Assembly (NCBI GenBank): GCA_951406725.2
Contig: OX597815.1
Location: 167,214,001 to 167,278,000, forward strand
Direction of reading: 5' to 3'
Length of the DNA: 64,000 bases
Source: Octopus vulgaris
Lineage: Eukaryota
The notes beneath the pieces were generated by a model, which did no database searches, was not told the DNA's origin, and saw only the letters and a list, made by a program, of their open reading frames with translations. Made by a program: the position numbers and the translations under genes. Shown here piece by piece: positions 1 to 64,000 of the stretch. Every line of letters starts with the position of its first letter. Within the stretch, counting starts at the first letter, position 1.

Positions 1-270
1 CGTTTGCACGCCGGGCAAAATTGTCAACGACATTTCGGCAACATTTACGTTCTGAGTTCATCGAGGTCGACTTTGTCTTTCATCCTTTCGGAGGAGAGGG
101 TTAGTCGATTGCAGCAACACTAGAGTTCAACTGGTACATATTTTATTGACCCCAAAAGGGTAAAAAGCAAAGTCGACCAGACGGCATTTGAACCCACTAC
201 GAAAAGACGAACGTAATACCACGGAGCATTTAGCCGGGCGTGCTAACGATTCTCTCTGCTCGCCACCTAA
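1..270. mobile_element. Two opposed, decayed copies of SINE family A (+ at 1-90, - at ~100-270)
   Basis: gtcgactttgtctttcatcctttcgg on + and a reverse-complement copy (aaggcaaagtcgac-like ... gccgggcgtgctaacg ... gctcgccacct); both match the intact copy at 58495-58725. Confidence 0.75.
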
Positions 271-279
271 CAGTGCAGA

Positions 280-500
280 AACGGCTGTGATAACAGGTTT
301 AGTTCTTAGTCTCATAGTTTCGGGTTCTATCCCATTGCGCGGCCCTCTCGTCAAGTATCCCAGGCTGACCAAAGCCTTGTAAGTGGAGACTCTCGATAGA
401 AACTGAGAGAAGCCCACTATATATGTGAGTGTATATCTATGTGCAAGCGCGATCGCGCATGTGTATATGTCTTTATACTTGTCATCACAACGGCTTGACA
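280..500 (+). mobile_element. SINE family C, 5' part, decayed
   Basis: ggctgtga...cgggttctatcccattgcgcggc...gaccaaagccttgtaagtgga...gaaactgagagaagccc...gcttgacaacc, homologous to 30990-31470. Confidence 0.7.
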
Positions 501-502
501 AC

Positions 503-921
503 CTATTTCTATACTACCCACAAGGGGTTAAACACAGAGAGGACAAACAAGGACAGACAAACAGATTAAGTCGATTATATCGACCCCACTGCGTAACTGG
601 TACTTATTTAATCGACCCCGAAAGGATGAAAGGCAAAGTAGACCTCGGCGGAATTTGAACTCAGAACGTAACCGCAAACGAAATACCTGCTTCTTTATTA
701 CCCACAAGGGGCTAAACATAGAGGGGACTAACACGGACAGACACACGGATTAAGTCGATTACATCGACCCCAGTGCGTAACTGGTACTTATTTAATCGAC
801 CCCGAAAGAATGAAAGGATAAGTCGACCTCGGCGGAATTTGAACTCAGAACATAACCGCAGACGAAATACCGCTAAGCATTTCGCCCGGTGTGCTAACGT
901 TTCTGCCAGCTCGCCGCCTAA
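503..921 (-). mobile_element. SINE family A, head plus duplicated body (184-bp internal tandem)
   Basis: Reverse complement of aggcggcgagctggcagaaacgttagcac...gtcgac...tttcat(c/t)ctttcggggtcgattaaataagtaccagt; the body is repeated with period 184. Confidence 0.9.
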
Positions 922-1864
922 AACGGCTTGGCAACCAGTGTTGTTGTTTTTTTTAAGTCTCTGTAACATAGTAGTTCAGCAAAAAGAGGCTGAAAATAAA
1001 TTCTGAGGTCGATTTGTTGACTAAACGCTTCAAGGCGGCGCCCCATCATAGTCACAGTTCAGTGACTAAACCATGTAAAAGTAAAAGATAAAAGATTTCA
1101 AAACGATTAAGATTCTCTTCATTTCTTTTTGTCTTCCTATTCTCATTGGTAAAAATACAATAGAAATTTGTATCAAATAAACAACTTTACCAGGAAACTG
1201 ACTCAATATCGTTTTCTCTGAAGGGGATTTAATATCTCCAACAAAACTGATATCGTTGTAACTTACATAGTTGTATAATAAATAACTAGAACTAACACAT
1301 CTTATTTCACACAAAGCATACGTATATCGTTTAGACTCTTTTAGATAAAATGTCGCCTTTTTCCTGTATCGCATTAAATTTATAGACTTCATATTTTATG
1401 GGTCTTTAAAATAGGTTACCTGATCCTCTCATGTTGTATTAGTTTCATTTAAAACGAGCCCTACCATAATTTTGGATAGATCCTTCTTATTCATTTCAAT
1501 ACTTGGTATGTAAATCTTCTTGATATTTTTCTATTGTTTGTGAACTCCACACTCCTTTAATTTATTAGTTGTATTATATATATATATATATTTATATATT
1601 TATTTACTGTTATCGTTTCAGAAAATTTCTAGGTATCTAGACCCGGTATATTGAGTTCATTTCGTCGACATACCTACATTTAACCTACGTAAATCTGTCT
1701 TCAATTTCAAAATATATCCATGCAATCAGTAACCCAGCGAAGAAAAAGAAAAATAAGAGAATTCAGGCCACAAAGGTATTTATCTGGTTTCAATCTTATA
1801 TGCAGACATCATCTATTCTAGACTGTACAAAAGGTAGGGAAAGGAATCTACTGCTGCTACTGAT

Positions 1865-1882
1865 ACCACCACCACCACCATC

Positions 1883-1957
<75 letters not shown>

Positions 1958-1962
1958 GCTAC
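1865..1962 (+). repeat. (CCA)n/(CTA)n microsatellite
   Basis: Direct reading. Confidence 0.95.
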
Positions 1963-2588
1963 CACAGGCTGTAATGATGTAATGATTGCGTTGTTCAATT
2001 AAATGGTTTCCCTTGAAACGGTCGTACTACATTACTACTTGAAATCCTGTTGCTTATTTTGATTTAATATATATGATATTAAGGGGAAAATATAACAAAA
2101 ACCAAGGCAGGAGGAGTTTGTGAAATCGTATAAAATAATTTTAATTAGGGTAAATTTGAAGTAATTTCTGGGCTATCCCAAGTGATAGGCTAGCATGTCC
2201 GTACACTGCCTATACCGTCATCAGAGACAAGATTAGTATGTATGAAAGATCTAGACAGGAAAAGTTCTAGACAGTTTATAAGAAATAAAACAGAAGAATA
2301 AAGAGTAAAGTAAATAGAAGAATACAGACAGGAGAATGAAGTTCACAGCTCATCTTTAACCAGGATGAATGAAGGTTAGTCCAGTACTTCGGTGAAGGTA
2401 TAGGTCCTTCGGTATAATTCCAGGTAAATCCAGGCAGTATTGTGGTAGCATTTTGAATAATACGTTCATGTTGAAGTGCTTAGCTGGTATGTAAATGGTC
2501 TACATTGGTATAAAGATTGAGAAAGACAGACACATACATACATACATACATACATACATACATACATACATACGTACATACATATATG

Positions 2589-2619
<31 letters not shown>

Positions 2620-2620
<1 letters not shown>

Positions 2621-2922
2621 AGTTCAGCAAAATTTAGATTCAAATGAATATGGTACTTAAATTAGATGCACCAGAATTTTGTATGGTGTTATCCATATAA
2701 ATCTATGGGGTGATAATAATCAAAATAAGCAACAAGAATAACCTCGGTAATTTGGTACGATCGTTTCACGCTACATCATTTTATTAAATGTTGTAAGTAT
2801 TACAACTGTTGTAATAAAACTGTATAAAACTGTTGTAATACTTACAACATTTAATAAAATGATGTAGCGTGAAACGATCGTACCAAATTACTGAAGTTAT
2901 TCTTGTTGCTTATTTTGATTAT
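2620..2922. mobile_element. Penelope pLTR-like fragment with 91-bp fold-back inversion (arms 2716-2806 / 2832-2922)
   Basis: Arms are reverse complements with 2 mismatches; each carries the HHR 3' half GAAA-CGATCG-TA; flanked by (TA)n on both sides. Confidence 0.75.
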
Positions 2923-2983
2923 ATATATATATATATATAAATTATAAATATTGCAATACAATAGTATTATTTTCCAGCTAAAT

Positions 2984-3474
2984 AAAGCACCGTAAAGGTA
3001 GAATTTTAATAGGAGAATGTGGCACATCAAAGCACTAATGTTTTCTAAAAATAGCAGTCGATAACCGTACCACGCTATGTAAAGCTTCACTGAATTTATA
3101 CTGGCAAAGATATATGCGAGCAGCGAATATAAAGATTTTCGTTTTACCTCTAGGAAGAACACCGTATAAATGGACAATCTACAATGGATAATCCAGTACT
3201 GCAATTTCGAACTTTCCTAATACGCCTGTTACCGTGAATTCGGTTAGTCCTCGTCAGCTAGATTCACCGAATGACGAAATTTTAAAATATTCGTTACATC
3301 AATGCCAGTATATTCGGTTGAACGCCTAACCGCAAACAGAACCAAAATCAGTGAAAAAAATTTATATAAAAATTATAAATACTATAAATATTAAAAAGCA
3401 TCGTAAGGATAGAATTTAAAGGGGAAAATGCGACATAACAAGGAACCAATGTTTGCTGGAAATAGCAGTCGATA
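2984..3474 (-). mobile_element. HHR-bearing unit with diverged ~80-bp terminal direct repeats (period 411)
   Basis: aaagcaccgtaaaggtagaat...aaatagcagtcgata at 2984-3063 recurs as aaagcatcgtaaggatagaat...aaatagcagtcgata at 3395-3474; an HHR lies between them. Confidence 0.7.
3190..3264 (-). ncRNA. Type I hammerhead ribozyme
   Basis: Minus strand: aatctag-CTGACGA-ggact..agttc-GAAA-ttgcag-TA-ctggatt; 7-bp stem I (1 G.U), 5-bp base of stem II, GUA triplet. Confidence 0.8.
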
Positions 3475-4047
3475 TCTGGAAAATATTACTATGGTAAAGT
3501 GATCACAGAGCAACATGAAATGAAGTGTTTTGCTCAAGAACACAACGCATCGCCCAGAGGTGGGAATCGTAATCATGATCTCGTGATCATGAGAGCAACG
3601 TCTTAACCACTAGGGCAAGCTTTCTTACATACATACATACATACATACATACAAGCACATTTATCTTTCGTGGTTCATATGAATTATTTCAGGACAATAG
3701 TAGATATATTTTATTTTTGTTGCTTTATTAGTCCTTTTTTTTTGTTTTGTATTTTATATTTGCAATTTGTCTTCGCAGACACTTTCTTCAAATTTTTTGA
3801 CATTTATTGTCAATTTATGGAAATATAAATATTACTTTAATTCGCTCCCTCTCCAGGTGGTTTGTATTTACATTGCTATCTATATAAGTTTGTTTCATAA
3901 CCAGACGCTTCTAAGTTCAGTCTCACAGCGTAGCATCTTGGACGAGTGTCCTCTACTTTGTCTCCTGGTCAACCAAAGCCTTATAAGTGGATTTGTTTAA
4001 TGGAACCTGAAAGTATCCCGTCGGATACATATGTGTGTGTGCGTGTG

Positions 4048-4088
<41 letters not shown>

Positions 4089-4106
4089 GCACACGCACAC
4101 AAACAT

Positions 4107-4138
<32 letters not shown>

Positions 4139-4144
4139 GCATCT

Positions 4145-4360
4145 TATATCTTTTACTTGTTTTAATCTTTATACTGCAGCCATGCTGAAGCACGGCCTTG
4201 AAGAATTTTTCGTCGAATGTATCGCCCCAGTACATATTTCTTCTTAAAACTTGGTACTAATTATATTGGTCTCTTTGCCAGACCCTAGTTAATGGGGACG
4301 TAAGCACACCAGCACAGGTTGTCAAGCGCTGGTGGCGGACAAACATATACACAAAGGTAT
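4145..4360 (-). mobile_element. SINE family C, 3' half
   Basis: cttttacttgttt...ctgcagccatgctgaagcacggcctt...ggggacgtaagcacaccagcacaggttgtcaagcg. Confidence 0.8.
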
Positions 4361-4409
4361 ACACAAAGACACACACACACTCATATATGTATAAATATAT
4401 ATTTGCATT

Positions 4410-4646
4410 GGGACCCCTTTCATCGAAGACCGGTGATTGTCGTGCGCTGATGACGGGTTAATATTCAGAAACTCGGGTCCGTGCGTATCACGTAGGTTGA
4501 CGATGGGAAGGATGGCTTCCATTTGCAAATACCGATAGGGCACAGAAAGTGTGTCAATAGCCAGCTGGAGAAGATGTTCTCCTGGGGCTACAAGCTACAG
4601 TAGCATCCACCCTTAGTGGTTAGCCATATTTAGATGGCAAATATAC
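4410..4646 (+). mobile_element. HHR-bearing pLTR-like element (same family as 8490-8781)
   Basis: Shares gatagggcacagaaagtgtgtc..agccagctggag..cctggggctaca..ctacagtagcatccacccttag..ttagccatatt..atggcaaatatac with 8490-8781. Confidence 0.75.
4441..4485 (+). ncRNA. Minimal type I hammerhead (variant stem II base)
   Basis: cgtgcg-CTGATGA-cgggttaatattca-GAAA-ctcggg-TC-cgtgcg; the sister copy near 8660 has palindromic ctcgag in stem III. Confidence 0.65.
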
Positions 4647-4649
4647 TTT

Positions 4650-4683
<34 letters not shown>

Positions 4684-5372
4684 CATTATATATATATATA
4701 TGTATATGCACCTTACTTTTCCTCTAAGTCAAGCGCAACAAAAAACTACTCCATTCAGTGAGAGAAAGATATTATTTAATGTATTCAGTATAATGTTACG
4801 AGGTACTCATAGTTTCATACATTGGAGATGTAGACTAAGCATGTTTTAATAACAAGTCTTTTGTCTCCAAGCAAACTCCATGCGCACATGGACAATGCAA
4901 TTTACGAAACAGGACCCTAGAACAAGAGAAATTATGAGGAAAAAAATAAGAAGATGGATGAAAAAGTGGAAGGATGAAAAAAGGGAAGAAAGGAAAAAAG
5001 AAGAGAGAAAAGTAAAATGAAAATTAGAAAACTAATTTTCTTTTTTCATCTTCTTTCTCTTTCCGTTTGTTTTTTTTTTTGGGGGGGGGGGTTGTCGCCA
5101 TTCCACTTTTTGCAGCCACCATCTTTTATTTTACTCGTAGTTTCTGTTGTTTGGCAATTTTTGTGGTTTATGGAAAGGCTATTCAGTTCGTAGTCAGTTC
5201 GGTTTAGTTAGGCGATGTTCAGAAGCCAAAAACAGGGCGAAACATTGATATCAATCGCTCATGGATGGGATTTGGGGCGGATTGTCTTACCTGTCTATGG
5301 CTTTTAGGTGTTTTAACAACCGGCGAACAAGCAAAGCTCGTACATTGAGTATGCGCTTCTAATAATTCATAT

Positions 5373-5407
<35 letters not shown>

Positions 5408-5423
5408 AACACACTTACACATA

Positions 5424-5805
5424 TGGAAGCACTCCGTCGATTACGACGACGAGGGTTCCGGTTGATCCGAATCAACGGAACAGCCTGCTCGTGAAATTAA
5501 CGTGTAAGTGGCTGAGCACTCCACAGACACGTGTACCCTTAACGTAGTTCTCGGGGTTATTCAGCGTGACACAGAGAGTGACAAGGCCGGCTCTTTGAAA
5601 TACAAGGTACAACAGAAACAGGAAGTAAGAGTGAGAGAAAGTTGTGGTGAAAGAGTACAGCAGGGATCACCACCATCCCCTGCCGGAGCATCGTGGAGCT
5701 TTAGGTGTTTTCGCTCAATAAACACTCACAACGCCCGGTCTGGGAATCGAAACCGCGATCCTATGACCGCGAGTCCGCTGCCCTAACCACTGGGCCATTG
5801 CGCCT
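5424..5805 (-). mobile_element. tRNA-headed SINE (family B head + D-type tail)
   Basis: Minus strand begins gaggcgcaatggcccagtggttagggcagcggactcgcgg...ggtttcgattccc (A and B boxes); tail shared with 11447-11745. Confidence 0.9.
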
Positions 5806-5839
5806 CACACATACACATATATATTCATATATACATATA

Positions 5840-6005
5840 TCTTCTTGAGCAAAACACTTCATTTTCACGTTGCTCCAGTCCACTCAGCTGGCAAAAATGA
5901 GTAACGCTGCGATGGACTGGCGTCCCGTCCAGCTGGAGAACATATACACCATAGAAACCAGGAAACCGGGCCCATGAGCCTGGTTAGGCTTTAAAAGAGC
6001 GCATT
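5840..6005 (+). mobile_element. SINE 3' half (ttgagcaa..cact core + gaaaccgggcccatgagcc tail)
   Basis: cttgagcaaaacactt...gctccagtccactcagctggcaaaaatgagta...gactggcgtcccgtccag...gaaaccgggcccatgagcc. Confidence 0.75.
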
Positions 6006-6017
6006 TATTTATTTATT

Positions 6018-6055
<38 letters not shown>

Positions 6056-6369
6056 GCACAGATACATACCTATATACATACATACATACATACATACATA
6101 CATACATACATACATACATACATACATACATGTGACTGATATATACGTATCTCCCTCTAATTACCTGATCAAGAAGTATCAGGACTCTTACTATGAAAAT
6201 GGAGCTAAAATACGCAGAGTGAAACCGCTTAGCAAAGATTGACCTTGAATGCTGTTGCGTATGCACATTAAGTTATAACACTCTTGCTCTCTTTCGTTCT
6301 TAATGACAGTGCTTAGAAATAAAGTGTAGAGAGTGTGGTCGTCTCAAAAAGACAGTCAGATGCGCATGA

Positions 6370-6712
6370 TCAATTCGATTGTGTCGAGGAAGAAGAAAGC
6401 TGTTTGAAAACTGTAATAACACTGACGAATCGTAGGTTATAGGTAATGACCAGGAAACCAACGCTCAGTCTTCGCTGTGAAAGGCCCCCAACAACGTTTC
6501 AAGACGTCGAAGAAATTCAAGAGAATGTGACTAGACAGTTGCTAACTATCCCCAAAACGGAGTTCTGGGAGTGCTTCCATGGTTGGAAACCATGCTGAAT
6601 AAAGTGTGTAGCCTTAGAGTGGACTACCTCGAAGGAGATTAAATATTGAATTGATATGCGCTGTAGTTTTCATTTCATAGCATCAGTCGCAATACTAATT
6701 TGATCAGACTGT
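6370..6712 (+). pseudogene. Mariner (DD34D-type) transposase relic, internally deleted
   Basis: Frameshifted LKTVIT-DES*V..NDQETNAQSS (the ITGDESWV..YDPETK motif) joined to QRFQDVEEIQENVTRQLLTIPKTEFWECFHGW..C*IKCV...DYLEGD*. Confidence 0.8.
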
Positions 6713-6774
6713 GTGCGCGCGCGCGTGTGTGTGTGAGTGTGTGTGGTTGTGTGTCAATGTGTGTGTATGTAGGT

Positions 6775-6816
<42 letters not shown>

Positions 6817-7082
6817 ATAATATCTAACACACTGACCGGTTCGATCTACTCATTTATTATTTATATTTTTTCTTGTAAAATCTTTATTCAACGACTATTG
6901 AAAAGGTTGCAAGTCGTAATGAAAATTTTAGTAAAAAATAACAAGTAAATGAGTGGAAATCAGACAGGGGAGTGTGTTAAATTAATAAGGAACTAAAAGA
7001 GAATGACTCTCCCCAGACACAATAAAATATGCTTCAACACACGGATTCGCATAAAGAATCTTGCAAACCACATATATGTATA

Positions 7083-7099
7083 TATATTTGGATGTATAT

Positions 7100-7180
<81 letters not shown>

Positions 7181-7232
7181 CGGGAAGCTTTATGAAAATA
7201 GACAAAAGACGAAGGCAGGTGGAAAACAAACG

Positions 7233-7320
<88 letters not shown>
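7083..7320. repeat. (TA)n array interrupted by a 59-bp pLTR tail fragment (7180-7238)
   Basis: The insert acgggaagctttatgaaaatagacaaaagacgaaggcaggtggaaaacaaacg is a reverse-complement homologue of 57545-57598. Confidence 0.75.
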
Positions 7321-7324
<4 letters not shown>

Positions 7325-7946
7325 ATGTGTATATGTATGTATGTGCTTGTTTTTTGAGTATACTCGCTTGTATTAATGTACTGATATGTATTCATACATT
7401 CATTCATTAATCTTGACGACTCGCTCCGTTGCTACAGGGACACACATATCCACACGTGCGTGTGTCCATTTGTCTGACAATACGTGTCTGTGCGTGCGTG
7501 TGTCTTTGCACGTATGTGTGTTTGAGTATGTACGAGTATGCGTGTCTTTGTGAACATATGTACGTGTATAAATTGAAACCGGATGTCTGTGTGTGTGTTT
7601 ATGTGTGTAACCATGTGTGTATGTGAATTGTGTGTGTGTGTAAGTATGTATAAATGTATAGAAATTTGTTTTCTTGTACAATAAAAGATAAAAATGAGGT
7701 GATATTTAAGGGTCATCTCCATTTTACATCAACATTCATTGACCCGCGTAAAGTAACGTCCGCGCATGCACACATACACGTACGTACACCCGCTAACATG
7801 CATATGTATACGTACAGACTTCTATACGTACAGCTATCTATGTATTACTACGTATCTACGTACGCAGGCACCGTCACTATAATTAAGGAAACGAACGTGG
7901 CCAGGTGGAAGACAGTTCGTAAATAATAAATATATTTCGAAAACAT

Positions 7947-8060
<114 letters not shown>

Positions 8061-8455
8061 GTGTTCATACTTTCATTCATATACGTAAATTAATTCTGGT
8101 CAAATCAAATGCTTGTGTGAACACATATTCTCTCTCTGTCTCTCTCTTTCCCCCTATATTTCAGAAACTTTCTCTTTCTCTTCCCCTCACTCCCTTTCTC
8201 TGTTAATTTCCTCCGTCATGTCCCTATCTATTACAATTCATTGTCCAATGCACAAAGGGAGGTGGGTATCTCTGCAATGGGATACATGCTATGTGTCCTA
8301 ATTTTTCCTAATCTACACCATCTTCTCCCTCTCTCGCATTCTCAAGGGGCCATAACGACACACACATACACATACGCACACTGAAACTAACAACTTTTTT
8401 TCTTTTACACTTTCTCAGTTTTCTATAAATTCTATATTCAATATACGTACATTTT

Positions 8456-8489
<34 letters not shown>

Positions 8490-8491
<2 letters not shown>

Positions 8492-8781
8492 GTGACGTAT
8501 ATTTGCCATTTGAATATGGCTAACCCCTAAGGGTGGATGCTACTGTAGTTTGTAACCCCAGGAAGACACCTCCTCCAGCTGGTTATAGACACACTTTCTG
8601 TGCCCTATCAGTATTTGTGAAGGGAAGTCATCCTTCCCGTCTTCAACTTATGATATACACGGACTCGAGTTTCAAAGTGTGTCTATAGCCAGCTGGAGGA
8701 GGTGTCTTCCTGGGGCTACAAACTACAGTAGCATCCACCCTTAGGGGTTAGCCATATTCAAATGGCAAATATACGTCACGA
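8490..8781. mobile_element. pLTR-like element with 108-bp fold-back inversion (arms 8490-8597 / 8674-8781)
   Basis: Arms are near-perfect reverse complements; on the minus strand the 76-bp spacer begins with GAAA-ctcgag-TC-cgtg (HHR 3' half). Confidence 0.85.
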
Positions 8782-8859
8782 TGTGTTGCCGCTACTGTTT
8801 ATAACTCGCTCTGAGATTTATCATTATATATATATATATATATATATTACTACACACAC

Positions 8860-9050
8860 ACACACAAGTGTGTCGTTGACGATTTCTTCTTTTCCTTCTT
8901 TGGGCTTTTCCCCTCCTACTTTCCAACAAAGAGTTATGTTCGAAACGTCAAACTCGCTCATTTCACCGAGCGTCAAGCCAATATATTCTTGTGCAGCCCT
9001 CACTTACATTGTCTTCTTTTTTCCGTTTTTTACTCGTTTATTTGAGTTGA
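8860..9050 (+). mobile_element. Decayed pLTR-like element with mutated minimal HHR (8920-8952)
   Basis: ttt-CCAACAA-agagttatgttc-GAAA-cg-TC-aaa; homologous to 17693-17727, where the core reads CCGACGA. Confidence 0.6.
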
Positions 9051-9119
9051 CCATATGTATGTGTGTGTATGTATGTATGTATGTATGTATGTATGTATGT
9101 ATGTATGTATGTATGTATA

Positions 9120-9396
9120 TATTATATAAAATCTGTTCTGTCTGTCTGTCTGTCTGTCTTTCAGGATCTCGGGCATCCTCCATCCGATTGTGCTCAAATT
9201 TGATATGTAGATACCGGCGGTATCAGGGCGTGTATAAATTTTGAAAAAATTACAAATATCGATTCGAGTTGAGAATGCGATCGATAAAGCCGTGAGAAAG
9301 TGCATTTGTACGTGCAAGTACATCAGCTGTTGCGATCGATACTACGCGTACGCGCGAAAAATGCACAGTGTCTCAAATTTAGGTTAAATCAGTGTG
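9120..9396 (+). mobile_element. Non-autonomous Helitron-like element, 5' part
   Basis: tatataaaatctgtt(ctgt)n...ccgattgtgctcaaatttg layout typical of short Helitron-derived elements; second copy at 50905-51328 (-). Confidence 0.6.
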
Positions 9397-9616
9397 AAAT
9401 CTTGGTAGGGAAGAAGAAGAAGAAACAGAAGAAGGAGGAGAAGGGGAGGAAGAATAATAATTTTGGGAGTGCCATGATAGTAGTATTTTGAATGGTCCGT
9501 GGATGGTATCTGTCCCTGTTCAATTCATGAAAATATTTCTTTAGAATATTTTGTTTATAGAATTTGTGTAGGTGTTATTCTAAGAAGCATTAGTGATAAA
9601 GTTCGGAAGGAGAATG

Positions 9617-9754
9617 GAGAAGAAGAAGAAGAAGAAGAAGAAGAAGAAGAAGAAGAAGAAGAAGAAGAAGAAGAAGAAGAAGAAGAAGAAGAAGGAGAAG
9701 AAGAAGAAGAAGAAGAAGAAGAAGAAGAAGAAGAAGAAGAAGAAGAAGAAGAAG
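9617..9754 (+). repeat. (GAA)n microsatellite
   Basis: Direct reading; source of the poly-E ORF. Confidence 0.95.
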
Positions 9755-10157
9755 ACCTAGATTATCGTAGCAGAGAGAAAAATTTCTTAAAAGTTCATCC
9801 GCCCTGCACACGTTCCTCTTTCTTTTGTAGGGCTCGTCATTAGCCCTGAATTTCAGAAAACTATCTTATGCATCCATCTGCAGCAAACTTATTTCTAATT
9901 CGTGTTATTATACGTGGATCAGGTTGAAACTCTCACTTAAACTATCTTTGCACTTCGTCTTATGTTTTTATGCATTCGGTTCAGCTCATTCATAAATGTC
10001 TGTTTCTTTAAAGCTGAGTCTAGCTCTCTCTCTCTTCATTATTTCACATGAGTTATATTTAAAAAAAGAAATGAAAATTAATTTATCAGCTGCAAAAATG
10101 TGCATACACCCCATATGTATATGTATATGTATGTATATGTATGTATGTATGCATATA

Positions 10158-10212
<55 letters not shown>

Positions 10213-10273
10213 GTATGTATATATGTATGTATATATTTATGTATATTTATGTATATTTATGTATATGTATCTA

Positions 10274-10961
10274 TAGTAGAAGAAATAGCTATAACTCTTT
10301 GACTGCTATTTCTAAATTCGGTCTGTGGTAAGGCAATTCGTTGCTAAACCCTTTATTGCTTAGTATTACTTAAATTTTCCTCGAATGAGGCTTTTACATG
10401 CCGAAGACTACTTGGTGTAATTGATAATTATTCCAAATTAATTAATTTCACCCTTCATTATTACGGATAACCATATTTTATCTCAGTAGATGACCATAGC
10501 ATCTTGTTTTGGCTACACGCGGGTGGGAAGGGGCTGGTGACACAATCCTTTCATTCACACTTTGAGTTTGGTGATACTAGTTGCGGATTCTAGCTCGCTC
10601 TGATACTGAGTTGAGTTGGTGCCTTCTAGTATCTCAAAATTCAATATATAATCACTTATGATTATAGTATTCTACGCTGAAGAGAAAAGAAGTTTGGGTA
10701 ACGTAGAATTATTTAATATTTAATTCTCATGCTTTCCTAAAAACTTGATTTCGAAACGTGCGTCCGTAGATAACTTAAAATTGTATGATAGATTGCCGTC
10801 AATTCATTCTCTCTTACCTGTTTGTGTCTGCCTTCCAATTGCTGTGTTTTTTACTGAGATCTCCCTTTTTAGTAGAAGAAATAGCTATAACTCTTTGACT
10901 GCTATTTCTAAATTCGGTCTGTGGTAAGGCAATTCGTTGCTAAACCCTTTATTGCTTAGTA

Positions 10962-10962
<1 letters not shown>
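10274..10962 (+). mobile_element. Retrozyme/pLTR-like unit: 596-nt period, 93-bp identical terminal direct repeat, one HHR
   Basis: 10274-10366 = 10870-10962 (tagtagaagaaatagctataac...attgcttagtat); embedded in TA-rich microsatellite; non-coding. Confidence 0.85.
10671..10770 (+). ncRNA. Type I hammerhead ribozyme with extended stem II
   Basis: tctacg-CTGAAGA-gaaaagaagttt..aaacttgatttc-GAAA-cgtgcg-TC-cgtaga; perfect 6-bp stem I, G-C closing pair of stem II, GUC site, predicted cut after 10764. Confidence 0.85.
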
Positions 10963-11007
<45 letters not shown>

Positions 11008-11368
11008 TACATATACATATATATATGTAGATAGATAGATAGATATACAAACATATATACGTATATATACTTATGTGTATCTATATGTATGTATGTATAT
11101 ATATATATATATAAATGTATATAAATGTATACGCACACATTCGCACGCGCATGTATATTCCAGCCCTTGTGGATATACATCAACTATTTCCCATTCTCAC
11201 TTCTACCACACTTATATAAATACCACTACAAGAACTCACTTCCTATCACTGACCCAAAAGGACGTTCTTTTCGTCTACTACTTACATGTTTGTCTGAAAT
11301 CTCTTGTTCCCCCTCTATCTTTCTCTCTGTCTCTTTTTTATAGTTATATATATACACACACACACAAA

Positions 11369-11446
<78 letters not shown>

Positions 11447-11745
11447 GGGCGCCTGGCTTAGTGGTTGGGGCATTCGGCTTGTGAGTTCGATTCCCGGCGA
11501 CGCGTTGTGTCCTTGTGTAAGACACTTTATTTCAAAATAAGCTGGCAATAATAAGTAGTGCCTGTATTTCAAAAAGAGGGCCAGCCTTGTCACACTCTGT
11601 GTCACGCTAAATCTCCTTACGAACTACGTTAAGGGTACACGTGTCTGTGGAATGCACAGCTACTTGCACGTTAATTTCACGAGCAAGCTGTTCCGTTGAT
11701 CGTATCAGCTGGGACCCGCGTCGTCATAACCGACGAAGTGTGCTC
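11447..11745 (+). mobile_element. tRNA-headed SINE family D
   Basis: gagggcgcctggcttagtgg...gagttcgattccc...ttgtgtccttg..aagacact...aagggtacacgtgtctgtgg...ccgacgaagtg. Confidence 0.85.
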
Positions 11746-12047
11746 CTATATATATAGGAGCAAGATACCAGCAAGAAAGAATAATGAACTTCTTTACTAC
11801 ACGCAACTATAATATAGCGATTATACCAACTACCGACAAAACACCACCACATGGATTCTATTGAGACCCGTAAGAAACAACTATGAACTTTTCTATTGCA
11901 CTTTTTATAATATTTTTGATAAGGTTCGTTTTTTCAAGAACCGAAACATGTAAAATTCATAAGAAAATTAAAATTTATCTAATATAGTGGCGTTTTCAAA
12001 CTTCTTTTTTACAAATATATACCCACTCGTATACGATCAACTCTTAT

Positions 12048-12092
<45 letters not shown>

Positions 12093-12489
12093 GTACATAC
12101 GAACGCTCACGCAAATATGTGTGCGTGTATTTCTGTGTGTGCATCATTCACTATCTCAAACTCATAGACACCTGTTGCACAATTCTTACATACACAGTGA
12201 TCTAAATATATATATATACACACACACGCGTAAACCTGAGGTCATTGGTCCAACACTTACACTCAAATAGACACCAAGACGCCGGCACCAACTTCCATGC
12301 TCGCACCCAGAAATTCGTATATAAATCTATTTACTGTCGCTTGATACGTCAGTTACTTAATCATTCTATCCTATTTTCTTTCTTTTTCCTACACCCACAC
12401 CCACCCACACACACACACACGCAAATACTCACGCACACACACGTATTCACACATTTGCACGCATGCATACGTATATACATATATTCATA

Positions 12490-12722
12490 CCTCTATACCT
12501 ATTTCTTTACTACCCACAACGGGCTAAACACAGGGGGGACAAACAAGGACAGATAAACGGATTAAGTCGATTATATCGACTCCAGTGCGTAACTGGTACA
12601 TATTTAATCGACCCCGAAAGGATGAAAAGCAAGGTCGACCTCGGTGCAATTTGAACGTAGCGGCAGACGAAATATCGCTAAGCATTTCGCCCGGCGTGCT
12701 AACGTTTCTGCTAGCTCGCTGT
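12490..12722 (-). mobile_element. SINE family A
   Basis: Reverse-complement match to 58495-58725. Confidence 0.9.
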
Positions 12723-12890
12723 CTTATGTCTGGGTATATAATTTTTACAGTATTGGTGTGCTTCTTGAATATGCAAAATCCAAATTCATCACATTGTGAC
12801 GAATGCAGGAGATGTGGTCTTACGTCGTACTGCTAATATTCGACTCTTTCTATGTAAAGAGATTTTAAAATTCAATATTTACACGTTACC

Positions 12891-13125
12891 AAGGCGGCGA
12901 ACTGGCAGAAACGTTAGCACGCCGGGAGAAATGCGTAGCCGTATTTCGTCTGGCGCTACGTTCTGAGTTCACATTCCGCCGAGGTCGACTTTGCCTTTCA
13001 ACCTTTCGGGGTCGATTAAATAAGTACCAGTTACGCAGAGGGGTCGATATAATCGACTTAATCCGTTTGACTGTCCTTGTTCGTTCCCTCTGTCTTTAGC
13101 CCCCTGTGGGCAATAAAGAAATAAA
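12891..13125 (+). mobile_element. SINE family A
   Basis: aaggcggcgaactggcagaaacgttagcacgccggg...gtcgactttgcctttca...caataaagaaata. Confidence 0.9.
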
Positions 13126-16100
13126 TACCATCACCGCTGTATCTAAAGTAACATATTAAGACCAGCCTCTATTCTTGGTTTATGCGAGGTTGTTGTATAC
13201 AAAGTTTTAAAGCTTGGTTTCTATTTTGCTATTATGAAAGCCTAGCAAGTTCAACTTTTCCTTTTATCACTCTGGAGCATATAGAATAAAAGGCTATCAC
13301 CGTTATACCTCAATGACCCTCTCCAGATTTGAAGTCTAGTGTCTAGCTTAGTAATGATCATAATAATTTTTTCAATTCTTTTGCTAGTAAAATTCAGTAT
13401 CAGATGGTCCTGCTCCATTTAACGTCTTTCTGTCATGTTTTGTTCTCTGCATCGTAGCCTCATATGATGAAGAAATTATTTTCTCCCCTGTAATTCATAA
13501 GTTAGGTTATATCATGCTAACGATATCTAAAAGGAATTAAATGGCACCAAACATGATTAACAGTAACTAGAAACTGTCAGAAATTCGTAATAGCTTTAAA
13601 AATAATATATGTGAAGTCTATGCATTTTTGTCATCGGAATCCCTTAATGTCAAACTGATATTACAACCCTGCTTCAAATCATGAAGAAACGATCACCCCC
13701 TATAAATAGCTGTCATCTCTAGGGAACCTACATGTATCTATAATAAATCTTTGCTGTAAATCTTAGTCTACTGGCAAAAAATCTACCGCGCTTATTTATT
13801 CGATATAACAGTTTACTTTCACAAAGTTTACAAATGTCATGTCTACTTTGTAAGTTATATTTTGTATTATTTGAATTACTGTCAATCGGGATCTAGTTAA
13901 AATGATTCACGAAATGTGCATTTTTTACAAGGAAGTAAAAATTTGAAAATTGGCTATAATAATGTAGTTTTCCAGTCTTATTGCTTTGAAGGTATGATGC
14001 TGTGGAGTAAAAAAAATGGAGGTAAAAGTTACAGACGTTTGAAAATCGAAAAAGAAAAGTGTGTATTTCTAGCTAATAGCGAGACAGAAATTTTCTGCGT
14101 TTAGCGGAGCGGCGTCAACGTTAATTTACTCTGTGAAATTTATAGTTTAGCATCTGTGAACGACATGTTCATTGTAAGTATCTAAATAAACAGAAATACC
14201 TTACAAAATCAACATGTATCATCTTACTGTTTCTTTTGTCTTTTCATTGATTGTGTAGTTTTATTATATTTTTAATTTGTTATATTAATGTATTTGCATG
14301 TGCTTACTTAATTCGTATTTCAGTATTACGTATACCTATCACGTATTTGTGTACATCATTGATATATAAGTGCATGTGTGTGAGTGTATGTGCACGTGTG
14401 CGCGTGTGTGTGTATGTGTATGTGTGTGTATGTCTGCGTAACTTCAAAGCTGAGTAACATTTTCATGTTTGGATTTGCAAATTACGATAAGAATAACATT
14501 GATCAACAAAGAATTTGTCCCAAGTAAAAGAATACCTGTATCTTATATGTTTTTGCATGCAGAATTCAAAAGTAATGTCAAATTATCTGTATCACCCACG
14601 ATTTCTCCGTTCCACGATATCCCTCTCAGTTTGCGTGAGCTAAATTTCAGTTAAACTACTGAAATGTGAAGCTACGGTTTAAGAAATACACGTAATTTAA
14701 ATTTTTATGAATAGAATTAACGTAGTGCGGCACATACACGGGTGAAGTGAAATATGCATTTGTCATGGTAACAAACTGCTAACGCTACGCTGTCTGTTGA
14801 TTGGCTAAAATTACCCAAATTGCCCAACTTTAATTCCAAATAATATCAGATTCTATAATTCACGATATAAAGTAACTGGTTGATCGTAATCAAAATTCAG
14901 AGTTGCATCGATAAACCAAAACTTAAAGCAAAATTAAAGGAGGCTCATTTTGCGAATGAAGCTAACTAAATCCGTCTATCGTTTGCATATTTGTAGTCTC
15001 TTATGATGAGTATATATTTATAATTCTGATGATTTTATTATATATTCTTATATTCTTATATTCTGGTTGATTTTCTTACATGTGTTTTGTTTATGAGATG
15101 TATGCCATAACTTATTCTGATAACTAGGATGAAATTTGTTTATCCATGCAGAAATATAAGTGCTTATTGGTGTTATACATGCATGCAAACATACCTGCAT
15201 ACATACATATATACACACATGCATACATGCATGCATGCATACATACATACATACATACATACATACATACATACATACATACATACATACATACATACAT
15301 ACATGCTTGCATGCATAAATAGAAACCTCCAACTTATATATTCGCATTTATATTAATAAAAATTGGTGGACTTGGTTTTGTAAGTGCCAAAGTGATAATC
15401 TGATATAGGTTGGCGTTCTCAGAAAAAGAAATCAACCATCTAATTCGCACATTACAAATAAGTTCTTAAAGTAAGCGGAACATTAAAACTATGCAACACA
15501 TTTCTCAAGTTAAAAATGTGAATTTGTTTTTGTTCCTAGGATGCAGGCGTCTTTATTTGTTAGAAACCATTTCATTTATTTTTATTTAGAAGGTAGTTGT
15601 TATTAGTGAGGGTTGCCATGGTGTTAGTATAGTAAAGTAGAAGAGAAACAATTTTGAATACTAACAACACCATGACATGCCTAATAATCACCACCTTACA
15701 AATAAAAATAGGAAGCGCCCTGAATAACAATAAGTAAAGAAACTGACCAGCTAAAACATACCACATACTTGTATTCGTTTGTGAAACACTAAAAGTTTCT
15801 ATTACAAAAAGTTGACACACCCAGTTATGAAGGTTCTAAATACTGGACTTTCTGCCTTTAACTTTTACATCAACTAAAATAACTAAGCTACTAACACATC
15901 CTGTGCCTACTTAACAAATGGACACGCCTAGAAATACACACTTGCTCACAATGCTCTACATACATACATAAATTTTAAACAATGATATATAACAAGTTTA
16001 ATCAACAAAAATTTCTCCGAAACACCTCTTCACAACAACCCATACTAAAACATAATTACCATCCCACTGAAATCCACTCACCCAAGGAGGATTTTAACCC

Positions 16101-16257
16101 ACATAAATCCAAGAGGATATCTAATGCATCGTGGACTGACAATGGCTTCACTGACCGAATATCAAAGACACTGTCAACGATATTCTTGTCTGAGAATAAA
16201 AACACGCGCGCTACGAATTAAAAGCAACTCTGGGAATACAAACATTATCGATCGCAC

Positions 16258-16663
16258 CTGGCAGAAACGTTAGCACGCCGGGCGAAATGCTCAGCGGTAT
16301 TTCGTCTGCCGGTACGTTCTGGGTTCAAATTCCGCTGAGGTCGACATTGCCTTTCATCCTTTCGGGGCCGATAAATTAAGTACCAGTTACGCACTGGGGT
16401 CGGTGTAATCGACATAATCCGTTTGTATGTCCTTGTTTGTCCCCTCTATGTCTAGTCCCTTGTGGGTAGTAAAGAAATAGATATTTCGTCTGCCGCTACG
16501 TTCTGAGTTCAAATTCCACCGAGGACGACTTTGCCTTTCATCCTTTCGGGGTCGATAAATTAAGTACCAGTTACGCACTGGGGTCGGTGTAATCGACTTA
16601 ATCCGTTTGACTGTCCTTGTTTGTCCCCTCTATGTTTAGCCCCTTGTGGGTAGTAAAGAAATA
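16258..16663 (+). mobile_element. SINE family A with 184-bp tandem body
   Basis: ttcgtctgcc at 16301 and 16485; both units end gtagtaaagaaata. Confidence 0.9.
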
Positions 16664-16939
16664 CATATATGGGCTTTGTTTATAATCCGATTTGTTGCGG
16701 ACAACGTTTCGGTCCGATTCAGGTACATGGTATTCATAAGCCACAATAATGGCGAAATATCGGTATTGCCATTTATGAATTCGATCCGGGTCGCGTTACC
16801 TCACTTGGTCTATGACGTTCAGCTTTTCTTTGACACTCAGTATCGTGCAGTAATTCGGCTTATAATTAAAACACATACACTATGCTTATGCGGTTGATAA
16901 GATTTGTATATGTAGGCCTGTCTCTCTCTATAATTATTG

Positions 16940-17060
16940 TCAGATATGTCATGCAATGCATTTTCAAGAGGAAGCTGATCACGTGCCCGAAAGGTAATGA
17001 CATGCTCCCTGATACTCAGTATAGCTTCCGGTTACGAAGAAGCTGCTCCTGCCCACTCAC
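16940..17060 (+). pseudogene. LINE RT N-terminal fragment
   Basis: KRKLITCPKGNDMLPDTQYSFRLRRSC resembles the QxGFRxxRSC motif of CR1/L2/Jockey RTs. Confidence 0.5.
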
Positions 17061-17069
17061 TGGCACAAA

Positions 17070-17256
17070 GGAGTTGTACTTGTATTTCAAAGGGCCAGGC
17101 TTGTCCCATTCTGTATCACGCTGAATCTCTTTGAGAACTATGTCAAGTGTATGCGTGTGATGTAGAATGCTCAACCTCTTGCACGTTAATTTCACGAGCA
17201 GAGTGTTCCGTTTATCAGATCGACTGGAACACTCACCGTCGTAACCGACGGAGTAC
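17070..17256 (+). mobile_element. SINE D-type tail
   Basis: tgtatttcaaagggccagg..ttgtc...gcacgttaatttcacgagcag...gtcgtaaccgacggagt. Confidence 0.8.
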
Positions 17257-17403
17257 CATTTCTAGCTTTATGTCATGTGTTTCAAAATTCCAATGTTCCA
17301 CAAACACATATTTCATGTTTCTCGAAAGCTTCTAGAATTCTTTTCACATTAACACCTGCTACCATAGACACACACGCACGCATACACAGACACACACACA
17401 CAA

Positions 17404-17432
<29 letters not shown>

Positions 17433-17434
<2 letters not shown>

Positions 17435-17580
17435 GGCGCAGGCATACATGTGTGGTAAAAAAGCTTGCTTTCCAACCACATGGTCCTTGGTTCAGTACCA
17501 CTACGTGGTATCTTGGGCAAGTGTCTTCTACTATATGTGGTCAGTGGATTTTGTAGACGGAAATTGAAAGAAGCCTATCC
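17433..17580 (+). mobile_element. SINE family C, 5' part
   Basis: aggcgcagg...gtgtggtaaaaagcttgctttccaaccacatgg...ttgggcaagtgtcttctactata...gtagacggaaattgaaagaagcc. Confidence 0.8.
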
Positions 17581-17692
17581 TTATATGTATATACATAAGG
17601 TTAATCCAAACGGGAAAACAGAAAAAACAACAACACGTGGAACAATTACAGTATTATTATTATTAAGCGCTCAGGAAAATGGAAGAAGGAGG

Positions 17693-17727
17693 GTTTGACG
17701 TTTCGAGCGGAGCTCTTCGTCGGAAAC
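17693..17727 (-). ncRNA. Minimal Penelope-type hammerhead (CCGACGA core) within a pLTR-like repeat (~17597-17800)
   Basis: Minus strand: gttt-CCGACGA-a-gagc-tcc-gctc-GAAA-cg-TC-aaac; stem III reduced to palindromic ACGT. Confidence 0.7.
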
Positions 17728-17998
17728 ATAGGAGAAAGAAAGATCCCGAGACGGGAGGACAGAGGAAAAAAAAATTGCAGGTAGTCTTCACGAGGTCACA
17801 TACTAAAAAGACGGAAGTGGTAAAAAAGAGGAAAATGTTTTTTAAAAACAGGAGAGCTGAATCAAAGAGGGAATGGTAAAAAAGGTGTGCGAGATGACGA
17901 GGGTGTGTGTGTGAGTGTGTGCGTGTGTGTGTATGTGTGTGTATGGTGGAGAGTGGCTAGTAGCAGGCAGTAGTAGAATTAAAGGAGTGGTGTGGGGG

Positions 17999-18073
<75 letters not shown>

Positions 18074-18140
18074 GTATAGATGTATATGTGTATATGTATA
18101 TATATATATATATATACACACATGCACACACACACACACT

Positions 18141-18212
<72 letters not shown>

Positions 18213-18892
18213 GACCTTTGCCCTTTCCATGTTTATACAAGCTTGACGTGTGTGGAAATTTGTACTGTTCTCAACTAATTAATCTCTGTCAATACACACG
18301 CATATACATACATACACCGTGTCATATACATAGACGAGTACACAAATTCGTATTTGTATATGCATAAATATAAGTGTATACACAAACAATAAGGACAAAG
18401 GACACATTGTGGCAAATTGTTCGGAGAAATATTCTCATTGCGTAGATTATCGTGTAAGATTTCAATTTTCATAGATTTTAATATGTGTATATGTATATAT
18501 GTGTATATATATGTGTGTCTGCGTGTGTGTGTGTGTGCATGTCTCTGTGTGTGCGTGTGTGTGTGTGTGTGCATGTATACATGTAAAGTTGTGTATATTT
18601 ATGTGTATGTGTATGTATGTATAATACGTGTGCGTGTATGTGTGCATGAACGTTTGAATGTGTATACATTTTTTCTCCTTTAATTTGTCTAATTTTTCTC
18701 GTTAATATTGTAGTTTACATCCCGCCCATCCACACACACATACACACACACACACCTCAATGTCGGAAATATTATAATTTAGTTATTATTATTGATGTTA
18801 CAGCTGATATTACTTAATTAGTTTATTGCTGGTATTTTTGCTGTTGTTGATGTTGTTCCTGTTACATTGATATATAATGTATTGAGAACATC

Positions 18893-18906
18893 ATGATGAG
18901 GATGAC

Positions 18907-18972
<66 letters not shown>

Positions 18973-19080
18973 GGTGGTGGTGGTGGTGGTGGTGGTGGTG
19001 GTGGTGGTGACGGTGGTGGTGATGATGATGATGATGGGGCGAGGAGGAGGATGAGGATGACGATGATGATGATGATGATA
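18893..19080 (+). repeat. Compound (GAT)n/(GGT)n microsatellite
   Basis: Direct reading. Confidence 0.95.
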
Positions 19081-20340
19081 ATTACGACGATACAAATATT
19101 ATGATGATGATGATACAAATATTACGCTGAAACTTTAGAGCAATCGAATTTATACTAAATTACGAATCAAAAGGCAGCCACTCTAAAATCAACCAGGAAA
19201 TATTTTGTTATTTGCTCCAAATCTAACATTATTATTAACCCTAGCTATTCTCTCCTTTGATAATCAGTGACATTTTTCTAAATTCAAATCCTCTGCAGTC
19301 ATACTCCCTCAACGTCGTTATCCCACACAATTATCTCTCAGCAATAACAGAGTTAATAAATAAGCCGAAAATTTAAGAGAGAGTTCAAAGGTTCCTTTTT
19401 TTAAGTTGAGAAATAGATTACGTTCATACATGTTCATACAAGAATATAGATCTATTAGTGCTATACAGATAATCATTTGGCTTCATATATCTTTCGAGAT
19501 GTATTTTTATTTCTAGTTCTCATTTTACAGGTAATGGATTACAGACAACTAAATGAAAGCCAATTAATTACATGGTCGTATTCGTAATTAGGAAACGCAA
19601 ATTTGACTCCAATGTGTTACTTAAAGTCAAATTCTTGAATGGAATATGCGACCCACGAAAATATCAAATTTTTAAAATTCTATTATTGTGCAATATATAG
19701 CAGTTTGCAGCTGGAACACAGTGCAATAACAGAAAATGAAATGCGTCAAGAAATGTAAAAGATTAAGGTTAATGGTATGTTTATGTTGGAACAGCATTGC
19801 AAATAATATTTCAAGACAATCCTGAGTAAAAGAAAATATCAAGATTTCATCAGATAACGAGAGCTCATATCCACCCAATGTTACATGTATTTGGACCCCA
19901 GAATAGCTTCTTTTTATGGATACATCATTGCTCTCTTTTTTTTCTCTCTGTCTCCTTAAAACTTTTGTTTTTCTCTTCGCTTAAGTTTTTGTTTAAAAAC
20001 ATTTTTTCCACTGAAGACAAATTAGGTCAAAATAAGTCTAAAATATGTTTTACTTTAGTATTATGTAATAATTTGATTATTTATTTAGTTTTGAAGTTGA
20101 AAAAGCAAGAAGTCTATAAAAATAGCTTTGGTATTAAGCAATGACAAACTCTTTCTTATCAACGACAGAAAAGATATTTATACAAAAGTGATGCATATTG
20201 AATACAATTAACTTGGATGCTGTTATTGTTTTGTTTAGCCATAAGTGATTAAGTATACTTGTATTCAAAAGTATTTTGGTCGTGACCGCCCTGTCTATTT
20301 TCTTTTACAAGAATAAGGCTCATGGGTGAAAATATCTAAA

Positions 20341-20641
20341 GTAAAAGACTCCCTTCGATTATGAATTACCTAAAAACATAAAACTTCGGTTATGATTGCA
20401 CCTAAAAAGTTACTCTCCGAGGCACAAGAATGGGCAAGGTTGTTTATGGAAGACCAGCAGTCACCCATGTATACTAGCCTTCCCTCTCCACGTCAGCAAT
20501 ATTATTCAAAGGAAAAGCAAAAGCCGATACAGCTTGGCACCAGTGACGTCGCAACTCTACAGCTCAAGAACACAACACACATCCGGTCCGAGAATCGAAC
20601 TCACTACCTCATGATTGTGAGACCGACGATCTAACAACTGA
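20341..20641 (-). mobile_element. Decayed tRNA-headed SINE with a distinct tail
   Basis: Minus strand head tcagttgttagatcgtcggtctcacaatcatgaggtagtgagttcgattctcggaccgg..tgtgttgtgttcttgagc. Confidence 0.65.
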
Positions 20642-20934
20642 ACCTGAAAATATCTAAGACTGCATTATCCAATGTGCACATCCTTTTTGTTATTCTAAAA
20701 CACTATAGAGAGTTTTGGTTACTATTTATAGCACATCGAGCGACCACTGAGAGGCTTCCTCGCTTGCATTTATTCACGTTATTTTGAGCAGCACTTCGCG
20801 TTTCTGCATTCAGTAAACCTAACGTTTAGTTTGGACTTGTACTTCTTCGAAGTGTCAAGGAAAGTTTTTAAAAAGTCCAGTCCATGGATGTCTTTATTTC
20901 TAAATATGAGTACATATGTTCCTTTCCTTCTAGA

Positions 20935-21228
20935 GCCGTGCCTGGCTCATAAGAGCCGGTTTCCCGGTTTCCCGGTTTCCTTGGCGTATAGGTCCCCCAC
21001 CTGGGCGGGACGCCGGTCCGTCGCAGGTGGGCTGCTAGATGCAGGGGGCAAGAGTGAAAGAAAGTTGTGGCGAAAGAGTCAGCCGAAGTTCGCCATTACC
21101 TTCTGCCGGAGCCGCGTGCAGCTTAGGTGTTTTTGCTCATAAAAACACACATTGCTTGATCTGAATTTCGAACTCGCGATCCCTCGACCACGTCTCCGCT
21201 GCTCTAACCTCTAGGCCATGTGCCTCCA
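20935..21228 (-). mobile_element. SINE family B' (ggaggcacatggcctag head)
   Basis: Homologous to 24025-24292 and 49678-49963. Confidence 0.9.
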
Positions 21229-21507
21229 CTACATATGTTAGATGTGTATGTTTGTGTATGCAAAGCATACTCGGTACATAAATATTTTAACATTTTATGT
21301 AGGCAGTAATTATGAATGTTGTATGTTCTTCGAATGGCTTTTCTCAAATTTCTCATCAGTAAAGAAAGTACTTAGTTTCCATCGACAAACAAAATTCTTT
21401 CATTGAGATTGGGACTAGATAATCATACAAACACCTACGTATAGATGTATGTGTAGATACATCTTTGTGTGTAGATATATCTATCTGTTTATCTACTTAT
21501 CTATCTA

Positions 21508-21581
<74 letters not shown>

Positions 21582-21599
21582 CACACACACATACATGTG

Positions 21600-21725
21600 G
21601 TTCAAATTTATCGAAAAACAAAGACGAAGATAAGGTGTAGGAACAACAAGAAAGTGTATTAGATTGACGCTCGTGAAAAAGTCTTTTACGTTTCAAGCCT
21701 ACGCTGGAATGAAAGAAAAACATGT
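21600..21725 (-). mobile_element. Decayed pLTR-like repeat, HHR core partly deleted
   Basis: Minus strand agcgtaggctt-GAAA-cg-TA-aaagac; family of 56460-56620 and 57438-57598. Confidence 0.6.
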
Positions 21726-22038
21726 TGAGTTCAGTGGTCCAGCATGGCGGATGACTGGAAGATAAGTGGTTGAATGAAAGGGAGATAACAATAAAGAGAG
21801 GTTGAATGAAGGGGAGATATTACATAAATTATCCCAGCAAGAGGAGCTGTGCAAGCGTGTGTGCACGTGAGAATGGTGTGTATGTGTGTAAGTATATATG
21901 TTTGAATGGAGGCGTGTGAGTTTGGTGTGTGTGTGTTGTGTATAGCGGTTGATGTGTGCTTTTTCACGAGGTGTGTGTGTCACAGTGACCAAATAGCGTG
22001 CATGTGTATAATGTATGTATGTAGGCGAAAGTTATCTT

Positions 22039-22076
<38 letters not shown>

Positions 22077-22084
22077 AGTGTGTA

Positions 22085-22296
22085 CGAGGGGGCTGAGAAA
22101 TTCCGTATTTTGAGTAAAAGAAAATACAGAACGATCAGTTATGATTTTATTCAACATAACCCCTTTCAGATTCACACACTCATTTGCAGTGGTCCTACAG
22201 GGTTTTCTAAGGCATGAAAAAGAACTCGGAATGTTGGTCCCCCAACCAGGCCTTTCGCAATAACCTTAAAGCGAGGAACTTTTCAGTAAGCCCTCG
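22085..22296 (+). mobile_element. Mariner-type MITE
   Basis: TA|cgagggggctgagaaattcc ... ggaacttttcagtaagccctcg|TA, imperfect TIRs with TA duplication; second copy inverted at 53769-53982. Confidence 0.8.
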
Positions 22297-22323
22297 TATA
22301 TATACATATACACACATACATAT

Positions 22324-22430
<107 letters not shown>

Positions 22431-22747
22431 CTTACTGTTTGTGTAAGTATGTTTGTTTGCATGTATGTGTTTATGTACGTATGTATTGTTTCTAAGAACT
22501 GAAAATATCCCGATTGCAGAAAGTGCTACACATTGAACTGGACAAACGCGATTGATTTCTTTAATTTTCAGGTTAAAACATATTCATGTCTACGAATACA
22601 CACGCAGGGCTATACACAGACATGCACATACACACGCGCACAAGCACACACATATATGTACATATATAGATGTAAACATATATAGCGTATATGGACAGAC
22701 AGATAAATTGATAGATAGATAGATAGATAGTTGTTAGATAGATACGA

Positions 22748-22856
<109 letters not shown>

Positions 22857-22863
22857 TACATAC

Positions 22864-22925
<62 letters not shown>

Positions 22926-22927
<2 letters not shown>

Positions 22928-23838
22928 TAGTTAACGTACCCAGTATTTTCCGGGAAAGATGGGCTTTCGTTCTCATAACTGTTTCGCTAATCCAGTAACA
23001 ACAATACAAAGTATGTAGCCCTTAAGACGGTTTTTGCGCATTTACAGAGAAATCCTGTGTAAGACTACACAGGATTTTGGTTTTAGGAATTCCTAATAAG
23101 TGAATACAACAAATTGTGAAATCAGTTATGTAGTAACATGAAATTATTTACCCGAGAGTAAGAATTCAAATACAATTGCCCCGGAAAGGGCTTTAATACG
23201 TTCTCAGAGTATATGGAACATAGGCGGAAATGTTAACAAGGTTTGTACACCAAAATCGTGAAGCATGTTACATAATAAAAGGCTAATCAGGTATGAGATA
23301 ATAACGATTAAAAGTAAATAACTCTGGAAGGGGGTTTTGTGCGTTCCCAGAGAATATTAGCCTGAGTGGCGCTAGTGTTGGTATATTCGTGAATAAGTCA
23401 CAAACCGAAATAAGTGGATCTATTGTTTAGGAAAATACTCTTAACATGTTTGAGCGTTGTACTGGATAAGTTGCGAAAATAACTCTAACAATACAAATAC
23501 TAAGAAATGAGCATACTCAATTTGATTTATTCCAAATAATTTACGAGGATGAATGGGTCATTTCCCTTGGCTATATTAAGGATCCCTTCCAGGAGCGAAT
23601 GGGTTATTTCCCGTGGAGTTTTTAAATGAAATATATTACTTATATGTAATAGATATAAGTATCCCTTCCAGGGGCCCTATTATCGAGGTTTTCAACAATC
23701 TAAGTATTTGACGAGGTTTCTAGTCATGAGTTCTACTTACGTGTCAATTTTCATAAAAATCGATAAAACGATGTAGGAGGAGTTATCTAACAAACCCACA
23801 AACAAACACGCCCACAGACAGAATATCCCACATATGTA

Positions 23839-23840
<2 letters not shown>
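22926..23840 (-). mobile_element. Non-autonomous Helitron-like element
   Basis: Minus-strand 3' end cccgg-aaaata-ctggg hairpin then tacgttaaCTAGt; other end has aattttcataaaaatcg...acagacaga; flanked by (TA)n on both sides. Confidence 0.65.
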
Positions 23841-23906
<66 letters not shown>

Positions 23907-24024
23907 CTATATATGTAAAGTGGTGGTATAATGTGACAGTACCTTGAAAAGGAAAGAATACTATTGATATTTAGCCTTAGGAAGAACTGCTTCCTGTCGG
24001 ATTTTGTTGTTTGTTCTTTCTCGA

Positions 24025-24292
24025 GCAACGCCTGGCTCATAAAGGGCCGGTTTCCCGTTTTCCTTGGCGTATATGTTTCTCACCTGGACGGGTCGCCGGT
24101 CCAGTGCAGGTGAGCTGCAAGATGCAGGAAGAAAGAGTGAGACAAAGTTGTGGCGAAGCCATTACCTTTTGCCGCAGCCGCGTGGAGCTTAGGTGTTTCG
24201 CTCATAAATACACACAACGCCCGGTCTGAGATTCGAACTTACGATCTCTCGACCGCGAGTCCGCTGCTCTAACCACTAGGCCATGTGCCTCC
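24025..24292 (-). mobile_element. SINE family B'
   Basis: cctggctcataaagggccggtttcc...gaccgcgagtccgctgctctaaccactaggccatgtgcctcc. Confidence 0.9.
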
Positions 24293-24388
24293 ACTTCCTG
24301 TCGGCCTTGACACATTTCCTCTGTCATTATGTTTACAAAGTGGAAGGTAAGCATCTCCACCCAGCATATGTATGTATGTATGTATGCA

Positions 24389-24457
<69 letters not shown>

Positions 24458-24459
<2 letters not shown>

Positions 24460-24830
24460 TTTCTGCGACCATATCACCCCTAACATCTGGTTACCTAACT
24501 CCCTAGATTGTAACCCCCTTGGTTATTATGTGTGTGGTGCAGTTGAGTGAGAGTGCAACAAAGTTCCTTGTAATACCAAACATAAACTGAAGGCAAGGAT
24601 TATGGCAGAATTCAACAACTTAAACAAGGAGAACGCACAGAAGTATTGCAGGAGATTCTGAAGTCGTCTGAAGGCCATGGTTGAAGCCAAACAGCTATTT
24701 CATTGAATAAATTTACTCATTATTATTTCAAGATATTTTTGTGTAATTTTGGTAAATATATCTGTTAAAATGAGATGTCAGTGTTATTTTCCTTTTTGTG
24801 TAAATTAGATGACAGTTTATTCAACCAACC
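24458..24830 (+). pseudogene. Tc1/mariner superfamily (maT/DD37D-like) transposase C-terminal relic
   Basis: [29 protein letters not shown] (= WPPNSPDxNPLDYxVW)...RLKAMVEA..YFIE*, with stops. Confidence 0.8.
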
Positions 24831-24840
24831 AATATATATA

Positions 24841-25218
24841 CTCTTTTACTCTTTTACTTGTTTCAGTCATTTGACTGCGGCCATGCTGGAGCACCGCCTT
24901 TAATCGAGCAACTCGATCCCGGGACTTATTCTTTTGTTAGCCCAGTACTTATTCTATCGGTCTCTTTTGCCGAACCGCTAAGTGACGGGGACATAAACAC
25001 ACCAGCATCGGTTGTCAAGCAATGCTAGGGGGACAAACACAGACACACAAACACACACACACACACACACGCATATATATATACATATATATACATATAT
25101 ACGACGGGCTTCTTTCAGTTTCCGTCTACCAAATCCACTCACAAGATGCCACGCAGTGGGACTGAACCCGGAACCATGTGGTTGGTAAACAAGCTACTTA
25201 CCACACAGCCATTCCTGA
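24841..25218 (-). mobile_element. SINE family C with internal microsatellite
   Basis: ctcttttactcttttacttgtttcagtcatttgactgcggccatgctggagcaccgcc...ccatgtggttggtaaacaagctacttaccacacagcc. Confidence 0.9.
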
Positions 25219-25873
25219 TATGCAATTTATAAGTAAGGGCAAAAGAAAAAATTTCTAATGCCAAAATATGCCGAAAATAGACACAACGTCAATAACCATG
25301 TAATTTATCACTACAAGATTATATATATATATATAAAACATATTTCATATTATCATAATGTTATGTATTATACATAGATCATCCGATTTTTCCCCAACAT
25401 AAACTCATATTAAGAGATATAGTATGAAAAATCTGTATTAACCCTGCACAACACGCAGATACCTATTTACGTTAAAAATCGGTTGTGCATACAGCAGAGT
25501 AGTTGAGTGCTGTAGTTTCATGTTTATTGTCAATATATTTACCATAAGATAAGTTATCTATTCGAGGCGATAACATTCGAAAAACAGCAGCATTATCTCC
25601 AAAGTTGTAGCAATACGGAACAATTGAAACCTTTCTTATAGAGTTAATATGTAACGTAATTTCTTCCTGTTTCTTTCTTTTTTTATTAACTTATGAAAAT
25701 ACGATGTTACGCAAAATATCTGGGTATCATGCATTAAATTATATATCCCATGATCCTGGCAAATATTTAAAAAAACTGGGAACAAGTTTGTAAAGCATTG
25801 GAAAATTCGAATTTCTTGAAAGAAACCGTACAATATATATTATTTCTATATAACAAAAGAATCATCATTATCA

Positions 25874-25941
<68 letters not shown>

Positions 25942-26498
25942 GAGTGAGAGAGCAGTGCATGCCATCAAAGTGACACTGGGGTAAAAATATACGAAGCCCA
26001 ATATACCCATCATGACTACCCGTCTGATAAGGGTACACCAGGCACATGCATCACAACCATATGTGCACGACATGGTGATCTCATATCAAGATAAACAGCA
26101 CATGACCTTGCAGGTGGGGCCCAGTTAGAATTTTCTTCATGTTGAGCAGCCCATCCCGCTCAAAAGGTCCCTGAATAAGGGTTGTTTAAGGATGTTGAAA
26201 GAACCACCTATGTTTCCAGAGGTGAATTATTCAAACCCCAAAGAATCCCTCTCAACACATGGCTATGATGCTCCCCCACTACTTCTGCTCGTGATCAGAG
26301 ATGCACATATCGTCAGCCACTAAGGGACATGCTCAACAGGTTAAGGTCAAACAACTGACAAGCAAATCTGTGGTATTGAGCAGAATATTTGCTGTAGCCC
26401 ATCTTTTATACCAAGACAAAACAATGTACATGATAACACTTCCAATCAGTTAAGATCAGAAGCCATGAGAGCCACTGCCTGGTACTGCATCAGGGCAT
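25942..26498 (-). mobile_element. ~560-bp non-coding (TAA)n-tailed retroelement (also 26780-27262, 27745-28030, 45652-45817)
   Basis: Near-identical copies, each abutting (TTA)n at gagtgagagagcagtgcatgccatcaaagtgacac. Confidence 0.85.
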
Positions 26499-26650
26499 CC
26501 TGGTACTGCATCAGGGCATTTAGTACTGCATCAGGGCATCCTGGTACTGCATCAGGGCATCCTGGCACTGCATCAGGGCATTTAGTACTGCATCAGGGCA
26601 TCCTGGTACTGCATCAGGGCATCCTGGTACTGCATCAGGGCATCCTGGTA
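26478..26650 (+). repeat. 21/21/20-bp minisatellite (cctggtactgcatcagggcat) with 62-bp higher-order period
   Basis: Unit order A A B A A' B A A plus a partial unit, where B = ttagtactgcatcagggcat. Confidence 0.9.
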
Positions 26651-26679
26651 TTATTATTATTATCATTATCATCATCATT

Positions 26680-26778
<99 letters not shown>

Positions 26779-26779
26779 G

Positions 26780-27260
26780 AGTGAGCGAGCAGAGCATGCC
26801 ATCAAAGTGACACTGGGGTAAAATATACGAAGCCCAGTATACCCATCATGACTATCCGTCTGATAAGAGTACACTAGGCACATGCATCACAACCATATGT
26901 GCGCGACATGGTGATCTCATATCAAGATAAACAGCACATGACCTTGCAGGTGGAGCCAGTTAGAATTTTCTTCAGATCGAGTAACCCATCCCGCTCAAAA
27001 GGTCCCTGAATAAGGGTTGTTTAAGGACGTTGAACGAAACACCCATGTTTCCAGAGGTGAATTATTCAAACCCCAAAGAATCCTTCTCAACACATGGCTA
27101 TGATGCTCCCCCACTACTTCTGCTCGTGATCAGAGATGCACATATCGTCAGCCACTAAGGGACATGCTCAACTGGTTAAGGTCAAACAACTGACAAGCAA
27201 ATCTGTGGTATTGAGCAGAATATTTGCTGTAGCCCATCTTTTATACCAAGACAAAACAAT

Positions 27261-27262
<2 letters not shown>
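26780..27262 (-). mobile_element. Second copy of the (TAA)n-tailed element
   Basis: Colinear with 25942-26428. Confidence 0.85.
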
Positions 27263-27320
<58 letters not shown>

Positions 27321-27325
<5 letters not shown>

Positions 27326-27652
27326 TAGCTTTATGTTTATAGCTTGCTTTCACTTCACTACCGAGCGCAGCTCTGTGTGTCTTGGGTATGTGCTGTGGTT
27401 TGTTGTGATGCTCTTTTGGTTACATCTTTGCGTAGGAAGTGTGCAGTGCCCAGTAGTGCAATTTTCTGTATGTTTTATATATATATATATATATATTTGT
27501 AAGCCCTGGTATTTTTGTCATGTATTTATCTGAATATTTTTTTATCATACATGATGCGCCTACTATGATAGGAATTGTTTCTGTTTTTAGATTCCACATT
27601 CGATTTACCTCTATTTCCAGGTCTTTGTATTTTGAAAGTTTCTCCATGTCTT
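27321..27652 (-). mobile_element. R4/Dong-type non-LTR retrotransposon 3' end
   Basis: EKLSKYKDLEIEVNRMWNLKTETIPIIVGA...(frameshift)IQKIALLGTAHILRK, typical of the REL-endonuclease C-terminus; (TAA)n on both sides. Confidence 0.85.
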
Positions 27653-27663
27653 TATTATTATTA

Positions 27664-27741
<78 letters not shown>

Positions 27742-27744
27742 GTG

Positions 27745-28030
27745 AGTGAGAGAGCAGTGCATGCCATAAAAGTGACACTGAGGTACAAACATACGAAGCC
27801 CTATATACCCATCATGACTACTCGTCTGATAAAGGTACACCATACACAACCATATGTGCACGACAAGGGGATCTCATATCAAGATAAACAACGCATGACC
27901 TTGCAGGTGGGGGCCCAGTTAGAATTCGCTTCAGGTTGAATAGTCCATCTTTTATACCAAGACAAAATATGTACATGATAACACTTCCGATCAGTTAAAA
28001 TCAGAAACCATGTGAACCACTGCCTGGTAT
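27745..28030 (-). mobile_element. Third, internally deleted copy of the (TAA)n-tailed element
   Basis: Colinear with 25942-26485 but missing ~250 bp between two agcccatc motifs. Confidence 0.8.
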
Positions 28031-28514
28031 TGCGAAAACTTTTAGCTTATTTTGCTGGGTATGATGGAAAATGTCTGCTGGATCTGTTGGCGATATTTTT
28101 CCGTTTCTGAACCTTTCTGTTTTCTTTTTTGTCGTTTGTGCTCTGTGTAAGTTGGACCTATTAATATAAATATTTATATTTCTATACATAAAATTCATCC
28201 CCTGAGAGTTTCCATTTTTTTTTTACTTTCTGTCGTTTTCCATGTATACGTATATACTAATTTTGTATTTGATGTATTTAACAAATTAAATATATTTGAT
28301 GTGTCTAATTTGTTTATTTACATCATTGGTTCTACACCCGCCCAATTTAATCCCTTTTATAGCCTTGCTCAATTTAATCCCTTTTATAGCCTTTCTTTAC
28401 CTTGAGGATTGATCCTCTGGAAAGGTATCGTAGTTTAAGTTCGAAGTTTTTGAGCACTACAGTATTTTATACAGAGAATATCTGGATCTCATCTGTGAAC
28501 TATGTACGTACGCG

Positions 28515-28546
<32 letters not shown>

Positions 28547-28643
28547 TGTATGTATGTATGTATGTATGTATGTATGTATGTATGTATTTATGTATGTATG
28601 TATGTATGTACGTACGTACGTATGTATAGACAGATAAATAGAC

Positions 28644-28717
<74 letters not shown>

Positions 28718-30342
28718 TGTACATGTGTATGTTTGTATGCGTATGTCTGAGGTGTATGTGCGTGCATGCGTACCTACATACGTATGTGAACGTCCGTGTT
28801 ATATTAAAGATTCACCCACTCCATCGAATATCGAAACATTTGCTACACACAAATAATAAGCCATTTGAAAATCAGGGATAATTGACTGCTTTTGAACAGA
28901 ACAGCGTTTCAAAACACACACTGTCACACAAATATCCGCTGTATTAAGACTTTCTATACTTATTTATCGACACTTATTTAAACACATGAGTGTCTTTACA
29001 TTCAATGAATCAAACAATAAACGTACGGCAGGTTATGTCAATGTTATTTACGCTGAATTTATTGAGATGGAATCTATTGCTTATACTATAAGGTCTTGTA
29101 AATGTTGCTTTTGTAAATACGTGCCTACTTTACCATACACACGAATAGACACGGACGAACATCTACATACATACACACACATATATATATATATATGTGT
29201 GTGCGTGTGTGTGTGTGCGTGTGTGTGTGTGTGTGTGTGTATTTGTTTGTGTATGTTAACATAGAAACATACTCTTGTATGTGGTTAAATGTGTCGCTGT
29301 TTTTCATAAAGGTATGCGTTTATATACACACACACACACACACACTCGGACACACGTGTGTATATATATATATATAATGCACACACACACATGTATATAT
29401 GGATTTACATGTGTGAAAGTATATGTATAGGACACACAAGTTGTTTGTAAGCAAGCTTTTCATTAATGAAATAGGGCCAGGTATTGTTCTGTGTCATGTG
29501 TCCAATTTCACCTCGTTTCTGTTTCAAAAGTACTCACAATATCAGTATGGTCGATCTCCATCTAACAAAGGAAATGAAAGTGTATGCCGCATTTATGTGT
29601 CTTATCTCCAACCACAGCAACTCAAAGATCATCAGTTTCTTAACGATACTAGGTCCGGCGTTTTCCAGGACGAGAAATATCATCTGTGCTGATGTCATGT
29701 CAATGAAACATTTTGTGTTGAAACGCATTGAGAACGGCGGATTTGAAGCAATAGATGCAAGATTGTATAAACGAAAAGCTCAATAACGTGTCGACGGGGG
29801 CCATCGTTGAGTAGTTCAAGGTGCTGCAAACAGCTATTAGATGCGCTTTGCACGAAGACGTCAGGTATAAAATTGAGAGATGGCAATTCTTGTCCGGCAA
29901 GGTCTGGAAGTAGTAAATCTTTGATTTGATTAGGGGGATCCTTGGTTGTGGAACTGGAGCTCCCAGTTGTCCAGATTATGTTAGAAACCACAACTTTTAA
30001 TGTATGACAATTTCTGAGGGAATGTTTTCATTCTTTAATGGCTTTCTTTTTCCTTGTACGATGATTATGCTAAAACTATATTTTGCCATTCATGTGTGCG
30101 TGTCTTTGTATATTTTATATATAATCTATATGAGTACGCTCTTGTGAATTGCTCTTAATATTCTGTATAATATATATACTTGTTATAACAGCTTGTTACA
30201 GAGAGTTAGTAATGTAATGCATAGAGTGTGAGAGGTATTTGAGGGCATATATGGTAATTTAGTAAAACAAGTCTAATCTAGCGATTGCAGCGTGGAATAT
30301 ATAAGTTAACCAACCAGAAACACACAAGAACCGTCAACTTCA

Positions 30343-30545
30343 CTTAAACATGTATTTGTAATATGGTGTCAATACTTTTGTCGCTCGAAACTGCGACCTG
30401 TTCACTAGCACAAAGAAAAGAAAAACGAACAAAACTTGTCACCTATTTTGCTTTCGTTTTTGTTTCTTTTCTTTTTTTGTCAGTGAAAAGGTCGCAGTTT
30501 TGAGCAACGAAAATATTAACACTATATTACAAATAAATGTTAAAG
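30343..30545. mobile_element. Hairpin MITE-like element
   Basis: tttgtaatatggtgtcaatacttttgtcgctcgaaactgcgacctgttcact versus reverse complement of the right arm, tttgtaatatagtgttaatattttcgttgctcaaaactgcgaccttttcact. Confidence 0.7.
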
Positions 30546-30551
30546 CATATA

Positions 30552-30830
30552 AGCGTGACTGTGTGGTAAGAAGCTTCCTTCTCAAACGTATGGTTCGGGC
30601 TCAAACGCATGGTTCGGGATTCAGTCCCACTGTGTGGCACCTTGAGCAAGAGACGTCTACCATAACCTTGAGCTAACTAATACCTTGTAAGTGGATTTGG
30701 TAGACAGAAACAGAAAGAAGCTCGTCATATATATGTGTGTGTGAGTTACACCATAGATGTTTATGTCGCCCGTAACATAGTGGTTCGGCAAGAGTAAACG
30801 ATAGAGTAAGTACCACGCTTACAAAATTTT
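30552..30830 (+). mobile_element. SINE family C, decayed
   Basis: gcgtgactgtgtggtaagaagcttc...cagtcccactgtgtggcaccttgagcaag...gtggatttggtagacagaaac. Confidence 0.8.
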
Positions 30831-30989
30831 AAAAAATTACTGTGATTGGGCGGACCTGAGTTTATGGTAAATGATGTTAAACTCATGCAACGTTGTGTGA
30901 TTGAACACGGGAGTTCATGAACGATCTTCTTAACAACACAACTACGCATAATCTCCTCTTCCTCTCTCTCTCACTCTCTCTCACACTAT

Positions 30990-31470
<481 letters not shown>

Positions 31471-32013
31471 AATCTCTTCCACATATGTATATATATATAT
31501 ATATATATATACACACAGACACAGACATACACACTCACACACATACACACACACACATATATATATAGGAGGAATAATGTGTGTATGCTTGGGTGTTATA
31601 TATATATATAAGTTTGCGCGCATGTATGTATTGACAGCTACATGATGTATTTATGCACACAAACACACACACGCATATATGGTATAAGTATGCGTGTGAT
31701 TGTGTGTGTGTTTGTGTGTGTGTGTGTGTATGTGCGAGTATGCATGTTTATGTATGTATGTGCGCGCGTGTGTGTCTGATAGACACAAAATATTACATAA
31801 TACTAAATACACCATTTAAATTTATCTTATTAGTTTTAGTTTATTGCTTATTTTATTTTACTTTATATTTCTTTCATAATTTTGTTTTTATTTATGTTTT
31901 GTATTTATTGACAGAAGATGTGTTTCGTCTCATACAATTGAAAGTGTTGTATTCAGCCTTAAGAGATGTTTGTTTATTACTGACAAACTCGTATACATAT
32001 ATACATACATACG

Positions 32014-32116
<103 letters not shown>

Positions 32117-32359
32117 GTGTGTATGAAAGTTTTAATTTTAGAAAGCTACATGAATACATCTTGTAAGTTATATATATTTGATATTTCGGTCAAAAGACTG
32201 TATTCCTGAGCTCAAAACTGGAATGAAAAATTAAGAAATTAAAATTAAGTCTCCCAATTCGTGGAATGTTTAAAAAGCATTGATAATATGTTTTTAAAGA
32301 ATTTCAGCAATAAATAAATAAATGAATAAATAAACGATTACATTCATTCAACCATGGCT

Positions 32360-32728
32360 ATAGGCACAAGCATGGTGGTGTGTAGTTAAGAATCTCGCTA
32401 TTCAACCACAGGGTTTCGAATTCCGTTCCATTGTACGGCACCTTGACCAAATGTCTTCTGCTACAGCTCCAGGCTGATCAATGACTTTGGAAGAATATAG
32501 TCGAAGCTTGTCATGTATACTATGTATATTTGTGTCTGTGTTTGTTGTTCCACCACTTGACAACCGGTGTTGGTTTGTTTATGTACATGTAACATAGCAG
32601 TTCAGCTAGATTGATCGATTGAACAAGTAACAACCTAAAAGAGTAAGTACTAGGGATGACATGTTCGACTAAAATCCTCCAAGATGGTTCCTCAGCGAGA
32701 CTGCAGTCCAATGACTGAAGCAAGTACC
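32360..32728 (+). mobile_element. SINE family C, old copy
   Basis: aggcacaagcatggtggtgtgtagttaagaa...cttgacaaccggtgttgg...gcagtccaatgactgaagcaagta. Confidence 0.75.
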
Positions 32729-33792
32729 AGAAACAACGTGGGATATTGAGCGTCAGTTCCAATACCCTGAGCGAAGGACGCTATTGGTTGACAAGTCCTC
32801 AATACTATCATTGGACAATCAGGAAGGTACTCAGCGATGGCACAAAAGCCCAAGTTACAATCAGAAAGATGAGGGTGAGACAATACAAAAGAACAATTCG
32901 ATGGTGTGTGACGATGACCCAGAGAAGTAGTATAAATTGCCAACACTTACCCTCTGCTCTCAATGAGTCAAAACATCAGGATTTCTGAAATAACTACAGC
33001 TCATTTTATTGCAATTTACTGTGCCCTGGGAGAGTTAATCAACGAGGCACGAGAGGGAGACGGGACAAAGTACTATGAGTTGATAGCAGACAAGGTGCTT
33101 GCTAGTGGGGGTCGGGAAATAGTGGAAGCGGAGATCGTTCTCTTTGTAAGTCTATGGTACTTTGGACATAATTAAATAAGCAAATTGTGGGCTATCTAAA
33201 TCAGACGTTGCAGAGAAAATATCCAGCTAAAAGGAAGTAACCAGTGAGAATAATAGAATGCTACTTCGATATAGGCCGAAACTTGATCGAAATAGTTTGA
33301 TTTGTTTGAATGAGAGTGGATGTTGAAAGATCCAAAATATATAGTGGGTCTAGGACACAGAGCAATTTATATGGAGTAACTTTACATTAAGGATTGGAAC
33401 GTACAATTTTATGTAATTTAGACCGACTCATGATCCCATCAGACAAAATAGAAAAGGCTTTGCTCCGGAGGATGGCAAGAGAGATGTGCTGGAACAGCCA
33501 CTCTGGCTCATGGGGCTTGCACTTACAGATAACCATCTCCGGCCCGATAGCGGTGAGCAGGGATATGGTCCGGAGACCTAGGATACAAGTCTGACAATTT
33601 GCAAAGTTATTGCAACCAAAGATATGAAAAACTGCACGGAATTTTATTTCATCGAATCAAAAAGATGAGAGACAAAAATGCCTGTCATAAAGAAAAATAT
33701 GACTTAACAAACTATTTCTCTTTTTGTTCTAATTGAAGTCTTCTTCAAATGATTACCTTTAACCGGATCTATCTATGTTTCTACTATATATC

Positions 33793-33998
33793 TTATTTCT
33801 TTATTGCCCACAAGGGGCTAAACATAGAGGAGACAAACAAGGACAGACAAAAGGATTACGTCGACTACATCGACTTCAGTACGTAACTAGTACTTAATTT
33901 ATCGATCCCGAAAGGATGAAAGGCAAAGTCGACCAAGGCGGAATTTGAACTCAGAACGTAGAGGCAGACGGCGTGCTAACGTTTTTACTAGCTCGCCC
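33793..33998 (-). mobile_element. SINE family A
   Basis: cccacaaggggctaaacatagagg...gaaaggatgaaaggcaaagtcgac...gaactcagaacgta. Confidence 0.85.
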
Positions 33999-34819
33999 TC
34001 TAGCTCCCCATTTTACTCTCTTTGATTCTCTGTCTGTCTCTCTCTTGACACACACACAAGTACACACACAGACTCACACATGCACACACAGATACACACA
34101 CACGTACATATAAATATATGTAATGTACGTACACACAAATGCATCTATTTATGTAAACACCTATATACAGATCAATTTGATCCTGGTTTAATTATAATTT
34201 TTCTTAGTGATATGTTAATCACTGATAGTTCACCAGGACTCAACATGTAGTCACTGCTGTGATTTTATGATTACGTGAATAAAGCAAATCCAAAGATTAG
34301 ACGTACAAATATATACTTTAAAGAAAATATTGCATATTTCCACAAGATATCGTGTGCAAATAATCTATCTACCTACCTTACACATATATACATGCATATA
34401 TAGAAATACCCACACATATGTGTGTGTGTGTATGTATATATGTATATATGTATGTATACCTTCACTGCCTCCAACCTACGCTCCAACCTGTAACTGTTAA
34501 AATCCAACCAGTTGTCTCATGGAAAGATCCTGGTGTTCAAGGGATGTGCTCTACAGAGCCACCTTTACATGATCAGGCGGCATCAGAACATTACAAGTGC
34601 AAAGCAGCTAATAACTTCAAGATAAGGTGTATACAGCTTATGTACTCCTGCAGCAGCAGGGATAGGGAGAACTCTAACTCCCTGGTCAATTATATCTAGA
34701 GACTTCGCAATGGGGAGAACTCTAACTCCTTGTTCCAATATATCTGGAGACTTCGTAATGGGGATACCAAACTTGAGACGTTTCTTAGAGTGATATGGAT
34801 CTAGAAAGTCGAATACCAC

Positions 34820-35216
34820 CATGTATGTATATATGTATGCATGTATGTATGTATGTATGTATGTATGTATGTATGTATGTATGTATGTATGTATGTACGT
34901 ATGTATGTATGTATACATGTATGCATGTATGCATGTATGTATGTATGTATGTATGTGTCTATGTATGTATGCGTATGTATGCATGTATGCATGTATGTAT
35001 GTATGTATGTATATATGTATCTATGTATCTATGTATGTATGCGTATGTATGTGTGTATGAATGTTTGTATGTATGTATATATGTACGTATTTACGTATGT
35101 ATGTATACATGTAAGCATGTATGTATGTATGTATGTATGTATGTATGTATGTATGTATGTATGTATGTATATATGTATCAGCGTGGAAATTACTGTTTCT
35201 AGGAGAAAGTATGTGA

Positions 35217-35293
<77 letters not shown>
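34820..35293 (+). repeat. (TATG)n array followed by (TG)n
   Basis: Direct reading. Confidence 0.95.
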
Positions 35294-35298
<5 letters not shown>

Positions 35299-36041
35299 AT
35301 ACAAACCGTACGAATGATGCTCATTCACGTGAAATAATATATATTTACTTTTATGTGCTTACTTGTCATAATCTCTTTGTTCGTGAGGGAGTGAAGTGTA
35401 TTTTACCTATATCTCATGTCAAGTGAACTGTGCTTAAAGCTGCATTCAAAATTAGTTTCAATATCATTCATAGTACGGCGTGGATAGACGTAACCATCAA
35501 AAAGAGGGAGCATCAAGCAATATAATATAATATAATCTGAAGAGACAAGAATAAAAGATACTCTATATAAATAAATACACATAAATGATTTACTAACAGA
35601 CACAGCCAAACAAATGCTTAGTATTTAGGTACGTGCGTGGGTGTATTTATTATGCCAAACATACATGCATCTATCCACACACACACACACACACAGACAC
35701 ACACACACACACAAACGCGCACACACACACATGCGCTTACACACACACTCATATATATATTCACACACACACACAAGCAGGAATGTATGCAGAGGAATAT
35801 ACATACCTATGTGTGTATATGTATGTGCAATTTTGTATGTGTGTGTGTGTGCGTAGGTAAATATTTGAATGCAAGCGATTCAAATTATACGAAAGTTCTC
35901 AATACTGAATGTGGAATATTGAATTAGTTATTAAGCTGAAAGTTCAAAATAAAACCTTAAAAATGCAAGAGAAAACTTCTAAAAGTAATGAATATTCAAT
36001 AAAAGAAAGCGAAAGTAAATAGAAGTAAATAGAAAGTAAAT

Positions 36042-36405
36042 AGACGTGGCTGTGTGGTAAGAAGTTTACTTTCTAACCATAGTGTTCCAGGTTCTATCCT
36101 TCTACGTAGTACATCGGGCAAGTGTCTTCTACTATAGCCTCCAGCCGACTAAACCTTTATAAGTGGAATTGGTAGACGGAAACTGAAAGAAGCCTTTCAG
36201 TTTATAGATATATATTTGTATATGTCTCTGGATTTGTGGTTGTCACCCACTACTCACTGACAACCGGTGTCCTTTTGTATATGTCCTCATAAGCTAGTGG
36301 TTAAGTAAAAAGAGATCAATAGTATAAGTACTAAGTTATAAAAAATAAGCGCTAAAATCGGCTTTTACAACTAAAACAATTAAAGTTACTGCTCCACCCT
36401 GACCT
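36042..36405 (+). mobile_element. SINE family C, old copy
   Basis: gacgtggctgtgtggtaagaag...gggcaagtgtcttctactatagcctc...ggtagacggaaactgaaagaagcc. Confidence 0.8.
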
Positions 36406-36442
36406 CATACGATTATGGTTTCTCCCTCTTTCTCTCTCTCTC

Positions 36443-36590
<148 letters not shown>

Positions 36591-37200
36591 TTAATGCTTA
36601 TTTGGGGCTTGCAATTGCCTATATTATTGATTCTGTTATTATCATTTTAAATTGCTACACAAGATAATAACAGAGTCAATAACATGTTCGCAAATTATTT
36701 TTTCGTGAATTATTTTTTACTCGTAAATTATTTACTCCGTATTAAAATTATTTTCACACTAGTGGCTGCCATGATTTAGGTGCAAAACGAATCAGTTGCA
36801 GCGCAGACTTCAGCACGACGGGTTGGGAGTCTCTGTCATAGTAACGCGTGCTGAGGAAGCTGATGCTATTTTGCCAGTGCAGAAACAGGTCCACGTGAGT
36901 CCAAATACTTGAATGTATGTTGGGAGATTGTCTTAACTCGTTTACCTTCGGACGGTTGATTTCTGTAGATATTATTAGTGTATTTTGGCGATTTAAGTAA
37001 GAGATTCAACTGTTATTTCCAGGAGGTAGACATACTTGGTATATCCTTTGATTAATTTTAATCCTTCAGCTACTTAATGCTTTTGGGGGTCCTGCATATG
37101 CCTATATTCTTGATTCTATTATTATCATTTTTAAATTGTTACACTAGACAGTAACAGAGTCAATGTTATCTTCGCAAATTATTTTTCTCGTGAATTATTT
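36591..37200 (+). mobile_element. Retrozyme/pLTR-like unit: ~483-nt period, ~125-bp diverged terminal direct repeat, one HHR
   Basis: ttaatgctt..gggg...tgcctatatt.ttgattct.ttattatcatttt..aacagagtcaat..ttcgcaaattattttt..cgtgaattattt at 36591-36715 and 37074-37200; between (GATA)n and (TA)n. Confidence 0.8.
36845..36897 (+). ncRNA. Type I hammerhead ribozyme (variant stem II base)
   Basis: cgcgtg-CTGAGGA-agctg..cagtgca-GAAA-cagg-TC-cacgtg; 6-bp stem I, GUC site. Confidence 0.7.
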
Positions 37201-37201
37201 G

Positions 37202-37230
<29 letters not shown>

Positions 37231-37237
<7 letters not shown>

Positions 37238-38157
37238 AATGTGAGGATAAAATTCTTTTCGAAAAAAAAAATATTTTCTCGAAAAAAATGTTATCAATGG
37301 CCAGCATATTAGCGGTTAAATTTATAAACAATTCATAAATGAGGGCAAAGGAAAAAAATTCTAATGCCAAATATGCCGAAAAATTGGACATATTGTTCAT
37401 TAACCATATCATTTTTTCCACAATACGCACGCTACTCGAAAAAAGGTCGACAGAAATTTCTAAAAAATCGGACCGATTTCAGAGTTAGCTACTAAGAGCC
37501 CTCTCTTCGTCAGTGATACATGTGGCAATAGAAATAAATGAGATATTTACTCGCACCTATGGAAGAAGCAAATACTAAGTCATGGGCACAACTAAGTACC
37601 CCAAATACATCCAAAATAGAAATACTCCAGCCCATTCGAGGCACGTGCGATTTGAACTGAGGCTCTCACAGAGTGAGTTAGTTAGTTCGGAAGAGAACGC
37701 TTAAATTTATATCAAATGTGAGGATAAAATTCTTTTCGTAAAAAAATATATATATTTTCTCGAAAAAAATTTTATCAATGGCCAGCATATTAAAAAGTAC
37801 CTTTAACGGTTAAATTTATAAACAATTCATAAATGAGGGCAAAGGAAAAAAATTCTAATGCCAAATATGCCGAAAAATTGGACATATTGTCCATTAACCA
37901 TATAATTTTTTCACAATACGCACGCTACTCGAAAAAAGGTCGACAGAAATTTCTAAAAAATTCCATTATTACCATATCGGACCGATTTCAGAGTTAGCTA
38001 CTAAGAGCCCTTAATAATGGAATTTTTTAGAAATTTCTGTCGACCTTTTTTCGAGTAGCGTGCGTATTGTGAAAAAATTATATGGTTAATGGACAATAAG
38101 TCCAATTTTTTGGCATATTTGGCATTAGAAATTTTTTCCTTTGCCCTCATTTATGAA
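37231..38157 (-). mobile_element. HHR-bearing ~510-nt unit as a partial tandem (37231-37502 ~ 37708-38011) plus a 146-bp inverted arm (38012-38157)
   Basis: Direct repeat starting atcaaatgtgaggataaaattc; 38012-38157 is the reverse complement of 37826-37971; composite HHR tatca-CTGACGA-agag..ctct-GAAA-tcggtccga-TA-tggta. Confidence 0.85.
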
Positions 38158-39351
<1,194 letters not shown>

Positions 39352-39633
39352 TATATCACATATAACATGTTGAGCAGTGTATATATGGTGATGCTTTGTC
39401 TTGGCTTGTTTTTAGGTAGGACTCTCCATCGAGAAGGTCTTGAGTGCACCAATTGTATATTCGATCCCACCTTACGGGTCACATTGTGATCATATGACTA
39501 TCCATGCCCGTTCACTAAACGCCGGACATTCAGCAGACCACCTAATAAAATCCACACATCCAACAATAACTCCTTTTTTTAAACTTTCACAATTTAATGA
39601 AGAAACCACCACTGCAATGCATATATAGATAGT

Positions 39634-39698
<65 letters not shown>

Positions 39699-40747
39699 CG
39701 CGTGTGTTTGTGTGTGTGTGTGTGTGTGTGGGTGCACGTATGCATTATGTATATATCTTTGGAATGTTGATAACGAAAACAATATCACATTTTAAACCTT
39801 CGAAAGTTTTGCATAGTTTTAGCGTTCCGCTTCGTTATACGCGGACAATGTGCACATAACACATTCGTACAACAATAAGGCGAGTATGTCATAAAAACAA
39901 TAAGGCGAATCGTCGTAAAAAGATGTTCCTTTGTGACACACAGAACAGCTACATACATATTTGTGTTTGAGTCTGCAGGAAAACATCAAGACTAAATGCA
40001 CAAATCATCGTTTCAGATTTTGCTGTACACAGTGCAAATAACTATTTTGTTTTCGTGTGTTCATAGTATTATGAATGTAGGTGTATGTGCTAGGATGTAC
40101 GGTTGATGATCTGTAGCAGATGAGACTCTGTAGACAACTTCAAGAGATGCAGCTCAGTTTCAACTTTTATCTCTCTTGCAGCGTAGATAAAATAGTGTGG
40201 GTTCCATTTCAGCAACTCTACTTCCCGTTTTAAAGATGAAATAACGCACACATCATACATATATATATGTGAAGTATGTAAACCCCCGTAAATAATTTTG
40301 TATTTGTACACGCGCATACATGCGCATACATGCGCATATACACACATATACACACAATCATTCATCTACATGGCTATCTCTCTCTTTCTTTCTCTCTCTA
40401 TATATATATAGATATATGCGTTTCTGTGTCTGCGTGTGTGTAAACATAGTCTTCTGTGTATATAGACGCTTGTGTCGTTTATTATATGTATATTTTTTCG
40501 TTAAACTCTTTGTTATTGTATTTTTTAATATTTTCTTCATAGATCGTCCATTTTACCGTTAAGTCTAGACACGTCTTATTCTGCCCTCCATTCTTGCTCA
40601 TTTGTACACTAGTAACTTTTTGCCCTTTGTGCGACCAAATCCAACGATATGCTTTGAAACAGGATTTTAGTCCATAACTAATGACAGATGAGGATATCTA
40701 ACTCTATTGTGAATCATTTCTAGTGTTTCGTACGTCCCTTCGTCGTC

Positions 40748-40756
40748 TTCCTCTGC

Positions 40757-40798
<42 letters not shown>

Positions 40799-40807
40799 GC
40801 AGAGGAA
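40748..40807. repeat. Perfect 60-bp palindrome centred on (TA)n
   Basis: ttcctctgcaac-(TA)n-gttgcagaggaa. Confidence 0.9.
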
Positions 40808-40841
40808 CTATATATATATATATATATATGTATATGTATAT

Positions 40842-41138
40842 GGAGGCGCAATGTCCTAGTGGTTAGGGCAGCGGACTCGCGGTCGCAGGACCGCGGTTTC
40901 GATTCCTAGACCGGGCGTTGTGAGTGTTTATTGAGCGAAAACACCTAAAAGCTCCACGAGGCTCCGGTAGGAAGTGGTGATCCCTGCTGTACTCTTTCAT
41001 CACTCTTTCTCCCACTCTTTCTTCTGTGGGCCTGCTCGCTTAGCCAGCGGGGTGGCGTCATTCGAAGGCTAAAACAATGCGAACGCATTGTGACCAGCGA
41101 TGTGTAACAACATCTGATGGCCTGGTCGGTCACGTGAT

Positions 41139-41145
<7 letters not shown>
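40842..41145 (+). mobile_element. SINE family B
   Basis: ggaggcgcaatgtcctagtggttagggcagcggactcgcgg...gcctgctcgcttagccagcgggg...ggtcggtcacgtgatca. Confidence 0.9.
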
Positions 41146-41172
<27 letters not shown>

Positions 41173-41179
41173 CAAAGGA

Positions 41180-41498
41180 CCACGCCATCGGTTACGACGA
41201 CGAGGGTCCCAGCTGATACGAACAACGGAACAGCTTGCTCATGAAATTAACGTGCAAGTGGCCGAGGAATTCACAGACACGTGTACCCCTAACGTAGTTC
41301 TCAGGGAAATTCAGGATGACACAGAGTGTGACAAGGCTGGCCCTTTGAAATACAAGTACAACTCATTTTTGCCAGGTGAGTGGACTGGAGCAATATGAAA
41401 TATAGTGTCTTGCTCAGGGACACTACTCGTCGCCGGGAATGGAACTCACGACTTATGATCGTAAACCGAATGCCCCTAACTATTAAGCCACGCGCCTT
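41180..41498 (-). mobile_element. SINE family D
   Basis: Reverse complement of gaaggcgcgtggcttaatagttagggcattcgg...gtgtccctgagcaagacact plus D tail. Confidence 0.85.
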
Positions 41499-41649
41499 CA
41501 CATATACATACGTGTGTGTATTATGTATGTATGCATGCATGTATGTATGTTTTTGTGTGTATCTCTCTCTCTCTCTCTCTCTCTTTATATATATGGGGAA
41601 ATACTTCACTGTATATATATATATATATATATATATATCTATCTATCTA

Positions 41650-41684
<35 letters not shown>

Positions 41685-42416
41685 TGAAGTATTTCCCCAT
41701 TGTACCATTCTCATTAATTGTGTCATTTACCCGACTAAAATTCTCTACTGAATTATCTTCAATGCTTGCAAACACCCTCTTATTTTTCCACGCATGCATG
41801 CAGCATAAGCAAAAGGAAATGCTTCACACTGGAATGGAAAAAATGTAAGCTTGTCACAAGCGTACCGTTTATTGTGCAATATGCACTTTCACTCAAGCAT
41901 TATATATAATAAGCTACTAAAGAAACTTTAAGAAGATATATTACAATTTCCTTTAGTTTTGTTTCAAATTAAATATAAAAATATGTGACACATGAACCAT
42001 TTCGCCCACCAATTATGTTTAACTTCAGCGAAAAACTGATGCTATGTTAGATAATAGAACAGTATGATGCAAACCGAAATAGTGAAAACATATGTGAATT
42101 GATAATGCTACTGATTAATCTATATTGTATTAGGTGTTTCCTGAAATGTCAGCGGAATTATAATTTTCTACATGTTTATATTTCGAATACATTTTTGTCT
42201 AAAACTAAATCAAATATGTTCAATATTATAGTCTTACATAAAGTATTCCATGCTTTCAAAGAATTTTATTAAAATGCAGTCATTTTCTTCTATAATTTCA
42301 CATGTCAACAAACTTTTTAGTTTCTCAGAATTATATGTATGCTTCATAGATACAGAGATACACACAGACACACATACACATATACATATATATACATATA
42401 TACATACATATATGTG

Positions 42417-42703
42417 GAGGCGCAATGACCCAATGGTTAGGGCAGCGGACTCGCGGTTGTAGGATCGCGGCTTCGATTCCCAGACCGGGCGTTGTGAGTG
42501 TTTATTGAGCGAAAACACCTAAAGTTCCACGCGGCTCCGGCAGGGGGTGGTGGCGAACCCTGCTGTACTCTTTCACCACAACTTTCTTCTGTTGGCCTGC
42601 TCGCTTAGCTAGCGGAGTGGCGTCATTTGAAGGCTAAAACAATGCGAAGCGCATTGTGACCAGCGATGTGTATCAACATCTGATAGCCTGGTCGGGCATG
42701 GTG
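42417..42703 (+). mobile_element. SINE family B
   Basis: Colinear with 40842-41145. Confidence 0.9.
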
Positions 42704-43119
42704 ACATACATATATATGCATGTATATACGTATATATTTATATATAGATATGCATGCAAATATGTATGTGTATATGTATGTATGTTGATTGCTCGTGGAT
42801 ACAAACATAAGGATACAAACGACTGCGGCTGTCGTATACTTTCTTATGAGAGGTTGTGTATCTAAGTGGTAGATTGGCTGGGTTTTAACTCTTGGCATTT
42901 GCACCGAATCGCTGCGTTCTGAGTTCACATGTCACCGATGTCAAATCACCTTCTATTCATTTGGGATTGATAAAAGATAAGCACTGAACTTCCCTAATGC
43001 ATTTTCTATAATCTTAAAAAAACTTCAAGCAAATGCATAAAACTTAAACATTATATAAAATCTGCAGAATTGTAAACCGAAATTGAACACGCATCTTCTT
43101 TTATATTGCTAGATTCATT

Positions 43120-43350
43120 GTCTTTTACTTGTTTCAGTCATTATATGTCGGCCATGCTGGAACATCACTTTTAAAGGTTTAGTCGAATAAACCGATCCTA
43201 GTACATCTTTTTTCTTAATATTTACGGTTTAATCTGTCGCTTTGTTTTTGCAGAACCGGTATGTTGGGGAACAAACACACACACACACGCACGCACACAC
43301 ACACACACACAAACAAACAATCACACACACATGCACGTATATGTGTGTGT

Positions 43351-43402
<52 letters not shown>

Positions 43403-43585
43403 AAACATATATATAGAGACATACGACGGCGGACTTATTCAGTTTCCGTCTAACAAATACACTCACAATGCTTGGGGAGAGCCCGGGTCTTTAGTAGAAG
43501 ACACTCGGCCATAGATCCACGCAGTGGGACTGAACTCGCAACTACGTGTTTGGGAAGCAAATTTCTTACCACAAAACGATGCCTA
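43120..43585 (-). mobile_element. SINE family C, old copy
   Basis: cttttacttgtttcagtcatt...ggccatgctgg...cagtttccgtct...cacgcagtgggactgaac...ttcttaccac. Confidence 0.8.
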
Positions 43586-44566
43586 TGTTTATTTTATTGG
43601 AATATTTGATCATTTATTAAACCTAATTATTTACTAGCCTTTTACGAAGTAAAAGGAAAGCTAATGTAAATAATGATATCTCAAACAGCCAACGAAGGAG
43701 TTTTTCCTTGGTCTCTCAACCTGCTAGAAATTACAGCTAAATATACCTGAACCACAGGGAGTGACTTTTTGAAACAATCGTACATTAAATAACTTAGTCT
43801 ACGAAGTCTACGATAATGTACACAACGCATGAAAAAGAAAGAAAGACATGTCTTTGATAAGAAGTGTGATCGATCAGATTGTTTGAACTAAAGATAAACA
43901 GCAGCCACAACAACAAAACCTTTTCAGCCAATGTACGCGTGGATATTTGAGATTTAAACCTATATTCCCATGCCACGTTGGAATAATTTCATTCCACGTA
44001 AACTATGAATAACTACACGGAAGGACACAAATGCTGCTTTTTCCCCAATCTCCTGAACAATAAAATAAAATCCTTGTAACTGTAACTAAATAGTTTTCAG
44101 TATATCTGAAACACTTTGAAGTAACCAGTTCTGTACTTCATTTGTGTATATGTCTAAGGAAAACGTATAATTAATCTAATTGCTAACCAATTTATCGACA
44201 CAAACTTAGAAGAGATGTCAATGAGAAGATTATTTCAATTTTATGCATTTCTCAACAGAATTACCGGGGTAATCAAAAGGGATTTAACTGGATATTGAAA
44301 CCTGGTTGCTAACTTATCCCGATAAGAGTTTAACCTGTACTCAGCAGAGCTTGCCACAACCAGTATTATAGAAAAATTATGAACTGTAAAATGTGTATCG
44401 CTGCTTTACTTTTTTCTGCTTCGATTCCGACAAAGAAAGAAACAGTGTGTATAACTGGACATCGTAATTATATCAGGTATTATAGTGGTTAAGTAGTAAA
44501 TGTTGATAATTTATGTTATAATCTGGATGAATGGACATCAGTCGTAGAAGGATTTGAATGGGAATT

Positions 44567-44629
<63 letters not shown>

Positions 44630-44994
44630 ATGAAGGGATCACAGTAAATGTGTTTATAGTATGAAATATAGTGGTGATACGGGTTCTGGTATCAGTTAAA
44701 CAGTTATGAATGAGTGTACGATCGCTTTTTTATGGTTTGGGACATGAATGAATCTGGACTGATGTATCATTGTTAATGGTAGTGATGTGTATGTTTAGAG
44801 TGGTTGTATTGTTGGTAGTACTAGTTGCTGTTCATAGCTTTGCGTTGATAGTGGCGGTTGTAGTACAGGCAGTTGTGATTGATAGGATATTGGCGGGCAA
44901 TGTTGATGGAGGAAATGTTTTTATTAACGTTCGATTTATTAGTGATTTCATAACAAGAATATAAAAGATGATAACAACAATAATAATTATTATT

Positions 44995-45599
44995 ATTTCT
45001 ATTACAGGAACAAGGCCTGAAATTTCGCTGGGTGGGAGATTAGTCGATATCTTCAACTCCAGTGCGAAACTGATACTTATTTCATCGACGCGAGAAGGAT
45101 GAAGTACAAAGCGGACCTTGGTGGATACTTGAACTTAGAAGGTAAATAAAGATGAGCGAATGCCGCGAAACATAAAAATATAAAAGATAAAACAACAAGA
45201 CCTGACATTTGAGATGAAGGTATTAGTCGCTTAAATTGACAGGGATGCCTGACTGAAATTTTGAGGAGAGAACTAATTAATTACATCGACCTCAGAGCTC
45301 AACTGGTACCTTATGTCTCGACCCCGAAAGGGATGGAAGTCAATGTCAACCTCAGTAACATTTGAACTCGGAACGTAAAGAGCGGGAGGAAATGATGCTA
45401 AGCATTCTGCCTGGACCGATAAAGATTTTTGCCAGATAGAATAACAATATTGCTTTCTTACTAGGGACACAAAGCTTGAAATTTGAGGGAGGGAGGAAGC
45501 TAGTATTTAACATCGACCCCTGTGATCGAGAGGTACTTATTTTGTTGACCCTGAAACGATGAAATGCAAAGTATTTGAACTCAGAATAATTCTAACAAT

Positions 45600-45652
<53 letters not shown>

Positions 45653-45817
45653 GGTCATGTGCTGTTTATCTTGATATGAGATCACCATGTCGCGCATATA
45701 TTGTTGTGATGCATGTGCCTAGTGTACCCTTATTAGACGGGTAGTCATGATGGGTATACTGGGCTTTGTATATTTTACCCCAGTGTCACTTTGATGGCGT
45801 GCAATGCACTCTCACTC

Positions 45818-45871
<54 letters not shown>

Positions 45872-46055
45872 TAATAAAAATTATCATAATTATAATTATA
45901 ATAATCTTTTCTGCTAAAGGTACAAGGCCTGAAATTTTGTAGGGAAGGGAGTAGTCGATGATATTGATCGCAGTGTTTTACTGCTACTTAATTTATCGAC
46001 CTCAAAAAGATGAAAGGCAAAGTCGACCTCAGCGGAATTTGAACTCAGAACACGT
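44995..46055 (-). mobile_element. Cluster of four decayed family-A-related SINEs around a (TAA)n-embedded fragment (45652-45817, +)
   Basis: Repeated acaaggcctgaaattt..ggg..agtcgat..gtactt..ttt.atcgacc..aaggatgaaaggcaaagtcgacctc blocks. Confidence 0.7.
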
Positions 46056-46064
46056 AATGAATCG

Positions 46065-46114
<50 letters not shown>

Positions 46115-46667
46115 GGAGAAAGAATAACAACAACGACTATATTAGCTATTAGCTATGGTGATAATGGCGGGCATGGTGATTTGATTTGCGGGGGCGTTAA
46201 TAATGGCGGCGATGCGGATACAAGGGGAGGGTAGATATAAAGGTGATGGTCATGCAGAAAAAAAAGTGTCTGGCTGCATATGCAGCGCCGGAAGTAGATA
46301 ATACCAACAGTTTTTATCAATCAAACCCAAGATACAATGTAGAGTAGTTGTATTCAGGAAGTGTGTCCATGATTTCATTATTCAACTCTCCTTTTTATTC
46401 TTTCCGCTATGATAACCCTACTCTCCATTTTCACCATCCCTCCTCTAACTCTCTGAACTGTTCTCCTTTTTCTTTTTTTTTCGCCTCTAACGCTCATCTC
46501 TCACTCACCCTTTCATGTCCAATGTTTGCTTGAATGTATGTATGTGTATATACATCTACGCATGCATGTACGTATGCATGTATGTATGCATATGTATATG
46601 TGTGAACATATTTGTATGTATACATGTATACATATATATAGATATAATACATATATACATATATACA

Positions 46668-46722
<55 letters not shown>

Positions 46723-46970
46723 ATATATATATATATATGATATATATATATATATGAATATATATGTATATATATTTTCAGTACCTCAATTTGATTTTTC
46801 GTTCCAAGCAGGAATTTTAGCAACAAATATATATACATGTGCATGTGCACGCTCGTGTGTGTGTGTGCATGTGCGTGTGTTTATATATATATATATATAT
46901 ATGTTTCCTCCATTCATCTTTTTCTATTTCCAGTTACTTTTTCTCACGCACTCGCACACGCTCACACACG

Positions 46971-47041
<71 letters not shown>

Positions 47042-47279
47042 CAAGCATATATCCTGTTAAAAAGTAAGAATGAAGCAACACGCAACAGTTTTATCCGAAC
47101 ATTTTATTGCAGGTGTCAGTGAGTAACACCTGACCGAATTCTCGAATTCGGACAGCCGTACAAAAACCACTGCTCATAATACTACTAATGATTATGATGC
47201 GGAAGAGGCGGTGGACTGGGAGGAGAAGGATGAGGATAAGGATGAAATGATGACGAGAATAATAACAATAATAATAATG

Positions 47280-47319
<40 letters not shown>

Positions 47320-48130
47320 TAATAATAATAATAATAATTCTCTTATTGGTAATATTAAAAATATTTATAACTGATCCTTGCTATTATCACAACAGTTGCC
47401 GTTGTTGTTTTTGTTGTCGTTATCCTCCTCATCAGTGTCCATCTAGTTTTGATCGTGTGGCTGTTGTTGTTGTTGTTACTGTTGCTGTTGTTGTTGCTGA
47501 TAGAACATACACTCTTTTTTTTTGTTTTTGTAACTGGCTTCGTCATTGAAGGATATATAAATTACACTCGACTGATTCTCTTCTACAGAAGCCATCGTGC
47601 TTCTCTCCCCCTACATACGCCACCCCCTCGTATCTTTTCCTCCTCTACTACACCGCCTTCCTGCCAACTACTGCTTGTTCTGAACTGATCAGCGCTGTTT
47701 CCGTAATCCGGTTATGTAGCCGGTCAGTCAACTTCTGAGTGAGGTGGTTTTAATGATACAATAAAGCAAAGTAAGAACTGGAAACCCTTTTGTATATTAT
47801 GATTAAGGGCCATATACTTCCATATGGCGCGTTTTATCAACAAAAGTCTACCGGATTTTGTCTGAGTACTTATTTTATGGTTCATTCGGGTTCAAATTCA
47901 CATATATATTCATTCAGCTATACACACACACACACACATACACACACAAATACATAAACAAAAATTATACTTACACACACAGACACACACACATGAGTGA
48001 ATCTGTGTCTCAATTCAAATATATATGTGCATATATATATTTGTGTGTATATGTGTGTGCAGGCGTATCTATCTGTCTATCTATATATGTGTGTGTGCGT
48101 GTGTGTGTGTGTGCGTGTATCCTTGTGTGA

Positions 48131-48179
<49 letters not shown>

Positions 48180-49260
48180 GATATGCATATGCATATGTCT
48201 ATATCATGTATATGATATGTGTATATATTTATATATATATCAATAACATACATATATTTGTATATAAATACATACACACATATATTCTAATATATATACA
48301 AATAAATAAATATATATATACACATATATCCATATATCCATATATCCATATATACATATATATACACACAAATATATATGTATGTATATACACATATATA
48401 TATGTATGCATATACTATACATACATAAATACAAGCATACATTCATATATACATACATACATATACACATGTACAGGCACACACAACCATATATTTGTAT
48501 GAATATATGTTTTTATAAAAATCTTTTGTTAGTTAGTGTGGTTGTTTATATACGAATATCTGCATGTGAAGAGAATAAGCGTGTGTGCAAAGGCGTGTGA
48601 AATACATATTTTATTACTTCATTCTAAAGTCGCATTGAATAGATTTTAAACTGAAAGAGAAGGAAAGTAACACAGTGAAACAGAGAGGGAGAGAGAGAGA
48701 GAGAAAGAGAGAAACAGACATACAGTGAAAGAGAGAGCGAAATAGAGAAAAAGGAAGGGTTTTCAAAGAAGAAAAGGGAGAGATTGAAGGAAAGAGTGAG
48801 AGATTTATATATTAATGCTTAATGATGTGTTCAGATTAGTGATGGTAAAACGATCGTCAAATGAAGAGAAATTCGTGAGTACGAACCTAAAAGCGTGGAA
48901 ACAAAGCCTTTTAGCTCTTCTCTGGCAAACATCCTGTCAGAAATTATATGACATTAGACATTAGACATTATATCCTCCTTCCCAGACACATTAACATTAG
49001 GCTTATGTTCGCTTTCTTTTAAAAAAGAATAAATCCCCTTATAATAATGAAGTCCCTATTGAATGAAGCTGTCTATACATTTTTTTTTTATTTTACTCAG
49101 AGACACGCAAACAGATAGACAGACAGACAGACATGCATACATAACCATGAACACACGAATAGCCCTCAGCTGAATGCGGTCATGTATGCATGCCCAGAAA
49201 CACAAGCAAGCGCAAGAGAAAAAAAGGGAATGAAAGCGAGATAGAGTTTGTGAGTGTGTG

Positions 49261-49314
<54 letters not shown>

Positions 49315-49677
49315 TGTGCTACAAAATATATGCGTTGATGCATATATACAAACGTGCAGACATTTGAGTGGTGCTAAGGACAGGCGTTGCAGGAAATGAT
49401 CGTGCTCCCAAACCCTATTTCAATAACCAAGCAACGTCCCGACATTAAGGTAAGGTCTGACTTCATACGAAAAGAAAAAAAAAAGGTGAAGAAGAAATAC
49501 ACAAACCGTGATTGTTGAAAGCTAAAATGGAGTGTTCACATTGTAGGAAAAGCCTAAGATATACATAAAAGAGATCTTTGGGAATCATGTGGGACACAAT
49601 GGTGCTAATCTCAAATAGAATCAAGGTGCTGTAGGTTATACCGAAATCCACATGAGTTTTTGTTTTCTTCCTTCTCA

Positions 49678-49963
49678 AGCCATGCCTAGTTCATAAGGGC
49701 CGGTATCCCGGTTTCCTTGGCGTATAGGTTCCCCACCTGGACGGCACGCCAGACCGTCGCAGTTGAGCTGCAAGATGCAGGAGGAAAGGGTGAGAGAAAG
49801 TTGTGGCGAAAGAGTCAGCAGAATTTCGTCATTACCTAATGCCAGAGCCGCGTGGAGCTTAGGTGTTTCGCTCATAAACACACACATCACCTGGTCTGAG
49901 ATTCGAACCTGTGATCTCTCGACCGCGAGTCCGCTACTCTAACCACTAGGCTATGTGCCTCCA
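49678..49963 (-). mobile_element. SINE family B'
   Basis: Colinear with 20935-21228. Confidence 0.9.
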
Positions 49964-50454
49964 CAGATCCACATGAGTGCCAGGTGTTGGCTCAAGACTA
50001 TTGAAACAGAATAATGTCAAAAAGTTAGTGATATATTAATTGAACTGGCTGGCAAGAATGCGTTATATGTGCAAATTAGTCTACCCAGCTTATGTATATC
50101 TCTTAATAATGACGAGATTAAAATTATTGTTTTCTGAAACAGTTAGCGTAAGGTATTGAGTCGCTCATAAAATAGTACCGGGTGGCTAAAACTAACTCCA
50201 ATAATTTTTCACCTTTTCTCCCCACAAAACATTTCTGTAAGGACAATGTGTTTATGTCAGTCTACTCCATATAGCATTAATTAAAAATCTATAGCTATAT
50301 CAGGTATAAATATTTTAGTACAATACACGCACACATATATATATATATATAATATATATACACACATACATATACATAAATATATTATATATATATATAC
50401 ATATGTATGTTTGTGTGTTTGCGCGTGTGTGTCTGTGTGTGTGTTCTGGTTCTC

Positions 50455-50720
50455 AGTCGGTTATGACGGCAAGACTTACAGGTGATAGGTCAACGGAACA
50501 GCCTGCTCGTGAAATTAATATGCAAGTGGCTGAGCTCTCAACAGACATGCGAACCCTTAACATCTTTCCCTGGGAGATTCAATGTAACACAAGAGAGTGA
50601 ACAACTAACTTTTGTCGGCTGAGCTGACGAAGCAACGAGAAGTAAAGTATCTTTATCAGGGAAACAAAGCGTCACCGGGAATCGAATTCCCGCCATTGCG
50701 ATTGTTAGCCGAAAACCATA
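50455..50720 (-). mobile_element. SINE family D, decayed
   Basis: caacggaacagcctgctcgtgaaattaa..tgcaagtggctgagc...accgggaatcgaa. Confidence 0.7.
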
Positions 50721-50904
50721 ATTCTCACATGCAGTGATGATTCGTAATCTTTCTAAAATAATGAATGTGTGTATATATATATATATATATATATGCGAGC
50801 AAAACGCCCCCCCCCTCCAATGGACGGTGCTGAGTTGTCAAACATTTAAATCAAATTTTCTCAAAACAACTTGTCCGACCGACCCATAGGCCTCTCCTTT
50901 GAGA

Positions 50905-51855
<951 letters not shown>

Positions 51856-51932
51856 ATATATTTACATATGTATATATAAGAATATATATTATGTATACAT
51901 GTATATATGTACACGTGTGTTTGTGTGTGTGT

Positions 51933-51987
<55 letters not shown>

Positions 51988-52310
51988 ATAAATAAATTAC
52001 TTACCCGTCTGCATTAATGGAAAATACAAAAAAAAATCGTTAAAAGTAAGGCAGACATGTAAATTATTTATTTCTAGATATGATAATATAAACTATTTGC
52101 ATGTTTTTTAGTTACGAAACAATTTGTAGTGCAGCTAGGATTTTTCTCACTATTAAATTAAAAGTTCATCATGTAAATATATGACGTTAGACACTCCTTA
52201 TACTGTTCTCTTGTATATTACTATATATTATATAAGGTATTTACAATGATTAATTAAGAAACTTCCTTTATGAGGACTATCGGATTATTTGAATCGACAT
52301 ATTGTAACAG

Positions 52311-52439
<129 letters not shown>

Positions 52440-52944
52440 TTCAAGAACAACCGTCCTTCAGCAGTACACCGCAGTTCATCTAATATATTTTGAGTATTTA
52501 TATAGATATATATTATCCATATTAATATTTGAAAAGCTTATGAATAATACTGCGTTTTATTCATAATTTTGTCAGAGAAAAGTATGTTTAATAAAGCAAA
52601 GCAATAGTCATTCCGAATGTTTTAAAAATTTACACTGTAGTTAATTTTTAAGGTTTTAACGGCAAGTAAATTTGTAATAATTTCATTTCATCTCCAGTAA
52701 ATCAGGAATCTAAAAAGATTGAAGACTGTCGCTCTGGAAATTTCAGCATGACTACAAAACAATGACCTAAAATAATAATATATTAAACGGGGGAAAAAAG
52801 AAAATATAGTGTGATCTAAATGTATATATACTTCTCCGGTGCAATGAAAATGCTAGTCTATTGTAATGGTGACCTGTATATATAAATGTATATACTTATT
52901 TGTGCGTGTATGTATACATATTGAATCGAGACAAATAACTTATA

Positions 52945-52981
<37 letters not shown>

Positions 52982-53034
52982 CAAACAGACAGAAAAATAG
53001 ATAAATAGATAGGTAGGTAGATAGACAGACAGAC

Positions 53035-53107
<73 letters not shown>

Positions 53108-53466
53108 CATGCATATTTACGTACATATATCCATGCATATATATATGTAGATAAATGTGTGTGCGTATACATATATATACATAGTTATATATATATACAT
53201 GCATGTCATTCATCAATCGATATATTTACGTATATATATAAAAATACGTATATATGTAAACAAATATATATATATATATGATTGTGTATTTCTGTGTTCA
53301 CACTAGTTCGTGCGCACATATATAGATTGTGCAATATGTGTAAGTGTTTGAGTTTGTGACTATCTGCCTTTGATAGTTATGGAATTATTTACATTGAATT
53401 CTCACTAAAAATTTACTTCTATTATGGCATTTACAATGAAAGTAAAAGGAAATACTCTTACAGTCA

Positions 53467-53504
<38 letters not shown>

Positions 53505-53768
53505 GTTCATTCTGTTGTCTTCGTATACAAATATAACCACATACGTATACATCTATGTTATCTTGTCTGTTTCCAAAGTATATAACTGTATCAACCCCGC
53601 CATCTCTTAATATTTTTATTCTTAACTATTTTTGGAAATACGCGAATCCAAGCCTTCTTAATTTAATTTGTTGTATTTCCTTGGAGTCATTACCCGGTCT
53701 CTTGTTCATGTACTCATCATTCTTTCTTTTTATACGCATGCGCGCACACACAGTATATGCACACACAC

Positions 53769-53982
53769 ATGATGGAGGGCTGAAAACGTCCTCGCTTAAA
53801 GGGCATTGTGAAAGACCTGGCTGGATGCCCAACCTTCCGAGTGTTTTTGCAGGGCATAGGGCTACTGAAGGACCGCTGCAATAAGTGTGTGTATATGAGA
53901 GGGAAATATGTTGAATAAAATCATAACTTTTTGCTCCTGTTTTTCCTTTTACTCAAAGCCAGGACCTTTCAGCACTCTCTCG
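53769..53982 (-). mobile_element. Mariner-type MITE (copy of 22085-22296)
   Basis: tatgttgaataaaatcataac...cttttactcaaa...tttcagcactctctcg|TA. Confidence 0.75.
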
Positions 53983-54020
<38 letters not shown>

Positions 54021-54070
54021 TACACACACACATAGCACACACACAAACACACACGCACAAACACACACAC

Positions 54071-55817
54071 ATGACAAAAATCAGAAGACTAATCAAGGAA
54101 TTCCAAGATTCCTTCACAGACAAGGGGAAATATTATATATGCAACTCTGTAATCAAAGAGAGCAAATTCTACGGATTACCCAAAATCCACAAAAGCTCCG
54201 AAATACAAAGTGCCCTAAATAAGCAGAAGAGCCAGTACGTAAAAATTCTAAAGCCTGCTGACCTCAAACTAAGACCAATAGTTGCTGGATCTCAAGCGCC
54301 AACACAACAACTAAGTCAATGTTTTAGATTTACTCCTAAAATCTTTGTACCCTTTACTACCCAGTTACGTACGGGATGGCATAGATTTCATCTAACACAT
54401 CCCTCCTACTGTCGCAGAAGGTACTATACTCGCAAGTTTTTATGTCACCAATCTCTATACTAATATACCTCCCACTTTAGGCTTAGAAGCAATCAAACAC
54501 TGGGTAGAGAAACATAGAGAACGGATAAATGGACGCTTCAAGACTGACTTCATCACCAAGGCCACACATCTAGTACTAGAGGAAAATACCTTTAGATTCA
54601 ACAATAAAACATATCGACAATTAACGGGCATGGCCATGGGTACGCGATTTGCACCCTCATATGCAAATCTTACTTGGAAGAAAAACTTTATGAGGAAGCA
54701 GAAAAAGCTTTTGATCAGGAATACAAGAAATATATCTTTAAAAAGTAGAAACGCTTCCTTGATAATTGCTTCATCTTCTGAGACAAATCGAATGAAGATC
54801 TGAATATATTTAACAATATACTGAACACACATCACCCATCCATCAAATTCACGACAGAATCCAGTTGCAATGAATTACCATTCCTGGACATCCACATAAA
54901 AATTCAGAACTCCACAGTCACAACAGACATATTTTACAAAAAATTGACATACACCAATATCTAAATTTCTACTCTTGCCATCTATCACACATCAAAAGAA
55001 ACATCCCATACAGCAAGGCAAGATGCATCTGTGCTATAGTAACTGACCCCAAAATACATGAAATCCGACTCAACGAACTCAAAGGCTTTCTCACAATGTA
55101 GAAATATTCCTTAGGGTTAATTAATGAGGGAATTAAAAAGGTGTTGAAATTGAACATCACCCAACTACGGACACCTAAGGAAAAGTTAATGAAACCACGA
55201 TTCCGTTCATTAACACACACAGTCCTGTATTAACCAACATCTTGCAGGCCATAAAATCGAACTTACCTATACTCCTACCAAGCCCCAAAATGAAAGCTCT
55301 GAATGCAAAAAACAGCCCACCTTATGGAATAGCAGACGTCAACCAAAAAAATCTTTAAAAAATACCTCACAAGGGCAGAATTCAAATCAAAGAATGAATC
55401 AAAATTCTTAGTAAAAGAATGTGGGTATAGGAGATGTGGAACATGCAACAATATCAACAACTTCAAATACTTGGAAATTGGTTTCCACGTAAATTTCATG
55501 AGCGGAACCTTTTTCAAAATAAATGCAGATATGAACTGCAAAACGCAAAACCTCATATACAGCATTACCTGCCCAAACTGCAGAGAAAATTATATTGGCG
55601 AAACAAATAATTCCCTCTGCCAACGTGCCAGAATCCACAGGCAACATATCCGTCAAGAAGAATTGCGCAAGATTCTTTTAAGCAAGCATCTGGAAATATG
55701 CGGCGACGGAAAATTCAAAATTTTCCCTTTTACAAATGTGCACGGAACGATCCGCAATACCGAAAAGCAATGGAACTAGATTTCATAAAAAAATTCTCTC
55801 CAAAGTTAAATGTTTGA
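54071..55817 (+). pseudogene. Penelope-like retroelement RT + GIY-YIG endonuclease (Neptune-like), frameshifted
   Basis: FYGLPKIHK, LRPIVAG, LYTNIP, YRQLTGMAMGTRFAPSYANL, RFLDNCF (RYxDD position), LPFLDI, CGYRRCGTC linker, NLIYSITCPNCRENYIGET..R..H; several frameshifts and stops. Confidence 0.92.
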
Positions 55818-56155
55818 AAGAAAAGCAGAGACAGTTTTGTAAGTGTTATACTAATGTCCTCTAACGCAAGATCATGGAATTGAAAGAGGCGTGTACGAAA
55901 TTACACGGTATAAACATGGACATATTCCCAACCACACACTCACACATACACACACACAGAAACATGCACACACACGCACGCACGCACGCACACACGTCAT
56001 CAAGGAATCTTCCCTAAAATTGAATGTTTGAAGGTAAAGTGGAGAATTTGAATTCTTTATTCCAAACGTGGCTCATCTCTACAAATGTTCAGACATACCT
56101 ATGTGCAGCATTGGGTTATTCTAGCTTTACGTATATATATATATATATATATATA

Positions 56156-56196
<41 letters not shown>

Positions 56197-56504
56197 GTAA
56201 ATATATATATATTGGATATTTACCCTCCGGCTGCACCTCTCCTACATAGGGATCACTGTGGTGGACTCTACTCTTGATGAGAAATCCTTGCAATACACTA
56301 CAGCGTAAAAAAACCTCTGAACTTTACGTAAAACTGTTATTATTTTCATTACTTTAATTTTATACTTTCTAAACATTCCTGTATTTTCTGGTCTTTATTT
56401 CCCCTACTTTCCCTCTCATGTGTGACCCTTCTGTCCGAGTCAGTCGCCATGATAGATCGTTAGCCACTAAACACATTTTTTCTCTCCTTGTTTTTTCTGT
56501 GTCC

Positions 56505-56540
56505 CTTTCTGAAGAAGAGCGTAGCCTCGAAACGTAAAAT
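56505..56540 (+). ncRNA. Minimal Penelope-type hammerhead within a pLTR-like repeat (~56460-56620)
   Basis: cttt-CTGAAGA-a-gag-cgtagc-ctc-GAAA-cg-TA-aaat. Confidence 0.7.
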
Positions 56541-57059
56541 ACTTTTTCTATTCCTGAGCGTTACACTAATAAATGTGTTTGTTTTGTACACCACCTGTCT
56601 TCGTAAACTCTCCCTATATTCGTTTTATTTTATTTACTGATTGATTTTTCAAATTGTTAATTTGCAAATATACTAATGAATTTTCATGCAGAACTACACT
56701 TTATCAAAAAATTCCCTGCAAAAATGAATGTTTGGAAGGGATATATTCTAAATATAACTCAAAGAGGAGAAAAAGAAAGGAGGAACAAGGAAGGAAAAAG
56801 GAAAGAAAAAAGAAAGAAGGGGAAAAAGAGGGATAGAAAGAAAGGAAAAAGACTTTCTGTGATGACCAGATCACACCTGTTTGTTATTTTTATTTTATAG
56901 TTTTATTTTTTTTTAAGAGGTCACCATCCTTAAATTCATTCCACTACAATGGTAAAAGAAAAATAAATAAATGGTGAATAGGAAGGTGGATACCCCTTCT
57001 CTCTCTCTCTCTCTCTACCCTCTACCTATCTGTCTATCTGTCTGACTATCTATCTATCC

Positions 57060-57150
<91 letters not shown>

Positions 57151-57437
57151 AGCCTAGCTACCTACCTATATTTCTATCTATCTATCTCTATTGTCTTTGA
57201 ACCTCACCCAAAGAAACAAAAACAATGTTCTCTTCTAAACAACCCCCCCCCCACCAAAAAAAAAAACCCATCAGTTTTATATAAATGAACAAGCTGTGTG
57301 TACATTCACAAAATTGTATTTGACAAGTTCTAGACAGGAACGAAAGTGCTAATCATAATGAAGAAATAAAAAGATTTTTTCCCAAGATTTCGACGACTGT
57401 TTTTTCTCACTATTCAATTCTGTACATCATACCTAAC

Positions 57438-57598
57438 TCTAGCCACTACACATTCTTTATTTTCTCTGCCCGTTTCTTTCTGTGGAAGAGCGTAGGCTTG
57501 AAACGTTAAAGTCTTTTTCACTTCCTGAGCGTTAAACTAATACATCTGTTTGTTGTCTACACCATCGGTCTTCGTCTTTTGTTTATTTTTTTAAATTC
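57438..57598 (+). mobile_element. pLTR-like repeat with HHR variant (57476-57511)
   Basis: cttt-CTGTGGA-agagcgtaggctt-GAAA-cg-TT-aaag; colinear with 56460-56620. Confidence 0.7.
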
Positions 57599-57663
57599 AA
57601 ACACATAAAACACAAAACAAAAGAAAAGGATTCGAACAATTATGAAACGCATTCTGCAAATGT

Positions 57664-57695
<32 letters not shown>

Positions 57696-58494
57696 GCACT
57701 CACACACAAAGTGTGTTCTGTGTGTGCGTAAATCATGTACAATGTGTACTGAGCGTTCATTTTGCTGCTTAATATTTAAAAAGTAGCATATAATTTTCGT
57801 GTAATACTTGTATATGAATATACTTTGGTTTGTTGATAGATATATTTCGTTTGCACTTAAAGAGTATGTTTATTAACATATTTCGTCTGAATAATATACG
57901 TTTTATTCGCTGAAAAATGAAACCAAAACAAAATGAAAATGCAGCTGTTGTAAATCTAATCAAAATTAGTTTGTTATTTAAAAGAAAAGAATTTTAATTT
58001 TAAAAAATTGCAGACTCAGAATTACTGATGTTGAAAGTGATTTTTAAAAGCTATTATAAAAATGTTAGGGTATGTATTAGAAAAATTTTATTGAAAACTT
58101 ACTGCTGGTTGTACTACAGCAGACTATCTTTCAGTTTAAGATTTAAAGAAAACGCTCGCAGTGAATTGAAATTAATTATTTAGTTGAAAAGAAACTTGAA
58201 AACCACATCTTGATAAAAAAATAAAATTGGAAAATTAAAAAGCTTACGAAACAATGGAGACGTCTATAATTGTTTTCTTTTAGTAAAATTACATAATTTC
58301 AACTAATTAAAACGCACCTCTTTCAGTTATTGTATAGAAGCTTAAAAGCTGCACTCACCACGAATTTTAAAGTTTGATTCTGTGAATGGTATTTGGGCTT
58401 TCGACCTATGTAACTAAATCTTTAGAATAATAATAAACTAATTTTAAAGAGTAAGCAATTTCTTGGGGCAAAATATAAAAGGTATAAAACATTA

Positions 58495-58725
58495 AGGCGG
58501 CGAGATGGCAGAATCGTTAGCACGCCGGGCGAAATGCTTAGTGGTATTTCTTCTGTCGCTACGTTCTGAGTTCAAATTCCGCCGAGGTCGACTTTGCCTT
58601 TCATCCTTTCGGGGTCGATTAAATAAGTACCAGTTACGCACTAGGGTCGATATAATCGACTTAATCCGTTTGTCTGTCCTTGTTTGTCCTCTCTGTGTTT
58701 AGCCCCTTGTGGGTAGTCAAGAAAT
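58495..58725 (+). mobile_element. SINE family A, intact, with 15-bp target-site duplication
   Basis: aggtataaaacatta at 58480-58494 and 58726-58740; tRNA-like head; core gcctttcatcctttcggggtcgat..aagtaccag resembles the Meta/MESC SINE domain. Confidence 0.93.
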
Positions 58726-60314
58726 AGGTATAAAACATTACTGTCACAATAAATTTGAGATCATTATAAGGCAGCAGAGTAAACATTCTTGTTTATTATC
58801 AATATAAATATTTCAGTAAATCCTTTTACATTCTTAATTTTTAATTCCTAATTCTTGATGCTTAATTTTTAACTTTCATTTTTTAATTCTTACTTTTCAA
58901 TGTTTAATTTTCAATTCTCGATTTCCAATTTTATTTATTAAAAATTTCTTTACCCATGTTAAATGTCTGTGACCACAATTCGTTAAAATCCAGTTCTCCT
59001 TCCACTGTTAAATGTGTGTGCTTCAGTTAACAGAATGGAGCCTTTCATCGTGATATAGGTGGGCACTGCTTTGCGTTTGGATGCAGTTGCATTTCTATTT
59101 CAATAATATTTCGATGTGTGGCTTCGTTTAAAAATCTATATGTGAGGTGGAGGACAAATATTTGAGGGGTGGGCAAATATTTGAAAAGTGGACAATATTT
59201 AAGGAGTCCACAAATCGGGGAAGGAGGTGACCCCCTAAATTGCTAGCAATGAATAACGTTGCTATGTAGTTGAAGTCCTATATCTAAAATACTGTGACGA
59301 GGAAACTGTTTTTCTACTATTTTAAAAGAAAATAATTCCTGAAGTTCAAATAGTTAATAAGAAATTTGGAGTAAAATCAAAATCCTCCCGCTTCATTCAG
59401 TGCCCTAGATAGACTGTATGCTGCCTGGAGCAGCCCTTTAATTTGCTGCACCTCTGGGTACCCGGAGGCTTATATAAGTTTATATAGCAGACCCGAAAGT
59501 GTCATCTCCATGTAAGAGTTGCCTGTGGTGAACTGCCGCCTTCCTCAACCTAGGCTGCTGGGAAAATGTAATTCTAAATACTAAAAAAAAAAAAAAACCG
59601 AAAGTTTTCTACCAGAAATCTTTTTTAAAAAATTCTTCCTTCTAGTTGTTGATACACTAATATCTTCAATAACCGGTCTACATAAGTTTAGAATCAAATT
59701 CATCCGTATTAATCACTATCCGTCATTTTTATCTAGTGCTTCTCAACTATTTTTTTTTTTTACTTTTCACCCTCTTTTATTGCTACAATTTTTAATGCCA
59801 TTTTGGGATCGATTTTAAAAGTCCCAGTTGAGCACTGGGTTCGATGTAATTAACCTACTCTCCCCGCCTAAAACTACTGGTCTTATGCCAAAATTTGAAA
59901 CCAATATTATAAGCATATATTCAGATTTTCTAATTTGCTTATTCACTTTTCAAAGTCTGTTATTATTGTTGATTTTGTTATTAAAATTGTTGTGATTTAA
60001 GGAAAAAAAGTTTATCATATCGTGTTTAACTTAAAAAAAAAAACAAAGTTGTTTAAATGGGAGAACAAGATTAAAACACCATACAGATGTATCTAACAAC
60101 CCAAACTTTCTCTTTCAACACAGTACTCATTATAAAAATTTCCGAAATCCGTTCACAAGGTCTTGGTAGGTCCTGTGTCATAGTAGTTAGAAACTTGCCC
60201 AAGGTACCGCGCAGTGGGATTAAAGCAAAGGTCACATTATTGAGAAGCAAACTTCATAACATGCAGTGACAACGTTTCCGCAATGAAAAAGTATTCTATT
60301 TCTGCGTCACTTGT

Positions 60315-60387
60315 TTCATTAAGCAATTAAGAAGAACGTTCTTCATTATATACATACATACATACACACACACACACACGCACACAG

Positions 60388-60462
<75 letters not shown>

Positions 60463-60481
60463 TATATACATATATATATGC

Positions 60482-60512
<31 letters not shown>

Positions 60513-60524
60513 CATATATATATA

Positions 60525-60614
<90 letters not shown>

Positions 60615-60640
60615 TATATGCATATATATATATATACATA

Positions 60641-60681
<41 letters not shown>

Positions 60682-60716
60682 ATAATGAAGAACGTTCTTC
60701 TTAATTGCTTAATGAA
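60315..60716. repeat. Inverted duplication of a 34-bp unique flank around a compound (CA)/(TA)/(TG) array
   Basis: ttcattaagcaattaagaagaacgttcttcatta ... taatgaagaacgttcttcttaattgcttaatgaa. Confidence 0.9.
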
Positions 60717-60789
60717 TTAAAAAAAATAAACAGAAGACTACGCATGGATATGTTAGTAGAAAGGTCCGTGATGATAGTAACATCGATCA

Positions 60790-61840
60790 TCAAAGCAGTT
60801 TATCAGGAGCTAGTAACCGGATTACTACCTTCCACTTTGAAGAGTATATGCTTGCAATCCAGAAACAGGAAATATCAACCGAGTACCTGATGCACAAAAG
60901 GGACAGAGATGCAGGAAAATCCGTAAAATGTGACACACGAGGCAGACTTTGTGGAGTTCACAATGAAGATATTACCCACATCATAAGCAGTTGTTCGAAA
61001 ATGTCATCACGGTACAATCTACCGATGAGACATGACGTTGTAGCTAGGACACTCTATAATGAAATCCTTCGGAAGGATAATCCTGAGGAGAAAGAAAATA
61101 AGAACCCACAATATGGTAGAAGCCATAGCCACTCACAATAAAAAGGAATACTGGTGAAATGTACCAGTGAAGACATCAAGGAAATATAGGCACAACAAAC
61201 GTGATATAATGATTTGGGATAGAGAAGAGAAACTGTCCACGGTTGTGGAAATTAGCTGCCCAGCGGATGTTAATTTAAAGCTGAAGATCAGTAAAAAAAA
61301 GATCATCTATACTGAACTATTGAGAAACCTGCAGTTACTCTATCTAGATTACAAGTTCAGGTTTATAGCTGTAACTATTGGCACGCTAGGATATGTAACA
61401 CACTACTTAAATACCAATCTTGAGAAATTAGGCTTCTCAAAACGAGAAAGGAGAACGTTAATTCGAAGACTACAGATCCAATCCATCACAGGAACTGTAA
61501 AAATCTGTAAAACTTTCCGAAAAGTCTATCATTTGAATATATATGGGCATGTTTAGTTATATGCAACTATATTAATGAGAATGCATAAATAACACATACA
61601 TACATACATACATACATACACACACATACATACATACATACATACATACATACATACATACATACATACATGCATTCATGCATACATACATACATACATA
61701 CATACATACATACATACATACATACATACATACATACATACCCTGTTGTTGACGTTGAAATTCCCATGAAGGAGCATTAGTTCTAGGTTAGAAACCGTTT
61801 CTTTCTCTATTGACAAGAAATCTTGAAATTAACTGAATAT
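60790..61840 (+). mobile_element. R4/Dong-type non-LTR retrotransposon 3' part (CCHC knuckle + REL endonuclease), decayed
   Basis: AIQKQEIST, RLCGVHNEDITHIISSC, RHDVVA, HNKRDIMIWD..VVEISCPAD, IAVTIGTLG; frameshifts; 3' UTR split by (CATA)n. Confidence 0.88.
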
Positions 61841-63117
61841 ATACATACATGCATACACATACATATTGCAACCACACCGTTTGCACACTGCAATGGACAT
61901 TTCTTAACAACACTTCATCTTCAACCAACTGGCCCACAATTGCACCGATACTCGACACAGCTCCGCGTTTTTCATAATTTTACACTTTTGAAATTCATTC
62001 GATTAAGTGTATTCATATAAAGATTTAAATGAATCTTCATACACACTGTGCATTTTCAACTTCATTTATGATTAGTATATACATGCACACATATATATAT
62101 ATATACATATATATATATACAGCAATGATCCAATATTTACTGGATATAACAGCCGATAATATACGACGCTATAGTAAAGTACTATTTAATTATATATATA
62201 CATATACACACACATATGTATATATATATGTGTGTGTGCATGTACACTCACTTACACACACATATATACGTATGCATATATATGCGTGTGTGCATACATA
62301 CACGCATACCATATATACTTGTGGGTGTGTTTATATGAGGATATGATGTAGTCGGATATCTTATTTTGCATTTATCATTATACTAACTAACTAACTAATT
62401 AATAAACTAACTCACTAACTAACTGGCTGACTAACTGACTTGCCTACACACTATCCAATCAGTAGGTGGGTAGGTAAATAAACTGTTAGTTTCGGTCTAG
62501 CTGTCATATCAGATATGTATTTTCACCCCACAAATAATCTACTATATTCGCCAACACTTCCAATCTATTTTTATATATGTTTTAACTGAAAAAAAATTTT
62601 ATACGGTGTTGATGTTGAAGTTGGTGTTAGTGTTACTGATGTGATTTGTGGTTGTGGGGTGGGGCGAGGTGTATATATTTGTGTGTTTGCAGGAAGGAAT
62701 CAACACTATTTTTTGCATTTTTTTTTTTTTGCTTCATTTTTGCGATTTTTATTTTTATTTGTTTGCGATCTTTAATGTCAGTAACTTTCCATAAAGGAAC
62801 AGTTATTGCTCTGGGATGGTTTAATCAAAACATTAAGCGACACAACATCAATTAGTGATAGCGACTGACGACCGTCGGGTGCCGGGTGTAGGGCGTGGGT
62901 GGAGTGTAGGTGAAGAGAGAAACGAGAAAATGAAGAGGGGAAGGACGAGAGAGTGAGAAAAAAAAAGAATGAAGTTAAAATAAAAAAAGAATATCTATGC
63001 CTGGGTAGCTTAAAATGGCTGTAATCGGTTGGGGGACGGTGGAGGATGTTGACGTTGGACGGAGGAACAAATGAAGGAATATAAAATATAAGGGGTGAGC
63101 AGGAAGAAAGTGACAAG

Positions 63118-63148
<31 letters not shown>

Positions 63149-63481
63149 CATGGAAGGAATTGAACTGAAGAATCGTGACACAGCCCCCATGAACGCGTCA
63201 GCTTCAGAATGCTTCTTCATCATTGCTCCATACATAAATACATACATACATACATACATACATACATACATACATACATACATACATACATACATACATA
63301 CATACATACTAACAGGTATATATACAAGCACATCATGCAATACACGCATACGTAGTAATATATGTATTATGTATACAGACATACATACATACAGACAGAC
63401 AGACAGATAAATAGATAGCTAGATAGATAGATATATAGATAGATAGGGATGGATACAGATAGGTATCTATCTATCTATCTA

Positions 63482-63537
<56 letters not shown>

Positions 63538-63770
63538 TAGATGTTGATAGGGACATAAATATAAACGAATGTTATCGAGAACATCTTGTTCACACACACG
63601 TTTGAACAATCGCACATAAACTCACGCATATTAATAGATTTGCACACGCTGTCATTCATCTCTGTATTTATTTATGTGTCTTCTCGAGTATGGAGTGCGT
63701 GCACGCATACACGTACATTAATAGACATAAAAGATTTATATGCATATACATATAATAGAAGTATATATAC

Positions 63771-63803
<33 letters not shown>

Positions 63804-63950
63804 TGTGTGTATGTGTATGTGTGTGTGTGTATACATATTTAGAATGCATATACATATAATAAAAGCATATATATATATATATATACATACATACATACAT
63901 AATACATATTTAGAATCCACACACATATAAAATCATACACGTATACATTC

Positions 63951-63981
<31 letters not shown>

Positions 63982-64000
63982 AGTGTGTGTGTACAGGTAT

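What the first reader, a model, noticed from the sequence alone, without database searches (positions are those of the whole stretch)
10274..10962. Youngest unit: 596-nt repeat with identical 93-bp ends and an intact long-stem-II hammerhead
Seen: the 93-bp terminal repeats are identical, too long for a TSD and without LTR TG..CA ends. The HHR has every core nucleotide (CUGAAGA/GAAA/GUC), a perfect 6-bp stem I, and a 69-nt stem II region with a further agaatta/taattct helix. Stem III is only 2 bp around a 4-nt loop. Inference: a recent insertion and the best candidate for an active ribozyme, possibly cleaving as a dimer.
Basis: partly seen in the sequence, partly recalled or inferred. Interest (0 to 1): 0.8.

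Follow-up and report, generated by a model that had tools for sequence, protein, structure and literature searches.

The report
Young retrozyme-like repeat with long-armed hammerhead
This is one recent copy of an abundant 596-base non-coding repeat that carries a hammerhead RNA motif predicted to cut itself only as a pair; it is likely pasted into TA microsatellites by a Penelope-type jumping gene, and it is a new example of a known kind of animal parasitic RNA (retrozymes).

Summary
Observation confirmed: identical 93-bp ends 596 bp apart, and an intact type I hammerhead (predicted cut after C10764) that no shuffle reproduces. The ends are not LTRs or a TSD but the overlap of a 1.16-unit partial tandem in a TA microsatellite. 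The unit is non-coding and folds as a rod on the hammerhead strand. Public contigs show an abundant family in three organism labels, with three compensatory base-pair changes (one in stem I), a perfect stem III palindrome in most family depth, and two back-to-back inverted junctions of Penelope type. Best reading: a solo copy of a non-LTR retrozyme-like family, likely mobilised by a Penelope-like element, possibly via an RNA circle. Corrections: this copy has one ribozyme, so it cannot excise a circle alone; its minority G10760 is predicted to misfold the monomer; a second intact hammerhead lies at 3197-3257; divergent RT-PCR cannot prove a circle. Cleavage, circles, expression and multimers are untested. 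This scan already noted several 330-493-nt sister families on other DNA of this genome, some with long stem II; no look-alike of this 596-nt family was indexed. New member of a known kind; interest 0.3.

The parts
10274..10962 (+). whole insertion: 1.16 units of a 596-nt non-coding repeat, between TA-rich microsatellites
   Evidence: longest ATG-started frame 37 aa in six frames; GC 35.6%
10274..10366 (+). left copy of the 93-bp terminal redundancy; holds a 9-bp hairpin 10281-10289/10305-10313 and the 11-mer at 10301 shared with the unit at 2987-3474
10367..10465 (+). rest of the 'head'; pairs with the repeat (10317-10328/10394-10405); a second likely 3' end of family copies lies near 10460-10464
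   Evidence: fold; head z -2.5; one (TA)n loose end, contig ends and depth drop
10480..10860 (+). long predicted rod with the hammerhead at its tip and two side hairpins (10562-10644; 10647-10666, two compensatory pairs)
   Evidence: z -6.8 on + strand, -2.1 on - strand
10671..10770 (+). type I hammerhead motif, predicted cut after C10764
10684..10752 (+). 69-nt extended stem II
   Evidence: base pairs P 0.95-0.98; indels and broken pairs in family contigs fall in its outer part
10756..10763 (+). self-complementary stem III and loop (8-bp duplex between two molecules); position 10760 is G here, A in most family DNA depth
10870..10962 (+). right copy of the 93-bp terminal redundancy; its end is the likely reverse-transcription start
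   Evidence: one sibling contig ends at the equivalent 10362 before (TA)n letters (table 5c)
10113..10273 (.). left TA-rich microsatellite flank (target)
10960..11030 (.). right TA-rich microsatellite flank (target), first part

Best explanation
The 689 bp are a recent solo copy (one 596-nt unit plus 93 nt) of an abundant non-coding repeat with an intact type I hammerhead motif that is predicted to cut as a dimer, and the family likely works as a non-LTR retrozyme mobilised in trans by a Penelope-like element (PLE). Steps: (1) shown: non-coding unit, hammerhead motif, many near-identical relatives, TA-microsatellite target; (2) predicted: RNA of the + strand folds as a rod and two hammerheads pair through the palindromic stem III to cut after C10764; (3) inferred from the literature, untested here: multi-unit source loci give unit-length RNA that a host ligase closes into a 596-nt circle; (4) inferred: a PLE reverse transcriptase/GIY-YIG endonuclease nicks a TA tract, starts copying at a preferred internal site (about 10960) and runs more than once round the unit, stopping 93 nt past one lap, which gives the identical ends; copying from both nicked strands would give the back-to-back arms seen in relatives; (5) this copy, with one ribozyme, is likely an end product that could only cut in trans.
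For: Identical 93-bp overlap in (TA)n, no TG..CA. Descriptor 2 hits in the window, 0 in 300 shuffles. Rod z -6.8 on +, -2.1 on -. 1679 and 1670 contigs laid in two DNA-guess runs, 538 and 581 of them at 99% or more; 20 of 24 listed runs hold 59-92% of the words, in 3 organism labels. Of the 40 variant rows shown (53 hidden), 21 are at paired positions: 6 form three compensatory pairs (10649/10664, 10653/10660, 10671/10770 in stem I), 10 keep a pair by a one-sided change, 5 break one. A10760, a perfect palindrome, holds 63% and 94% of depth in X2 and X15; position 10681 (N7) varies. Two-strand MFE equals the active double hammerhead; monomer stem III has P 0.01. Two inverted 5'-to-5' junctions in relatives (X18 record 18, joint 10548/10867; X1 loose end at 10530 that reads as the reverse complement of about 10845-10875), the arrangement described for PLEs (PMC8557442, passages). 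A decayed RT + CX4CxxC + GIY-YIG element lies at 54074-55776. PLE protein cuts AT-rich DNA, extends both strands and starts at two internal RNA sites (PMC11167929, parts 1-2 of 4).
Against: No multimer of the unit was seen: no genome is held and contigs collapse repeats. No sequence similarity to the PLE-type ends in the window (3 of 3 comparisons with |z| under 1), so no mobiliser is identified. The compensatory changes sit in one diverged subfamily (phase inferred from matching depth values, contigs not seen), so they may be few events; one-sided wobble changes are weak evidence; that subfamily also has U4C in one X1 contig. The energy gain on dimerising (-9.4 kcal/mol) is no larger than for shuffles (-8.4 +/- 2.3; 32 of 100 reach it). 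Loose ends pile up before 10870/10871 (8 contigs in X1, 19 in X2), a recurrent left boundary that random run-off round a circle does not predict. In the one reconstituted PLE, ribozyme cleavage was not needed for insertion; 8 of 9 Xenopus retrozyme dimers did not cut in vitro. The unit is longer than the 170-400 nt of characterised animal retrozymes.
Confidence: 0.62

Rival explanations
1. Non-autonomous PLE derivative copied from a linear, uncut RNA: a transcript starts at a fixed point (10274) and reverse transcription starts at a fixed internal site one unit plus 93 nt downstream, so the 689-bp form reproduces itself with no circle; the dimer-only ribozyme stays off in the template.
For: Recurrent left boundary at 10870/10871 and a sharp depth step there in X1; uncut RNA is the dominant substrate and initiation is internal in the anole PLE; monomer fold predicted inactive; a 470-nt contig identical to this copy runs through the cut site in an RNA-guess run.
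Against: Inverted arms in relatives begin at other points (10530, 10548, about 10845, 10867), so left ends vary; a closed rod and conserved pairing fit the circRNAs of known retrozymes; a contig through the cut site also fits a ligated circle.
Confidence: 0.2
2. The 596-nt unit is the pseudo-LTR of an autonomous Penelope-like element, and this locus is only a 5'-truncated end of it.
For: PLE insertions are mostly 5'-truncated partial tandems with a hammerhead in the pLTR; long unrelated sequence precedes 10870 in 8 X1 contigs (median 161 and 59 nt); an earlier scan note says about half of such motifs in this genome are PLE ends.
Against: The unit's end runs straight into its own start with no coding remnant, also in a sibling contig of another organism label (X18 record 21); the hammerhead has a 6-bp stem I and a stem III, unlike the minimal motifs at 56509 and 17723; no similarity to the end next to the decayed PLE.
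Confidence: 0.13
3. A small LTR-type or tyrosine-recombinase-type non-autonomous element with true 93-bp terminal repeats, or a local duplication, with the hammerhead as a passenger or chance fold.
For: Identical direct repeats at both ends; recurrent left boundary; Rfam score below the gathering threshold.
Against: No TG..CA, no distinct TSD outside microsatellite sequence; relatives run on past the repeat into the unit and show inverted arms; chance excluded by 0 of 300 shuffles and by stem I covariation.
Confidence: 0.05

Closest known systems
Metazoan non-LTR retrozymes (Cervera and de la Pena 2020, PMC7229834: abstract, passages, sections 14 and 17 read; review PMC7761336: passages)
   Same: Non-coding, low-GC, highly self-paired repeat unit with a type I hammerhead, weak palindromic helix III (dimer-dependent in axolotl), no LTR/PBS/PPT features, co-occurring with PLEs.
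   Different: 596 nt against about 170-400 nt; 69-nt stem II against a canonical 4-bp helix with loop contacts; this locus has one ribozyme, not a tandem array; circles and cleavage not shown; 'octopus' and 'cephalopod' occur 0 times in that paper's main text (supplements not seen).
Non-LTR retrozymes as non-autonomous PLE derivatives (Li, Clavereau, Pollet 2026, bioRxiv 10.64898/2026.07.22.740005: parts 1-3 of 5 read, supplements closed)
   Same: Consensus lengths 51-972 bp cover 596; solo 'monomer' copies are dispersed genome-wide; PLE mobilisation proposed.
   Different: Their 'active' class needs two or more consecutive hammerhead units, not met here; no mollusc among the classes named; homology to a PLE pLTR, found for 21 matches in Xenopus, was not found here.
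Penelope-like elements and their pLTR hammerheads (PMC4209133: parts 1-2 of 4; PMC8557442: passages; PMC11167929: parts 1-2 of 4)
   Same: Partial-tandem terminal repeats, inverted 5'-truncated arm, AT-rich or (TA)n targets, alternative 3' ends, palindromic helix III for dimer cleavage, more-than-unit copying proposed in 2014.
   Different: No RT/GIY-YIG frame; fuller hammerhead than the minimal pLTR motif; the two candidate 3' ends are about 100 nt apart, against a 30-40-bp tail.
Sister families noted earlier by this scan in the same genome (330-493-nt units; unreviewed AI notes)
   Same: TA-microsatellite target, hammerhead at a rod tip, long stem II in some, back-to-back arms with two fixed ends.
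   Different: Unit length 596; no sequence look-alike indexed.

Membership tests
Type I hammerhead ribozyme | Core C3 U4 G5 A6 N7 G8 A9, G12 A13 A14 A15.1, U16.1 H17 | tested here: met
Type I hammerhead ribozyme | Three helices with open stem I; G10.1-C11.1 | tested here: met
   6 bp, 4+ bp, 2 bp; one compensatory pair in stem I
Type I hammerhead ribozyme | Short helix III with palindromic loop allowing a dimer | tested here: met
   8 of 8 positions pair; dimer MFE is the active geometry
Type I hammerhead ribozyme | Rfam RF00163 gathering score (a curation threshold, not a biological definition) | tested here: not met
   21.2 of 34 bits, full model length matched; the long stem II is the likely cause (inference)
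Type I hammerhead ribozyme | Loop 1/loop 2 tertiary contact | not tested
   no structure-based test made; the geometry with a 69-nt stem II is unknown
Type I hammerhead ribozyme | Self-cleavage at H17 | not testable with these tools
   only contigs, no raw reads
Non-LTR retrozyme | Non-coding, low-GC, self-paired unit with type I hammerhead | tested here: met
Non-LTR retrozyme | Two or more consecutive hammerhead units (at this locus) | tested here: not met
   1.16 units, one hammerhead; so the locus is filed as a solo, retrozyme-like copy
Non-LTR retrozyme | Dimers or multimers elsewhere in the genome | not testable with these tools
   no genome held; both unit junctions are bridged by sibling contigs (X18 records 17, 21), which fits but does not prove arrays
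Non-LTR retrozyme | Multi-copy family | tested here: met
   about 1,670-1,680 contigs laid per DNA-guess run; depth is no copy number
Non-LTR retrozyme | Expressed as unit-length circular RNA | not testable with these tools
   contigs cannot show strand, ends or circles
Autonomous Penelope-like element | RT + GIY-YIG frame | tested here: not met
   longest stop-free frame 67 codons, 37 from ATG
PLE-type insertion | Partial tandem and inverted 5'-truncated arm in AT-rich or (TA)n target | tested here: met
   partial tandem in (TA)n here; 2 inverted junctions among the rows shown
PLE-type insertion | Two fixed 3' ends (tail) | tested here: inconclusive
   about 10362 (this copy and one X15 contig) and about 10460-10464 (one X1 loose end, contig ends, depth drop); 18 of 217 loose-end rows shown
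PLE-type insertion | Homology to the pLTR of a coding PLE | tested here: inconclusive
   none to the 3 PLE-type ends in this window; rest of genome not available
LTR element / TRIM / plant LTR retrozyme | TG..CA ends, short TSD, type III hammerhead inside the LTR | tested here: not met

The most novel reading that the evidence does not exclude
This family is a large (596-nt) retrozyme whose long stem II and rod replace the usual loop-loop contact, whose ribozyme is switched on only by dimerisation, and whose insertions record a Penelope enzyme copying an RNA circle from two start sites about 100 nt apart on both nicked strands; an 11-mer hairpin motif in the terminal overlap, shared with an otherwise unrelated 411-nt unit, is the cis-signal the enzyme reads, and single-ribozyme copies such as this one are themselves transcribed and act as partners in trans.
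Probability: 0.25. Interest if true: 0.6.

Novelty: new member of a known kind. Interest (0 to 1): 0.3.

Why it matters
Which enzyme spreads animal retrozymes, whether circles are the template, and what the PLE hammerhead does in vivo are open questions in the papers read. A young family with natural alleles that differ at one stem III base, a long stem II and clear ends is handy test material. The class, dimer cleavage and the PLE link are already in print, and this scan has noted several sister families in the same genome, so this locus adds one more, larger family rather than a new principle.

Tried and rejected
Rfam gathering scan: nothing. Own genome not held, so no copy census, empty-site or multimer test. 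No RNA holder listed on record; RNA labels are guesses and no silent control stretch was laid, so expression is not claimed. Hint only: X1 (RNA guess) holds a 470-nt contig with 0 differences at depth 19.5 of about 58, with the G10566 allele that makes up 13 of 74,980 depth in X2; a reduced-representation DNA library could give the same. Metagenome scan with the terminal hairpin pattern: 1 hit, L001, bacterial-looking coding DNA matching only 14 letters, rejected as chance. Whole-unit alignment to the 411-nt unit and to three PLE-type ends: not significant. TSD search: best 9-mer is microsatellite sequence, rejected. Dimer energy gain: not above shuffles. Sigma-70 promoter scan: irrelevant to an animal, 1 site against 2.4 expected. 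Protein search with the GIY-YIG piece among longer proteins: 0 of 82 candidates scored; Pfam gave nothing for the 3 RT-region pieces and one weak unrelated hit for a fourth. Paper searches: 'hammerhead ribozyme'+'octopus' (4 listed, none describing this), 'Penelope'+'hammerhead'+'octopus', 'retrozyme'/'Penelope'/'cephalopod' (10 of 51 listed), 'extended stem II' with three other terms (0); listings only, and subscription papers and supplements were not seen. The snRNA-type promoter lead from scan notes was not tested.

Full report
Observation. The stretch 10274-10962 lies between TA-rich microsatellites in a repeat-rich animal window. That the genome is octopus-like comes from earlier scan notes and my recall of its repeats, not from a test. 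The ends 10274-10366 and 10870-10962 are identical over 93 bp at offset 596, and the unit has no other copy in the window. The hammerhead is as described: stem I 10671-76/10765-70, CUGAAGA, a 69-nt stem II, GAAA, 2-bp stem III, C17 at 10764. A strict descriptor finds 2 sites in the window and 0 in 300 shuffles. Rfam sees it only below threshold (21.2 of 34 bits; nothing).

RNA anatomy. The unit is non-coding (longest ATG frame 37 aa) and 35.6% GC. The monomer folds at z -5.2; 10470-10869 forms a rod with the hammerhead at its tip, z -6.8 on the + strand and -2.1 on the - strand, which points to + as the functional strand. Stem III with its loop is self-complementary over 8 nt. In the monomer the active stem III has probability 0.01, and a misfold pairs 10674-10677 with 10760-10763 (P 0.4-0.8); forbidding 10760 to pair removes it and lifts stem I to 0.86-0.99. 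For two strands the minimum-energy fold is the strand-swapped active double hammerhead. The energy gain itself is ordinary (32 of 100 shuffles reach it), so only the geometry counts.

The family. No genome is held. 20 of 24 listed public runs hold 59-92% of the sampled words, under 3 organism labels and 9 studies. Four runs were laid on 10240-10990: 43, 1679, 1670 and 5 contigs. The tables are cut: 40 of 93 variant rows, 18 of 217 loose ends, 30 of 3426 pieces are shown. Placed on the fold, the 40 rows give 6 positions in three compensatory pairs (10649/10664, 10653/10660, and 10671/10770 in stem I), 10 one-sided changes that keep a pair, 5 that break one (near indels in a side hairpin and outer stem II), 16 unpaired and 3 in the core or stem III (U4C in one subfamily, N7, and G10760A). 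That the compensatory partners lie in the same contigs is inferred from equal depth values, and they belong to one diverged subfamily, so they may be few events. U4C is reported to lower activity but allow viroid infectivity (PMC3088659, passages). A at 10760, which makes the palindrome perfect and cannot form the misfold pair, holds 63% of depth in X2 and 94% in X15. G10566 is nearly private to this copy (13 of 74,980 in X2). With 0 of 93 differences between the ends (upper bound 3.2%) the insertion is young.

Ends. Two sibling contigs have back-to-back inverted junctions (joint 10548/10867 in X18; the loose end before 10530 in X1 reads as the reverse complement of about 10845-10875). One X15 contig stops at 10362 before (TA)n letters, matching this copy's right end; one X1 contig stops near 10464 before (TA)n, where X1 contigs end and X2 depth falls tenfold. 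These are single observations. I took the 'two arms, two fixed ends' reading from earlier scan notes and could test it only this far. Unexplained: loose ends pile up before 10870/10871 (8 contigs in X1, 19 in X2, low agreement), and in X1 the head 10274-10460 is several times deeper than the body. Either the left end is a preferred stop or transcript start, or the head is shared with other families.

Neighbours. A second unit on the minus strand (about 2987-3474, 411-nt spacing, repeats 78% identical) has an intact type I core with a 42-nt stem II and a palindromic stem III. The 11-mer at 10301 occurs 4 times in the window, once in each repeat of the two units, although the units do not align overall. 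A decayed element at 54074-55776 has RT-like pieces followed by CX4CxxC and GIY-YIG (Pfam E 1.8e-4, 22.1 of 22.6 bits; Atlas neighbours GIY-YIG 0.96 and RVT_1 0.93); that finger marks the Neptune and Nematis PLE clades (PMC8557442, passages). Minimal hammerheads lie at 56509 (+) and 17723 (-). None resembles our unit, so the mobiliser is not identified.

Mechanism. Shown: anatomy, family, covariation, target. Predicted: rod fold and dimer cleavage. Inferred: source arrays, circle, PLE copying past one lap. The literature gives each inferred step for other animals: circles and dimer cleavage (PMC7229834), more-than-unit copying of a circle by PLE enzymes as a proposal (PMC4209133; PMC7761336), PLE origin (bioRxiv 10.64898/2026.07.22.740005), and nicking of AT-rich DNA with extension of both strands from two internal RNA sites (PMC11167929). 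The same papers give the cautions: cleavage was dispensable for insertion in the anole element, and 8 of 9 Xenopus dimers did not cut. Dimer cleavage by small PLE hammerheads (Lunse et al. 2017) I saw only as a reference title. I give 0.62 to the retrozyme reading, 0.2 to a linear, circle-free PLE parasite, 0.13 to a truncated pLTR of a coding element and 0.05 to LTR-type or chance readings.

Membership and novelty. The motif meets the type I hammerhead definition by sequence and structure; cleavage is untested. The locus fails the two-unit criterion for an active retrozyme, so it is filed as a solo, retrozyme-like copy; membership of the family awaits multimers or circles. My paper searches listed no description of such a family in a cephalopod; supplements and subscription papers were not seen. 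The scan had already noted sister families of 330-493 nt in this genome, but no look-alike of this sequence and nothing near this place. Verdict: real, new member of a known kind, interest 0.3.

Noticed in passing
window 2987-3474 (minus strand), hammerhead 3265-3190, predicted cut after 3197: Older 411-nt unit with 78%-identical end repeats and an intact type I hammerhead (7-bp stem I, 42-nt stem II, palindromic stem III); shares an 11-mer in its repeats with the 596-nt unit; no unusual fold stability left (z -0.4).
   Followed up: partly
window 54074-55776 (+): Decayed Penelope-like element with RT pieces, CX4CxxC finger and C-terminal GIY-YIG (Neptune/Nematis-like); many stops and frameshifts.
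   Followed up: partly
window 56509-56536 (+), 57460-57575 (+), 17723-17697 (-): Minimal hammerhead motifs with a 4-nt palindromic stem III in related repeat ends (alignment z 9.5 and 23.7); likely PLE pseudo-LTR remnants; the 17723 copy has U4C.
   Followed up: partly
window 25942-28033 and 45653-45817; frames at 27420-27800 (-) and 60716-61556 (+): Repeats starting at (ATT)n tracts, with two 485-bp copies 95.7% identical, and decayed coding pieces of another retroelement (zf-RVT weak hit).
   Followed up: no
window 38059-39153 (+): 364-aa frame with a reverse-transcriptase domain (Pfam RVT_1, E 5.5e-9), likely a LINE remnant.
   Followed up: no
window 507-871 and 16298-16668, with further copies at 12491-13127 and 58492-58732: SINE-like family present as 184-bp tandem dimers and inverted pairs.
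   Followed up: no
window 2744-2919: Near-perfect inverted repeat of about 75 bp arms next to the older hammerhead unit; part resembles 1994-2063 (76%).
   Followed up: no
window 10443-10466: Stretch that loosely resembles a recalled snRNA proximal sequence element, right at the second candidate 3' end; scan notes mention snRNA-type promoters in sister families.
   Followed up: no
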